A stretch of DNA of 64,000 bases, taken from assembly GCA_963832165.1 (NCBI GenBank), contig CAWHTE010000004.1, forward strand, positions 192,001-256,000, in the 5' to 3' direction. This DNA is from an uncultured delta proteobacterium. GTDB lineage: Bacteria > Myxococcota_A > UBA9160 > SMWR01. Positions 1 to 64,000 of the stretch are shown here, piece after piece; within the stretch, counting starts at the first letter, position 1; each line of letters opens with the position of its first letter. A program made the translations under genes and the position numbers. The notes beneath the pieces were generated by a model that saw nothing but the letters and a program-made list of their open reading frames with translations, ran no database searches and was not told the origin of the DNA.

Positions 1-827
1 GGCTCGCCGATCCGCTCGACGAGGTCGCGCATTCGCCGGTCAAGAACGTGATCCGCGTCTACCGCGACCGGATCGCGTTCTGCGTGAACAACGAGTGCGC
101 GCTCTACTGCCGCTTCTGCCTGCGCAAGCGCATGGTGGGCGAGCCCGAATGGGCGATGAAGAAGCGCGAGCTCGAGGTGGCGCTCGACTGGATCCGCGCG
201 ACGCCCGAGATCCGCGACGTGCTGCTCACGGGCGGCGACCCGCTCGTGTTCTCGGACGAGCGGCTCGGCTGGCTGCTCGGGGAGCTGCGCGCGATCCCGC
301 ACGTGGAGATCGTGCGGCTCGGCACCCGGCTGCCGGTGACGCTGCCGTTCCGCGTCACCGACGAGCTGTGCCGCATGCTCGCGCGTTCCATCCGCTCTGG
401 CTCAACACGCACTTCAACCACCCGAAGGAGCTCACGCCCGAGGCCGCGGACGCGCTCGCGCGGCTCGCGGACGCGGGGATTCCGATCGGGAACCAGAGCG
501 TGCTCCTGCGCGGCATCAACGACGACGTGGCGACGATGCAGGCGCTGTGCGAAGGGCTCGTGCGCCTGCGCGTCCGGCCCTACTACTGCTACCAGGCGCA
601 GCTGCTCGAGGGCACCGCGCACTTCCGCGTGCCGATCGAAGACGGGCGTCGCGCTGTTCCGCGCGCTGCGCGGCCGCACGAGCGGCTTCGCGATCCCGCA
701 GTACGTCCTCGACACGCCGTACGGAAAGGTCCCGCTCGCCCATCCCTATCTGCGCGGGCGCGAGGGCGACGACGTCGTCGTGGAGACCTACGACGGCCGG
801 ATCTGGCGCGAGCCGAACCCGCGATAG
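1..827 (+). CDS. KamA/lysine 2,3-aminomutase-family radical SAM protein (5'-truncated by window edge; two compensating frameshifts near 385 and 640)
   Basis: CALYCRFC (CxxxCxxC), LLTGGDPL, RLGTRLPV in ORF 48..827; NTHFNHPKE, NQSVLLRGIND, RPYY in the overlapping frame 95..1027; GRTSGFAIPQYVLD back in the first frame. Confidence 0.85.
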   Translation, partial: LADPLDEVAHSPVKNVIRVYRDRIAFCVNNECALYCRFCLRKRMVGEPEWAMKKRELEVALDWIRATPEIRDVLLTGGDPLVFSDERLGWLLGELRAIPHVEIVRLGTRLPVTLPFRVTDELCRMLARSIRSGSTRTSTTRRSSRPRPRTRSRGSRTRGFRSGTRACSCAASTTTWRRCRRCAKGSCACASGPTTATRRSCSRAPRTSACRSKTGVALFRALRGRTSGFAIPQYVLDTPYGKVPLAHPYLRGREGDDVVVETYDGRIWREPNPR

Positions 828-843
828 CTGGCATAATCGGGGC

Positions 844-2408
844 GTGGGGGGAACGCCCGCAAAGCGTCCGGGCGCGAGGGTCGGACTGGTCGCCCTCGTG
901 CTCGCCGGCAGTGTCGCGCTCTCGCGCGTGCTCGGCGTCGCGCGCGAGATGGTGCTGTCGCGCGTGCTCGGCAACGGCGCGGAGGTGGACGCCTACCGCG
1001 CCGCGTTCATGCTGCCCGACCTGCTGAACTACCTGCTCGCCGGCGGCGTGCTGTCGATCGTGTTCATCCCGTTCTACACGCGGGTGCGCGAGCGGGAGGG
1101 CGATCGCGGCCGCGGACCGCTTCCTGGCGCTCGTATTCGGCTCGACCGGGCTGCTCGCGATCGCTGGGAACGCTCGCGATGTGGCTCGCGGCGGACCGGC
1201 TGGTCGCGCTGCAGTTCGGCTTTCCCGCGGAGCAGGCCGCACAGACCGCGCGCCTGACGCGGATCCTGTTGCCCGCACAGATCTTCTTCGTCGCGGGCGG
1301 CGTGTTGCGCGGCGCACTGATGGCGCGCGGCCACTTCGTCTCGCAGACGCTCGCGCCCGTGATCTACAACCTCGCGATCATCGCGGGCGGGCTCGCGTTC
1401 GGCCGCCAGCTCGGCGCCGAGGGCTTCGCGTGGGGCGCGGTGGCGGGCGCCGTGCTGGGCGCGTTCGGGACCGCGTGGGTCGAGGCGCGCCGCGCGTTCC
1501 ATCTGCGCGTGCGGATCGATCTGCGCGATCCCGCGCTGCACCGCTACATCGCAGCCGCCGTTCCGCTCGTGCTCGGCGCCACGATGGTCACCGTGGACGA
1601 GTGGTACGACAAATGGTTCGGGGCGCGGCTCGCGGAAGGCAGCATCTCGGCGCTCACCTACGCGCGGCAGCTCATGCTGTTGCCCGTCGCGATGATCGGT
1701 CAGGCGATCGCGACCGCCGCGCTCCCGACGCTCGCGCGCCTCTCGTCCGAGGGCCGCGAAGCGGAGCTCAACGAGACGCTGCTCGGCGCGCTGCGCGCGG
1801 GGCTCGCGCTGTCATGCGCGGCCGCAGCGGTCGCGTTCGGCTTCGCCGAGCCGATCGTGCGGCTGCTCTACGAGGGCGGGCGGTTCGGCGCGAGCGACAC
1901 GCAGCGCGTCGCCGGCCTGTTGCAGCTCTTCGCGCTCGCGGTGCCGGCGTGGATCGGCCAGCAGATCGCCGTGCGCGGGTTCTATGCGCGCGGCGAGACC
2001 TGGCAGCCGATGTGGCTCGGCACCGCGATCGCGGTCGCGGCGGCGGGGCTCTACTGGACACTCGGCCAGCGCTACGGCGCGACCGGACTCGCGGTCGCGG
2101 GTGTGCTCGCGATGAACGTCAACGCGCTCGCGACGCTTGCGCTGCTGCGCGGCGCCACGGCGGGCCCGCGCTCGCCGCGATCGCGAGCACCACGGCGCGC
2201 GCAGCGCTGATCGCCGGGGTCGCGGGTGTCGCCGCAGCCGCGGTTCCGCGCGCTGGGATCGGGCAAGATCGGCGCCGTGGTCGACCTCGCGGTCGGCGGC
2301 GGCGTGTTCGGGGCCATCGCGTTCGCGGGCGTGCAGGTCGTCGGCGATGATTCGCTGCGCAGCGCCCTGCGCGGAATCACGCGCCGGTTGCTGCGCGGGA
2401 AACGATGA
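844..2408 (+). CDS. murJ: MurJ/MviN lipid II flippase (about four frameshifts, likely sequencing indels)
   Basis: [25 protein letters not shown] in frame 547..1257; [34 protein letters not shown] in 1179..2210; C-terminus in 2226..2408. Confidence 0.85.
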
Positions 2409-5400
2409 CCGGAACCTGGTCGTTCTGGATCGATCGCGGCGGCACGTTCACCGATGGCATCGGCGTGGCGCCCGACGGCGCGCTGCACATCGCGAAGGTG
2501 CTGTCTTCCGACGAGGCGCCGGCGCAGCTCGTGCGACAGGTGCTCGAACGCGCCGGCGCGCTCGCGCCGGGTGCTGTGCCACCGCACGTGCGCGTCGAGC
2601 TCGGCACGACCGTCGCGACGAACGCGCTGCTCGAGCGGCGCGGGGTATCCGACGCTGTTCGTCACCAACGCGGGCTTCGGCGACCTGCTCGCGATCGGCA
2701 CCCAGGAGCGGCCCGAGCTGTTCGAGCTCGCGATCCGCAAGCCCGCGCCGCTGCCGAGCGCCGTGCTCGAAGTGCGCGGGCGCGTCGGTGCGCGACGGCG
2801 AGGTCGTCGAGCCGCCCGATCTCGCGGCGGCACGCGATGCGCTCGCGCAGGCGCGCGCGCAGGGACACCGCGCGGTGGCGATCGCGCTGATCCACGCGAC
2901 CGCGTATCCGGAGATGGAGCGCGCGCTCGCGGTGCTCGCGCGCGAGGTCGGCTTCGAGCACGTCGCGGTTTCGCACGAGGTCGCGAACGAAGCGGGCCTG
3001 CTCGCGCGCGCCGAGACCACCGCCGTCGACGCGTATCTCACGCCGCTGTTGCGCGGACACGCCGCGGCGCTGCGCGCGGCGCTGCCCGACGCACAGCTGC
3101 GCTTCATGCAGTCTTCGGGCGGCCTGACCGACGCGGAGCGCTTCCGCGGCCCGAACGCGCTGCTCTCGGGTCCGGCCGGCGGCGTGGTCGGAGCCACCTT
3201 CGTCGCCGAGCGCGCGGGCTTCGCGCGCGCGGTCGGCTTCGACATGGGCGGCACCTCGACCGACGTCTCGCTGCTCGAGCCCGGCGATCTGCCGCGCAGC
3301 TTCGAGACCGTGGTCGGGGGCGTGCGCGTGAAGGCGCCGATGCTGCGCGTGCACACGGTCGCAGCCGGCGGAGGCTCGCTGTGCCGGTTCGACGGCTTCC
3401 GCTTCACGGTCGGTCCCGAGAGCGCGGGCGCGTTGCCGGGGCCGCTCTGTTATGGGCACGAGGGCGCGCGCGAGATCGCGCTCACGGACGCGAACCTCGC
3501 GCTCGGCCGCGTGCAGCCCGACCGCTTTCCGTTTCCGCTCGCGCGCGAGCGCGTCGACGCCGCGCTCGCACAGCGTGTGCGCGGTGCTGCGCGCAGCGGG
3601 CCTCGAGCGGACGCCGGAACAGGTCGCAGCGGGCTTCGTCGAAGTCGCGAACGCGAGCATGGCGCAGGCGATCGCACAGGTGTCGATCGCGCGTGGCGTC
3701 GACCCGCGCGCGTGCGCGCTCGTGGGCTTCGGCGGCGCGGGTGGCCAGCACGTGTGTGCGGTCGCGCGATCGCTCGGGATGAAGACGGTGCTCTTGCACC
3801 CGCTCGCGGGGGTCCTGTCGGCCTGGGGGATCGGAATCTCGGGCGCGAGCTGGGACGGGCAGCGCGACGCGCGGCGCGCGGCGCTGCCGGCCGCTCCCGC
3901 ATCGCTGCCCGAGCCCGTGCTCGCGGCGCTTCGCGAGCTCGAGCGGGAAGGGCGCGCCGCGCTGATCGCGGAGGGCATTGCCCCGGACGAGATCCTCGTC
4001 GAGCGGCGCCTCGATCTGCGCCACGTGGGCACGGAGACCGCGCTCGCCGTGGCCGAGCCCGCGCAGGGACACTGGGCGGCTGCGTTTGCGCACGAGCACC
4101 TCGCGCGCTTCGGCTACACGCGGCCGGAGCACCCGATCGAGATCACGGCGGCGCGCGTGCGCGTGTTCGAGCGCGGCGCGGCTCCACCGCTTGTCCGGGC
4201 CGCGACGAGCGCAGCGGCGGCTCCGCCCGCAGTACGGCGCAGCGAGCCCGTCTGGTTCCCCGCGCTCGGCCGCATCGCGACGCCCGTGTACTGGCGCGAG
4301 GACCTCGCACCGGGTCACGAGCTCGCGGGCCCCGCGCTGATCCTCGAAGCCACCGGCACCGTGGTGCTCGAGCCCGGGTTCGCGCTGCGCGTCGACGGCG
4401 AGGGCGTGCTGCATCTGCGCGACGAGCAAGGAGGCCGAGGAAGTCGGCCGACGCGCAGCGAGCCGGAGGCGAGCGAAGGCGGGCCCCTGCACGAGCAGGG
4501 AGCAGCCGCGGTCGAGCCCGCGCGCGACGCGGCGGATCCCGTGCGACTCGAGGTGTTCGGCAATCGCTGCATGTCGATCGCGGAGCAGATGGGTGCGGTG
4601 CTCCGAAACACCTCGATCTCGACCAACATCAAGGAGCGGCTCGACTACTCGTGCGCCGTGTTCGACGCCGAGGGCGGGCTCGTCGCCAACGCGCCGCACA
4701 TTCCGGTGCACCTGGGTGCGATGGCCGAGACGGTGGCGGTCGTGCGCCAGCGCTTCCCCGATCTCGCCGCGGGCGATGCCGTGGTCACCAACGATCCGTT
4801 CGCGGGCGGCTCGCATCTGCCAGACGTCACGGTCGTGACGCCCGTGTTCGCGGGCGGCAGCTCGCCGAGCTTCTTCGTGGCAAGCCGCGGCCACCACGCG
4901 GACATCGGCGGCACGACCCCGGGCTCGATGCCCGCCGACGCGACCTCGCTCGAAGAGGAGGGCGTGCTGATCGAGCCATTCCGCGTCGTGCGCGCGGGCC
5001 ACTTCGACGAGGCGCGCCTGCGCGCGCTCCTCACGGGCGCGCGCTATCCCGCGCGCCGGCCCGACGACAACGTGGCGGAGCTCACCGCGATGATTGCGGC
5101 CAACCGGGCGGGCGCGCGCCTGCTCGAGAGCTGGGTGGAAGAGCAGGGGCTCGCACCGATCGCCGCGACGATGCGGGAGCTCCAGGTCGCCGCCGCCGGA
5201 AAGGTGCGCCGCGAGATCGCGCGGCTGCCCGACGGAGAGCACCGTTTCGCCGATCAGATGGACGACGGCACGCCCGTGGCCGTGAAGCTCGTGGTCGCGG
5301 GCGATCGCATGACGATCGACTTCGCGGGCACGGGCCCCGCGGTCGCGGGCAACCTGAACGCGCCGCGCGCGGTGGTGCAGGCGGCCGTGATCTACGTGCT

Positions 5401-6064
5401 GCGCAGCCTCGTGGCCGAGCGCATCCCGCTGAACGGCGGCTGCCTCGAGCCCGTGACGATCGAGGTTCCGCGCGGCTCGCTGCTCGATCCGCCGCGCGGG
5501 CATGCGGTCTCGGGCGGAAACGTCGAGACCTCTCAGCGGGTCGTGGACGTGCTGCTCGGCGCGATCGGCCGCGCCGCGGCGAGTCAGGGCACGATGAACA
5601 ACGTCGCGTTCGGCGACGAGACGTTCGGCTACTACGAGACGATCGGCGGCGGTGCGGGCGCGGGGCCCGGCTTCGACGGCGCGTCGGGCGTGCACACCCA
5701 CATGACCAACACGCGCATCACCGATCCGGAGATCCTCGAAACGCGCCATCCGGTGCGACTCGTCGCATTCGCGCTGCGGCGCGGCTCCGGCGGGGCGGGG
5801 CGCTTCCGCGGCGGCGACGGGCTCGTGCGCCGATATCGGTTCCTCGCGCCGCTCACCGCGTCGCTGCTCACGGAGCGGCGCGTGCGTGCGCCATACGGTC
5901 TCGAGGGCGGGTCACCTGGCGCGTGCGGACGCAACGCCATCGTGCGCTCGGACGGACGCGTCGAAGAGCTGCCGTCGCGCGCGGTGGTAGTGCTCGCGCC
6001 CGACGACGAGCTCGTGATCGAGACACCCGGTGGCGGCGGCTACGGCGCACCGCGCGGCGCGTGA
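2405..6064 (+). CDS. Fused hydantoinase A/B - 5-oxoprolinase (ATP-hydrolysing) family protein (frameshifts near 2645, 2790, 3575)
   Basis: [98 protein letters not shown] distributed over consecutive frames. Confidence 0.9.
4422..4502 (+). repeat. 69-bp in-frame insertion flanked by an 11/12 direct repeat, with internal hairpin
   Basis: ACGAGCAAGGAG (4422-4433) and ACGAGCAGGGAG (4491-4502); internal GGCCGA-GGAAG-TCGGCC (4433-4449). Confidence 0.5.
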
Positions 6065-6069
6065 GCCAC

Positions 6070-6098
6070 TTGCCCCGACGGCGATGGCTCTCTAAGGT
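6070..6098 (+). promoter_or_regulatory. Putative sigma70-type promoter of tRNA-Lys
   Basis: TTGCCC-N17-TAAGGT ending 8 nt before the tRNA. Confidence 0.5.
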
Positions 6099-6106
6099 CG
6101 GCCCCG

Positions 6107-6182
6107 GGGCGCGTAGCTCAGTTGGTAGAGCAAGGGACTCTTAATCCCTAGGTCGAAGGTTCGAGCCCTTCCGCGCTCACCA
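6107..6182 (+). tRNA. tRNA-Lys(CTT)
   Basis: Acceptor GGGCGCG/CGCGCTC, anticodon arm AGGGA-CT-CTT-AA-TCCCT, GGTTCGAG T-loop, encoded CCA. Confidence 0.97.
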
Positions 6183-7122
6183 TTGAATCAATGGGTTACG
6201 CGCACTCGGCTCGGAGCGGATTCCGCCACGTAAGCACCACGTAAGCGGATGGAGCGTGTTCACCCGCGGGTGTCCATGGGGTTCCGCCGCGACGCGGGGG
6301 TCCATGAGGTGATGTTCGCTCATGGGCTTCAACGTGGCGCAATTCGTTCATGGGCTCGCGGTCGAACTCGCGAGCAAGCGACGGCATCGATGAGCTTCAG
6401 CCAGAGAGTGATATTGCTCGCGGTCGCTTGTCTCTTTGCTTGCGGGGCCAAGGTCGAACGAATCGGCCCGGATATCGCCATTGTGGCGGCGACCGTACCG
6501 GGCAGTGTCTCGGAAGTAGCAACTACACTCCGCCGTTCGAAGACTCTAACGCAGGAAGGCGTTGCAAAGGATTTTTGTGGTTACTGGGTTAGAGGACTTA
6601 GATCTGGTGAAAGACGATGCGTCCGCTAGAGATCCGTCCGCTGATAATCTCAATAACCCAGAAGTGGAACGATATTTGGCGCTGCCGTCCGAGCGGCGAA
6701 GGGAAGATATATTCCTCGAGAATTTGGGGGCGTCCTTTTGGATCTCGGAATACGTGGTGGACGGGAAACCAGCTCCCTTTTCGTGCAGCTTCATTCTCCA
6801 CCTAGAGCCCGACGGCGACCAGCGGACTCGGGTCGTGGTGCTGGAGTACCAGCCGCGAGTTGACGTTGGGTCGAAGATCGACCTAACGCACCACGGCTTT
6901 GTGCTCGTACCCGACCTGCAAATCGTTCCACCGACTACTCGCGATCGCGTGGAAGTGTTGGAGCGAGTGCAGAACGTGATCTCTGATTCGGAATAAGGGG
7001 GTCACGATCGCGGGTCTGATTGTCCTTTCCGCTCGCGCAGATCGCGCGGATAGGTACGCATCGACTCCGAGTGGGCGGTCACAAAAGTGACACTTCACGC
7101 GCGCGCGAACCCGCGCTCACCA
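6171..7122. mobile_element. Small tRNA-Lys-anchored islet bounded by 12-bp direct repeat CCGCGCTCACCA (att-like); no integrase
   Basis: tRNA 3' end 6171-6182 recurs at 7111-7122; interior visibly more AT-rich than flanks. Confidence 0.6.
6390..6996 (+). CDS. Hypothetical lipoprotein (one frameshift near 6590)
   Basis: MSFSQRVILLAVACLFAC lipobox-type signal in frame 6249..6629, apparently continuing in frame 6562..6996. Confidence 0.55.
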
Positions 7123-7280
7123 GTTTCTCCAGGCCTTCGAGGCCCGGGCTTCCGAAGACGGCGCAGATCGAGCGATGAAATCTCCTCGAGATCGCGATCC
7201 GTCTTCTTCGAAGCAAACCGAGCGCGGGCCACGCAGCCGTCCAATCGGCGGTAGCTAAGAAAGCGCAATATTCTAAGTTC

Positions 7281-7331
7281 ATCAAGCATTCTATTTAAGT
7301 GCTTGATAAAGCAAGCAAACCGAGGGATACT
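7281..7331 (+). promoter_or_regulatory. Palindromic operator ATCAAGCA-N11-TGCTTGAT overlapping the -35 of a likely leaderless promoter for the XRE gene
   Basis: Perfect 8-bp inverted repeat 7281-7288/7300-7307 in an AT-rich patch; TTGATA(7303-7308)-N17-GATACT(7326-7331), ATG at 7338 with no SD. Confidence 0.65.
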
Positions 7332-7337
7332 GGGCCG

Positions 7338-7733
7338 ATGCGAAGCGGCACCAAACGGCGTGGCAAGCGCGCCGAGTTCGTCGCGCGATCCTCCGAGCTG
7401 GGCGCGCTCCTCTCCGATTTGCGCAGGGCGAAGGGACTCACGTTGCGCGAGGTGGAGGAAGCTGCGGACAAGGCGGTCTCGAATGCCTATCTGAGCCAGC
7501 TCGAGAATGGGAAGATCCGCAAGCCCTCTCCCAACGTGTTGTACAGCCTCTCCGAGGTCTATGCCGTGCCGTACGACACGTTGATGGAGAAGGCCGGATA
7601 CCTGTCGCCCACTCAGAATGGAAGTGGACGCCGCAAGAGGTTGACGGCCTTCGCGATCGACGACCTGACCGCCGAGGAGGAGGAAGAGCTGCTCAAGTAC
7701 CTGGCGTTCCTCCGCTCCCGAACTTCTTCATGA
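7338..7733 (+). CDS. XRE-family helix-turn-helix transcriptional regulator
   Basis: LGALLSDLRRAKGLTLREVEE..VSNAYLSQLENGKIRKPSPNVLYSLSEVY; C-terminal helix LTAEEEEELLKYLAFLR. Confidence 0.9.
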   Translation: MRSGTKRRGKRAEFVARSSELGALLSDLRRAKGLTLREVEEAADKAVSNAYLSQLENGKIRKPSPNVLYSLSEVYAVPYDTLMEKAGYLSPTQNGSGRRKRLTAFAIDDLTAEEEEELLKYLAFLRSRTSS

Positions 7734-8209
7734 CATCGCTGCCCGGAGTATCCAACGTGACTCAAGCCCGCGTATACGTCAGCTTCGATATCGACCACGA
7801 CCGGGAGCTCTACGAACGGCTTCTGGCTCAGTCTGGAGACTCGAGCTTCTGTGTCTCGGGCCGATCCGAGTTGGCGATCACGGCCGACGCATGGACCGAC
7901 CACGTGCGCAGTCGAATCCGCGATGCGGACGAGGTGATCGTCATTTGCGGCGAGCACACCGAGTCGTCGCCGCGCATGAGCGCCGAGCTGCGGATCGCGC
8001 AAGAGGAGTCCACACCCTACTTCCTCCTCTGGGGTCGACGCGGGATGCTGTGCACGAAGCCGGTGGGAGCGAAGCCCCTGGAGGGGATGTACAAGTGGAC
8101 GCGGGAGATCCTGGAAGATCAGGTCGCCATCGCCCTGCGCCGCGCGCGCGCGCTGGAACCGACCTCCGCGGTCTCTGCGAGCACCGATCGCGGATCGGCC
8201 ATCGGGTGA
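7730..8209 (+). CDS. TIR-domain protein, ThsB/MTH538 (DUF1863)-like
   Basis: RVYVSFDIDHD, WTDHVRSRIRDADEVIVICGEHT, SAELRIA (Glu86), YFLLWG, CTKP, MYKWT; ATGA overlap with XRE gene. Confidence 0.75.
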   Translation: MTSLPGVSNVTQARVYVSFDIDHDRELYERLLAQSGDSSFCVSGRSELAITADAWTDHVRSRIRDADEVIVICGEHTESSPRMSAELRIAQEESTPYFLLWGRRGMLCTKPVGAKPLEGMYKWTREILEDQVAIALRRARALEPTSAVSASTDRGSAIG

Positions 8210-8246
8210 TGCGCACCCGGCGACCACGCGAAGCACCCCGAAGCTT

Positions 8247-9293
8247 TCAATCGCTCGCTTCGATCGCCCGGATCGCCGCGAGGTCGCCGGCGATGCGCCG
8301 GTGCAGCGCACCGCCGGTGCGCCACATGTAACAGGAGTCGGTCATGCCGCCGCCCGCCATCATGCCGGGCCGCGGCGCGCCGGGCTGTCTCTGCCAGCGC
8401 TCCATCACCGCGGGCACGCATTGGATCAGCGTCGGCGCGAGGTTCAGCAGCGCGTCGAGCAGGGGGCGATCGGACTCGCGCGCACCCAGGCGCGCGAACA
8501 GCGCCGCGGCCATGCCCGCGAGCGCGCTCTTGCCCGCGAGGTCGGCGAGCGGCTCGCTGCGGTCGCGCCACTCGCCATAGAACGCGCCGCGGCCGCTCTC
8601 TCGCTCCGCGGCGCGCAGCGAACGCAGCACCATCGTGTCGGGATCGATCTCGGCCTGCGCGCGGATCTCGAGTCGGCTCGCGAGGCGCTCGAGCGGGTCG
8701 GTGTCGGCGCGCACCACGAGCGGAACGAAGTGGACGTCGGCCTGCTGCAGCGTGAGCTGGAGACCGTCCCTTCCCAACACGCCATCGACCGAGAGGCTGC
8801 GGTGGAAGATCCGCTGTCCGTCCGGACGCACCCGGCCGGCGTGGCGCTCGCGCTCGAGCGCGAGACCCGTCTGCGCCGTGGAGAGCAGGAGCTGCGCGAG
8901 CGTGAGCACGTGCGAGCAGCCGAGCGGGCCGCCCAGCGCCGCGGCAAGCCGGCGCGTCGCATCCGCGTCGAGTGGTGTGCCCACGAGCGCTTCGATGCGC
9001 GCGTGGGGATCGCGGCAGCACTCACCGCCCGTCGCGAGCGACGGCTCGAACGCGACGCTCGGTTGCTCGACACGAACCGAGGTGATGCGCGCCGCGGGCA
9101 GCTCGATCTCCGCGCGCACGTGCATGTCGTGGATCACGCCCGCGGTCTGCAGATCACTCGCCATCGGAACGAGACCGCGCTTGCGCACGTCGACGATCGC
9201 GCCATTCGCATCGACCCGGCCCGGATCCAGCTGCGTGAGCGCGACGACGAGCGTGCGGGTGTGTGCGGGGGCGCCGATCGCTTCGAGCTCCAT
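8247..9293 (-). CDS. DUF2889-like hypothetical protein
   Basis: HTRT..., IHDMHVRAEI, ECC, LGGPLGCSHVLTL, C-terminal DSCYMW. Confidence 0.65.
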   Translation of the reverse strand: MELEAIGAPAHTRTLVVALTQLDPGRVDANGAIVDVRKRGLVPMASDLQTAGVIHDMHVRAEIELPAARITSVRVEQPSVAFEPSLATGGECCRDPHARIEALVGTPLDADATRRLAAALGGPLGCSHVLTLAQLLLSTAQTGLALERERHAGRVRPDGQRIFHRSLSVDGVLGRDGLQLTLQQADVHFVPLVVRADTDPLERLASRLEIRAQAEIDPDTMVLRSLRAAERESGRGAFYGEWRDRSEPLADLAGKSALAGMAAALFARLGARESDRPLLDALLNLAPTLIQCVPAVMERWQRQPGAPRPGMMAGGGMTDSCYMWRTGGALHRRIAGDLAAIRAIEASD

Positions 9294-9358
9294 GGCGGCG
9301 AGTGTCCGCGCCGCGATTGGCGTCCGCAAGCAAGCTCAGCCATCCTCGCGGACCCTGC

Positions 9359-9442
9359 GCCGGGGTGGCGGAACTGGCAGACGCGATGGCCTTAGAAGCC
9401 ATCGTCCGAGAGGGCGTGCAGGTTCGAATCCTGTCCCCGGCA
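9359..9442 (+). tRNA. tRNA-Leu(TAG), CCA not fully encoded
   Basis: Acceptor GCCGGGG/CCCCGGC, anticodon arm ATGGC-CT-TAG-AA-GCCAT, long variable arm, GGTTCGAATCC; followed by ACCG; typical position upstream of tig. Confidence 0.95.
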
Positions 9443-9484
9443 CCGCCTCCACCCCTCCTTTCCGACCACTCGAGGCCCACTCCG

Positions 9485-10888
9485 ATGAGCGCGCACAGCC
9501 ACGACCACGACCACGCGCACGACCACGATCACGGCGCGCACGACCACGACCACGATCACGGCGCGCACGATCACCGCCACGACCACGACTCGTCCGATCT
9601 CGACGTGGTCGCGAGCGAGGAGGGCCCGAGCCGGCGACGGATCGAGGTCACCGTTCCGCGGGCGCGTGTGCAGCGCGCGTACGATCGCGCGTATCGCGAC
9701 ATCGCGAAGAACGCGCGCGTGAAGGGCTTCCGCCCGGGCAAGGTGCCGCGCGCCGTGCTCGAGCGCATGTTCGGTCCGTCGCTCGGCGAGGAGATCGAGC
9801 GCGCGCTCGTGAACGAGACGCTCGGCGCGGCGCTCGCGAAGGCGGGCGTCGAGCCCGTGGCAACGCCCGCGGTCGACGCGACGCCGCCGCAGGCGGATCG
9901 CGATTTCCAGTACAAGGCGCTCGTCGAAGTGCGTCCTCCCATCGAGCTGCCCGCGCTCGAGGGACTGCCGGGCCGCCGCCCGGTCGTGCTGGTCGGCGAC
10001 GACGAGATCGAGCGCGAGATCGAGGAGCTGCGGCGCCGGAACGCGCCGCTGATCGAGGAGTCCGCGGGCACCTCCGCCGCGAACGGCCACATCCTCACGG
10101 TCGATTTCGTGGGCCGCGTCGATGGCGTCGCATTCGAGGGCGGGAGCGGACGCGACGTCGAGATCGAGCTCGGCGCGGGCCGCTTCATCCCGGGCTTCGA
10201 AGAGCAGCTGGTCGGCGCGGCAGCGGGCGACGATCGCGTGGTGAACGTGACCTTCCCCGAGCAATACGGCAACGCCGAGCTCGCGGGCAAGGCGGCCGTC
10301 TTCCAGGTGCACGTGGCCGAGGTAAAGCGGCGCGAGCTGCCCGCGCTCGACGACGAGTTCGCGAAGGACGTCGGCGAGTTCGAGACGTTAGGCGCGCTGC
10401 GCGACCGGATCCACCAGGATCTGCGCGAGTCGCGGGATCAGACAGCGCTCGGTGCGCTGCGTCGTTCGGTGCTCGGCGCGCTCGTCGATCGCGTCGCGTT
10501 CGATGTTCCGCCCGGTGCGACCGACGGCCAGCTCGAGCGGCGCCTGCGGCTCGCCGTGCAACAGCTCCATCAGGGCGTTCCCCACGACCTCCTTCACGCG
10601 CAGGTCGAGCGCTGGCGCGAGGAATGGCGGCCCGCCGCGGAGCGCGAGGTGAAGGAGCGCTGGCTGCTCGATGCGATCGCCGAGGCGCGCCAGCTCGCGG
10701 TCGAGGACGCCGCCATCGCGGAGCAGGTCGAGCGCATGGCGACCTCCCAAGGCGTCACGCCTGCGCAGCTGCGCGACCAGGTGGGTGCGGAGCTGCTCGA
10801 CGCGTCGGTCCGAGAGGACCTGCGCCGCGAGCGCGCGCTTGATTTCCTGGTCTCTACGGCTAAAGTCGAAGAAGTCACGGATACTTAG
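9485..10888 (+). CDS. tig: Trigger factor with His-rich N-terminal extension
   Basis: GFRPGKVP ribosome-binding motif, FKBP-like VDFVG..FEGG..LGAGRFIPGFEEQL, FPEQY..LAGK, LDDEFAK; upstream of clpP-clpX-lon. Confidence 0.95.
   Translation: MSAHSHDHDHAHDHDHGAHDHDHDHGAHDHRHDHDSSDLDVVASEEGPSRRRIEVTVPRARVQRAYDRAYRDIAKNARVKGFRPGKVPRAVLERMFGPSLGEEIERALVNETLGAALAKAGVEPVATPAVDATPPQADRDFQYKALVEVRPPIELPALEGLPGRRPVVLVGDDEIEREIEELRRRNAPLIEESAGTSAANGHILTVDFVGRVDGVAFEGGSGRDVEIELGAGRFIPGFEEQLVGAAAGDDRVVNVTFPEQYGNAELAGKAAVFQVHVAEVKRRELPALDDEFAKDVGEFETLGALRDRIHQDLRESRDQTALGALRRSVLGALVDRVAFDVPPGATDGQLERRLRLAVQQLHQGVPHDLLHAQVERWREEWRPAAEREVKERWLLDAIAEARQLAVEDAAIAEQVERMATSQGVTPAQLRDQVGAELLDASVREDLRRERALDFLVSTAKVEEVTDT
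9494..9589 (+). repeat. Low-complexity CACGAC/CACGATCACGGCGCG tandem repeats encoding the (HD)n/HGAH tract
   Basis: Repeated CACGAC units and two copies of CACGACCACGATCACGGCGCGCACGA. Confidence 0.8.
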
Positions 10889-11179
10889 AGCGACAGTTCA
10901 CGGCGGGTCCAGGATCGCTGCACCGGTTACCCCCTCCGGCCGGTGCCCTGGGCCTGGATCGGGTTTCAGGGTCCGAGAGGTCGCGCCCACCCCCTGGCGC
11001 GAACGGAGGCGATGCAGGGTGCCTGCGCGGCGCGGCCGCGCGCGGGTCCCGGGATCGGGATTGTGGAATTCACTGGAAACGCGGCGCCGCAGGGGTCCGG
11101 CCGGGGTACCTTCGAAGGCCGGAGTGCAACTCACCGATAAGCTAGACAGGGTCCTCGGGCGGCGAGACGGAGCATCCCA

Positions 11180-11818
11180 ATGTTGATTCCGATGGTGATC
11201 GAGCAGAGCTCCCGCGGTGAGCGCTCGTTCGACATCTATTCGCGCCTGCTGCGCGACCGGATCGTCTTCCTGGGCCAGGCGCATCGACGACGACGTCGCC
11301 AACCTCGTGATCGCCCAGCTGTTGTTTCTCGAGGCCGAAGATCCCGAGAAGGACATCTCGCTCTACATCAACTCGCCGGGCGGCTCGGTGACGTCCGGCC
11401 TCGCGATCTACGACACGATGCGTTACGTGCGGCCCGCGGTCGCCACGATCTGCCTGGGACAGGCGGCTTCGATGGCGGCCTGGCTGCTCGCTTCCGGCGC
11501 TAATGGGAAGCGTATGGCGCTGCCGAACTCGCGGATCATGATCCACCAGCCCATGGGGGGCGTGCAGGGACAGGCCTCCGACATCGAGATCCACGCGCGC
11601 GAGATCCTGAAGCTGCGCGAGCGCATGAACGAGATCCTGGCGGAGCACACCGGGAAGCCGCTCGCCCAAATCGCCGCGGACACCGAACGCGATTACCATA
11701 TGTCGGGAGAAGAGGCGCTGGCGTACGGGCTGGTCGACAAGGTCGTGCGCGAGCGGGAATCGGCGGGGCCGAATGGCCCGGCCGGCGCGAAGCACATCTC
11801 CGGGGGAGGCTCGAGGTC

Positions 11819-11822
<4 letters not shown>
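11180..11822 (+). CDS. clpP: ATP-dependent Clp protease proteolytic subunit (frameshift near 11278)
   Basis: [32 protein letters not shown] then [28 protein letters not shown] in the next frame. Confidence 0.95.
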
Positions 11823-13067
<1,245 letters not shown>

Positions 13068-13095
13068 CCCCGCTTCCACCGGCGAAGAGAGGACC

Positions 13096-15588
<2,493 letters not shown>

Positions 15589-15596
15589 CCGCCTCC

Positions 15597-15672
15597 GGGC
15601 GCGTAGCTCAGCTGGTAGAGCGCCTCGCTTACACCGAGGAAGTCGGCGGTTCGAGCCCGTCCGCGCCCACCA
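15597..15672 (+). tRNA. tRNA-Val(TAC)
   Basis: Acceptor GGGCGCG/CGCGCCC, anticodon arm CCTCG-CT-TAC-AC-CGAGG, CCA. Confidence 0.97.
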
Positions 15673-16134
15673 TCAGTTCTCCGGGATGTCGCGGTCCAGC
15701 ACGGTGCGGCGGCCTTCGCGCTGGGCGCTGCGGATCGCCTGATCACAGACGCGGCGCACGATCTCGGAGAGCGGGCCGAGCACGCGGTCGGAGGTGTTGT
15801 AGCCGGACTTCGCGCGGATGTAGTCCTTGAGCCGGGTCGTGATGATCAGCACGTCGTCGGTCCCGGGCGCAGGCGCTGCGGGCGCGCTGCCGGACCGCAC
15901 GATTCTGCGCTGTCCGGTGCGCTCGGGGCCGGACTCCTCGCGAGCGGGCGCAACGCGCTCCTCGGCCCAGGCCTCGCGGTGACGCGCGACCGGCAGGTGC
16001 GCGTCCCAGCAGCTCACGGTGCAGAACGCGAGGCCCGTGCGCTTCTGGTTGCACGTGGACACGCTGCAGACCCAGTAGGTGGCCCCGAATCCGATCGGGT
16101 TCTTGCACGCGCTGCAGCGCCGCCAATCCGCCAT
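15673..16134 (-). CDS. Zinc-finger (ZZ-like) + bacterial histone-fold fusion protein, 153 aa
   Basis: SD GAGGGAGG before ATG at 16134; N-term C7,C10,C23,C28,C38,C42,H46,H52; C-term [22 protein letters not shown]...[14 protein letters not shown] with the histone RxTV..D motif. Confidence 0.85.
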
Positions 16135-16227
16135 GTCACCTCCCTCGAAGCGCGAAAAACCTACCGCGCTTGAGGTCCGGCCGCGCCTCTGAGAAGATCG
16201 CGGCTGCGCCTGCGCCAGAGGGGCCCC

Positions 16228-17475
16228 ATGTCGGCAGACCTCGCCACACTCGACATCATCAGCAACGACACCTACGCGCAGAACGGATATCCGCACGACG
16301 CCTGGGCGCGCCTGCGCCGCGAGGATCCGATCCACTGGAACGACCGCAACATCATCAATCCGTTCTGGGCGGTCACGAAGCACGCGGACATCGTCTGGAT
16401 CTCGAAGCAGCCCGAGCGATTCCTGAACGGCCCGCGCCTCGCAGCGTTTCCCGAGTTCACGCCTCCCGAGGGCACTGGGCCCGTGGTGGTGCGCCACCTG
16501 CTCAACATGGATCCGCCCGACCACGCGCTGTTCCGCAAGCTCGCGAGCCACCGGTTCACGCCGCGCGGGCTCGAGCGGATGCGCCGTGACATCGATCAGA
16601 TCACTCGCGACCTGCTCGACGAGATGATGGGCGACGGCGGAGCCCAGCAGGGCGACTTCGTGGAGCGCCTTTCGGGCCCGCTGCCGCTCCAGGTGCTCGC
16701 AGAGCTCCTCGGCGTTCCGCGCGACATGTGGCCGACGATGTTCGACTGGACCAATCGTGTGATCGGCTCGGCAGACCCCGAGTACCAGCAAGCCGGCGAC
16801 GACGCATTCCGCACCGCGCAGAAGGCGCGGCTGTCGCTGTTCGGATACTTCGCCGAGATGGCGCGCGAGCGCCGAGCCAAGCCGACCGACGACATCGTGA
16901 GTCTGGTCGCCAACGCGCAGCTCGACGGCAATGCGCTGCCCGAGCGCGAGCTGCTCTCGTTCTATTTCCTGCTCGTCGTCGCGGGCAACGAGACCACGCG
17001 CAACGCGATGACGGGCGGCCTGCTCGCGTTCCTCGAGCATCCCGAGCAGTGGGATCGCCTGCGTCGCGAACCGGCGCGGTTGGACACGGCCGTCGAAGAG
17101 ATCGTGCGCTGGACGACGCCGGTGATCCAGTTCTGCCGCACCGCGACCGAGGACGTCGAGATCCGCGACAAGAAGATCCGCCGCGGCGAGAACCTGTGTC
17201 TGTTCTATCCCTCGGCGAACCGCGACGAGGAGGTGTTCGACGATCCGTTCTCGTTCCGGATCGACCGCAAGCCGAACCGCCACCTCGCGTTCGGGATCGG
17301 CGAGCACTTCTGCCTCGGCGCGAATCTCGCGCGGCTCGAGCTGCGTGTGGTGTTCCGCCATCTCGCCGCGCGACTCGCGGAATGCGAGCTCGCCGGGCCG
17401 ATCGAGCGGCTGCGCTCGAGCTTCGTGGGTGGGATCAAGCGCATGCCGATCCGGTATCGGCTCACAGGGGCCTAG
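16228..17475 (+). CDS. Cytochrome P450 (CYP125/CYP142-like)
   Basis: LLNMDPPDH, AGNETTRN, EEIVR, YPSANRDE, AFGIGEHFCLG heme motif. Confidence 0.93.
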   Translation: MSADLATLDIISNDTYAQNGYPHDAWARLRREDPIHWNDRNIINPFWAVTKHADIVWISKQPERFLNGPRLAAFPEFTPPEGTGPVVVRHLLNMDPPDHALFRKLASHRFTPRGLERMRRDIDQITRDLLDEMMGDGGAQQGDFVERLSGPLPLQVLAELLGVPRDMWPTMFDWTNRVIGSADPEYQQAGDDAFRTAQKARLSLFGYFAEMARERRAKPTDDIVSLVANAQLDGNALPERELLSFYFLLVVAGNETTRNAMTGGLLAFLEHPEQWDRLRREPARLDTAVEEIVRWTTPVIQFCRTATEDVEIRDKKIRRGENLCLFYPSANRDEEVFDDPFSFRIDRKPNRHLAFGIGEHFCLGANLARLELRVVFRHLAARLAECELAGPIERLRSSFVGGIKRMPIRYRLTGA

Positions 17476-17490
17476 CGCGGCGCGTCCGTC

Positions 17491-17904
17491 CTACAGGAAA
17501 TCGAGCGAATCCTCGCTCACCACGCGCCGGTAGTAGCACGCGGGTCGCGCGCGGCCGTCCGGGCCGGTCGTGTGGCAGGCGCTGCCCGTGCGCGGGACCA
17601 CCCTGTAGAGCAGCGAGTTCTGCTCGCAGTTGACGCGCACTTCGACGATGTCGAGCACGTCGCCCGAGGTGGCGCCCTTGTGCCAGAGCTCGTCGCGCGA
17701 AGTCGACCAGAGCACCGCCTCGCGGCGCCGCAGCGTCTCGCGCAGCGCCTCGCGGTTGGCGTAGCCCACGAATAGCACCGCGCCGGTCTCGGCGTGTTGC
17801 AGCACCACCGGCACCACCTGTTGACCGCGCATCCCGATCCGGCCGAGCTTGTCGAACTCGAGCGTGAGGCGCGTTCCCTCTTCCAGCTCGCGGGCGTCGC
17901 CCAT
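17491..17904 (-). CDS. hisI: Phosphoribosyl-AMP cyclohydrolase
   Basis: WSTSRDELWHKGATSG, NCEQNSL, ACHT..CYYR. Confidence 0.9.
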   Translation of the reverse strand: MGDARELEEGTRLTLEFDKLGRIGMRGQQVVPVVLQHAETGAVLFVGYANREALRETLRRREAVLWSTSRDELWHKGATSGDVLDIVEVRVNCEQNSLLYRVVPRTGSACHTTGPDGRARPACYYRRVVSEDSLDFL

Positions 17905-17987
17905 GGCCGCTCCTCGTGTGGCCGCCGAGGATAGGTCACGCTGGGGTAGACTCCGCGCTCGCTGCGTTCTCTTCGCATGGAGTGCTG

Positions 17988-18647
17988 ATGCCCGAGTTCC
18001 CGCGCGCGCCGGTGTCCCCGGCGGAGTTGATCGAGAAGTATCTGCCCGCGGCGTTTGCGGAGTCGAATCGGCCCGAGGCCGCGGCGAGCGTGGCCGTGGC
18101 GCTGGGCGTGCAGCTCGTCGGTGATGGCGGCGGCGAGTGGGTGTTCGAGCTCTCCGGAGGCGACGTGCGCGTGCGCGCGGGATCGCGCGCCGAGACCGCC
18201 TTCAGCTACGTACAGAGCGTCGACGATTGGCGCGGAGCGCTCTGGGAGGGCCGCGGTGGCGCGGTGGGCCGCGGCACCGCCGCGCTGTTCCACCCCGGTG
18301 CGCCCGAAGTCGAGGCCGCGGTCGGAATGGTCGGTGCGGGGATTCCGGCTGCGCTCCAGGCGCTCAGCCCGCTGCGCGGGCTGTTGCGTGTGGTCGTCAC
18401 CGATCCCACGGGCGACTGGCGCGTCGGCCTCCAGCTCGGACCCGGGGAGATCCCGAGCCAGCCCACCACCGAGGTGAGCGTGTCGGCCGCCGATGCGGAT
18501 CAGATGCTGTTGGGGAAGCTCCAGCCGATCGAGGCGTTCATGGCCGGTCGCATCCGCATCCTGGGCGACATGAGCCTCGTCCTCCAGATCCAGGCCGCGC
18601 AGATGCAGGCCGCGGGAGCGTTCGCACGCGGCGGCCGGAGCAGCTGA
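17988..18647 (+). CDS. SCP2 sterol-carrier domain protein (tandem SCP2-like)
   Basis: GDGGGEWVF; C-term LLGKLQPIEAFMAGRIRILGDMSLVLQI typical of SCP2. Confidence 0.75.
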   Translation: MPEFPRAPVSPAELIEKYLPAAFAESNRPEAAASVAVALGVQLVGDGGGEWVFELSGGDVRVRAGSRAETAFSYVQSVDDWRGALWEGRGGAVGRGTAALFHPGAPEVEAAVGMVGAGIPAALQALSPLRGLLRVVVTDPTGDWRVGLQLGPGEIPSQPTTEVSVSAADADQMLLGKLQPIEAFMAGRIRILGDMSLVLQIQAAQMQAAGAFARGGRSS

Positions 18648-18759
18648 GGCGGCTCCGCGCCCCTGTCTTCGCGGGCGCCATTTTGCTAATCGGACCCGCG
18701 TGTCGGAGAATCCCGGCGCTGCGCGCGGTGATCGTCACTGCGCGCACAACGAAGGAATT

Positions 18760-18836
18760 GGGGCGGTAGTTCAATCGGTTAGAGCACCGGCCTGTCACGC
18801 CGGAAGTTGCGGGTTCGAGTCCCGTCCGCCCCGCCA
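18760..18836 (+). tRNA. tRNA-Asp(GTC)
   Basis: Acceptor GGGGCGG/CCGCCCC, anticodon arm CCGGC-CT-GTC-AC-GCCGG, CCA. Confidence 0.97.
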
Positions 18837-18873
18837 TTCCCACTGGCTGCCACCCATCCAACAAAAGGAATCC

Positions 18874-20007
18874 ATGCGCAGAACAGCACTCGGAGTTTCG
18901 ATCGTTTCGTGTGTCTTCGCGCTTGCATGCGCGACCCCGGTCGTGAAACCCGTCGATGTCCAGCCGGTCACGCCTGGCCCCGGCGAGACCGTTGCGGTCG
19001 ACCAGTCGATCGTGATCGCCGACGTCTCGGGATCGATCGGTCGCAGGGACAATTTCCCGGGTGAGAAGGCGCTGGTCCAGTCGCTCGTGTCGTCGATGCC
19101 GGCGGGCAAGTACGAAGCGAGCGCGATCGCGTTCGGCGGCGTCAAGCGCGAGGTGCATCCGCTCGCGGCGTTCGATCGCGCGGGACTGGCCGATCACGCG
19201 GGCGACATCACCTACCTCAGCGAGGGCACGCCGCTCCATCAGGTGATTGCGGAGGCGGGCGCTTCGCTCAAGGGCAAGAGCGATCACGCCGCGATCACGG
19301 TGATCTCCGACGGCCATCCCACCGACGTCGTCGGCCGCCTGGTGGCGCAGGAGCTCACGCTCGATGCCGCGAAGGCGGTCGCGAAGGGCTATCAGGGGAA
19401 GGTCTGCTTCCACACGATCCAGGTCGGCTCCGATGGGGATGGCGCCGAGTTCCTGAAGAAGCTCTCGAACACGACCGACTGCGGGTCGCATCGCGCGGCG
19501 AGCTCGCTCCAGACCGCGGCGGCGATCCAGGGCTTCCAGCGCGACGTCTATTTCGCGAGCGCGCCCGTGGCGAGAGCTGCAGTGGACGGCGACGACGATG
19601 AAGACGGCGTGCTCAACAGCAAGGACCGGTGCCCGAACACTCCGAAGCTCGTGAGAGTGGATGACCGCGGGTGCTGGGCTTCGAGGGACGTGTACTTCGA
19701 GACGAACAGCGCCGAAATCGACGAAAACTCCAAGGAGCTGCTCCGGACGCTCGGCGTGGCGGTGCTCAAGGCGAACCCCGATCTGCGCGTTCGCGTCGAC
19801 GGGCATACCGACGCGCGCGGCAGCGACGCCTACAACCAGCAGCTCTCGGAGAAGCGCGCGGCGGCGGTGCGGAAGTTCTTCATCGACGAGGGGATCGACG
19901 GGGGTCGCCTCGAATCGCGCGGCTTCGGCGAGTCCTCGCCGGCCGCCCCGAACGACACCCCCGAGAACATGCGTCTGAATCGGCGCGTCGAGTTCACGCC
20001 GCTCTAG
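18874..20007 (+). CDS. Lipoprotein with VWA domain, TSP3-like Ca-binding linker and OmpA C-terminal peptidoglycan-binding domain
   Basis: Lipobox LAC; DVSGS MIDAS, GTPL, ISDG; DDDEDGVLNSKDRCPNTP; GHTDARGSDAYNQQLSEKRA, NRRVEF. Confidence 0.88.
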   Translation: MRRTALGVSIVSCVFALACATPVVKPVDVQPVTPGPGETVAVDQSIVIADVSGSIGRRDNFPGEKALVQSLVSSMPAGKYEASAIAFGGVKREVHPLAAFDRAGLADHAGDITYLSEGTPLHQVIAEAGASLKGKSDHAAITVISDGHPTDVVGRLVAQELTLDAAKAVAKGYQGKVCFHTIQVGSDGDGAEFLKKLSNTTDCGSHRAASSLQTAAAIQGFQRDVYFASAPVARAAVDGDDDEDGVLNSKDRCPNTPKLVRVDDRGCWASRDVYFETNSAEIDENSKELLRTLGVAVLKANPDLRVRVDGHTDARGSDAYNQQLSEKRAAAVRKFFIDEGIDGGRLESRGFGESSPAAPNDTPENMRLNRRVEFTPL

Positions 20008-20016
20008 GCGCGGGGA

Positions 20017-20748
20017 GTGCAGATCGCGCTGCGATCCCCGCTGCGAGCGTGGATCCTCGTGACCGCAGCCGGCGTCGGCTTTGCCGTCGCCGGCTGCGCT
20101 GCGCTCGGCCAGAGGCCTGCGTCCGGAGTGTTCGCGCCTGCGCCCAGCGAGGCCACTGCCTCGGCCGGTCTCCGGGAAGCGCTCCAGTTCAGCGCCGAGC
20201 GCGGCGTGTCGCGCGCGGCGCACGCGGGTTCATTCCTCGATGATCCGCGCGTGCGCATTCCGCTGCCCCCTGAGCTCGAGAAGCTGGGGCGCGGACTGCG
20301 CGAGATCGGCTTCCACAGCGCCGTGGACGATCTCGAGGTGGCGATGAATCGCGCCGCCGAACGCGCCGTGCGCGAGGCGCAGGAGCCGCTGGCCGCCGCG
20401 GTCGTCCGACTCCAGATCGCGGACGCGCGCGCGATCCTGTCCGGCCCCGGCGACGCGGGCACGCAGTTCCTGCGCCGCGAGAGCGAGCCCGCGCTGCGCA
20501 AGCGCTTCGAGCCCGTGATCGAAGCCGCCATGCGCAGTGCGGGCGTCCCCCAGGCCTACCAGCAGATCTTGTCGCGCAACCGCGCGCTCGTGCGGATGCG
20601 CCTGCCCACCGTCGACATGAACCGCTATGTCACGGCCGAGACGCTCGACGGGCTGTTCACGTTGATCGGTGACGAGGAGCGGCGCATCCGAAACGATCCC
20701 ACCGCACGCACCACCGATCTCCTGCGCGCCGTGTTTGGCGAGCCCTAA
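20017..20748 (+). CDS. DUF4197-family lipoprotein
   Basis: AGLREAL, VRIPLP, MNRAAERAV, GLFTLIGDEERRIRNDPTARTTDLLRAVFG. Confidence 0.85.
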   Translation: MQIALRSPLRAWILVTAAGVGFAVAGCAALGQRPASGVFAPAPSEATASAGLREALQFSAERGVSRAAHAGSFLDDPRVRIPLPPELEKLGRGLREIGFHSAVDDLEVAMNRAAERAVREAQEPLAAAVVRLQIADARAILSGPGDAGTQFLRRESEPALRKRFEPVIEAAMRSAGVPQAYQQILSRNRALVRMRLPTVDMNRYVTAETLDGLFTLIGDEERRIRNDPTARTTDLLRAVFGEP

Positions 20749-20810
20749 CGATCGCACGGCGGCGCGAATTTGATACAGTGCGACTGCACTAACAAGTGGG
20801 AGGTCGCGCG

Positions 20811-21200
20811 ATGGGTATGCTTCAGGAGTTCAAGGAGTTCGCGCTTCGCGGGAACGTCGTCGACATGGCCGTGGGTGTGGTGATCGGCGGCGCGTTCGGA
20901 AAGATCGTCTCTTCGTTCACGAACGACCTGTTGATGCCCCCGCTCGGGATGCTCACGGGCGGGATGGATTTCTCGGAGCTGGCCTGGAAGCTCAACGAGC
21001 CGCTCGGAGACGTTCCCGCGGTGGCCGTGAAGTACGGCACGTTCGTCAACGTCGTGATCGACTTCGCGATCGTGGCGTTCGCGATCTTCCTGCTCGTGAA
21101 GGCGATGAACACGCTGATCAAGAAGGAGCCGCCGCCGGCTGCTGCGCCCTCACGCGAAGAGGTGCTGCTCACCGAGATTCGCGACGCACTGCGTCGTTGA
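20811..21200 (+). CDS. mscL: Large-conductance mechanosensitive channel
   Basis: [39 protein letters not shown]. Confidence 0.96.
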
Positions 21201-21209
21201 GGTGTTTCG

Positions 21210-22094
21210 ATGCGTTGGCAACGGCGCGGGCGCAGCGAGAACCTCGAAGACCGGCGCGGTGAAGGCCCCGACCTCGAACGCGCCCCGATGCGCTTCCCGC
21301 TGCCAGCGGGCCGTGGCGGCCGGATGGGGCTCGGGAGCGCGGTCGCACTGATCGCCGTGATGTGGTTGCTGGGCGTCGATCCGATCGAACTGCTCGGCGG
21401 TGCCGGCACGAGCCTGGGGGTCGATCCCGACCAGGCGTTCCCCGCGCCCGGCGCGGCGTCCGGCGAATTTCGCGCGAGCCCCGAGGAGGAGGATCTCGTC
21501 CAGTTCGTCTCGTTCGTGCTCGACGATCTGCAGAGCACGTGGAAGCAGCTGCTGCCCGGCTACCGCGATGCGCGTCTCGTGTTGTTCCGCGACGCAACGC
21601 ATTCCGCGTGCGGCACCGGTCAGAGCGAGATGGGGCCCTTCTACTGCCCGGGCGACCAGAAGGTGTACATCGATCTGTCGTTCTACGGCGAGCTGCGCCA
21701 GCGCTTCGGTGCGCCCGGCGACTTCGCGCAGGCTTATGTGCTCGCACACGAGGTTGGCCACCACATCCAGCGGCTCACGGGCGTCGAAGAGCGCGTGCGC
21801 AGCCAGCAGCGCGCCGATCGCGCGAGTGCAAACGATCTCTCGGTTCGGTTGGAGCTCCAGGCGGACTGCTTCGCAGGGGTCTGGGGCCATCACGCGGCGC
21901 TCCGCAACGTGCTGGAGCCCGGCGACGTCGAGGAAGGCCTACGCGCAGCGGGGGCGATCGGCGACGACCGGATCCAGGAGATGTCCGGTCGCGGCGTGCA
22001 TCCCGAGTCGTTCACGCACGGTTCCTCGGAGCAGCGCACGCAGTGGCTGCGCCGCGGACTCGAGAGCGGCAATCCGGAAGTCTGCGACACCTGA
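21210..22094 (+). CDS. YpfJ-like neutral zinc metallopeptidase
   Basis: RSENLEDRR, GPFYCPGD, AHEVGHH, ELQADCFAG, FTHGSSEQR. Confidence 0.92.
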   Translation: MRWQRRGRSENLEDRRGEGPDLERAPMRFPLPAGRGGRMGLGSAVALIAVMWLLGVDPIELLGGAGTSLGVDPDQAFPAPGAASGEFRASPEEEDLVQFVSFVLDDLQSTWKQLLPGYRDARLVLFRDATHSACGTGQSEMGPFYCPGDQKVYIDLSFYGELRQRFGAPGDFAQAYVLAHEVGHHIQRLTGVEERVRSQQRADRASANDLSVRLELQADCFAGVWGHHAALRNVLEPGDVEEGLRAAGAIGDDRIQEMSGRGVHPESFTHGSSEQRTQWLRRGLESGNPEVCDT

Positions 22095-22111
22095 CGAGCA
22101 GGGGAGCGCGC

Positions 22112-23626
22112 GTGCTCGATCTCGGCTGGTTCGGGAGGTCGGCCCCTCGCGCCTTCGCCGCGGGCATAGCAGTCGCAGCGCTCGTCGCAGTGCTGTATGC
22201 GCCCGTGCGCCATCACGAGTATCTCGACTACGACGACGACGCATTCCTGGTGTGGAATCCGGACATGCAGCCCGCTTCGGTGGCCGACGCGATCGCGATC
22301 GCGTTCACGCGGCCGCTCGCGTCGAACTGGCTGCCGCTCACGGCGCTCACCCATCAACTCGATCGCCGGCTCTGGGGGCGCAGCGCAGCGGGTCCGCTGG
22401 TCGAGAACGCGCTGTTGCACGCGTTGGGGTCGGTGGTGCTGCTGCTCGCGCTGGAGCGGCTCACGGGGCGCCTCGCCGCGAGCACCTGGGTCGCCGCGGT
22501 CCACGCGGTACACCCGCTCCACGTCGAGTCGGTGGCCTGGGCGATCGAGCGCAAGGACGTGCTGTCGGGCTTCTGGTTCTCGTGCCTGCTCTGGCTCTAC
22601 GCGCGCTACGCCGAAGCGCCGGATTCGCGCGGACGCTACCGGGCGGTGCTCGTGTGCCTGGGGCTGGGCCTGCTCAGCAAGCCGATGCTCGTGACGGCGC
22701 CGTTCGTGTTGCTGCTGATCGACTACTGGCCCCTGGCTCGTCTCGACCGCGCGGCCATCCGCGAGAAGCTGCCGATGTTCGGCATGGTGGGTCTGGTCTC
22801 CGTGATCACGTGGCGCAGTCAGCGAGATACCGGAGCGTTCACGTACGGTGCGGCGCTGCCGATCTGGGCGCGGTTCGAGAACGCACTCGACGCGCTGGTC
22901 CGGTACCTCGGCGATGCGTTCTGGCCCACGCGGCTCGCGGCCTACTACCCGCATCCGGGTGCGTCGCTCGATGCCCTCCACGTCGCCGGCTGCGCCGTCC
23001 TGCTGGGCACCGTGAGCGCGGGAGCCTTGTTGTTGCGGCGACGCCAGCCCTGGCTGCTCACGGGCTGGCTCTGGTACCTCGGCATGCTCGTGCCCGTGCT
23101 GGGTCTCGTTCAGGTCGGCATGCAGGCGCGCGCGGACCGCTACACCTACCTGCCGCTGATCGGCATCGCGCTCGCGCTCGCGTTCGCTGTCGACCACTGG
23201 GCGCAGACCCCGTTGCGACGGCGTTGCACGGGGGCGGTCGGCCTCGCGTCCATCGCCGCACTCGCGGCGGCCGCGATTCCCCAGATCGCGACGTGGCGGG
23301 ACTCGCGCGCGCTCTACGGGCAGATGCGCAGCGTCCACCCCGAAGCCGCGTTTCCAGAGCTTCGGCTCGGCATGGTGGAGGCGATCGGCGGCCACTTCGA
23401 CGCGGCGTCGCTGCACCTCGAGCGCGCGTTCGCGCTCGAACCCAGGATCGTGCCCGAGGTGATGTACCAGCTCGAGAACCTCGCGCGCTCTCAAGCCGCA
23501 CAGGGCCGAACGGCACAGGCGAAGAACAACTTGCTCTGGGCGATCGGAGTTGCGGAGCGCGCGAAGCAACCCGAACGAGCGCGATATCTCCGCGTGATGC
23601 TCCGGATGTTGAGGGCCAGGGACTGA
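22112..23626 (+). CDS. TMTC-like GT-C membrane glycosyltransferase with short C-terminal TPR region
   Basis: DYDD..NP, NWLPLT, HPLHVESVAWAIERKDVLS, LLSKPM, ADRYTYLP; many TM segments. Confidence 0.8.
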   Translation: MLDLGWFGRSAPRAFAAGIAVAALVAVLYAPVRHHEYLDYDDDAFLVWNPDMQPASVADAIAIAFTRPLASNWLPLTALTHQLDRRLWGRSAAGPLVENALLHALGSVVLLLALERLTGRLAASTWVAAVHAVHPLHVESVAWAIERKDVLSGFWFSCLLWLYARYAEAPDSRGRYRAVLVCLGLGLLSKPMLVTAPFVLLLIDYWPLARLDRAAIREKLPMFGMVGLVSVITWRSQRDTGAFTYGAALPIWARFENALDALVRYLGDAFWPTRLAAYYPHPGASLDALHVAGCAVLLGTVSAGALLLRRRQPWLLTGWLWYLGMLVPVLGLVQVGMQARADRYTYLPLIGIALALAFAVDHWAQTPLRRRCTGAVGLASIAALAAAAIPQIATWRDSRALYGQMRSVHPEAAFPELRLGMVEAIGGHFDAASLHLERAFALEPRIVPEVMYQLENLARSQAAQGRTAQAKNNLLWAIGVAERAKQPERARYLRVMLRMLRARD

Positions 23627-23696
23627 GGGGCCTGAACCCCATCCACGCCGTTGGCGACGCGGGTATCTTGCGGCCTCGTTCGAAGCAGGAGGATCG

Positions 23697-24809
23697 ATGT
23701 TCGATCGCAAACGGGGTGTGGCGGCGGCGACGGCAGCGCTCGCGTTGCTCGTGCCGGTGGTTGCGGCGGGTCAGGGGAAGCTCGTCTCGAAGGGCGACAC
23801 GATCCATGGACACGTGGCCGATGTCACGGCCGAGGGCGTGGTCTTCGAGCCGGCCCAGGGCAAGGGTTCGATCGCGGTCAAATGGGCCGACGTGGAGTCG
23901 CTCGAGACCGACGGACCCTACACGGTGCTGCACGGCGACGCGGGCGAGGCGCGCGGGCGGATCCTCGGGTTCGAGGGGGGGGAGTTCCTGCTGATCGGCG
24001 ATGGGCCCGCGAACGCCGAACGCGTCGACGTCGGCGCGCTCGTCCATGCCTACGACGAGGGCAAGGCGACGGGCTCGTGGGTGGAGCGCATGCGCGGCCG
24101 GCTGCGCTTCTGGAAGGCCACGCTCGACGCGGCCGCGGCCTACACGGACAGCACCACCGACACGACCGCCGGAACCCTGGGCATGCTCATCGATCGCAAG
24201 AAGGCGCCCACCCACTTCCTGTTCGAAGCCGGCGCGCACTACGCGGACGAGAACGAGCAGCACGAGGAGCGCACGATCACCGAGAACACGCTGTTCGCGT
24301 TCGGACGCGGCGAGCTCGACCTGACCGAACACGTCTACACCTACGCGTCGTCGCGCTTCACCCACGACAATTCGCAGCACCTGGCGCTGCGCTCGGAGCC
24401 GCGCGCGGGCGCGGGCTATCACTTCATCAAGAGCAAGACGCGCAACTTCTCCACGGACGTCGGTCTCGCCTGGATCTCCGAGTCCTACTTCGGCGACGAG
24501 TTCATTGCGGTCGGGAACGACAGGGCGCGCGGTCGCAACGACTTCTGGGCCATCGCGTTCGGTACCCAGGCCGATGCCGTGCTGCCGTACGGGTCGCTCT
24601 GGCGGGCCCGCGCGGAGTACCTGCCCGCAGTCGACGACTGGCAGAACGAGTACCTCGCGCGCGCCGAGACCTCGCTGGACATGCCGATGCTGCAATGGCT
24701 GGCCTTCCGGCTCGCGTTCTCGGACGAATACGACAACACGCCCGCCCCGGGCGCACAGCACAACAAGTTCGTCACCACGGCCGGCTTCGCGATCCGCTTC
24801 ATCCCCTGA
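23697..24809 (+). CDS. DUF481-like outer-membrane beta-barrel protein
   Basis: Signal peptide, GDTIHGHV N-domain, alternating beta strands, GAGYHF, YDNTPAPG, terminal aromatic. Confidence 0.7.
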   Translation: MFDRKRGVAAATAALALLVPVVAAGQGKLVSKGDTIHGHVADVTAEGVVFEPAQGKGSIAVKWADVESLETDGPYTVLHGDAGEARGRILGFEGGEFLLIGDGPANAERVDVGALVHAYDEGKATGSWVERMRGRLRFWKATLDAAAAYTDSTTDTTAGTLGMLIDRKKAPTHFLFEAGAHYADENEQHEERTITENTLFAFGRGELDLTEHVYTYASSRFTHDNSQHLALRSEPRAGAGYHFIKSKTRNFSTDVGLAWISESYFGDEFIAVGNDRARGRNDFWAIAFGTQADAVLPYGSLWRARAEYLPAVDDWQNEYLARAETSLDMPMLQWLAFRLAFSDEYDNTPAPGAQHNKFVTTAGFAIRFIP

Positions 24810-24925
24810 CGCCCCCAAGTTGCACTTTTGAGACAACCGTCACGTTTCGGGGTCGCCGATCGCGCCGAATCGGATAGGGCAGGCGCTGGCCCCCACGGGC
24901 CGGCGCGGCGGCGGGAGGACAGCTC

Positions 24926-25342
24926 ATGCGCGACGACGCGAGCCCGAGCGGCGACCGTTCCGCGGGACCCCACGGCGATGGCTTCGAGCGGTATACGGTG
25001 AGCTTGATCGTGGTCTCCGGTCCCTTGACCGGTGAAGAGCACGTGGTGGAGCGACCGCGATGGGTGATCGGACGCGGGCCCGGCGTGGATGCCGCGTTCA
25101 CGGACCCCGAGATGTCACAGCACCACCTGCGTATCGAGTTCGAGCGCGGTCGCTTCCAGGTGATCGACCTCGACAGCACGAACGGGACCCGCGTGAACGG
25201 CACCGGGATCTCTTCCGCGGAGCTCGCACACGGCGACCGCATCCAAGCGGGCGCCCAGGTGTTCCAGATCCTGATCGAGAAGAACGCGCGGACCTGGCAG
25301 GGCCGGTCAGCGAGCGGCGACGTCGTTCCGCGGATCCAGTGA
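24926..25342 (+). CDS. Stand-alone FHA-domain protein
   Basis: VIGRG, MSQHH, DLDSTNGTRVNG, LAHGDRIQAG. Confidence 0.88.
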   Translation: MRDDASPSGDRSAGPHGDGFERYTVSLIVVSGPLTGEEHVVERPRWVIGRGPGVDAAFTDPEMSQHHLRIEFERGRFQVIDLDSTNGTRVNGTGISSAELAHGDRIQAGAQVFQILIEKNARTWQGRSASGDVVPRIQ

Positions 25343-26044
25343 CCAGGCCTGGAACGAGACCTGCCGCGCGTGCACGATGTAGCGCCACGGCGCGTCACCC
25401 ACGTGATAGAACGGGTAGCAGGTCACGAGCGTGAGCGTGCGATCGGCCGTGGGCGCGAGCACGTCGGTGCGCTTCGGGTCCACGATCTGGATCTTGTCGA
25501 CGCGATAGCGCACGACGCCGTCGAGTGTCGTGATCGACATTTCGTCGCCGGTCTCGAGGTGTCGCAGGCCGCGGAAGTAGCCGTCGCGATGACCCGCGAT
25601 CCCGAGATTCCCAGTCTCTCCGGGGCGAGCGGTCCCGGGGACGTGCCCGACTGCGCGATCGAGCGTGCTGTCTTCGGTGCCCTCGAGCACCATCACCGAG
25701 AGATCGGCGTCGGGAATCTCCAGACGCCCGATCGCGTTCACGGGCTTCTCGAGGCTCGCTTCGTACTTGGCGACGCGCGCGGGCGACCACTCGCGCGGGT
25801 TGGGCGGCGACTCCTCGTGGATCTGCCGCTGGACGCGCGCCTGGATCCGCGCGCGCACCGCCTCGTCGAACGCCGCGCTCTCGCGGCTCTGGGTCAGCGA
25901 TGCCCGCGCGCAGGCGCCGCCATAAGCGATCAGACACGCACCACCCGCGAGCGCAAGCGTGTACTCCGCGGCGCGCAAGGCAGTGCGCAGCGCGCGGTGG
26001 TGCACGGTCGTGGATCGCGGTGTGGTGGCGTCAGAGTCGCTCAA
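25307..26044 (-). CDS. Sortase (class D-like)
   Basis: N-terminal TM, GRLEIP, VLEGT, IAGHRDGYFRGL (His), TLTLVTCYPF (Cys), WRYIV (Arg). Confidence 0.93.
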   Translation of the reverse strand: MSDSDATTPRSTTVHHRALRTALRAAEYTLALAGGACLIAYGGACARASLTQSRESAAFDEAVRARIQARVQRQIHEESPPNPREWSPARVAKYEASLEKPVNAIGRLEIPDADLSVMVLEGTEDSTLDRAVGHVPGTARPGETGNLGIAGHRDGYFRGLRHLETGDEMSITTLDGVVRYRVDKIQIVDPKRTDVLAPTADRTLTLVTCYPFYHVGDAPWRYIVHARQVSFQAWSLDPRNDVAAR

Positions 26045-26098
26045 GACGGCTCTCCTGGAGCGCGAGCAGGTGGACCCGCTCGCGCGGGTCCACCGGGA

Positions 26099-26350
26099 CT
26101 AGCGGATCCGGTTTCGCAGTACGTGCAGAGCGCCAGCACCCGCGAGAGCCGCCAGGCCCGAGAGGCCCAGCGCGGGCAGCGAGCTACCGGTCTTGGGCAG
26201 CTCGCGCACTTCCGGCTCGTAGACGGGCTCGGGCGCGGGCGGCGCCGGCTCGGCCACGGGCGGGGTCGGCGGCGGAGTCTCCGGCTCGGGAGAGCTCGCA
26301 CACGCAACCAGGTTGAATACGAGTCCAAGGATCAAAAGCAAACGCACCAT
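26099..26350 (-). CDS. 83-aa Pro-rich lipoprotein with C-terminal LPKTG sorting signal
   Basis: GAGG SD; MVRLLLILGLVFNLVAC lipobox; PEPETPPPTPPVAEPAPPAPEP; LPKTG + hydrophobic LPALGLSGLAALAGAGALHVL + basic RNRIR. Confidence 0.85.
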   Translation of the reverse strand: MVRLLLILGLVFNLVACASSPEPETPPPTPPVAEPAPPAPEPVYEPEVRELPKTGSSLPALGLSGLAALAGAGALHVLRNRIR

Positions 26351-26390
26351 GAAATGCCTCACTAGGGGGGTTTAGAACGCGGGCAATCAT

Positions 26391-26413
26391 TGCATAGCCA
26401 TCGTGGCTTTGCA
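26391..26413. promoter_or_regulatory. Imperfect inverted repeat between the rarA stop and the LPKTG gene (binding site or hairpin)
   Basis: TGCATAGCCA-TCG-TGGCTTTGCA, 9/10 complementary. Confidence 0.35.
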
Positions 26414-26431
26414 TCGCGTGTTGGTAACGGC

Positions 26432-27754
26432 TCAGGACTCCTCCTGCTCCCGGCGCCGCCGCCAAGCCTCGAGCCATTCGGCCTGTGCGGCCTCCGCTCC
26501 GGAGCGACTGGGCTGATAGAAAGTCGCCTTTCCCAGCGCATCGGGCAGGTTGTTGCGCGCGACGAACGCATCGGGCGCGTCGTGCGGATAGGTGTAGTCG
26601 CGCCCATAACCGAGCCCTTCCATGAGCCGCGTGGGCGCATTGCGCAGGTGCAGCGGCACGGGCTGCGAGCCGTGCTCCTCGACCGCCGCGAGTGCCCGCC
26701 CGAGCGCGCGGTAGGCCGCGTTGCTCTTGGGCGCGCAGGCGAGATGGGTAATCGCCTGGGCCAGCGGAATCCTGCCTTCGGGCAGACCGATCCGCTCCGC
26801 GGCGAGATAGGCCGCAGTGGCCACGCCCAGCGCCGTGGGATCGGCATTGCCCACATCCTCGGAAGCGAAGATCACGAGTCTCCTTGCCAGGAACAGCAGA
26901 TCGTCCCCCGCCGCGAGCAGGCGGGCCGCGTAGTAGAGCGCCGCGTCCGGATCGCTCGCGCGCAAGCTCTTGATGAACGCAGACGCGAGGTTGTAGTGCT
27001 CTTCGCGGTCGCGGTCATGCAGTAGAGTTCGGCGCCCGACCGCTTCTCGCACCGTGTCGAGCGTCACGCGTCCGTCATTTCCTGAGATCGCGGCCGCAGT
27101 TTCGAGGATGCCTAGCGCGCGCCGCGCATCGCCGTCCGCTGTGTGCGCGATCGCTGCGATCACTTCGTCGTCGAGCGCAGCGCGCCCGCCGAGACCGCGT
27201 TCATTCTCCGCTGCGCGACGAACCAGCAGCGCGAGTGCATCTTCGCGGAGCCGCTCGAGCACATAGACGCGGCAGCGCGAGAGCAAAGGTGCGATCACTT
27301 CGAACGAGGGATTCTCAGTGGTGGCGCCCACGAGTGTCACGGTGCCGCGCTCGACGTGCGGCAAGAGCGTGTCCTGCTGCGCGCGGTTCAAGCGGTGGAT
27401 CTCGTCGAGGAACAACACGGTGCGGCGGCGTTCGCGTCCCGCACGCTCGACAACGGCGCGGATCTCCTTCACGCCGGCGGTCACCGCAGAGAGCGGTTCG
27501 AAATGGGCACCGATCACCTCGGCGAGCAAGCGCGCGATCGTGGTCTTCCCGCTGCCGGGCGGACCCCAGAGGATCAGCGACGGCAGCGTGCCCGCATCGA
27601 GCAGTGCACGCAGCCCCGCGCCGGGCGCGAGCAGCTGCGGCTGTCCGACCACCTCGTCGAGTAGCCGCGGGCGCATGCGCTCCGCGAGCGGCGCGTTCGG
27701 CGGCTCCCCCGGTCCGCTGCTCGCGCTCGGGAACAGGTCGAGCGACTGGGGCAT
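26432..27754 (-). CDS. rarA: Replication-associated recombination protein A
   Basis: PLAERMRP, WGPPGSGKTT, LDEIHR, GATTENPSF, SEDVGNADP, VPLHLRNAPT. Confidence 0.95.
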   Translation of the reverse strand: MPQSLDLFPSASSGPGEPPNAPLAERMRPRLLDEVVGQPQLLAPGAGLRALLDAGTLPSLILWGPPGSGKTTIARLLAEVIGAHFEPLSAVTAGVKEIRAVVERAGRERRRTVLFLDEIHRLNRAQQDTLLPHVERGTVTLVGATTENPSFEVIAPLLSRCRVYVLERLREDALALLVRRAAENERGLGGRAALDDEVIAAIAHTADGDARRALGILETAAAISGNDGRVTLDTVREAVGRRTLLHDRDREEHYNLASAFIKSLRASDPDAALYYAARLLAAGDDLLFLARRLVIFASEDVGNADPTALGVATAAYLAAERIGLPEGRIPLAQAITHLACAPKSNAAYRALGRALAAVEEHGSQPVPLHLRNAPTRLMEGLGYGRDYTYPHDAPDAFVARNNLPDALGKATFYQPSRSGAEAAQAEWLEAWRRRREQEES

Positions 27755-27788
27755 GCGCAGAGCCTAGCAACGTGTGATTCTTTCCGGC

Positions 27789-28650
27789 GTGAAGCTCCAG
27801 ACGGTCGGAATCTGCGTCAAGCGCGATCAGCCGCAGGTGGCCGAACGCGTCGCCGCGCTCGAGGAGTGGCTGCACGATCACGGCGTGGAGGTGCTGCTCG
27901 ACCGGGAAGCCGCGCGCTGGCTGGGCCGTCAGGGCACCGAGCTCGACGATCTCGCGGCGCGCGTCGATCTCCTGATCGTGCTCGGCGGCGACGGCACGCT
28001 GCTCTCCGCCGCCCGCGCGATCGGCGAGCGCGCAGGTGCCGCTCCTGGGCGTGAACCTGGGCACGCTCGGCTTCCTCGCGGAGACCTCGACCGACGATCT
28101 CTACGACGCGCTCGAACACGCGTTCGCGGGGCGTCTGATCGTCGCGCCGCGCATGCGCCTCGACGTCGAGGTCGAGCGCGACGGTCAAGTCGTCGGGCGC
28201 TATCTCGCGCTGAACGACGCCGTGATCGGAAAGAGCGCGCTCTCGCGCATGATCGACCTCGAGACGCGCGCCGATGGCGCCTTCGTCACCACCTATCATT
28301 CCGACGGGTTGATCGTCGCCACGCCGACCGGATCGTCGGCCTACTCGCTATCGGCGGGCGGTCCCCTGCTGTTGCCCGAAGACGAGGCGATCGTACTCAC
28401 GCCGATCTGTCCGCACACGCTGACGCAGCGGCCTCTCGTGCTTCCGGATCGCTACCGGATCGAGATCCTCGTGCTCGACACGCGCGGCGGCGACGTGCAC
28501 CTGACCGTGGACGGCCAGGTGGGGGTCGTGATCGAGCAGCGCGATCGCGTCACTGTGACGCGTTCGGCTCATCCCGCGCGACTGCTCGTGTCGCCGCATC
28601 GCAGCGCCTTCGCCGTGATGCGCGAGAAGCTCCGCTGGGGCGAGCGTTGA
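27789..28650 (+). CDS. nadK: NAD kinase (frameshift near 28030)
   Basis: LGGDGTLL; then GVNLGTLGFL, ALND, DGLIVATPTGSSAYSLSAGG, VDGQ. Confidence 0.93.
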
Positions 28651-30350
28651 TCGAGACGCTGCGCATCGAACAGCTCGCGATCGTGGAAGAGGCGGCGCTC
28701 GAGTTCGCGCCGGGCCTCAACGTGCTGACCGGAGAGACCGGCGCGGGAAAATCGATCGTGCTCGGCGCGCTGACACTGCTCGCGGGCGGCCGCGCACTCG
28801 CCCGGGCGGTGCGCGATGGCGCCGAGCAGGCGGTGGTCGAAGCGGTGTTCCGCACCGACGCGCTGCCAGAGCTCGAGCGCGCGCTCGAAGAGCGCGGCCT
28901 CAGCGGCGATGCGCACGAGCTGATCGTGCGCCGCGCGCTCGCGAAGGGCGGGCGCAGCCGCGCGTGGGTGGCGGGCCAGCTCACGCCGATCGCGGCGCTC
29001 GCGGAGCTGTTCGCGGATCGGATCGAGATCTCGAGTCAGCACGACTCCCAGTCGCTGCTGCATGCGCCGCGCCATGCGGAGCTGCTCGATCGCTGGGCCG
29101 GGCTCGAGCCGACGCGCGATCGCGTCGCCGCCGAGGTGGCCGGGCAGCGCGAGATCGCCGCCGAGCTCGCGCGGCTGCGCGCGGCCACGCGCGACCGCGA
29201 GCAGCGCCGCGACTTCCTGGTGTTCCAGGTGCGCGAGATCGACGAGGCGAAGCTCGCGCCGGGCGAGCTCGAATCGCTGCTGGCGCTGCGCTCGCGGCTC
29301 GCGCACGTGGATCGGATCGGCCGCGAGGGCGGCGCCGCGCTCGCGCGCCTGATCGGAGATCCGAGTCAGCCCGACGCGGCGGGCGCGGGCGACCTGATCG
29401 CCGACGCCGCGCGCGCGCTCACGGCCTTGTCGGCGCTCGACCCCGAGCTCGCGCCGTTGGCCGATCGGCTCGCGGGCGCGCTCGCCGAGGTGCGCGATCT
29501 CGGTGCGGATCTCGAGCGGCGTCTCGACGGGCTCGAGGCGGATCCAGGCCGGCTCGCCCAGGTGGAGGAGCGCCTGCACCGGATCGAGTCTCTGCGCCGC
29601 AAGTACGGAGCGAGTGTCGAGGAGGTGCTCGCGCACCGCGATGCGGCTGCGCGCGAGCTCGACGCGCTCGAAGGCGCGGACACGCGCGAGGCCGAGCTCG
29701 AGTCGGAACGCGCGGCCGGTCGCAAGCGGCTCGAGGCCGCGGCGGCGGAGCTCTCGCGCGGGCGCAAGCGCGCCGCCGCGGAGCTCGCGCGCGCGGTCGT
29801 GCCGATGCTGCGCGAGCTCGCGATGCCCGAGGCGCGCTTCGAGGTCGCGCTGCCGCCCGCACCGGCGCCCGAGGGACTGCCGTGCGGAGCGGGCGGCGCC
29901 GAGGCGCCGGAGTTTCTGTTCTGCGCGAACAAGGGCGAGCGCATGCAACCGCTGCGCGACATCGCGAGCGGCGGTGAGCTCTCGCGCGCATTCCTCGCGC
30001 TCAAGCAGGCGCTGCGCGAGCAGAGCGCGGGCATGGTGCTCGTGTTCGACGAGGTGGACGCGGGAGTCGGCGGCGAGGCGGCGGAGCGCGTCGGGCAGCG
30101 GCTCGCCGAGCTCGCCGATCACCACCAGGTGCTCTGCATAACGCACCTGCCGCAGATCGCCGCCTACGCGCACCGTCACTTCCGCGTGTCGAAGCAGACG
30201 AGCGCGCGCCGCACGGGCGTGGCGATCGAGCGCGTGGAGGGCGACGCGCGCGTGGACGAGATCGCGCGCATGGCGAGCGGCGATCGCGCGGGTGACGCCG
30301 CGCGCGAGTACGCGCGCGAGCTGATCGCCACCCGAGGGGATCGACCCTAA
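28647..30350 (+). CDS. recN: DNA repair protein RecN
   Basis: TGETGAGKS, ASGGELSR, FDEVDAG, CITHLPQIAA; TTGA overlap with nadK. Confidence 0.95.
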   Translation: MIETLRIEQLAIVEEAALEFAPGLNVLTGETGAGKSIVLGALTLLAGGRALARAVRDGAEQAVVEAVFRTDALPELERALEERGLSGDAHELIVRRALAKGGRSRAWVAGQLTPIAALAELFADRIEISSQHDSQSLLHAPRHAELLDRWAGLEPTRDRVAAEVAGQREIAAELARLRAATRDREQRRDFLVFQVREIDEAKLAPGELESLLALRSRLAHVDRIGREGGAALARLIGDPSQPDAAGAGDLIADAARALTALSALDPELAPLADRLAGALAEVRDLGADLERRLDGLEADPGRLAQVEERLHRIESLRRKYGASVEEVLAHRDAAARELDALEGADTREAELESERAAGRKRLEAAAAELSRGRKRAAAELARAVVPMLRELAMPEARFEVALPPAPAPEGLPCGAGGAEAPEFLFCANKGERMQPLRDIASGGELSRAFLALKQALREQSAGMVLVFDEVDAGVGGEAAERVGQRLAELADHHQVLCITHLPQIAAYAHRHFRVSKQTSARRTGVAIERVEGDARVDEIARMASGDRAGDAAREYARELIATRGDRP

Positions 30351-30481
30351 CGCGTCCGCCCGCGGGGATCGGCTTCCCTATCTCAAGGACGCCCGAACCC
30401 TCGCCGATGCACCCGGAGACGACGCCGGTGTTTCTCCCGTTTTGTGTCGGGGATCACGCGTCGCGCACCCGGAGGGTGCCG

Positions 30482-30832
30482 ATGGACGCTGAGACCAGCC
30501 GTGAAAGCACGCCTGCGGGGCCCGTGCCCGGAGGCGGATCGATTCGAGTGCTGCGCGGCTTCTACGAGGGACTGGAGATGCCGGTGGATCGGGACTGGAT
30601 GGTGATCGGACGCGGTCGCGGTGCGGACATCGTGATCGCGGAGCCCACCATGTCGCGCGCCCACGCGGCGATCGGATACGACGGGACGAACTTCTTCGTC
30701 CAGGACCTCGGCAGCACGAACGGGACCCGCGTGAACGGGAACCGCGAGCAGAAGGCAGTGCTGCACAGCGGAGACGAAGTCCAGCTCGGCAAGCTCGCGC
30801 TCGCGGTGACGTTGCCGAAATCGGGGGCGTGA
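30482..30832 (+). CDS. Stand-alone FHA-domain protein
   Basis: VIGRG, MSRAHA, DLGSTNGTRVNG, LHSGDEVQLG. Confidence 0.88.
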   Translation: MDAETSRESTPAGPVPGGGSIRVLRGFYEGLEMPVDRDWMVIGRGRGADIVIAEPTMSRAHAAIGYDGTNFFVQDLGSTNGTRVNGNREQKAVLHSGDEVQLGKLALAVTLPKSGA

Positions 30833-31797
30833 TGGACAGCTATTCCCTGATCGTCGTCTCCGACGAGACGAGTCCCGTCCGGCGCTTCCAGCTGCGCAAG
30901 GTGCTGCTCAAGCGCGCGGCGATCGGCGCCGGGATCTTTGCCTTGACGCTGCTCGGCCTCTCGGTCGACTACGTGCGGCTGCGGATCGACAACCACGAGC
31001 TCGGCTCGCTGCGCAAGGAGACGGTCGAGCGCCGCGCCCAGGTGGCGGCGTTCGAGAAGAAGATGGGCGAGGTCGACGGCAGACTCGAGCGGATCATGGA
31101 GCTCGAGCGCAAGGTGCGCATCATTGCGAACCTGCCCGGGTCGGCCGCCTCGGGCGGTGAGGACGTCACGGCGATCGAGCCCGAAATCGAGCCAGGCGGC
31201 CAGGGCGGGCTCGACGAGTCCTACCCGAGTGAAGCGCCGGTGCGCCGCCCGTCGCGGCTGCCGGTGATCCCCGACGATGCGGGCGTTCCCGAGCGGGTGA
31301 GCCTGCTCGAGAAGTCGGCCGACTACCTCGGCGCGATCGCCGACGGGCAGGGCGACAGCCTCGAGGACCTGCTGCGGTCGCTCGAGGGCAAGCGCCAGCG
31401 CCTCGAATCGTCGCCCTCGATCTGGCCCTCGCGGGGCTGGCTCACGTCGGGCTTCGGCTACCGCGTCTCGCCGTTCACGAACCGCAAGCAGTTCCACTCG
31501 GGCATCGACATCGCGGGCACGCCCGGCACGGCCGTGATCGCTCCGGCGCGCGGCCGTGTGGTGTTCGCAGGGCAGAACGGCCCGCTCGGCCTCTCTGTGA
31601 CCATCGACCACGGCTACGGCGTGCGCACGCAGTACGGGCACAACCAGGCCCTGCACGTGAAGGCCGGCCAGGAGGTCACGCGCGGCCAGAAGATCGCCGC
31701 GCTCGGGAACAGCGGGCGCAGCACGGGCCCGCACCTGCACTACACGATCGAAGTGGGCGGGAAGACGCGGAACCCGCTCGACTACATCTTCGACTAA
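30829..31797 (+). CDS. M23-family metallopeptidase (TM + coiled coil + M23)
   Basis: PSIWP, FHSGIDI, YGH, GRSTGPHLHY. Confidence 0.93.
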   Translation: MMDSYSLIVVSDETSPVRRFQLRKVLLKRAAIGAGIFALTLLGLSVDYVRLRIDNHELGSLRKETVERRAQVAAFEKKMGEVDGRLERIMELERKVRIIANLPGSAASGGEDVTAIEPEIEPGGQGGLDESYPSEAPVRRPSRLPVIPDDAGVPERVSLLEKSADYLGAIADGQGDSLEDLLRSLEGKRQRLESSPSIWPSRGWLTSGFGYRVSPFTNRKQFHSGIDIAGTPGTAVIAPARGRVVFAGQNGPLGLSVTIDHGYGVRTQYGHNQALHVKAGQEVTRGQKIAALGNSGRSTGPHLHYTIEVGGKTRNPLDYIFD

Positions 31798-31836
31798 GCG
31801 CCCACGATCAAAGATTTCGCTTGGCGCATCGCAGGT

Positions 31837-31865
31837 TTGCCCGCGAATTGCGGCTCTCGTACACT
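31837..31865 (+). promoter_or_regulatory. Putative sigma70 promoter of secA
   Basis: TTGCCC-N17-TACACT. Confidence 0.55.
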
Positions 31866-31903
31866 CCGCGCCTCGCTCGCCCCCGCCGCGTGCGTAAAGC
31901 GCC

Positions 31904-34627
<2,724 letters not shown>

Positions 34628-34659
34628 GCCCCGGCAAGCCCGCGATCCCGACGACTTCG

Positions 34660-35841
34660 ATGCGCGTGCCCGGCTTTCGCGCCGCGGGCGTGCGCTGCGG
34701 CATCAAGACGCGCGGCCCCGACCTCGCGCTGATCGCGGCCGATGCGCCCGTGGCCGCGGCGGGCATCTTCACGCGCTCGACGGTCGTGGGGGCGCCCGTG
34801 GAGATCAGCCGCGCGCGCGTGCGGGCAGGGCGCGTGCGCGGCGTGGTCGTGAACAGCGGCTGCTCGAACGTCGCGATGGGCGCGCGCGGCCGGCGCGACG
34901 CGATGGCCATGGCGGCTGCGGCCGCTCGCGCGATCGGCGCGCGCAGCGAGCAGATGCTGGTCGCGTCGACCGGCGTGATCGGACAGCCGCTGCCCATGGC
35001 GAAGATCCGCCGCGGGGTCACCCTGGCGGCCGCGGCGCTCTCGCCGAATGGACTGCGCGATGCCGCGCGCGCGATCATGACCACCGACACGGTGTCGAAG
35101 AGCGCAGCGACGCGCGTGTGGATCGACGGACGCGCGATCACGATCGCGGGGATCGCCAAGGGCGTCGGCATGATCGAGCCGAACATGGCCACGATGCTCG
35201 CGTTCCTGTTGACCGACGCCGCGGCCACGCCCGCATTCCTGCGCACGGCGCTGCGCGGTGCGGCCGATCAGAGCTTCAACCGGCTCACCGTGGACGGCGA
35301 GGGCTCGACGAGCGATACCGCGCTGCTGCTCGCGAGCGGCGCGGCGGGGAATGACACGCTGCGCAGCGCGAAGAGCCCCGCCGCGCGCCGCTTCGCGGAC
35401 GCGCTCACGAGCGTCGCCACCGATCTCGCGCGCCAGCTCGCGCGCGATGGCGAGGGTGCGACCAAGCTCGTGCTCGTCTCGGTCGTCGGCGCGCGCACCC
35501 CTGGCGACGCGGAGCGCGCGGCGCGCCGGATCGCCAACTCGATGCTCGTGAAATCGGCGATCTTCGGCGGCGACGCGAACTGGGGCCGGATCCTGCAGAC
35601 GGTCGGCGCGGGTCAGGTGGCGCTGCGCCTCCCGCGCACGAGTGTGAAGCTCGGCGGTGTGGTCGTGTTCCGGAACGGCGCCTCGGCCGGGCCCGCCGCG
35701 CGCGCCCGCGCACGCCGCGCGCTCGCAGGGCCGGAGCTCCGCATCGAGGTCGACCTCGGCATCGGCCGCGGCGCCGCGCAGATCTTCACGTGCGACCTCA
35801 GCTACGACTACGTGCGCATCAACGCGGAGTACACGACGTAG
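34660..35841 (+). CDS. argJ: Ornithine acetyltransferase ArgJ
   Basis: ASTGVIG, IMTTDT, KGVGMIEPNMATML, DGEGATK, NWGRI, CDLSYDYVRINAEY (C-terminal part of ORF 32320..35841). Confidence 0.93.
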   Translation: MRVPGFRAAGVRCGIKTRGPDLALIAADAPVAAAGIFTRSTVVGAPVEISRARVRAGRVRGVVVNSGCSNVAMGARGRRDAMAMAAAAARAIGARSEQMLVASTGVIGQPLPMAKIRRGVTLAAAALSPNGLRDAARAIMTTDTVSKSAATRVWIDGRAITIAGIAKGVGMIEPNMATMLAFLLTDAAATPAFLRTALRGAADQSFNRLTVDGEGSTSDTALLLASGAAGNDTLRSAKSPAARRFADALTSVATDLARQLARDGEGATKLVLVSVVGARTPGDAERAARRIANSMLVKSAIFGGDANWGRILQTVGAGQVALRLPRTSVKLGGVVVFRNGASAGPAARARARRALAGPELRIEVDLGIGRGAAQIFTCDLSYDYVRINAEYTT

Positions 35842-35915
35842 GGCGGAATTCCGCTTGCCAGGAGCGACGATCCGCCGCCAGAATCATCCGGTCTCGAGCG
35901 GGTAGGCAGTTGCGG

Positions 35916-36702
35916 ATGAAGCGGATTGCTGTGCTGGTTCTGCTCTGGGCGGTGCCGTTCGCCGCTCACGGCGCCTCGTTCTCGAGCGCGGCGGTTGCCG
36001 ACGCATTCGTCACCACGGGGTCGGACGGCAGCCTCTCCGGCAACAACTACGGCGGCGGCGGCGCGATCACGAGCGCGGCGCCGGGACTTCCGCGCGGGGA
36101 AGCGCAGAGCGTGCTCCGGTTCGATCTGGGCACCGCCGTCGCTTCCTTCGACGGCATCTTCGGCGCCGGACAGTGGAGCCTTCAATCGGTGAGCTTGCAG
36201 CTCACGGCGGCGCCCGCGAACAACGCGATCTTCAACACCCCCGCCGCGGGATCGCTCGCGCTCTCGTGGATGCAGAACGATTCCTGGACCGAGGGGACGG
36301 GCTCGCCGTCCGCGCCCGGCGCGAGCGGGATCACGTTCACGAGCCTGCAGAGCACGTTCATCGGCGCGGCCGACGAGAGTCTCGGTTCGTGCAGCTTCAA
36401 TGGCGCGACGAGCGGCGCCTTCACCTGCGCGCTCGCCCTGACCCCTGGACTGCAACGCGGACGTGCTCGCGGGCAGCGCGCTCAGCCTGCGCGTGTTCGC
36501 GGCCGACAGCGGCGTGAGCGGGGTGTTCAACTCGCGCAACTTCGCCACGGTGTCGAGTCGCCCCTCGCTGACTCTCGTGGCGATACCGGAGCCGGGAACG
36601 TTCGCGCTGTGCGCGCTCGGCTTCGCGCTGCTCGGCGCGGTGCGGTCGGGCCGCGGGCGCCGCGCGTGCGGCTGCTTTGTCTTACGCGGACCGGTCTGCT
36701 AA
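35916..36702 (+). CDS. Secreted PEP-CTERM protein (DNRLRE-like N-domain; frameshift near 36450)
   Basis: Signal peptide, ADAFV..NNYGG..SVLRFDL; C-term IPEPGTFALCALGFALLGAVRSGRGRR in ORF 36463..36702. Confidence 0.75.
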
Positions 36703-36711
36703 CCCTCTGCG

Positions 36712-36845
36712 AATCCACACGTTCCAGGGGCGCCCCGGCGGTGCCCGCTGCACTGGCCGCACGGCCGCGTCAAGTCTCGCAAGGCTTGGGTGTTGCGGGT
36801 CGGGGAGGCACACCCCGGAACGGACGCACAACCGCGAAGGAGAAT
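36712..36845 (+). promoter_or_regulatory. Structured rpsB 5' leader (t44/S2-leader-like)
   Basis: CCACAC at the start, long-range pairing GTTCC-A-GGGG...CCCC-GGAAC, internal GGGTG, ending ACAACC before the SD; position upstream of rpsB. Confidence 0.5.
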
Positions 36846-36849
36846 TGCC

Positions 36850-37848
36850 ATGGCCGAAACGCCGGCCCCCACGGAGGCCGCGGCGGCTTCCGTCGCACCC
36901 TCCAGCATGACCGCGCAGGTCGAGCGAGGGACGCTGACCATCCGCGACCTGCTCGAAGCGGGCGTCCACTTCGGACATCAGACGCGCCGCTGGAACCCGC
37001 GCATGAAGCGCTTCCTGTTCGGCGAGCGCAACGGCGTCCACATCGTCGATCTCGACCAGACGCTGCCGCGCTTCCAGAAGGCGCTGGACTTCCTGCGCGA
37101 GACGGTCGCGAGCGGCGGCAAGGTGCTGTTCGTGAGCACGAAGCGCCAGGCGCAGGCGTTCGTCGAGACCGAAGCGCAGCGCTGCGAGCAGTACTACGTC
37201 TCCCGGCGCTGGCTCGGCGGCATGCTCACGAACTTCAAGACGGTCCGGAAGTCGATCGAGCTCTTCAAAGAGCAGCTCGAGCTCGTGGGCGACGCGGAGA
37301 AAGCAGCCGAGCTCTCCAAGAAGGCACTCTCGGGCGTCAACCGCTCGATCGAGAAGTACAAGAAATCGCTCGACGGGATCAAGGAGATGACCCGGCTCCC
37401 CGACGCCGTGTTCATCGTCGACGTGGGCCGGGAATCGATCGCGGTGAAGGAGGCGAACCGGCTCGGGATCCCGATCGTCGCGATCGTCGACTCGAACTGC
37501 GACCCCGAGTCGATCGACTTCGTGGTGCCCGGCAACGACGACTCGACGCGCGCGATCCAGCTCTACTGCCAGCGCGTGGCCGATGCATGCGCCGAGGGCG
37601 CGCGGATCTTCAACGAGCGCGTGCAGAGCGAAGTGTCCGAACAGGAGCGCGCACGCGGCACCAGCGAGGTCTCCGAGAAGACCGGCACGGGCCGCGTCGT
37701 GGTCGAGATCAAGCAGCAGCCGCGGCGTGGCCGCGGCACCCACAGCGCCGCGCCGCGCGCCGATCGCGGCGGCGAGCGCGATCGCGGCGGCGAGCCCGAA
37801 CCCAAGGAAGCGGAGGCCCCGACCCCGCCCGCGCCCGCGGCCGAGTAG
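36850..37848 (+). CDS. rpsB: 30S ribosomal protein S2
   Basis: LLEAGVHFGHQTRRWNP, RWLGGMLTNF, DSNCDP, PGNDD. Confidence 0.97.
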   Translation: MAETPAPTEAAAASVAPSSMTAQVERGTLTIRDLLEAGVHFGHQTRRWNPRMKRFLFGERNGVHIVDLDQTLPRFQKALDFLRETVASGGKVLFVSTKRQAQAFVETEAQRCEQYYVSRRWLGGMLTNFKTVRKSIELFKEQLELVGDAEKAAELSKKALSGVNRSIEKYKKSLDGIKEMTRLPDAVFIVDVGRESIAVKEANRLGIPIVAIVDSNCDPESIDFVVPGNDDSTRAIQLYCQRVADACAEGARIFNERVQSEVSEQERARGTSEVSEKTGTGRVVVEIKQQPRRGRGTHSAAPRADRGGERDRGGEPEPKEAEAPTPPAPAAE

Positions 37849-37880
37849 TCGCGCGCTAGAGAAACGGTAGGAGAGCGGTA

Positions 37881-38750
37881 GTGGCGGAGATCTCCGCAAA
37901 AGACGTGAAGACCCTGCGCGAGCAGACCGGCGCAGGCATGATGGATTGCAAGCGCGCGCTCGCGGACGCGGACGGCGACCTCAAGAAGGCCACCGATCTG
38001 CTGCGCGAGCGCGGGCTCGCCAAGGCCGGCAAGCGCGAGGGCCGCACGACGAGCGAGGGCGCGATCTCGATCGCACTCGCGGGCGGCGCGGGTGCGATGG
38101 TCGAGCTCGGCTGCGAGACCGACTTCGTCGCGCGCACCGACGCGTTCACGGCGCTCGGGGAGCGGCTCGCGCGCGCGGTCGCGGAGGACCCGAAGATCGC
38201 GTCGGTCGACGCGCTGCTCGACGCTCCGGTCGACGGTGAGAAGGTCTCGGAGCGCGTCGTCGCGGCGATCGCGGTGCTCGGCGAGAACGTGGTGGTGAAG
38301 CGGGTCGTGCGGCTCGCGGTCGACTCGGGCGTGGTCGGCGGCTACGTGCACGCGGGCGGCAAGCTCGGCGTGCTGGTCGCGGTCACGGCGAAGGACGGCG
38401 GGCCTGGGCTCGCGGGACTCGCCAAGGACATCGCCATGCACATCGCCGCAGCCGATCCGAGCCCGGTGGCGGTCGACCGCGCGGGCGTCTCCCCGGAGCT
38501 GCTCGCGGCCGAGCGCGAGATCTATCGCAAGCAGGCGCTCGCGTCCGGCAAGCCCGAGAAGATCCTCGACAAGATCGTCGAGGGGAAGGTCGACAAGTTC
38601 GTATCGGAAGTCGCGCTGGTCGAGCAGCCGTTCGTGAAGGACCCCGATCGATCCGTGGGCGATCTCTTGTCCGCGCACGGAGCGGGCGTGAACGTTTCCG
38701 CGTTCGAGCGGTTCAAACTCGGCCAAGGGGAGGAGGCGCGCGCGGAGTGA
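37881..38750 (+). CDS. tsf: Elongation factor Ts
   Basis: [33 protein letters not shown]. Confidence 0.97.
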
Positions 38751-39463
38751 AGCCGGCCTATCGCAGGCTCCTGGTCAAGCTCTCCGGCGAGCAACTCGCC
38801 GGCAAGGGCGGATTCGGCATCAGCCCGACCGTGATCAAGCGCATTGCGCAGGACCTGCGAGAGGTCCACGAGTTCGGCGTGGACCTGTGCGTCGTGATCG
38901 GCGGCGGCAACGTGATCCGCGGGATCACGGCCGCGTCCGAGGGCATGGACCGCGCCAACGCCGACTACATGGGCATGATGGCGAGCGTGATCAACGGGCT
39001 CGCGCTCCAGGACGCGCTCGAGAAGCAGGGTCTCACCACGCGCGTGCTCTCGGCGCTCGAGATCCGCGACGTGGCGGAGCCCTATGTCCGACGCCGCGCC
39101 GAGCGCCACCTCGAGAAGGGGCGCGTGGTCGTGTTCGCGGGCGGCACGGGCAACCCGTACTTCTCGACCGACACCGCGGCCGCGCTGCGCGCCGCGGAGA
39201 TCCACGCCGACGTGATCCTGATGGGCAAGAACGGCGTCGACGGTGTCTATTCGGCCGACCCGAAGCTCGATCCCAAGGCCGTGAAATACGAGCGCGTGCG
39301 CTTCGACGAGGCGCTCGCGAAGAATCTGCGCGTGATGGACCAGACCGCGCTCGCGCTGTGCCGCGAGAACAAGACGCCGATCATCGTGTTCGACATGAGC
39401 AAGCCGGGGAACCTGCGGCGCGTGGTGCTCGGCGAGGAAGTCGGAACGCGGGTGGAGGAGTAG
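38747..39463 (+). CDS. pyrH: UMP kinase
   Basis: [28 protein letters not shown]. Confidence 0.97.
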
Positions 39464-39466
39464 TCG

Positions 39467-40036
39467 ATGGCCGCGGAGGATTCGGAGCTCGTCTACGCAG
39501 AGGCGAAGGACGCAATGGACAAGTCGCTGCGCGGGCTGCGCGCCGACCTGCAGAAGGTGCGCACGGGGCGCGCGAGCACGGCTCTGCTCGACGGCATCCA
39601 GGTCGACTACTACGGCACGCCCACGCCGATCAATCAGCTCGCGAACATGAGCACGCCGGATCCGCGCCTGATCGTGATCTCGCCCTACGACAAGGGCTCG
39701 ATCAGCGCGATCGAGAAGGCGGTGCACTCGTCGAACCTCGGGCTCACGCCGAGCAACGACGGCAAGGTCGTGCGGATCCCGATTCCGCCGCTCACCGAGG
39801 AGCGCCGCAAGGATCTGGTCAAGCAGATCCACCGGCTCGCCGAGGACCACAAGGTGGGGGTGCGCGAGGCGCGCCGCGACGCGCTGGCGATGATCAAGGA
39901 CCTCGAGTCCGAGGGCACGGTGCCCGCCGACGACCGCAAGCGCGAGGACAAGCGGATCCAGGCGCTCACCGACGAGCACATCAAGAAGATCGAGGAGATG
40001 CAGGCGGCCAAGGAGGCCGAGATCCTCCAGGTCTGA
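39467..40036 (+). CDS. frr: Ribosome recycling factor
   Basis: VRTGRAS, VDYYG, PPLTEERR. Confidence 0.97.
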   Translation: MAAEDSELVYAEAKDAMDKSLRGLRADLQKVRTGRASTALLDGIQVDYYGTPTPINQLANMSTPDPRLIVISPYDKGSISAIEKAVHSSNLGLTPSNDGKVVRIPIPPLTEERRKDLVKQIHRLAEDHKVGVREARRDALAMIKDLESEGTVPADDRKREDKRIQALTDEHIKKIEEMQAAKEAEILQV

Positions 40037-40042
40037 CCGCGT

Positions 40043-40801
40043 ATGACGACCGACTCGCTGCGAACCGATGATCTCCCGCGACACGTCGCCATCATCATGG
40101 ATGGCAACGGGCGCTGGGCCGAGCGCCGCGGCCTGTCGCGGGTGGAGGGGCACCGCGCGGGCAAGGAGGCGGTGAAGGCCGCCGTGCGCGCGGCGAGCGA
40201 TCTGGGCATCGAGGTACTCACGCTCTACGCGTTCTCGATCGAGAACTGGAACCGGCCCCAGTCCGAGGTCACCGAGCTCATGCGCCTCGCCGAGCGCTAC
40301 CTCGAGGAGGAGCTCCCCGAGGTGATGGCGAACGACGTCCAGGTGCGCGCGATCGGCCGCCTCGACCGGCTGCCGCCGCGCGTGCGGTCGCGAATCGAGC
40401 ACGCCGTCGAGAAGACGCGCGACAACGGCGGGCTCAAGCTCGTGTTCGCGCTCTCCTACGGCGGGCGTGCCGAGATCGTCGATGCGGCGCGCCGCATCGC
40501 GCGCGACGCCGAGGGGGGCCGCGTCGATCCCGACGCGGTCGACGAGAAGCTGTTCTCCTCGTATCTCTATGATCCCGAGCTGCCCGATCCCGATCTGATG
40601 ATCCGCACCGGCGGCGAGTCGCGCGTCTCGAACTTCCTGCTCTGGCAGATCGCCTACGCCGAGATCTACGTGTCGGACCTGATGTGGCCCGACTTCCGCG
40701 CCGAGCACCTGAACGAGGCGCTTCGCGACTTCCAGGGCCGCGAGCGCCGCTTCGGTCTCACCAGCGCGCAGGTCGCCACGACCAAGTCGGGCTCCGCGTG
40801 A
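40043..40801 (+). CDS. uppS: Undecaprenyl diphosphate synthase
   Basis: HVAIIMDGNGRWA, FSIENWNRP, IRTGGESRVSNFLLWQ, RERRFG. Confidence 0.97.
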   Translation: MTTDSLRTDDLPRHVAIIMDGNGRWAERRGLSRVEGHRAGKEAVKAAVRAASDLGIEVLTLYAFSIENWNRPQSEVTELMRLAERYLEEELPEVMANDVQVRAIGRLDRLPPRVRSRIEHAVEKTRDNGGLKLVFALSYGGRAEIVDAARRIARDAEGGRVDPDAVDEKLFSSYLYDPELPDPDLMIRTGGESRVSNFLLWQIAYAEIYVSDLMWPDFRAEHLNEALRDFQGRERRFGLTSAQVATTKSGSA

Positions 40802-41985
40802 AGCGGCTCAGCGTACTCGGCAGCACCGGCAGCGTCGGCGAGCAGACGCTCGCGGTCGCCGCGGCGCACCCCGATCGCTATGCGGTCGTCGCGCTCGCGG
40901 CGGGCCGACGCGTGGAGAAGCTCGCCGATCAGGTGCGCCGCTTCCGGCCGCGGATCGTCTCGGTGGCCGACGCCGCGGGTGCCGAGGATCTGCGCGCTCG
41001 GCTCGGCAGCGATCCGCCCTGCGAGATCGCATTCGGCGCTGCGGGCCTCGACGCGGTGGCGACTGCGGACGCCGACCTCGTGGTCGCGGCGCTCGTCGGG
41101 GCGGCCGGGCTGCGGCCCACGCTCGCGGCCGTGCGCGCAGGGCGCGACATTGCGCTCGCGAACAAGGAAGTGCTCGTGATGGCGGGCGCTCTCGTGCGCC
41201 GCGAGGTCGCCGCGCGCGGCGTCGCGCTCGTGCCCGTCGACAGCGAGCACAGCGCGATCTTCCAGGCGCTCGCGGGCGCCGACCGCGCGTCGATCGCGAA
41301 GCTGATCCTGACCGCGTCGGGCGGGCCGTTCCGCACCTGGAGCGCGGAGCGGATCGCGCGCGCGACCGTCGAGGAGGCGCTCCGCCACCCGAACTGGGAC
41401 ATGGGCCCCAAGATCACGATCGATTCTGCGACGCTCATGAACAAGGGGCTCGAGGTGATCGAAGCGCGCTGGCTGTTCGACGTCGGGCCGGAGCGCGTCG
41501 AGGTGGTGGTGCACCCGCAATCGATCGTTCACTCGCTGGTCGAGTTCTGTGACACGTCGGTGATCGCGCAGCTCGGCTTGCCGGACATGCGCGTGCCGAT
41601 CGCGGTGGCGCTCGCGCATCCGGAGCGGCTGCCGCTCGACCTGCCGCGGCTCGATCTCGCCGCGCTGGGCCGGCTCGATTTCGAGACGCCCGACACCAAG
41701 CGCTTCCCGTGTCTCGAGCTCGCCTATCAGGCGCTGCGCGGCGACGAGGCCGCACCTGCCGTGCTCAACGCCGCCAACGAGATCGCCGTGGAGGCGTTTC
41801 TCTCGGGCGGCATGGCGTTCCCAGCGATCGCGGCCGCGAACGGCGCCGTGCTCGAGGCCTTCGAGAAGACCGAGACCGGCGGCGCGTTGCGCGATCTCGA
41901 AGACGTGATCGCAGCCGACACCTGGGCGCGCGCGCGCGCACGCGAATGGCTCGCCGCCCACCCGCCGGATGGAGGCCGCGCATGA
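40798..41985 (+). CDS. dxr: 1-deoxy-D-xylulose-5-phosphate reductoisomerase
   Basis: LGSTGSVG, LANKE, PVDSEHSAIFQ, HPNWDMG, NKGLE, NAANE. Confidence 0.97.
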   Translation: MKRLSVLGSTGSVGEQTLAVAAAHPDRYAVVALAAGRRVEKLADQVRRFRPRIVSVADAAGAEDLRARLGSDPPCEIAFGAAGLDAVATADADLVVAALVGAAGLRPTLAAVRAGRDIALANKEVLVMAGALVRREVAARGVALVPVDSEHSAIFQALAGADRASIAKLILTASGGPFRTWSAERIARATVEEALRHPNWDMGPKITIDSATLMNKGLEVIEARWLFDVGPERVEVVVHPQSIVHSLVEFCDTSVIAQLGLPDMRVPIAVALAHPERLPLDLPRLDLAALGRLDFETPDTKRFPCLELAYQALRGDEAAPAVLNAANEIAVEAFLSGGMAFPAIAAANGAVLEAFEKTETGGALRDLEDVIAADTWARARAREWLAAHPPDGGRA

Positions 41986-43682
41986 CCGTGCTCTCGTACC
42001 TGTGGGCGTTCGTACTGCTGCTCTCGATCCTCGTGTTCGTGCACGAGCTCGGCCACTTCCTGGTCGCGCGCGCGTGCGGCGTGCGTGTGCTCAAGTTCTC
42101 GATCGGCTTCGGCTCGCCGATCGGCTTCGGCAAGTACCGGCTTGCGTGGACGCGCGGCGGCACCGAGTTCGTGATTGCTTGGTTCCCGCTCGGCGGCTTC
42201 GTGAAGATGCTCGGCGAGAATCCCGACGAGATCGACGACCCTGCGGTCGCGGTGTCCCCGGGAGAGTCGCTGCCCGAGAAGAACACCTGGCAGAAGCTCG
42301 CGATCGTGTTCGCGGGACCCGCGGCGAACCTGATCCTGCCCGTGCTCGTGTTCGCCGTGACGCTCGCGATCGGGATGCCGCGCCCGGTCGCTGTGGTCGG
42401 CAGCGTCGAGCCCGGCTCGCCGGCGGCCGTCGCGGGGCTGCGGTCCGGCGATCGGATCACGGAGGTCGCGGGCACGCCCGTGGCGTGGTGGAACGACGTC
42501 GAAGATGCCGTGCGCGCGCGCGCAGACGCGACCGCGGAGTTCGTCTACGAGCGCGAAGGTGCGCCCGCGATCGCGCGCGTCGCGATCGAGCGCCGCACGG
42601 TCACCGACGAATTCGGCCAGCCGGCCGAGGTCGGCTGGTCCGGAGTCCAGCACCATCGGCCCGCGGCGATGCTCGGCATTTCCTCATCGGACTCGCCCGC
42701 CCACGCGGCCGGGCTGCGCTCGGGCGAGGTCGTCGAGTCGGTCGATGGCGTGGCGGTGGAGAGCTGGGACGATTTCGCGGCGGCGTTCGCCGCAGCGCGC
42801 GGTCCGAAGGTGGAGCTCGCGCTGCACCGCAGCGCACCCGGAGCGAAGCGTTCGCCCGGCGAAGACCCGGCTGCGATTCCGATCGAACGCCGCACCGCGA
42901 CCGTGCCCGCGCTCGGCAGCGTCGAGGCGCTCGGCGTGTTGCCGGCGACGGTGCTCGTGTCTTCCGTGACCATCGGATCGGCCGCCGAGCGCGGAGGCCT
43001 GTTGCCGGGCGATCTGATCGTGTCGGTCGACGGCGCTCCGATCGGCAGCTTCGATTCGTTCGCCGAGATCGTGCGCACGAGCGGCGGGCGCGAGCTCGCG
43101 CTCTCGTTCGCGCGCAGCGGCGAGCTCCACTCGGTGCGGATCGCGCCCACGCTCGAGGATTTCGACGCGGGCTTCGGCATGAAGGAGCCGCGCTACCTCG
43201 TCGGCATCACGGCCGAGGTCGCGAGCCTGACCGGCGAGATCGCGACCGACCGCGAACGCAACCCGATCGTCGCGCTGCCGCGCGCGATCGGCATGACCGC
43301 CGAGGTCACGCGCGGGTTCGTCGCGGGAATGGTGAAGCTCGTGACGGGCGAGGTGTCGCGCAAGCAGCTCGCGGGCCCGATCGGAATCGCCGAGATCGCG
43401 GGCCACGCGTACGAGCGCGGCTGGGAGACCTATCTCTCGATCCTCGTGTTGATCAGCATAAATCTCGGGATCCTGAACCTGCTTCCGATCCCGGTGCTCG
43501 ACGGCGGGCAGGCCGTGATCTACGCGGTCGAGGGCGTGCGCCGTGCGCCGCTCTCGCTGCGAACGCGCGAGATCGTGCAACAGCTCGGGCTCACCGTGTT
43601 GATGCTGCTCATGGGGCTCGCGTTCTGGAACGATCTCTCGCGCCAGTGGACGCGGCTGCTCGACTGGCTCGCGAATACGTGA
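41982..43682 (+). CDS. rseP: RIP metalloprotease RseP (multiple PDZ domains)
   Basis: HELGH, GGFVKM, AGPAAN, NLLPIPVLDGG. Confidence 0.95.
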   Translation: MTVLSYLWAFVLLLSILVFVHELGHFLVARACGVRVLKFSIGFGSPIGFGKYRLAWTRGGTEFVIAWFPLGGFVKMLGENPDEIDDPAVAVSPGESLPEKNTWQKLAIVFAGPAANLILPVLVFAVTLAIGMPRPVAVVGSVEPGSPAAVAGLRSGDRITEVAGTPVAWWNDVEDAVRARADATAEFVYEREGAPAIARVAIERRTVTDEFGQPAEVGWSGVQHHRPAAMLGISSSDSPAHAAGLRSGEVVESVDGVAVESWDDFAAAFAAARGPKVELALHRSAPGAKRSPGEDPAAIPIERRTATVPALGSVEALGVLPATVLVSSVTIGSAAERGGLLPGDLIVSVDGAPIGSFDSFAEIVRTSGGRELALSFARSGELHSVRIAPTLEDFDAGFGMKEPRYLVGITAEVASLTGEIATDRERNPIVALPRAIGMTAEVTRGFVAGMVKLVTGEVSRKQLAGPIGIAEIAGHAYERGWETYLSILVLISINLGILNLLPIPVLDGGQAVIYAVEGVRRAPLSLRTREIVQQLGLTVLMLLMGLAFWNDLSRQWTRLLDWLANT

Positions 43683-44374
43683 CCGAAGTCCCGCTGCTGC
43701 TGGCCGTCGAGACGGCCACGGCAGCTCCGAGCGTCGCGCTCTGGCGCGGCGAGGCGCTTCTGGCCGAACGCGCCGTGGACGCGAGCCGCGCCACGGCCGA
43801 GCGTCTGCTGCCGGCGCTCGACGCGCTGCTCGCGGGCGCAGGCATCGCGCTCGCGGCGGTGCAGGGATTCGCGGTATCGATCGGCCCCGGCTCGTTCACG
43901 GGGCTCCGGATCGGGGTGGCGACCGTAAAGGGGCTCGCGTTCGGAACCGCGCGCGCCGCGGTCGCGGTGCCGACACTCGCCGCGATCGCGCAGCACGCGC
44001 CTGGACCGGCACCCGTGGCCGCAGTGCTCGATGCGCGGCGCGGTGAGGTGTACGCGGCGGGCTTCGAGGGCGGCGCCGCCGCCGATTGGCTCGCGGAAGG
44101 CGTGATCTCGATCGATTCGCTCGCGGCGCGCCTGCCCGCGGGCTGCCGCGTGGTCGGCGACGCCGTGGCGTTGTGCGCGGTGGCGCTGCGCGGCAGCGCC
44201 GCGGTGCTCGCGCCGCCTCCCTATCCCGAGACGACCGCGCGCCACGTCGCGCGGATCGCCGCGCGCGAATGGTCGCGCGGCGACGCGATCGCTGCGGCCG
44301 ACCTCACGCCGCGCTATCTGCGCCGCGCCGAGGCCGAGGTGAAGCGCACGGGGGAGCGCTTCGAACCCTTTTGA
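43679..44374 (+). CDS. tsaB: t6A biosynthesis protein TsaB
   Basis: LLAVETAT, IGPGSFTGLRIG, LDARRGEVY, PRYLR. Confidence 0.93.
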   Translation: MTEVPLLLAVETATAAPSVALWRGEALLAERAVDASRATAERLLPALDALLAGAGIALAAVQGFAVSIGPGSFTGLRIGVATVKGLAFGTARAAVAVPTLAAIAQHAPGPAPVAAVLDARRGEVYAAGFEGGAAADWLAEGVISIDSLAARLPAGCRVVGDAVALCAVALRGSAAVLAPPPYPETTARHVARIAAREWSRGDAIAAADLTPRYLRRAEAEVKRTGERFEPF

Positions 44375-44399
44375 CACCCTGTGGACCCTCGCGTAACCT
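44371..44399 (+). promoter_or_regulatory. sigma70 promoter upstream of ilvC
   Basis: TTGACA-N17-TAACCT. Confidence 0.7.
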
Positions 44400-44481
44400 C
44401 GCGAAACTAACGAGAAAACGCTTGCAGGGCGGATCAGCCCAAAGGGCGTAATCCGCCAATTCGGGGGTCGCGCGAGGAGCC

Positions 44482-45504
44482 ATGGCACTCAAGATCTTCT
44501 ACGACAAGGACGCCGACCTCGGCCGGCTCGACGGCAAGACCGTGGCGATCCTCGGTTACGGCAGTCAGGGGCACGCGCACGCGCTGAACCTCAAGGCGTC
44601 GGGCATCGATGTGGTGGTCGGCCTGCGCAAGGACTCGTCGAGCGTCGGCAAGGCCGAGCGCTCGGGGCTGCGCGTGCTCGGTGTCTCCGAGGCGGTGGCA
44701 AAGGCCGACATCACGATGATGACGCTGCCCGACGAGTCGATGGGCACGATCTACCGCGAGCACGTCGCGCCGAACCTCAAGGCCGGCAAGTACCTCGCCG
44801 TGGCGCACGGCTTCAACATCCACTTCAACGTGATCCGCCCGCCCGCGGACGTGAACGTGTTCATGGTGGCGCCCAAGGGCCCCGGCCACACCGTGCGAGC
44901 GCACTACGAAGAGGGGCGCGGCGTCCCGTCGCTCGTGGCGGTGCATCAGGATCCCACCGGCGACACGCTCCAGATCGCGCTCGCCTATGCGGCGGGGATC
45001 GGCGCCGGGCGCGCCGGGATCATCGAGACCAACTTCCGCGAGGAGACCGAGACCGACTTGTTCGGCGAGCAGACCGTGCTGTGCGGCGGGCTCGTCTCGC
45101 TCATGACCGCGGGCTACGAGACGCTCGTCGAGGCCGGCTACTCCCCCGAGATGGCCTACTTCGAGACGATCCACGAGGTGAAGCTGATCGTCGATCTGAT
45201 CTACGAAGGCGGCATCGCGAACATGCGCTACTCGGTGTCGAACACGGCCGAGTACGGCGACCTCACGCGCGGCCCGCGCGTGATCGACGACGGCACGCGT
45301 GCGCGCATGCGAGAGATCCTGCGCGAAATCCAGACGGGCGCGTTCGCGCGCGAGTTCATTCTCGAGAACCAGGCCGGTGGGCTGCAGTTCTCCGCATTGC
45401 GCCGCCGCGGCCAGGAGCACCCGATGGAGGCGATCGGCGCGCAGCTGCGCGAGCTGATGCCGTGGCTCAAGGAGAAGCGGCTGGTCGACCGCTCGAAGAA
45501 TTAG
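44482..45504 (+). CDS. ilvC: Ketol-acid reductoisomerase
   Basis: [39 protein letters not shown]. Confidence 0.97.
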
Positions 45505-45529
45505 CGCAAGCCGTCTGGCTCGGTACGGA

Positions 45530-46363
45530 ATGATGGACGACGCGCAACAAGACGGTGTGGACCGACGCCATCGGCGCCGCCGGCGGCGGCGACGCCGCAC
45601 GCAGCGCGGCCTGCTCCTGCTCCCGCACCTGATCACCACCGCGAACCTCGCGCTGGGATTCTTCGCGATCGTGCAGTCGTTCGCAGGCCGCCACGATCTC
45701 GCCGCGCTCGGCATCGTGCTCGCGGCGGTCGCCGACGCGATCGACGGGCGCGTCGCTCGGCTCGCGGGATCGTCGAGCCGGTTCGGCGTCGAGTACGACT
45801 CGATCGCCGACACCGTGTCGTTCGGCGTCGCGCCCGCGATGCTCGCGTTCTCGGCGGGCAATCTGCAGGTGCTCGGCAAGCCGGGCTGGGTGATGGCGTT
45901 CACGTTCACGGCCTGCGCGGCGCTGCGTCTCGCGCGCTTCAACGTGTCGCCGGGCCGCTACAAGGGCCGTTTCGAGGGCATGCCGTCGCCCGCCGCGGCG
46001 GGCGTGGTCGCGACCACGCAGTGGTTCGTGTCGTTCCTGCGCGAGCAGGGCCGCGTGATCGTGGACGTTCCCGAGTTCCTGGTCGCGCTGTCCGTGGTCG
46101 GGCTCGGGCTGCTCATGGTGAGCCCGCTCCCGTACCGCAGCGGCAAGGAGATCGACCTGCGCCACTCGTTCGGCACGCTCGTGCTGGCCGTGATCGCGCT
46201 CCTGCTCGTGATCGTCGAACCCTCGGTGACGCTGTTCGCGATCGGCGTCGCCTACATGCTCTCCGGCCCGGTCGACTGGCTGTGGCGCCGCCACACCGGT
46301 GCGACGCTCGAGGAGATGCCGGCGCCTCCGCCGCACCCCCTCGAACTGCCCCCGCGAGGTTGA
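45530..46363 (+). CDS. pssA: CDP-diacylglycerol--serine O-phosphatidyltransferase
   Basis: DAIDGRVAR..SRFGVEYDSIADTVSFG CDP-alcohol motif, ALRLARFN, FEGMPSP. Confidence 0.88.
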   Translation: MMDDAQQDGVDRRHRRRRRRRRRTQRGLLLLPHLITTANLALGFFAIVQSFAGRHDLAALGIVLAAVADAIDGRVARLAGSSSRFGVEYDSIADTVSFGVAPAMLAFSAGNLQVLGKPGWVMAFTFTACAALRLARFNVSPGRYKGRFEGMPSPAAAGVVATTQWFVSFLREQGRVIVDVPEFLVALSVVGLGLLMVSPLPYRSGKEIDLRHSFGTLVLAVIALLLVIVEPSVTLFAIGVAYMLSGPVDWLWRRHTGATLEEMPAPPPHPLELPPRG

Positions 46364-46367
46364 AGCG

Positions 46368-47915
46368 ATGAGCGAACTGGTGCGGATCTTCGACACGACG
46401 CTGCGCGACGGCGAGCAATCGCCCGGCTGCAGCATGAACCTCGGCGAGAAGCTCGCGCTCGCACGCCAGCTCGAACGGCTCGGCGTCGACGTGATCGAGG
46501 CCGGCTTCCCGATCGCGAGTGAGGGCGACTTCGAGGCCGTGAAGGCGGTCGCCCAGCAGGTTCGCGGCGTCTCGATCTGCGGGCTCGCGCGCACGGGCGG
46601 CGAGGACGTCGAGCGCGCCGCGCGCGCGCTCGAGGGCGCAGCGGCGCCGCGCATCCACACCTTCATCGCGACGAGCGACATCCACCTGCACCACAAGCTG
46701 CGCATGAGCCGCGAGGAAGTACTCGCGGAGGTCGACCGCGCGGTGCGCCAGGCGCGCGGCTACGTCGACGACGTCGAGTTCTCGGCCGAGGACGCGACGC
46801 GCAGCGACTGGGACTACCTGGTCCAGGTGTTCCGCGTCGCGCTCGACGCGGGTGCGCGCACGCTGAACGTGCCCGACACGGTCGGCTACACGCAGCCCGA
46901 CGAGTACGCCGCGCTGATCCGGCACCTGCGCGCGGGGGTTCCCGATGCAGCGTCCCGTGCCGTCTTCTCCGTGCACTGCCACAACGACCTCGGCCTCGCG
47001 GTGGCGAACAGTCTCGCGGCCGTGCTCGCGGGCGCACGCCAGATCGAGTGCACCGTGAACGGGATCGGCGAGCGCGCCGGAAACACCTCGCTCGAAGAGG
47101 TGGTGATGGCGATGAAGACGCGTCCCGACGTCTACGCGGGGCTCGACACCGAGATCGTCGCCGCGGAGATCTACCCGTCGAGCCGGCTGCTCGCGTCGAC
47201 GATCGGCGTGCCCGTGCAGCCGAACAAGGCGATCGTGGGCGACAACGCGTTCGCGCACGAGGCCGGCATCCACCAGGATGGCGTGCTCAAGGCCGCGATC
47301 ACGTACGAGATCATGACGCCGCAGTCGATCGGTCGCGCGTCGAACGAGCTCGTACTCGGCAAGCACTCGGGCCGCCATGCGTTCCGCGATCGGCTGGCCG
47401 AGCTCGGCTTCGAGCTCGAAGGCGAGGCGTTCCAGGAGGCGTTCCGGCGCTTCAAGGATCTGGCCGACGCAAAGAAGACGATCTTCAACGAGGACCTCGA
47501 GGCGATCGCGAGCGACGCGGTCGTGCGCACGGACGAGCGCTTCGCGGTGAAGGAGGTGACCGTGCTCTCGGGCACGTTCGCCAAGCCCACCGCCACGGTC
47601 GAGCTCTGGGTCGACAAGAAGCCGGTCAAGGCGACGGCGCTCGGGATCGGACCCGTCGACGCGGTGTTCAAGGCGATCGTCGAGCTCACCGAGACCAAGA
47701 GCGAGCTCGAGCGCTTCCACGTCAACGCGATCACGGGCGGCATGGATGCGCTCGGCGAGGTATCGGTGACGGTGTGCGAGGACGGGAGGCGCGTGATCGG
47801 CAACGGCGCCGACCCCGACATCATCGTGGCGAGCGCGCGCGCGTACGTGCATGCGCTGAACAAGCTCGAGTGGCACAAGCGCCGCCATTCGCTGACCGAG
47901 CCGAAGGGCATCTGA
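46368..47915 (+). CDS. leuA: 2-isopropylmalate synthase
   Basis: FDTTLRDGEQSPG, HCHNDLG, GERAGN, AHEAGIHQDG, LGKHSGR. Confidence 0.96.
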   Translation: MSELVRIFDTTLRDGEQSPGCSMNLGEKLALARQLERLGVDVIEAGFPIASEGDFEAVKAVAQQVRGVSICGLARTGGEDVERAARALEGAAAPRIHTFIATSDIHLHHKLRMSREEVLAEVDRAVRQARGYVDDVEFSAEDATRSDWDYLVQVFRVALDAGARTLNVPDTVGYTQPDEYAALIRHLRAGVPDAASRAVFSVHCHNDLGLAVANSLAAVLAGARQIECTVNGIGERAGNTSLEEVVMAMKTRPDVYAGLDTEIVAAEIYPSSRLLASTIGVPVQPNKAIVGDNAFAHEAGIHQDGVLKAAITYEIMTPQSIGRASNELVLGKHSGRHAFRDRLAELGFELEGEAFQEAFRRFKDLADAKKTIFNEDLEAIASDAVVRTDERFAVKEVTVLSGTFAKPTATVELWVDKKPVKATALGIGPVDAVFKAIVELTETKSELERFHVNAITGGMDALGEVSVTVCEDGRRVIGNGADPDIIVASARAYVHALNKLEWHKRRHSLTEPKGI

Positions 47916-47926
47916 AGGGAGATCTC

Positions 47927-49006
47927 TTGCACCGCATCACGGTTCTGCCCGGGGACGGGATCGGCCCCGAGGTGACGCGCGAAGCGCGCCGCGTGCTCGA
48001 CGCCGCCGCGCGCATCGCCGGTATTCCGCTCCACTTCGAGCAGGCGCTCGTCGGTGGCTGCGCGATCGACGCGCAGGGCACACCGCTCTCCGACGAGACG
48101 CTCGAGCTCGCGCGCGGCTCGCGCGCGGTGCTGCTCGGAGCGGTGGGCGGTCCGAAGTGGGACAAGATGCCGGTCGATCGCCGTCCCGAGCGCGGCCTGC
48201 TGCGGATCCGCAAGGAGCTGGGCCTGTTCGCGAACTTGCGCCCCGCGCAGGTGTTCCCGGCGCTCGTGGGCGCGTCGACGCTGCGCCCGGAGGTGGTCGC
48301 GGGGATCGACCTGCTCGTGGTGCGCGAGCTCACGGGCGGGCTCTACTTCGGTGAGCCGCGCGGCCAGGCGATCGTCGCGGGGCGCCGCGAAGCGCGCAAC
48401 ACGATGGTGTACGACGAGACGGAGATTGCGCGGATCGCGGTCGTGGCGTTCGAGGCCGCTCGGCGGCGGCGCCGCGAAGTGACCCACGTGCACAAGGCGA
48501 ACGTGCTCGAGGTATCGCAGCTCTGGGTCCAGGTGGTCGAGGAGGTTGGGAAGGACTTCCCCGACGTCGAGCTGCGCCATCAGCTCGTGGATTCGATGGC
48601 GATGCTGCTCTTGCGCGAGCCTGCGGCCTACGACGTGATCGTCACCGAGAACCTGTTCGGCGACATCCTCTCCGACGAGGCCGCGATGATCACGGGGTCT
48701 CTCGGCATGCTGCCATCGGCGAGCCTGGGCGAGGGCGGCGTGGGGCTCTACGAGCCCGTGCACGGCTCCGCGCCCGACATCGCGGGTTCCGACAGAGCCA
48801 ATCCGCTCGCGGCGATCCTGTCCGCGGCGATGCTTCTCGAGCACTCGCTCGAAGCGCCGGACGCCGCGGCCGCGGTGCGCCGCGCCGTCGACGCAGTGCT
48901 CGCGGACGGCTACCGCACGGCGGATCTCGTCTCGGCCGAGAACGACACCGCACCGATCGGTTGCCGCGAGATGGGCGACCGGGTGCTCGAGCGTCTGAGC
49001 GCCTAG
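47927..49006 (+). CDS. leuB: 3-isopropylmalate dehydrogenase
   Basis: LPGDGIGPEV, FANLRP, RELTGGLYFG, NLFGDILSD, YEPVHGSAPDIAG. Confidence 0.96.
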   Translation: MHRITVLPGDGIGPEVTREARRVLDAAARIAGIPLHFEQALVGGCAIDAQGTPLSDETLELARGSRAVLLGAVGGPKWDKMPVDRRPERGLLRIRKELGLFANLRPAQVFPALVGASTLRPEVVAGIDLLVVRELTGGLYFGEPRGQAIVAGRREARNTMVYDETEIARIAVVAFEAARRRRREVTHVHKANVLEVSQLWVQVVEEVGKDFPDVELRHQLVDSMAMLLLREPAAYDVIVTENLFGDILSDEAAMITGSLGMLPSASLGEGGVGLYEPVHGSAPDIAGSDRANPLAAILSAAMLLEHSLEAPDAAAAVRRAVDAVLADGYRTADLVSAENDTAPIGCREMGDRVLERLSA

Positions 49007-49009
49007 CGG

Positions 49010-50014
49010 ATGGCTACACGCGGGCTGCGTTTGGGCATCACGGGTGCGACGGGAGCGCTCGGCACCGAGGTGTTGTCGGCGCTCGACGATGCGCGCGTGC
49101 CGATCGCGCAGCTCGTCGCAGTGGCCGGCGAGCGATCGCTGGGCGCCGAGCTCGAGTTCCAGGGCGAGCTCGTGCCCGTGGCCGCCGAGCTGCCCGCGCT
49201 GCACGGGCTCGATCTGCTGATCAACTGCGCACCAGCTGCCGCCGCACCCGACATCGCGCGAGCCGCGCTGCGCGCCGAGGTGCCGTGCATCGATCTCTCG
49301 GGCGCGTTCGCGCATCGCAGCGAGGTGCCGCTGGCGTGGACCACGCGCGGCGTTCGCGTCGAGCGCGCGCCGCTGATCGCTGCGCCCGTCGACGCGGCGC
49401 TGGTGTGGCTGCCGCTGCTCGGCGCGCTGGCCGAGCTCGGCGCGCTCACACGCGTGCGCGGCACGATCCTCGAGGGCGCTTCGGCGTGGGGACGTGCGGG
49501 GATCGAAGCGCTCACGCGCGAGTCGCTCGCGCTGTTCAATTCGCAGGATCTGCCGGAGGGCGAGGAGCTCGAGCATCCGCTCGCGTTCGACTGTCATCCC
49601 GCGAGCGGCGAACGCGGCGAGGGCGGACGCCGCGCGCGCGAGAGCGCGCTCGCGGGCGTGCTCGCGCGCGCACTCGATCCCGCGCCTGCGGTGTCCGCGC
49701 GCTGGATCCAGGTGCCCGTGTTCGTGAGTCAGATCTCGGCGTTGACCGTCTCGTGGGATCGCGCGGTCGATGCCGACGAGGCCGCACAGAAGCTCGCGAA
49801 GGCATCCGGTGTGGAGCTCTGGAGCGGGGGCGGAGAGGGCGCGAACCTGCGCGCGGTGGCGGGCCGCGACGTCGTCGTGGCGAGCCGACCCGAGCCCGAT
49901 CGCGCGGAGCCCGGCGCTCTGTTCCTATGGGCCGCGGCCGATCTCCTGCGTCTCGCGGCCGCGAACGCGGCGGCGCTTGCGGCCGCAATGGTCGCCGAGC
50001 GCGGCGCGCGCTGA
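49010..50014 (+). CDS. Aspartate-semialdehyde dehydrogenase-like protein (Usg-like, catalytic residues missing)
   Basis: GATGALG Rossmann motif, IDLSGAF, LAFDCHP, QVPVF, LWAAADLLR; position between leuB and truA. Confidence 0.85.
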   Translation: MATRGLRLGITGATGALGTEVLSALDDARVPIAQLVAVAGERSLGAELEFQGELVPVAAELPALHGLDLLINCAPAAAAPDIARAALRAEVPCIDLSGAFAHRSEVPLAWTTRGVRVERAPLIAAPVDAALVWLPLLGALAELGALTRVRGTILEGASAWGRAGIEALTRESLALFNSQDLPEGEELEHPLAFDCHPASGERGEGGRRARESALAGVLARALDPAPAVSARWIQVPVFVSQISALTVSWDRAVDADEAAQKLAKASGVELWSGGGEGANLRAVAGRDVVVASRPEPDRAEPGALFLWAAADLLRLAAANAAALAAAMVAERGAR

Positions 50015-50023
50015 GGGTTGCGC

Positions 50024-50782
50024 GTGGCGCGCACGTTCCGCCTCACGCTCGAGTACGACGGGACGGAGTTCGAGGGCTGGCAGGTCCAGTCCGGCGGACG
50101 CCGAACCGTACAGGGTGTGCTCGAAGTGGCGCTCGCGCGCGTGACTCGAGAGCGCGCGCGCCCTGTCGGCTCGAGCCGCACCGATGCGGGAGTCCACGCC
50201 GAGGGACTCGTCGCGAGCGTGCGGCTCGAGACCGCGCTCGAGCCCGAGCGGCTGCAGCGCGCGCTCAACGCGTCGCTGCCCGACGACGTCGCGGTGCGCG
50301 AGGTCGCCGTGACCCACGACGACTTCGACGCGCGCCGCGACGCGACGGGCAAGCTGTACCGCTACTCGCTCTGGAACTCGCCCGAGCGATCGCCGCTGCG
50401 GCGCCGCCGCGCGCTGTGCCTGCTGCGGCCGCTCGACCTCGCGCGGATCCGCGCCGCCGCCGCACAGCTCGTGGGCTGTCACGATTTCGCGTCGTTCCAG
50501 GGGGCCGGGTCGCAGGTGCAGTCGAGCGTGCGCCTGCTGCGCCGGCTCGAAGTCACGGGCGAACCCGGGGCCGCGGTCGATCTCTGGTTCGAGGGCAGCG
50601 GCTTCCTGCGCCACATGGTGCGAAACCTCGCCGGAACCCTGATCGAGGTGGGCTCGGGGCGGCGGGATCCCGAGGGGATGACCACGCTGCTCGCGGCGCG
50701 GGACCGGCGTCTCGCGGGTCCGACGGCGCCCGCGCACGCGCTCACACTCGTGTCGGTGAGCTATCAAGATTCCTCGTGTTGA
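50024..50782 (+). CDS. truA: tRNA pseudouridine(38-40) synthase
   Basis: YDGTEFEGWQ, SRTDAGVHA, HDFASF, FLRHMVR. Confidence 0.96.
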   Translation: MARTFRLTLEYDGTEFEGWQVQSGGRRTVQGVLEVALARVTRERARPVGSSRTDAGVHAEGLVASVRLETALEPERLQRALNASLPDDVAVREVAVTHDDFDARRDATGKLYRYSLWNSPERSPLRRRRALCLLRPLDLARIRAAAAQLVGCHDFASFQGAGSQVQSSVRLLRRLEVTGEPGAAVDLWFEGSGFLRHMVRNLAGTLIEVGSGRRDPEGMTTLLAARDRRLAGPTAPAHALTLVSVSYQDSSC

Positions 50783-50851
50783 CGGGAGCTTGCGCCTACG
50801 GTATCGACTCGGACCCGACCGCCGGCGAGCCCGGGTGAGGAGAGGTAGTTC

Positions 50852-51304
50852 ATGGGGGCACAGGCCCATCGCGCCACCCAGAGCGCTCGCCCCGCGGAAG
50901 TGGTGCGGCGCTGGTTCGTCGTGGACGCACAGGACGTCACACTCGGACGGCTCGCGTCGCGCGTCGCCACGATCCTGCGCGGCAAGCACAAGGCGATCTT
51001 CACGCCGCACGTCGACACGGGCGACTTCGTCGTGATCGTGAACGCGGAGAAGGTCAAGCTCACGGGCCGCAAGCGCGAGCAGAAGACCTATCGGCACCAC
51101 ACGGGTTGGACCGGCCACGTGAAGTCGGTCACCGCCGACAAGCTGCTCGACGGCCCGCACGCGGAGCGCGTGCTCCAGAGCGCCGTACGCGGCATGCTTC
51201 CGAAGAACTCGCTGGGCCGGCAGATGTTCCGCAAGCTCAAGGTCTACAAGGGCCCCGAGCATCCCCACGCAGCCCAGCAGCCGGAGGTCCTCGACCTTGC
51301 CTGA
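50852..51304 (+). CDS. rplM: 50S ribosomal protein L13
   Basis: [33 protein letters not shown]. Confidence 0.97.
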
Positions 51305-51692
51305 ACCCCAGACGTTCGTCGCGACGGGCAAGCGCAAGACAGCGGTCGCGCGGGTTCGCCTGCGGATCGGCAGTGGGCAGTTCCGCGTCAACGGACGCAC
51401 GCTCGAGGATTACTTCCCGCGCGAGGCGTCGCGCATGATCATTCATCAGCCGCTCGAGACGGTCAACGCCGTGGGGCGCTACGACATCACCGCGACCCTG
51501 CACGGCGGCGGAATCTCGGGTCAGGCCGATGCGCTGCGCCACGGCATCACGCGTGCGCTCGAATTGCTCGACCCCGGCAACCGTCCCGCGCTCAAGAAGC
51601 GCGGCTTCCTGACCCGCGACGCTCGCAAGAAGGAGCGCAAGAAGTACGGGCAGAAGGGCGCCCGCGCGCGCTTCCAGTTCTCGAAGCGCTAG
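51297..51692 (+). CDS. rpsI: 30S ribosomal protein S9
   Basis: [33 protein letters not shown]. Confidence 0.97.
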
Positions 51693-51699
51693 GTCTCCG

Positions 51700-52734
51700 A
51701 TGAAGATTGCGGTGGTCGGGGCCAGCGGGTACACGGGCCTCGAGCTGCTGCGCCTGTTGCTCCGGCATCCCGAGTTCGAGATCGCCGCAGTGACCTCGGA
51801 GCAGCGCGCGGGGCGCGAGGTGGGCGACGTGTTCCCCGCGCTGCGCGGGCGGCTCGATCTGCGCTTCGAGGCGGTCGATCCCGCGTCGCTCGCGGGCCGC
51901 GTCGAGCTCGCCTTCACGGCGCTGCCGCATGGGGCGTCGGCGCGCGCAGTGATCGGGCTGCGCGACGCGGGCGTGCGCGTCGTCGATCTCTCGGCCGATT
52001 TCCGGATCCACTCGCTCGCCACCTATCAGCAGTGGTACGGCGAGCACCCGGCGCCCGCGCGGCTCGCCGAAGCGGTCTACGGTCTGCCCGAGCTGCACCG
52101 CGCCGCGCTGCGCACGGCCTCGCTCGTGGCCGCGCCCGGTTGCTATCCCACGTCGGCGCTGTTGCCGCTCGCGCCGCTGCTGCGCGCGGGGCTCGTCGAG
52201 CCGCGCGGGATCCACATCGATTCGAAGTCGGGCGTCTCGGGCGCGGGCCGCACGCTCTCCGACGGCTACCTGTTCGCCGAGCTCGACGGCAACTGCCACG
52301 CCTACAAGCCGGGCTTCACGCACCGCCACGCGCCCGAGATCGAGCAGGAGGCGAGCGAGGTCGCGGGCGGCGAAGTGCGGGTCACGTTCGTGCCGCATCT
52401 GCTCCCGACCGTGCGCGGGATCGCCACGAGCGTGTACGTGCGACCGCGCGGCGGCGACGCCGAGCGCGCGCGCCGCGCACTGCACGAGGCGTACGACGCC
52501 GAGCCGTTCGTGCGCGTGCTTCCCGAGGGCGAGACGCCGTCGCTCCAGGCGGTCGTCGGCACCAACTTCTGCGACGTCGCGCTGTTCGCCGACACACGCA
52601 ACGAGACGTGGATCCTGCTCTCGACGCTCGACAACCTGTGCAAGGGCGCGAGCGGGCAGGCGCTGCAGTGCGCGAATCTCGTGTGCGGATTCCCCGAGAC
52701 GATGGGGCTGCTCGACACGGCGCTCTTGCCGTAG
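51700..52734 (+). CDS. argC: N-acetyl-gamma-glutamyl-phosphate reductase
   Basis: GASGYTG, DLSADFR, PGCYPT, SGVSGAG, DNLCKGASGQA. Confidence 0.96.
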   Translation: MKIAVVGASGYTGLELLRLLLRHPEFEIAAVTSEQRAGREVGDVFPALRGRLDLRFEAVDPASLAGRVELAFTALPHGASARAVIGLRDAGVRVVDLSADFRIHSLATYQQWYGEHPAPARLAEAVYGLPELHRAALRTASLVAAPGCYPTSALLPLAPLLRAGLVEPRGIHIDSKSGVSGAGRTLSDGYLFAELDGNCHAYKPGFTHRHAPEIEQEASEVAGGEVRVTFVPHLLPTVRGIATSVYVRPRGGDAERARRALHEAYDAEPFVRVLPEGETPSLQAVVGTNFCDVALFADTRNETWILLSTLDNLCKGASGQALQCANLVCGFPETMGLLDTALLP

Positions 52735-52768
52735 CTCACACCGAAACGCGAGTGGATCCGCGCGCGGT

Positions 52769-52797
52769 TTGACGCTCGATAGCGCCCACGATATACC
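52769..52797 (+). promoter_or_regulatory. Putative promoter for NUDIX-pyrG
   Basis: TTGACG-N17-TATACC. Confidence 0.45.
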
Positions 52798-52818
52798 TCG
52801 CAAAACCACTCGGTCCGC

Positions 52819-54907
<2,089 letters not shown>

Positions 54908-55151
54908 TACTAGTTCGACGAACTAACGTTACCCCCGGTGGGTAGACCTTTTCCCGCGCGGTGCTCCAAATGCGTAGGTCGGGCTCCTAACGGTCGCTGT
55001 ACGATCCTCCGCTCGCGGGGACGTGGCTCGGCTCTTGCAGCCTTTACGCCGCAAGGGAAGGGCGCGACGCGTTACATCGACGCGCCGCTGTGGCTCCGTT
55101 CCACCGTCGAGCTGTCGAGCCGCGCAGGCCTTGCGCAGGCGAGGAGTACGG

Positions 55152-56072
55152 ATGCGAGTCTGGCTGCGGTCTGGATGGACCTGTGCGATGGGTGCGATCG
55201 TCGGCGCGAGCTGGATCGCGAGCTCCGCCGGGGCGGCGTCGCTGACCTACGGCGTGGTCGCTGCGGAGAGCGATCTGAGCCTGCGCTTGAACGCGCAGGC
55301 CTTCATGGACGTGACGCCCGACCTCACCGAGGGCCTGCCCGGCGGCGACGATTTCCCCTACACCGCGGCCCTGAACTCGGTCTCGAACACGACGCCCAGT
55401 CCCTCGTCCCACGTGGTCGCGGACGTGGGCCTTCCGGGCGGGTTCGACAACGGCGCCCACGGCATCTCGTTCTCGGAGCTGGTGATCCAGGCGCTGGCCC
55501 CGAGCAACCTGAGCGGGTTCGGATTCGTTTCGGTGCCGCTCGACCTCACCGGCTCGTCGAACCAGCTCGTGCTCTTCGATGTGGTCGTGTCCTACTTGAG
55601 CATCGTTCTGGACAGTCCCCTCACGTCGTCGCTGACGCCGACGGGGAACGCGAATGAATGGCTCTGGGCGGGGCTCGCCAACGTGACCATCAGCGGAGAG
55701 GTCGGGCCCTACGTGAATCCATTCGGCGTCACGCTCGGGATCTTCCCGTTCAGCCAGCAGGCGACGATCCCGCTGGCCGGGACCTTCTCGGGAATTCCGA
55801 CCGGCACCCAGATCACGGTCGGGATCCCGCTCGGCGCGCTCGAGGACGAGCCGCTCCCGCTCCCTCCGATCGAAGTGAGTCTGCCGCTCGACCTGCTCCA
55901 GCTCGGGCTCATCACGGGCACTTTCAAGCTGACCGACCTGACGCTCGTCGAGTTCTCGTCCGACGTCGTCTACCGGAACGTGACGCCGATCCCGGAGCCG
56001 GGCACGGCACTGCTCCTGGGTCTCGGCCTCGCGGGGCTCGCGGTGCGCCGCATCCACAGCCTCGGGCGCTGA
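55152..56072 (+). CDS. PEP-CTERM protein of unknown function
   Basis: Signal peptide; beta-rich, Lys/Arg-poor body; PIPEPGTALLLGLGLAGLAVRR. Confidence 0.85.
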   Translation: MRVWLRSGWTCAMGAIVGASWIASSAGAASLTYGVVAAESDLSLRLNAQAFMDVTPDLTEGLPGGDDFPYTAALNSVSNTTPSPSSHVVADVGLPGGFDNGAHGISFSELVIQALAPSNLSGFGFVSVPLDLTGSSNQLVLFDVVVSYLSIVLDSPLTSSLTPTGNANEWLWAGLANVTISGEVGPYVNPFGVTLGIFPFSQQATIPLAGTFSGIPTGTQITVGIPLGALEDEPLPLPPIEVSLPLDLLQLGLITGTFKLTDLTLVEFSSDVVYRNVTPIPEPGTALLLGLGLAGLAVRRIHSLGR

Positions 56073-56145
56073 TCCGGACGGCCGGTTCGAGAGGGGCGGT
56101 CCTGCCTCGCGTTTGCGAGGAGGGTCCGCTAATCATCTCGCGCTC

Positions 56146-56221
56146 GGGACGTTAGCTCAGTTGGTAGAGCGCTGTGTTCACACCGCAGAGGTCACTGGTT
56201 CGAGCCCAGTACGTCCCACCA
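56146..56221 (+). tRNA. tRNA-Val(CAC)
   Basis: Acceptor GGGACGT/ACGTCCC, anticodon arm CTGTG-TT-CAC-AC-CGCAG, CCA. Confidence 0.96.
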
Positions 56222-56223
56222 GT

Positions 56224-56300
56224 GGCCCGGTAGCTCAGCTGGATAGAGCACCAGCCTCCGAAGCTGGGGGTCGCGCGTTCGAATCGCGCCCGGGTCACCA
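56224..56300 (+). tRNA. tRNA-Arg(CCG)
   Basis: Acceptor GGCCCGG/CCGGGTC, anticodon arm CCAGC-CT-CCG-AA-GCTGG, CCA; 2 nt after tRNA-Val. Confidence 0.96.
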
Positions 56301-57532
56301 TTCGTCGCCCAGAATCCAGACGCGGAGCACCTTGGCGTGGGCTATGCGCGCGCCCTGCGCCACCCGGCGAGGCCGAACACCCCGAGCACACCTGCGACGA
56401 GGAGCAAGTCCTTGCCGGGCTCGGGGGCGACGCGAATACCGATGGCGTCGATCCCGCTCGTCGGGTCGAAGCCGAGCCCGCTCGTCGCGGCGAGGTTTAT
56501 CGCGCCGCTGAAGTACGCCCCGCTGCGGATCCCGCGGTCGCCGCTGATGATGGCCTCGTTCCACTCGTACACGTTCCCGCCCTGGTCGAAGGTGCCGTAG
56601 GGGCTCGGCGAACCCGGGTAGCTGCCGACGATCGTCAGTTCGCCCGCGGCGCTGGCGCAGTTGGCGCTGTTCGCCGCTGCGGTCGGCGCCGAGCAGGTCG
56701 TCTGCGTATCCGAGCCCGCCGGATAGTCGAAGTAGCTCGTCGAAGGTGGGCTGTAGAACGCCGCCTTGTACCACTCGTCCTCGCTCGGCAGGAAGATCGT
56801 TGCACCCGCGTTGCGCGCGCCGACCGTCGTCGGGCCACTGAACGTGTAGGCGCCGTCCTCGGTCGTCGTGTTGTCCTGCGCCCCGGTGAGTTGGCCGTTG
56901 TGCAGCCAGTTCGCGAAACGCGCCGCGTCGTAAAATGACACGTAGTTCACGGGCATGTCTTCACGAAACGCTATTGCGGCATAGCTGTAGTCGGGGCCGA
57001 TGACGGTCCTCGTGATGCCGCCGAGGCCCGAGTCCATGCTGGTGCTATAGAGCGCGTTTGGGTCGGCCTGTCCGGCGGCGGCGACGGCGTTCAGGAACTC
57101 CGCGTACTGCGCGTTTGTCACCTCGTAGGTGCCGATGTTGTAGCCATAGCCCACTGCGCCGAAGCCCGTGTTGTCGGCGGCATTGCCCGGATTCCCCACA
57201 AACGTCCAGTCGATCGTGACGACGGCCGAGGCAGGGGCACCCAGCAGCAGCACGGCCCCGAGCATCGACAGCGGGATCAGCGTTCGCATGGCGTTCCCTC
57301 CCAGTGGGCGAGACCAAGGGTACTCCTACAGGCCAATCAAAGGGCGATCGTCTGGCCTCGAACTAGCGCCAACCGGCTTGGAGGCGGCCGCGCGGGCGCA
57401 GCGTTACCCTCTTCGCTCAGCCACACGCGGCCGTCTTGCCAGACACGGGCAGCATGACCGGGATCGGGAAGCGCGCCCAAGCGCTCGGCGCGATCGTAAA
57501 CCCGGGACGTGACATGCCCGGGTCACCATTCG
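56288..57532. mobile_element. tRNA-Arg-anchored islet bounded by a 17-bp direct repeat GCCCGGGTCACCATTCG; no integrase
   Basis: Identical 17-mer at 56288-56304 (tRNA 3' end) and 57516-57532. Confidence 0.75.
56342..57289 (-). CDS. FGE-sulfatase/SUMF1-domain protein with PEP-CTERM-like C-terminus
   Basis: Signal peptide; YEVTNAQYAEFLN, PVNYVSFYDAARFANW, LPSEDEWYKAA, GNVYEW, IGIRV; APEPGKDLLLVAGVLGVFGLAGWRR. Confidence 0.88.
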   Translation of the reverse strand: MRTLIPLSMLGAVLLLGAPASAVVTIDWTFVGNPGNAADNTGFGAVGYGYNIGTYEVTNAQYAEFLNAVAAAGQADPNALYSTSMDSGLGGITRTVIGPDYSYAAIAFREDMPVNYVSFYDAARFANWLHNGQLTGAQDNTTTEDGAYTFSGPTTVGARNAGATIFLPSEDEWYKAAFYSPPSTSYFDYPAGSDTQTTCSAPTAAANSANCASAAGELTIVGSYPGSPSPYGTFDQGGNVYEWNEAIISGDRGIRSGAYFSGAINLAATSGLGFDPTSGIDAIGIRVAPEPGKDLLLVAGVLGVFGLAGWRRARA

Positions 57533-57710
57533 CAGCTGCTCCGCAGGCTGTTATGCGGTACGCAGGACGGCTCGCTTCGCGAGAAGCCTCACCCTTTGGA
57601 TGGGGCGCGAGTGGTTTCGTGGAGAATATTGGACGCGCTGGGCCGACTCCGATTCCCCTTGTGTCGCGGGCGCCGAGCCGCGCATGATCCGGGTCATTGG
57701 AGGGAACCCC

Positions 57711-58316
57711 ATGACGCGAGCGAATGTCATCCGAGTCCTTGCCCTGTCCGCACTCGCACTGGCGTGCAGCACCCCCACGCAGACGCCGCCTCCGCCCCAG
57801 GTGGATACGACGAGTTCGAGTGTTCCAGGTCACGCCACGCGAACGGAGTTGGTCCAGGTGTCCGCGGTCGTGGAGTCGATCGACCACGACACGCGCATGG
57901 TCACCCTGCGCGACTCCGAAGGAAGGCTCGTCACGTTCCGCGTGGGCGAGGCGGTCCGCAACCTGCCGCAGATATCCAGAGGCGACCGGGTCGATGCCGC
58001 CTACTATCGATCTCTCGCGATCGATCTGCACAAGAAGGGTGAGGCGACTCCGAGCGTGTCGTCCTCTTCCGGAGGAAGCCGCGCTGCGGTGGGAGCGACG
58101 CCGGGTGCTGCGGGCGGCGAGACCATCACGATCATCGCCACGATCCGCGCGCTCGATCGCAAGAACCAGACCGCCACGCTCGAGAGCCCGAGCGGCGAGC
58201 TCACGACGATCGCCGTGCCCAATCCCGCGCACTTCGACGTGGCCGAAGTCGGCGACCTCGTCGAGATCAACTACACCGAAGCAGTCGCGATCTCGGTGGA
58301 GAAGTCGACGCGGTGA
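57711..58316 (+). CDS. Hypothetical lipoprotein with two internal beta-rich repeats
   Basis: LALACS lipobox; repeated units AVVESIDHDTRMVTL..GDRV and ATIRALDRKNQTATL..GDLV. Confidence 0.75.
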   Translation: MTRANVIRVLALSALALACSTPTQTPPPPQVDTTSSSVPGHATRTELVQVSAVVESIDHDTRMVTLRDSEGRLVTFRVGEAVRNLPQISRGDRVDAAYYRSLAIDLHKKGEATPSVSSSSGGSRAAVGATPGAAGGETITIIATIRALDRKNQTATLESPSGELTTIAVPNPAHFDVAEVGDLVEINYTEAVAISVEKSTR

Positions 58317-58399
58317 CGAACTAGGGCGCCCTCCGGCACGGTCGCGCGACGAGCGGCGGAGGCGCTGCGCGAGCTCACGAAGCGTGTTCGGTAGGAGCG

Positions 58400-59536
58400 A
58401 TGATCATGAGCACCCAATACGACTACGATCCGGAACTCGAGGATCGGTTGGCTTCCCGGCTGATGGACGTGCTGATCCGAGCCGGGTTGATCCTCGCGAT
58501 GGTGCTGCTGTGCTTCCAGGTGTTCTCGCCGTTCCTGCACCTCATGATCTGGGCGCTGATCCTGGCCGTCACCCTGTATCCGACGCAGTTGTGGCTCGCG
58601 GCCAGGCTCGGGAGACGGCAGGGCCTTGCGGCAACGCTGATCGTGCTGCTCGGGGCGATGGTGGCCGTGGTGCCGACGGCCGCGCTCATGAACTCGCTCG
58701 GCGACTCGGTGCAAGGGCTCATCAAGGGCATCCAGGACAACACGCTCGCGGTGCCGCCTCCGCGAGAGGGCGTCGAGAACTGGCCTCTCGTCGGTGACAA
58801 GCTGCACGCGTTCTGGACCCGGGCCCACACCGACCTGCCGGCACTCGTGCAGAGCATGCAGCCGAAGATCGGCAACCTCGCGAAGGCAGCGCTCGGCTTC
58901 GTGGCCAGCATCGGCGGGGGATTGCTGCAGTTTCTCGGCTCCCTCGTCGTCGCCGGCATCATGATGGCCTTCGGTGAGTCCGGCGCGCGCGGTATCCGGT
59001 CGATCTTCGAGAAGATCATCGCCGGCGGTCGCGGGGGGGAGTTCGCCGACCTGTCGACCGCGACCATCCGTGCGGTCGCCAAGGGCGTGCTCGGCGTCGC
59101 CTTCATCCAGGCGATGATCGTCGGTGTCTGCCTGCTCGTCGCGGGCGTGCCCTGGGCGGGCGTGCTCGCGGTGATCGTGCTCGTGCTCGGCATCGCCCAG
59201 GTGCCGGCCGTACTCGTCACGCTGCCGGCGATCGCGTGGATCTGGTCGAGCGGCAGCTACGGAACCGGCGCGGCCGTCCTCTACACCGTGCTGCTGCTGG
59301 TCGCGGGCATGGCCGACAACGTGCTGAAACCGCTGATGCTAGGCCGTGGCGTGGACGCGCCGATGCCCGTCATTCTCATCGGCGCCCTCGGCGGCATGGC
59401 GACGGCCGGCATCCTCGGCATGTTCGTCGGCGCCACGCTCCTGGCGCTCGGCTACCAGATCTTCATGGGCTGGGTCGCGACCGGCCCGGATGCACCGCGA
59501 TCCGGGTTGGAAGGCGGTACTCCGTCGGCCGGCTGA
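58400..59536 (+). CDS. AI-2E family transporter
   Basis: IWALILAVTLYP, TIRAVAKGVLGVAFIQ, DNVLKPLMLGRG, GMFVGATLL. Confidence 0.9.
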   Translation: MIMSTQYDYDPELEDRLASRLMDVLIRAGLILAMVLLCFQVFSPFLHLMIWALILAVTLYPTQLWLAARLGRRQGLAATLIVLLGAMVAVVPTAALMNSLGDSVQGLIKGIQDNTLAVPPPREGVENWPLVGDKLHAFWTRAHTDLPALVQSMQPKIGNLAKAALGFVASIGGGLLQFLGSLVVAGIMMAFGESGARGIRSIFEKIIAGGRGGEFADLSTATIRAVAKGVLGVAFIQAMIVGVCLLVAGVPWAGVLAVIVLVLGIAQVPAVLVTLPAIAWIWSSGSYGTGAAVLYTVLLLVAGMADNVLKPLMLGRGVDAPMPVILIGALGGMATAGILGMFVGATLLALGYQIFMGWVATGPDAPRSGLEGGTPSAG

Positions 59537-59541
59537 AACGC

Positions 59542-61080
59542 ATGCCGGACGTCTCGCCGAAGCGTTGGCGAAGGCGCGCGCTCGCCGTTCTGCCGCTGCT
59601 CCTCGGCGCGTGCACCGCCGTCGGCCCCGACTTCGCGCGTCCCGGCGTGCCTTGGCTCGAGGACTGGTCGCCCGACGCGCTCCGGGTGGCGCAAGAGGAG
59701 GCGCTCACGCAGAGGCCCGTGCAGGTCGACCAGTGGTGGCGCGAGTTCGGCGATGCGGTGCTCGAGAAGCTCGTGGAGGAGGCGCAGCGTCTCAATCCCG
59801 GCGTACGCACCGCGGGGCTTCGCATCCTCGAGGCGCGCGCGGAGCTCGGGATCGCCGGCAGCAACCTCTACCCTCAAGTGCAGGAGCTCCGCGGCGACGG
59901 CCTGTGGGTCGGGACCGAGCAGAGCGACGGGCCGGATCGGGACTTCTGGACCGGCAGCGCCGGGCTCGACGTCATCTGGGAGCTGGACTTCTGGGGCAAG
60001 TTCCGCCGCGGCATCGAGGCAGCGGATGCCGAGTACTTCGCGAGCATCGCCGAGTACGACGATCTCCAGGTGCTCGTCGCTTCCGAGGCCGCGAGCTTCT
60101 ATGCGAGCATCCGCACCGTCGAGCTGCGCCTCCGCATTGCGCACGAGAACGCCGCGCTGCAGAAGCGCAGCCTCGAGATCACCGAGCGCCTGTTTCACAG
60201 CGGCAACGAGTCCGAGCTCGACCTGCAGCAGGCCCGCACGCTCTACCTGAGCACCCTGGCGACGATCCCCGAGCTCGAGGCCAGCCTGTATCAGACCCAG
60301 AACGCGCTGGCGATCCTGCTCGGACGACCGCCGGGCCCGCTGCCCGAGATGGACACCGGGCGAGAGCACATCCCCGACGCAGATTTCGGAATGATCGCCG
60401 AGCTGCCGGCTCACCTGCTGCGCCGGCGGCCGGACGTGCGCGAGGCCGAGTCGCAGCTGGCCGCGCAGTCGGCCCGGATCGGGGTCAGCAAGGCGGATCT
60501 CTATCCGGCCATCCTGGTCGGCGGCTCGCTCGTTTTCTCGGCGACCTCCCTGATGGGATCGTCATACGCTCTCGACTGGGCGGTCGGCCCCGCCTTCGTC
60601 TGGAACCTCGACTACAACCGGCTCACGAATCAGGTGCTCGTGCAGGACGCGCGCTTCCAGCAGCTCTTCGAGCAGTACCACGACACCGTGCTTCGCGCGG
60701 CCCGGGAGCTGGAGGATGCTGCCATCGGCTTCGCCCAACGCCGCGCGCAGGTCGCGATCCTCGAGGAATCGGTGCAGGCGGCGCGCCGCTCCCTCGACAT
60801 CGCCGACGTGCAATACCGCGAAGGGCTCGTGGACTTCCAGCGGGTGCTCGACTCGCAGCGCGCGCTGTTCAGCCAGCAGGAGCGTCTCGCGACGACACGG
60901 GGAGGTGTCGCGCAGAGCCTGATCGACCTCTACAAAGCGATGGGCGGCGGCTGGCAGCCAGGCCGCTCGATGCCGATCGTCGACGACGAGACTCGCGCCG
61001 AGATGGTCGATCGCAGCCGCTGGAAGCGGCTGCTCGACGCTCCACTCCCGGCCGCCGACGATTCCCAACCGCCTCCGTAG
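59542..61080 (+). CDS. NodT/TolC-family outer-membrane efflux lipoprotein
   Basis: LGACTAVGPDF lipobox, WELDFWG, LLRRRPDVREAE, LYKAMGGGW. Confidence 0.93.
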   Translation: MPDVSPKRWRRRALAVLPLLLGACTAVGPDFARPGVPWLEDWSPDALRVAQEEALTQRPVQVDQWWREFGDAVLEKLVEEAQRLNPGVRTAGLRILEARAELGIAGSNLYPQVQELRGDGLWVGTEQSDGPDRDFWTGSAGLDVIWELDFWGKFRRGIEAADAEYFASIAEYDDLQVLVASEAASFYASIRTVELRLRIAHENAALQKRSLEITERLFHSGNESELDLQQARTLYLSTLATIPELEASLYQTQNALAILLGRPPGPLPEMDTGREHIPDADFGMIAELPAHLLRRRPDVREAESQLAAQSARIGVSKADLYPAILVGGSLVFSATSLMGSSYALDWAVGPAFVWNLDYNRLTNQVLVQDARFQQLFEQYHDTVLRAARELEDAAIGFAQRRAQVAILEESVQAARRSLDIADVQYREGLVDFQRVLDSQRALFSQQERLATTRGGVAQSLIDLYKAMGGGWQPGRSMPIVDDETRAEMVDRSRWKRLLDAPLPAADDSQPPP

Positions 61081-61091
61081 ACGGACACATA

Positions 61092-62213
61092 ATGGACCAA
61101 GACGCCGAATCCTCGCCTGCTCCGCCCGCCGATCCCGCCCCGGGAAGCGGCTCGCGCAAGGGCGCCGCGATCGTCGCTGCGCTGATCCTGATCAGCCTCG
61201 GTCTCTACCTCGTCGGCGACCGGCTGACGCCGTCCACGTCCCAGGCCCGCATCCAGGGATTCGTGGTGGCGGTCGCAGCCGAGGTGGCGGGCAAGGTCGT
61301 GAAGGTTCACATCCGCGACAACGACGAGGTGCAGCCCGGACAGCCCCTCTTCGACATCGATCCCGTGCCGTACCAAATCGCGCTGCAAAGCGCGCAGGCC
61401 GCCTACCACCTTGCGCGCGACACCGTCGAAGCGTCGCATGCGGGCGTCGAGGGCGCGCGCGCCGCGCTGAAGGTGGCTGAAGCCAATCGAGAGATGGCCG
61501 AGCGCGATGCCGACCGCCAGGAACGCCTCCATACCGAAGATCCTGGCGCGATCTCGGTGCGCCGCCTCGAGATCGCGCAGGCCACGCGCCAGGAAGCGCG
61601 CAGCAAGGTTCGCGGAGCCGAGGCCGAGCTGCGCATGGCGCTCGAGGGGGCCGGCGAGACCGGCGAAGGGAATGCGCAGGTCCAGGCCGCGCGTGCGGCC
61701 CTCGACCAGGCGAAGCTCGACCTCACCAACACCCGCGTGGTCGCTTCCGCACGCGGTACGGTCACGGACCTGCAGACCGACGTCGGCCACTTCGTGCAGG
61801 CAGGCGCGCCCGTGATGACGCTCGTCGCCGATCACGACGTGTGGATCACCGCCGACATGACCGAGAACAACCTCGGCCACATCGACGTGGGCGACGAAGC
61901 GGCCATCGTCCTCGACGTCCTGCCCGGCCACGTGCTGAAGGGCCGCGTCCGCAGTATCGGTCGCGGCGTCGACAGCGGGCAGCAGTCGCAGTCCGGGTCG
62001 CTGCCGACGGTGTCGAACGATCGCGACTGGCTGCGCCAGGCGCAACGCATTCCGGTGTCGATCGAGTTCGACGCCGACGAAGACCCGCGGCTCACGGGCG
62101 CACGCGTCGGCGGCCAGGCCGAGGTCCTCGTCTACGCCGGCGACAACCCGATCATGAACGTCCTCGGCGCCATCTACATCCGCATCTCGAGCTGGCTGTC
62201 CTACCTGTATTGA
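61092..62213 (+). CDS. HlyD-family membrane fusion protein
   Basis: N-term TM, VAAEVAGKV, GQPLFDIDP, QAQRIPV. Confidence 0.92.
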   Translation: MDQDAESSPAPPADPAPGSGSRKGAAIVAALILISLGLYLVGDRLTPSTSQARIQGFVVAVAAEVAGKVVKVHIRDNDEVQPGQPLFDIDPVPYQIALQSAQAAYHLARDTVEASHAGVEGARAALKVAEANREMAERDADRQERLHTEDPGAISVRRLEIAQATRQEARSKVRGAEAELRMALEGAGETGEGNAQVQAARAALDQAKLDLTNTRVVASARGTVTDLQTDVGHFVQAGAPVMTLVADHDVWITADMTENNLGHIDVGDEAAIVLDVLPGHVLKGRVRSIGRGVDSGQQSQSGSLPTVSNDRDWLRQAQRIPVSIEFDADEDPRLTGARVGGQAEVLVYAGDNPIMNVLGAIYIRISSWLSYLY

Positions 62214-62222
62214 GGAGAGGTC

Positions 62223-63266
62223 GTGAGCCCGGGCGACAAGGCGACACTGCGACTGGCGATCGGGCTCGGCCTGGCGGTCGTCGTCGCGTACGGGTTTGCC
62301 CTGGCAGTCCCATTCGTCGTCTGTGTGATGTCGGTGATCGTGCTGAGCAGGCCGGGACCTCCAGTCCCGCTGGTGAAGGGCCTCGTCGTCGCGCTCGTCC
62401 TCGGCGGGCTCGTCGCAGTCGGGATCGCGATGGTTCCGCTGCTCGAGTACTACCGGTTCGCGGGCGTGCTGCTGACGGCGGTCGTGCTGCACGCGCTCTT
62501 CTACAGCGGGCTGGTCGGCGGCAATCCGCTCAGCAACGTGTTAGTTCTGTCGTTCGCGGTGATCCCGGTCGCGGGGGTCGCCGAGCAGGCCCTGGTCGGC
62601 GAGCTGAGCGTCGCGCTCGCGGCCGGCGTCGGCATCGGCGTGCTGGTGAGCGCGGTGTCCCACGCCCTGTTCCCGGACTCGCCAGGAGCTGCCGGCGCGA
62701 CCGCCAGGGCGCGGCCGGAGCCGGGGACGGCCGCGTGGATCGCGCTTCGTGCCACGGGGATCGTGATGCCCGTCTTCGTTCTCGCGCTGACCAATCCCTC
62801 GTTCTACCTGGCAGCGGTGCTGAAGACGGTCGCGCTCGGACAGCAGTCCGGCGAGACCGATGCCCGCTCGGCCGGAGCCGAGCTGGTCGGCGCGACGTTG
62901 GCAGGAGCCGCAATCGCAGCGGGAGTCTGGGCCGGCCTGTCGATCTGGCCCGAGCTCTGGATGCTGATGCTGTGGCTGGTCCTGGCGGCGCTCTGGACCG
63001 GGTCGGCCATGTTCGGCGTCCGGCGCACGCGGATGCAGCCCGCCTTCTGGAGCAATGCGCTGGTCACGGCGTTTCTCGTGCTCGGCCCGGCCATCGAGGA
63101 CAGCGCCAGCGGAAAGAGCGTGCTCGAAGGCGCTGTCGTGCGCACAGGCTTGTTCGTGGCGGTCGCCTTCTACGCGTGGGGGATGATCCGCCTGCTCGAA
63201 CGCCGCCGAGCCGGGCATCCCCGGGAGCTCACCGTCCTGCACCGGCAACACGAGGAAACGACATGA
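62223..63266 (+). CDS. DUF2955/FUSC-like inner-membrane protein
   Basis: Multi-TM, LRLAIG start, ALFPD; follows HlyD gene. Confidence 0.7.
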   Translation: MSPGDKATLRLAIGLGLAVVVAYGFALAVPFVVCVMSVIVLSRPGPPVPLVKGLVVALVLGGLVAVGIAMVPLLEYYRFAGVLLTAVVLHALFYSGLVGGNPLSNVLVLSFAVIPVAGVAEQALVGELSVALAAGVGIGVLVSAVSHALFPDSPGAAGATARARPEPGTAAWIALRATGIVMPVFVLALTNPSFYLAAVLKTVALGQQSGETDARSAGAELVGATLAGAAIAAGVWAGLSIWPELWMLMLWLVLAALWTGSAMFGVRRTRMQPAFWSNALVTAFLVLGPAIEDSASGKSVLEGAVVRTGLFVAVAFYAWGMIRLLERRRAGHPRELTVLHRQHEETT

Positions 63267-63733
63267 CACTCCGGAACTTCCTGGTCGGTGTACCGGTCAT
63301 GCTGCTCTGCCTCGTCGTACAGGTCGCCGTCGTGTTCTGGTGCGTTCGATACTGCGCTCGGCGTTCGGCGCAGAACTCGGCCAAACGTCTTCTGCTCGCG
63401 ACGGTCCGGCCGCTGGCCGTCGCGATGCTGGCGATGATGAGCGCCAACCTGCTGCAGATCGCGCTGTGGGGATGTCTCTTCGTCTCGCTCGGCGAGTTCG
63501 AGGACCTCTACGCGGCGATCTACCACTCGGCCGTGAACTTCACGTCGCTCGGGTACGGCGACGTCGTGATGAACCAGGAATGGAAGCTGCTCGGCCCGCT
63601 CGAGGCGGCGAACGGTATCCTCATGATGGCGATGACCGCCGCCGCGCTGACGGCCATCCTGCAGAACGTCATTCGATCTCAGACGGACGCGATCGTCGCG
63701 GGACGGCATCGGGGTCGCGATCCCCGCAACTGA
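63263..63733 (+). CDS. Small potassium-channel-family (pore-loop) protein
   Basis: IYHSAVNFTSLGYGD selectivity filter, LGPLEAANG; ATGA overlap with upstream gene. Confidence 0.88.
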   Translation: MTLRNFLVGVPVMLLCLVVQVAVVFWCVRYCARRSAQNSAKRLLLATVRPLAVAMLAMMSANLLQIALWGCLFVSLGEFEDLYAAIYHSAVNFTSLGYGDVVMNQEWKLLGPLEAANGILMMAMTAAALTAILQNVIRSQTDAIVAGRHRGRDPRN

Positions 63734-63792
63734 GCGATGGCGCCATGCGCGGGGAGTTCCTCTTCACATCCGATGAGCCTGCCCGATAGCCC

Positions 63793-64000
63793 CTACTTCC
63801 CGACCGCCTCTTTCGCGACGTCTTCGTAGTTGCCGATCAGGTTGCTCGCGACCATCCCCGACACGAGCCAGCCCGGCAGCGAGCCGCCCAGATCGATGTA
63901 GGTCTCCATCGTGACCCTCGACCGGTTCGCGCCATCCGGGACGAACTCCCAGAATCCGCCGGTGTTCGTGAGTCTGAGGAAGTCCTTCTGTGGCGGCACG
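63793..64000 (-). CDS. START/SRPBCC-domain protein (C-terminal part only; runs off window)
   Basis: GFWEFVP..SRVTMETYIDLGGSLPGWLV typical START C-terminus. Confidence 0.7.
   Translation of the reverse strand, partial: VPPQKDFLRLTNTGGFWEFVPDGANRSRVTMETYIDLGGSLPGWLVSGMVASNLIGNYEDVAKEAVGK

Follow-up and report, generated by a model that had tools for sequence, protein, structure and literature searches.

A two-gene module, encoding a small putative lipoprotein with a C-terminal sorting signal and the sortase predicted to process it, was identified on the minus strand of the window, the 64,000-nucleotide stretch of DNA analysed here, and is real, conserved and apparently undescribed. Its host is a member of the Myxococcota, a diderm with LPS (LpxC is encoded in the genome). 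We consider it an even question whether the module yields a sortase-made covalent tether between outer membrane and peptidoglycan, one that would be like Braun's lipoprotein (Lpp) in function and unrelated to it in sequence and chemistry. The gene pair, its motifs, their conservation and the exclusive pairing of the two genes were observed directly, and from these we infer the steps of the tether mechanism. The claim of an earlier note on this DNA, that no described system has this architecture, agrees with a literature search that found no description, though a sortase survey may mention it; passages of PMC13721041, PMC11980579 and 10.1101/2023.06.07.544157 say nothing of the lipobox-linker-LPxTG layout.

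The mini-protein gene (P0001, 83 aa; 26099..26350, minus strand, as are all features of the module) is preceded at 7-10 nt by a putative ribosome-binding site, GAGG (26357..26360), and purine-rich stretches like it stand ahead of the gene in most of eight orthologues compared. The product begins with a lipoprotein-type signal peptide ending in LVA (residues 1-16; 26303..26350), followed by Cys17 (26300..26302), the predicted lipid attachment site, a Pro/Glu/Ala-rich linker (residues 18-50; 26201..26299), the sorting motif LPKTG (residues 51-55; 26186..26200) and a Gly/Ala-rich hydrophobic helix with a basic tail ending in RNRIR (residues 56-83; 26102..26185). Motif, helix and basic tail together constitute an LPXTG sorting signal, and the protein scored above the curated cut-offs of both TIGR01167 (24.3 bits against 15.9) and PF00746 (26.8 bits against 20). 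The reading frame, ribosome-binding site and profile scores thus bear out the layout given in the earlier note. The tail helix is only marginally hydrophobic. A basic n-region, short h-region and lipobox Cys place the N-terminus among Sec/SPII bacterial lipoproteins by motif and by conservation, Ala-1 and Cys being invariant in 8/8 orthologues and the Cys in all 38 members of a larger alignment, as are the Pro and Thr of the sorting motif; lipidation of Cys17 is predicted. The stretch from Cys17 to Thr54 comprises 38 residues, 37% of them Pro. An AlphaFold model contains helices at residues 2-17 and 58-82 and nothing structured between, in keeping with the earlier description of a 38-residue mature part devoid of any folded domain. 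That description had also called the linker a Pro-rich rod: Pro-rich it is, whereas rod is an overstatement, since no structure is predicted there and about 12 nm, reached if every residue adds the 0.31 nm of a polyproline-II chain, is an upper bound only.

The codon-position GC content of the mini-protein frame is 0.77/0.55/0.80. In a six-frame scan of the 5.5-Mb genome with a profile of the tail, the mini-protein was the sole strong match (50.4 bits; next 9.6), which argues against a chance reading frame, and among five candidate tails retrieved by a motif scan of the genome it was the one convincing case. Just past its stop codon lies an 11-bp GC hairpin with a GCGA loop (26069..26094; z = -3.05). 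Hairpins with z <= -2.7 were present at this position in 6/16 carrier loci, and none of the control windows fell below -2. The hairpin is possibly an mRNA stabiliser or attenuator and, together with the TTG start codon of the sortase, would fit the production of more substrate than enzyme. Neither a sigma-70 promoter nor a U-tailed terminator was found when looked for. Two soil metatranscriptome runs contained only 9-14% of the sequence words, and a single 256-nt contig with one difference spans 25935-26190; it was set aside as evidence because contigs give neither level, strand nor co-transcription.

The second gene (P0002, 245 aa; 25307..26044) opens with its TTG codon 54 nt past the mini-protein stop and encodes a class-D-like sortase, which scored 109.3 bits against PF04203 (cut-off 26.6). 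The genome, 89% complete, encodes no second sortase, and this enzyme and the mini-protein are its sole sortase/substrate pair. Catalytic residues His152, Cys209 and Arg221 (25382..25591) are invariant in 16/16 aligned clade members and align by profile with those of the Bacillus anthracis class D sortase 2LN7. The His, the Cys of the TLxTC motif and the Arg, together with the PF04203 match, identify a sortase of peptidase family C60, as the earlier note had proposed for an intact enzyme 54 nt downstream on the same strand; cleavage and transpeptidation are predicted on these grounds. Over 36 nt at its 3' end (25307-25342) the gene overlaps a convergent gene for an FHA-domain protein.

The N-terminal hydrophobic helix of the sortase (Glu27-Cys45; 25910..25966) bears a clade-specific pair of cysteines, C-x3-Y-x3-C, a new feature that the earlier note had missed. 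Both cysteines occur in 17/17 clade rows of the sortase alignment. Among the 156 other rows, the first position is Cys in 11 and the second, Cys45, in none, most having Arg there. Cys45 lies at the helix end behind small residues, a lipobox-like context, which suggests that the two proteins of the module may each be a lipoprotein and travel together. Either the clade sortase became a lipoprotein along with its substrate or the helix stays uncleaved and serves as an anchor with a Cys pair, the latter suggested by the equal invariance in the clade of Glu27, Gly34 and Cys37 upstream; the sortase model shows a single helix, residues 12-76, running to the barrel. If the sortase is a lipoprotein, it and its substrate could work at the outer membrane, with mature peptidoglycan as their target.

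A protein search with the mini-protein returned 149 homologues at E<=0.001, of which 120 were listed. The arrangement signal-Cys-linker-LPxT[AG]-tail was found in 118 of these 120; of the two exceptions one has a variant motif and the other lacks the N-terminus. The earlier note had made conservation of the Cys a test of its proposal, and the residue is present in every listed homologue whose N-terminus is intact (119/119). It had also named LPKTG as the motif, which is so in this protein, whereas family-wide LPKTA is the commoner form (LPKTA 69, LPKTG 39, others 10, among 118). Linkers in the family average 36% Pro and 16% Glu with a median net charge of -4. As 80/118 contain no Lys, an acceptor lysine of the Lpp or pilin type is not a family feature. 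No conserved linker sequence was found in the 38-member alignment, where the ends are conserved and the middle drifts. Mature length is 33-50 aa (median 41) among the listed homologues and 36-61 in the copies found in genomes. Diverse members spread twofold in length, from 29 to 61 aa, which counts against a tether, and the searches favour similar lengths. Source records assign the homologues to Myxococcota or Myxococcales MAGs and describe them no further than as LPXTG anchor or hypothetical proteins. In the ESM Atlas, the cluster nearest to P0001 has 66 members and is assigned to Myxococcota at 0.97; the nearest clusters for P0157, a divergent representative, were Myxococcota at 0.90 and Acidobacteriota at 0.81. 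On this sequence evidence the mini-protein belongs to a conserved family and does not appear to be a remnant.

The drifting linker bears on one further reading, in which the sortase serves solely as a protease and frees a membrane-anchored or vesicle-borne lipopeptide as a signal, decoy or surface brush. The marginal hydrophobicity of the tail would suit release, and some Myxococcota lipoproteins are described as reaching the surface (PMC3222651). Against this, there is no conserved linker sequence able to carry a message, no receptor gene lies nearby, the sortase retains every motif of a transpeptidase, and Ala at +7, the M. xanthus export mark (PMC3222651), occurs in 2/118 homologues only; we regard release as very unlikely. 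Weak tail hydrophobicity was also considered as a trait of the clade, the family median being 3.09 (37 tails) against 0.65 for 61 outside tails on an insertion scale. This was rejected as largely a lineage effect, since ten tails of other substrates in the same order gave values of -1.7 to 2.9, mostly above 2.

A sortase profile run over all 193 genomes of the order matched 62. Seventeen genomes, each with one match, stand apart at 301 bits or more (next best 190), and their sortases form one side of a branch with SH-aLRT support of 98 in a quick tree of 57 rows, from which five rows without the motif pattern were left out. The 17 carriers represent one clade and not 17 events, since kin are not independent. 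The mini-protein gene lies directly upstream of the clade sortase in 15/17 genomes. For the remaining two the contig stops at the sortase start, and one has a mini-protein at the edge of another contig. The reverse search with the mini-protein matched 20 of the 193 genomes, 16 of them strongly (E <= 1.7e-12) and all of these among the carriers, giving 16/17 genomes with the sortase clade against 0/176 others; in the four weak cases the match covers one half of the mini-protein only. No strong match was found outside the order among 401 phylum genomes. TIGR01167 gave six matches over 16 carriers, four being the mini-protein and two the helix part only. A metagenome scan yielded 80 loci, of which two belong to the sortase clade, both incomplete at the contig, and no complete lipobox mini-protein. 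The mini-protein has been kept across two families and seven genera, down to about 46% identity. Its patchy occurrence, in 17/193 order genomes, makes the module accessory and dispensable in the order.

The neighbouring rarA, FHA and DUF481 genes are kept within the genus only, and no third gene common to the pair across genera stood out among the neighbours listed. This weighs on a lipid-anchor adaptor, in which the sortase would join the lipopeptide to a free amine of another protein or glycan, or to the mini-protein itself, and so provide a membrane anchor. The acceptor of a diderm sortase has been called unknown (PMC13712847) and sortases can use protein amines, as in pilus assembly (PMC13721041). 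An adaptor nevertheless seems quite unlikely, given the lack of an accompanying third gene among the neighbours listed, the replacement of the Lys of LPKT in 10/118 homologues, and the block that Lnt should impose on the mini-protein's own N-terminal amine.

Beyond the clade, the next-closest sortases are mostly from Acidobacteriota and adjoin substrates with the same tail. Nearly all these outside substrates have a non-lipoprotein signal peptide, a folded domain and a Pro/Ala stalk: of 77 outside loci, 63 have such a tail and 62 of the 63 have no lipobox mini-protein. The single exception (L066) encodes one with a 46-residue Thr/Ala/Ser-rich linker, four close homologues and a sortase outside the clade. 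At this locus (L066:1370-3522) one Acidobacteria sortase gene follows two substrate genes, one for a secreted protein with a fold and one for the lipobox mini-protein. As the L066 sortase lacks the Cys45-type anchor Cys, the Cys pair is not needed for every lipobox mini-protein. Loci L026-L101 represent a large Acidobacteriota family of sortase substrates, 200-300 aa long with folded domains; in six of the longer representatives no Pfam domain besides the anchor exceeded its cut-off. At L092:2869-4491 sortase and substrate share one 540-codon open frame, which may be a natural fusion or an assembly error.

In a profile search of 1.84 billion representatives, 132 of the best 150 proteins were new. 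These included 30 lipobox mini-proteins by rule and 29 on inspection, with linkers of 29-60 aa, about 12 domainless LPxTA forms without a lipobox, four long proteins called as having a lipobox, convincingly so in P0147 alone, 27 long secreted proteins and 58 fragments. The lipobox mini-protein layout therefore recurs with unrelated linkers (about 29/132 new representatives, and L066). The earlier note had held that homologues normally carrying a folded domain would make this copy a deletion remnant. A search for longer forms returned nine proteins with a folded domain, none with a lipobox, and P0147 is the one lipobox-plus-domain form among the best 150 representatives. That form, and the service of the nearest outside sortases to folded-domain substrates with the same tail (62/63 loci), are what a remnant has in its favour. 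Deletion alone would not yield the mini-protein, because the folded relatives lack a lipobox, and a protein intact in two families and seven genera is hardly decaying; on these sequences the remnant reading is largely refuted and we consider it extremely improbable.

A phylum search centred on Acidobacteria, with two unpublished genomes left out, gave 38 loci in which the sole lipobox mini-protein was that of the centre genome. Five of them (L297, L302 and L303, also L299 and L300) encode secreted LPxTA mini-proteins that are acidic and have neither a folded domain nor a lipobox, in three directly before a sortase and in two with no sortase nearby. These lipid-free Acidobacteriota proteins are an undescribed sister class, and domainless sortase substrates in diderms thus occur both with and without a predicted lipid. 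Their presence beside sortases is the main result against the idea that the lipid end is the whole purpose, and suggests that a bare peptide is worth anchoring without lipid. They likewise favour a role in decoration of the peptidoglycan, in which mDAP amines would be capped, or the wall coated, by an acidic disordered peptide that the lipid only retains or delivers. The acidity of the linkers fits such a role, and small LPXTG proteins of WxL loci are known (NF053819, a weak match at 19.9 against a cut-off of 47; ElrB, PMC4522977). Within the clade, the Cys is never lost (119/119), the sortases gained a Cys of their own, and a lipid that stays on makes the molecule a tether regardless; decoration as the purpose is accordingly rated unlikely.

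The window contains genes for OmpA (18700-20004), a TolC-type OEP (59236-61077) and a DUF481 protein (23697-24809), which, with LpxC in the genome, fit the outer membrane deduced in the earlier note. The genome encodes Lnt, two LolA-family proteins, a LolCE match below cut-off, one Pal over cut-off and seven YkuD proteins; FemAB, Lpp (PF04728) and LolB were looked for and none was found. The genome's MurE carries DNPR, the mDAP signature motif. NAD kinase (window 27774-30350) is split over two frames, the first of which runs into RecN, ClpX is similarly divided (window 11819-13064), and the copies of lnt and lolCE on contig C3 are split as well; all are likely assembly frameshifts. A PEP-CTERM protein is encoded at 55023-56069 (plus strand) of the window and a tail elsewhere in the genome (G000 C4:690411-691712, minus strand) resembles IPTL-CTERM, so that the genome has exosortase-type sorting as well as the sortase.

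The idea that the mini-protein replaces Pal or the L,D-transpeptidases was considered and rejected, as Pal-like matches occur in 17/17 carriers (eight over cut-off) and the seven YkuD genes are retained here. The N-terminal half of the mini-protein matches the Pal tether in two genomes. In 13 carriers, Pal tethers of 39-50 aa co-vary with mini-protein length (Spearman 0.61, p 0.027, uncorrected for kinship; 0.50, p=0.10, without the longest case). Pal tethers of the order share a short TGSEF-like motif within a variable linker (L155-L168). The strict pairing, mDAP-type MurE, Lol machinery and Pal-like tether lengths would fit a covalent spacer between membrane and peptidoglycan and support the analogy with Lpp drawn in the earlier note in part; retention of Pal and L,D-transpeptidases, the restriction to 17/193 genomes and the lipid-free versions speak against it.

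In the tether mechanism, Sec would export the mini-protein precursor, with both ends held in the inner membrane. Lgt, LspA and Lnt would lipidate and free Cys17, and the sortase would cut LPKT|G(A) and join the carbonyl of Thr to meso-DAP, in lipid II or in the sacculus, through the free amine of its side chain. LolCDE and LolA would deliver the lipidated end to the outer membrane, into its inner leaflet, wall attachment preceding or following this transport. The product would be a flexible spacer of 30-60 residues with no chemistry other than that of its two ends. By analogy, mDAP is the probable natural acceptor, since in B. anthracis the class D enzyme SrtC attaches LPNTA proteins to DAP (PMC8225981).

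The residues beside the lipobox Cys also bear on a variant with the same chemistry, in which the lipidated end never leaves the inner membrane and the product is a covalent tether or spacer from there to the peptidoglycan. Asp at +2 is the retention signal of E. coli. In M. xanthus, Lys at +2 is the inner-membrane signature (PMC3222651). The +2 residue is Ala, Thr, Ser or Gly in 118/118 homologues and never Asp or Lys, so that a known retention residue occurs in 0/118; this and the likeness of the N-terminus to Pal fit an outer-membrane location, the sorting rules being those of other species. In E. coli, Lpp that is linked to the wall while bound to the inner membrane is toxic, which also counts against the variant. 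In its favour, no Lol step would be needed after wall attachment, LolB was not found in the genome, covalent attachment to the inner membrane has a precedent in Dickeya OutB (PMC12274547), and both topologies have been raised for the Shewanella sortase target (PMC13712847). Overall we think an inner-membrane location rather unlikely.

To our knowledge no small LPXTG protein of the WxL type carries a lipobox. Such proteins (EF0750/EF2685, NF053819; ElrB, PMC4522977) share with the mini-protein a signal peptide, a short low-complexity middle and an LPXTG tail, but they belong to monoderms as parts of WxL complexes; no WxL gene was present among the neighbours scanned, and the mini-protein falls below the cut-off of NF053819. 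Like Lpp, LimB and the beta-barrel tethers, the mini-protein is small and lipid-anchored with a covalent mDAP link, its own status being predicted. The attachment of those tethers and of OutB is attributed to L,D-transpeptidases (10.1101/2021.02.21.432140, PMC11841132, PMC12274547), in contrast to the dedicated sortase proposed here, and tether length could set membrane spacing (10.1101/2021.02.21.432140, PMC12274547). It differs from Lpp in further respects. Neither the mini-protein nor the genome has a PF04728 match, which places it outside the Lpp family. Lpp is a coiled coil with a C-terminal Lys acceptor, whereas the mini-protein is predicted to be disordered, with no helix in its mature part and a cleavable C-terminal helix in its precursor. 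The polarity of the bond would also be reversed, the mini-protein giving the carbonyl and mDAP the amine, where Lpp gives the amine of its Lys. Pal likewise has a lipobox followed by a flexible tether of some 40 residues ending at the peptidoglycan (TIGR02802), but its hold on the wall is non-covalent and made by a folded domain, and Pal is retained alongside the mini-protein.

Among sortases, class D enzymes are the nearest structures (B. anthracis SrtC 2LN7, C. perfringens SrtD 4D70) and share the His/Cys/Arg motifs, an LPxTA-type signal, a dedicated gene pair and, as predicted for the enzyme here, a DAP-type acceptor (PMC8225981). P0002 scores below both class D cut-offs (NF058671, 134.3 against 140; NF033746, 123 against 165), so that class D is the nearest class without including it; the diderm host, the predicted lipidation of a domainless substrate and the extra Cys pair in the anchor also set it apart. 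Class GN sortases (TIGR03784) and their VIT-vWA targets (TIGR03788), such as Shewanella SO2196/SO2195, likewise pair one sortase with one substrate in a diderm. P0002 lies outside that class, with 95.5 against a cut-off of 158.25 and a separate branch of the tree, and the class GN target is large, folded and without a lipobox, in contrast to the mini-protein. The Shewanella module provided the first phenotype of a diderm sortase, in envelope integrity, with either tether topology speculated for its folded target and the anchoring site given as unknown in 2026 (PMC13712847). A second, more distant sortase type is present in many genomes of the order (L013-L017, L125-L131) and at several loci adjoins long LPxTA proteins that, by resemblance, recall class GN VIT-vWA targets. 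One Listeria protein has been predicted to be both a lipoprotein and an LPXTG protein (PMC3415414). M. xanthus has no Lpp, and its loosely coupled outer membrane shows a response when Lpp is supplied (PMC12132463).

Sortases are regarded as belonging to bacteria with a single membrane. The present module offers the simplest test case in a diderm, with two short genes and a 38-residue product readable by mass spectrometry, and expression hosts exist in E. coli without lpp and in M. xanthus (PMC12132463). More tentatively, with somewhat less than an even chance of being right, we propose that it represents a second, independently evolved covalent fastening of the outer membrane, arisen repeatedly in diderms, in which a sortase turned lipoprotein would attach a domainless lipopeptide to mDAP as a ruler, the length of which would help to set the distance between outer membrane and wall. 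If the tether is real, it would constitute convergent evolution of Braun's lipoprotein with the bond chemistry reversed, would settle the question of the acceptor for at least one diderm sortase, and would provide a portable, length-tunable tether for envelope mechanics.
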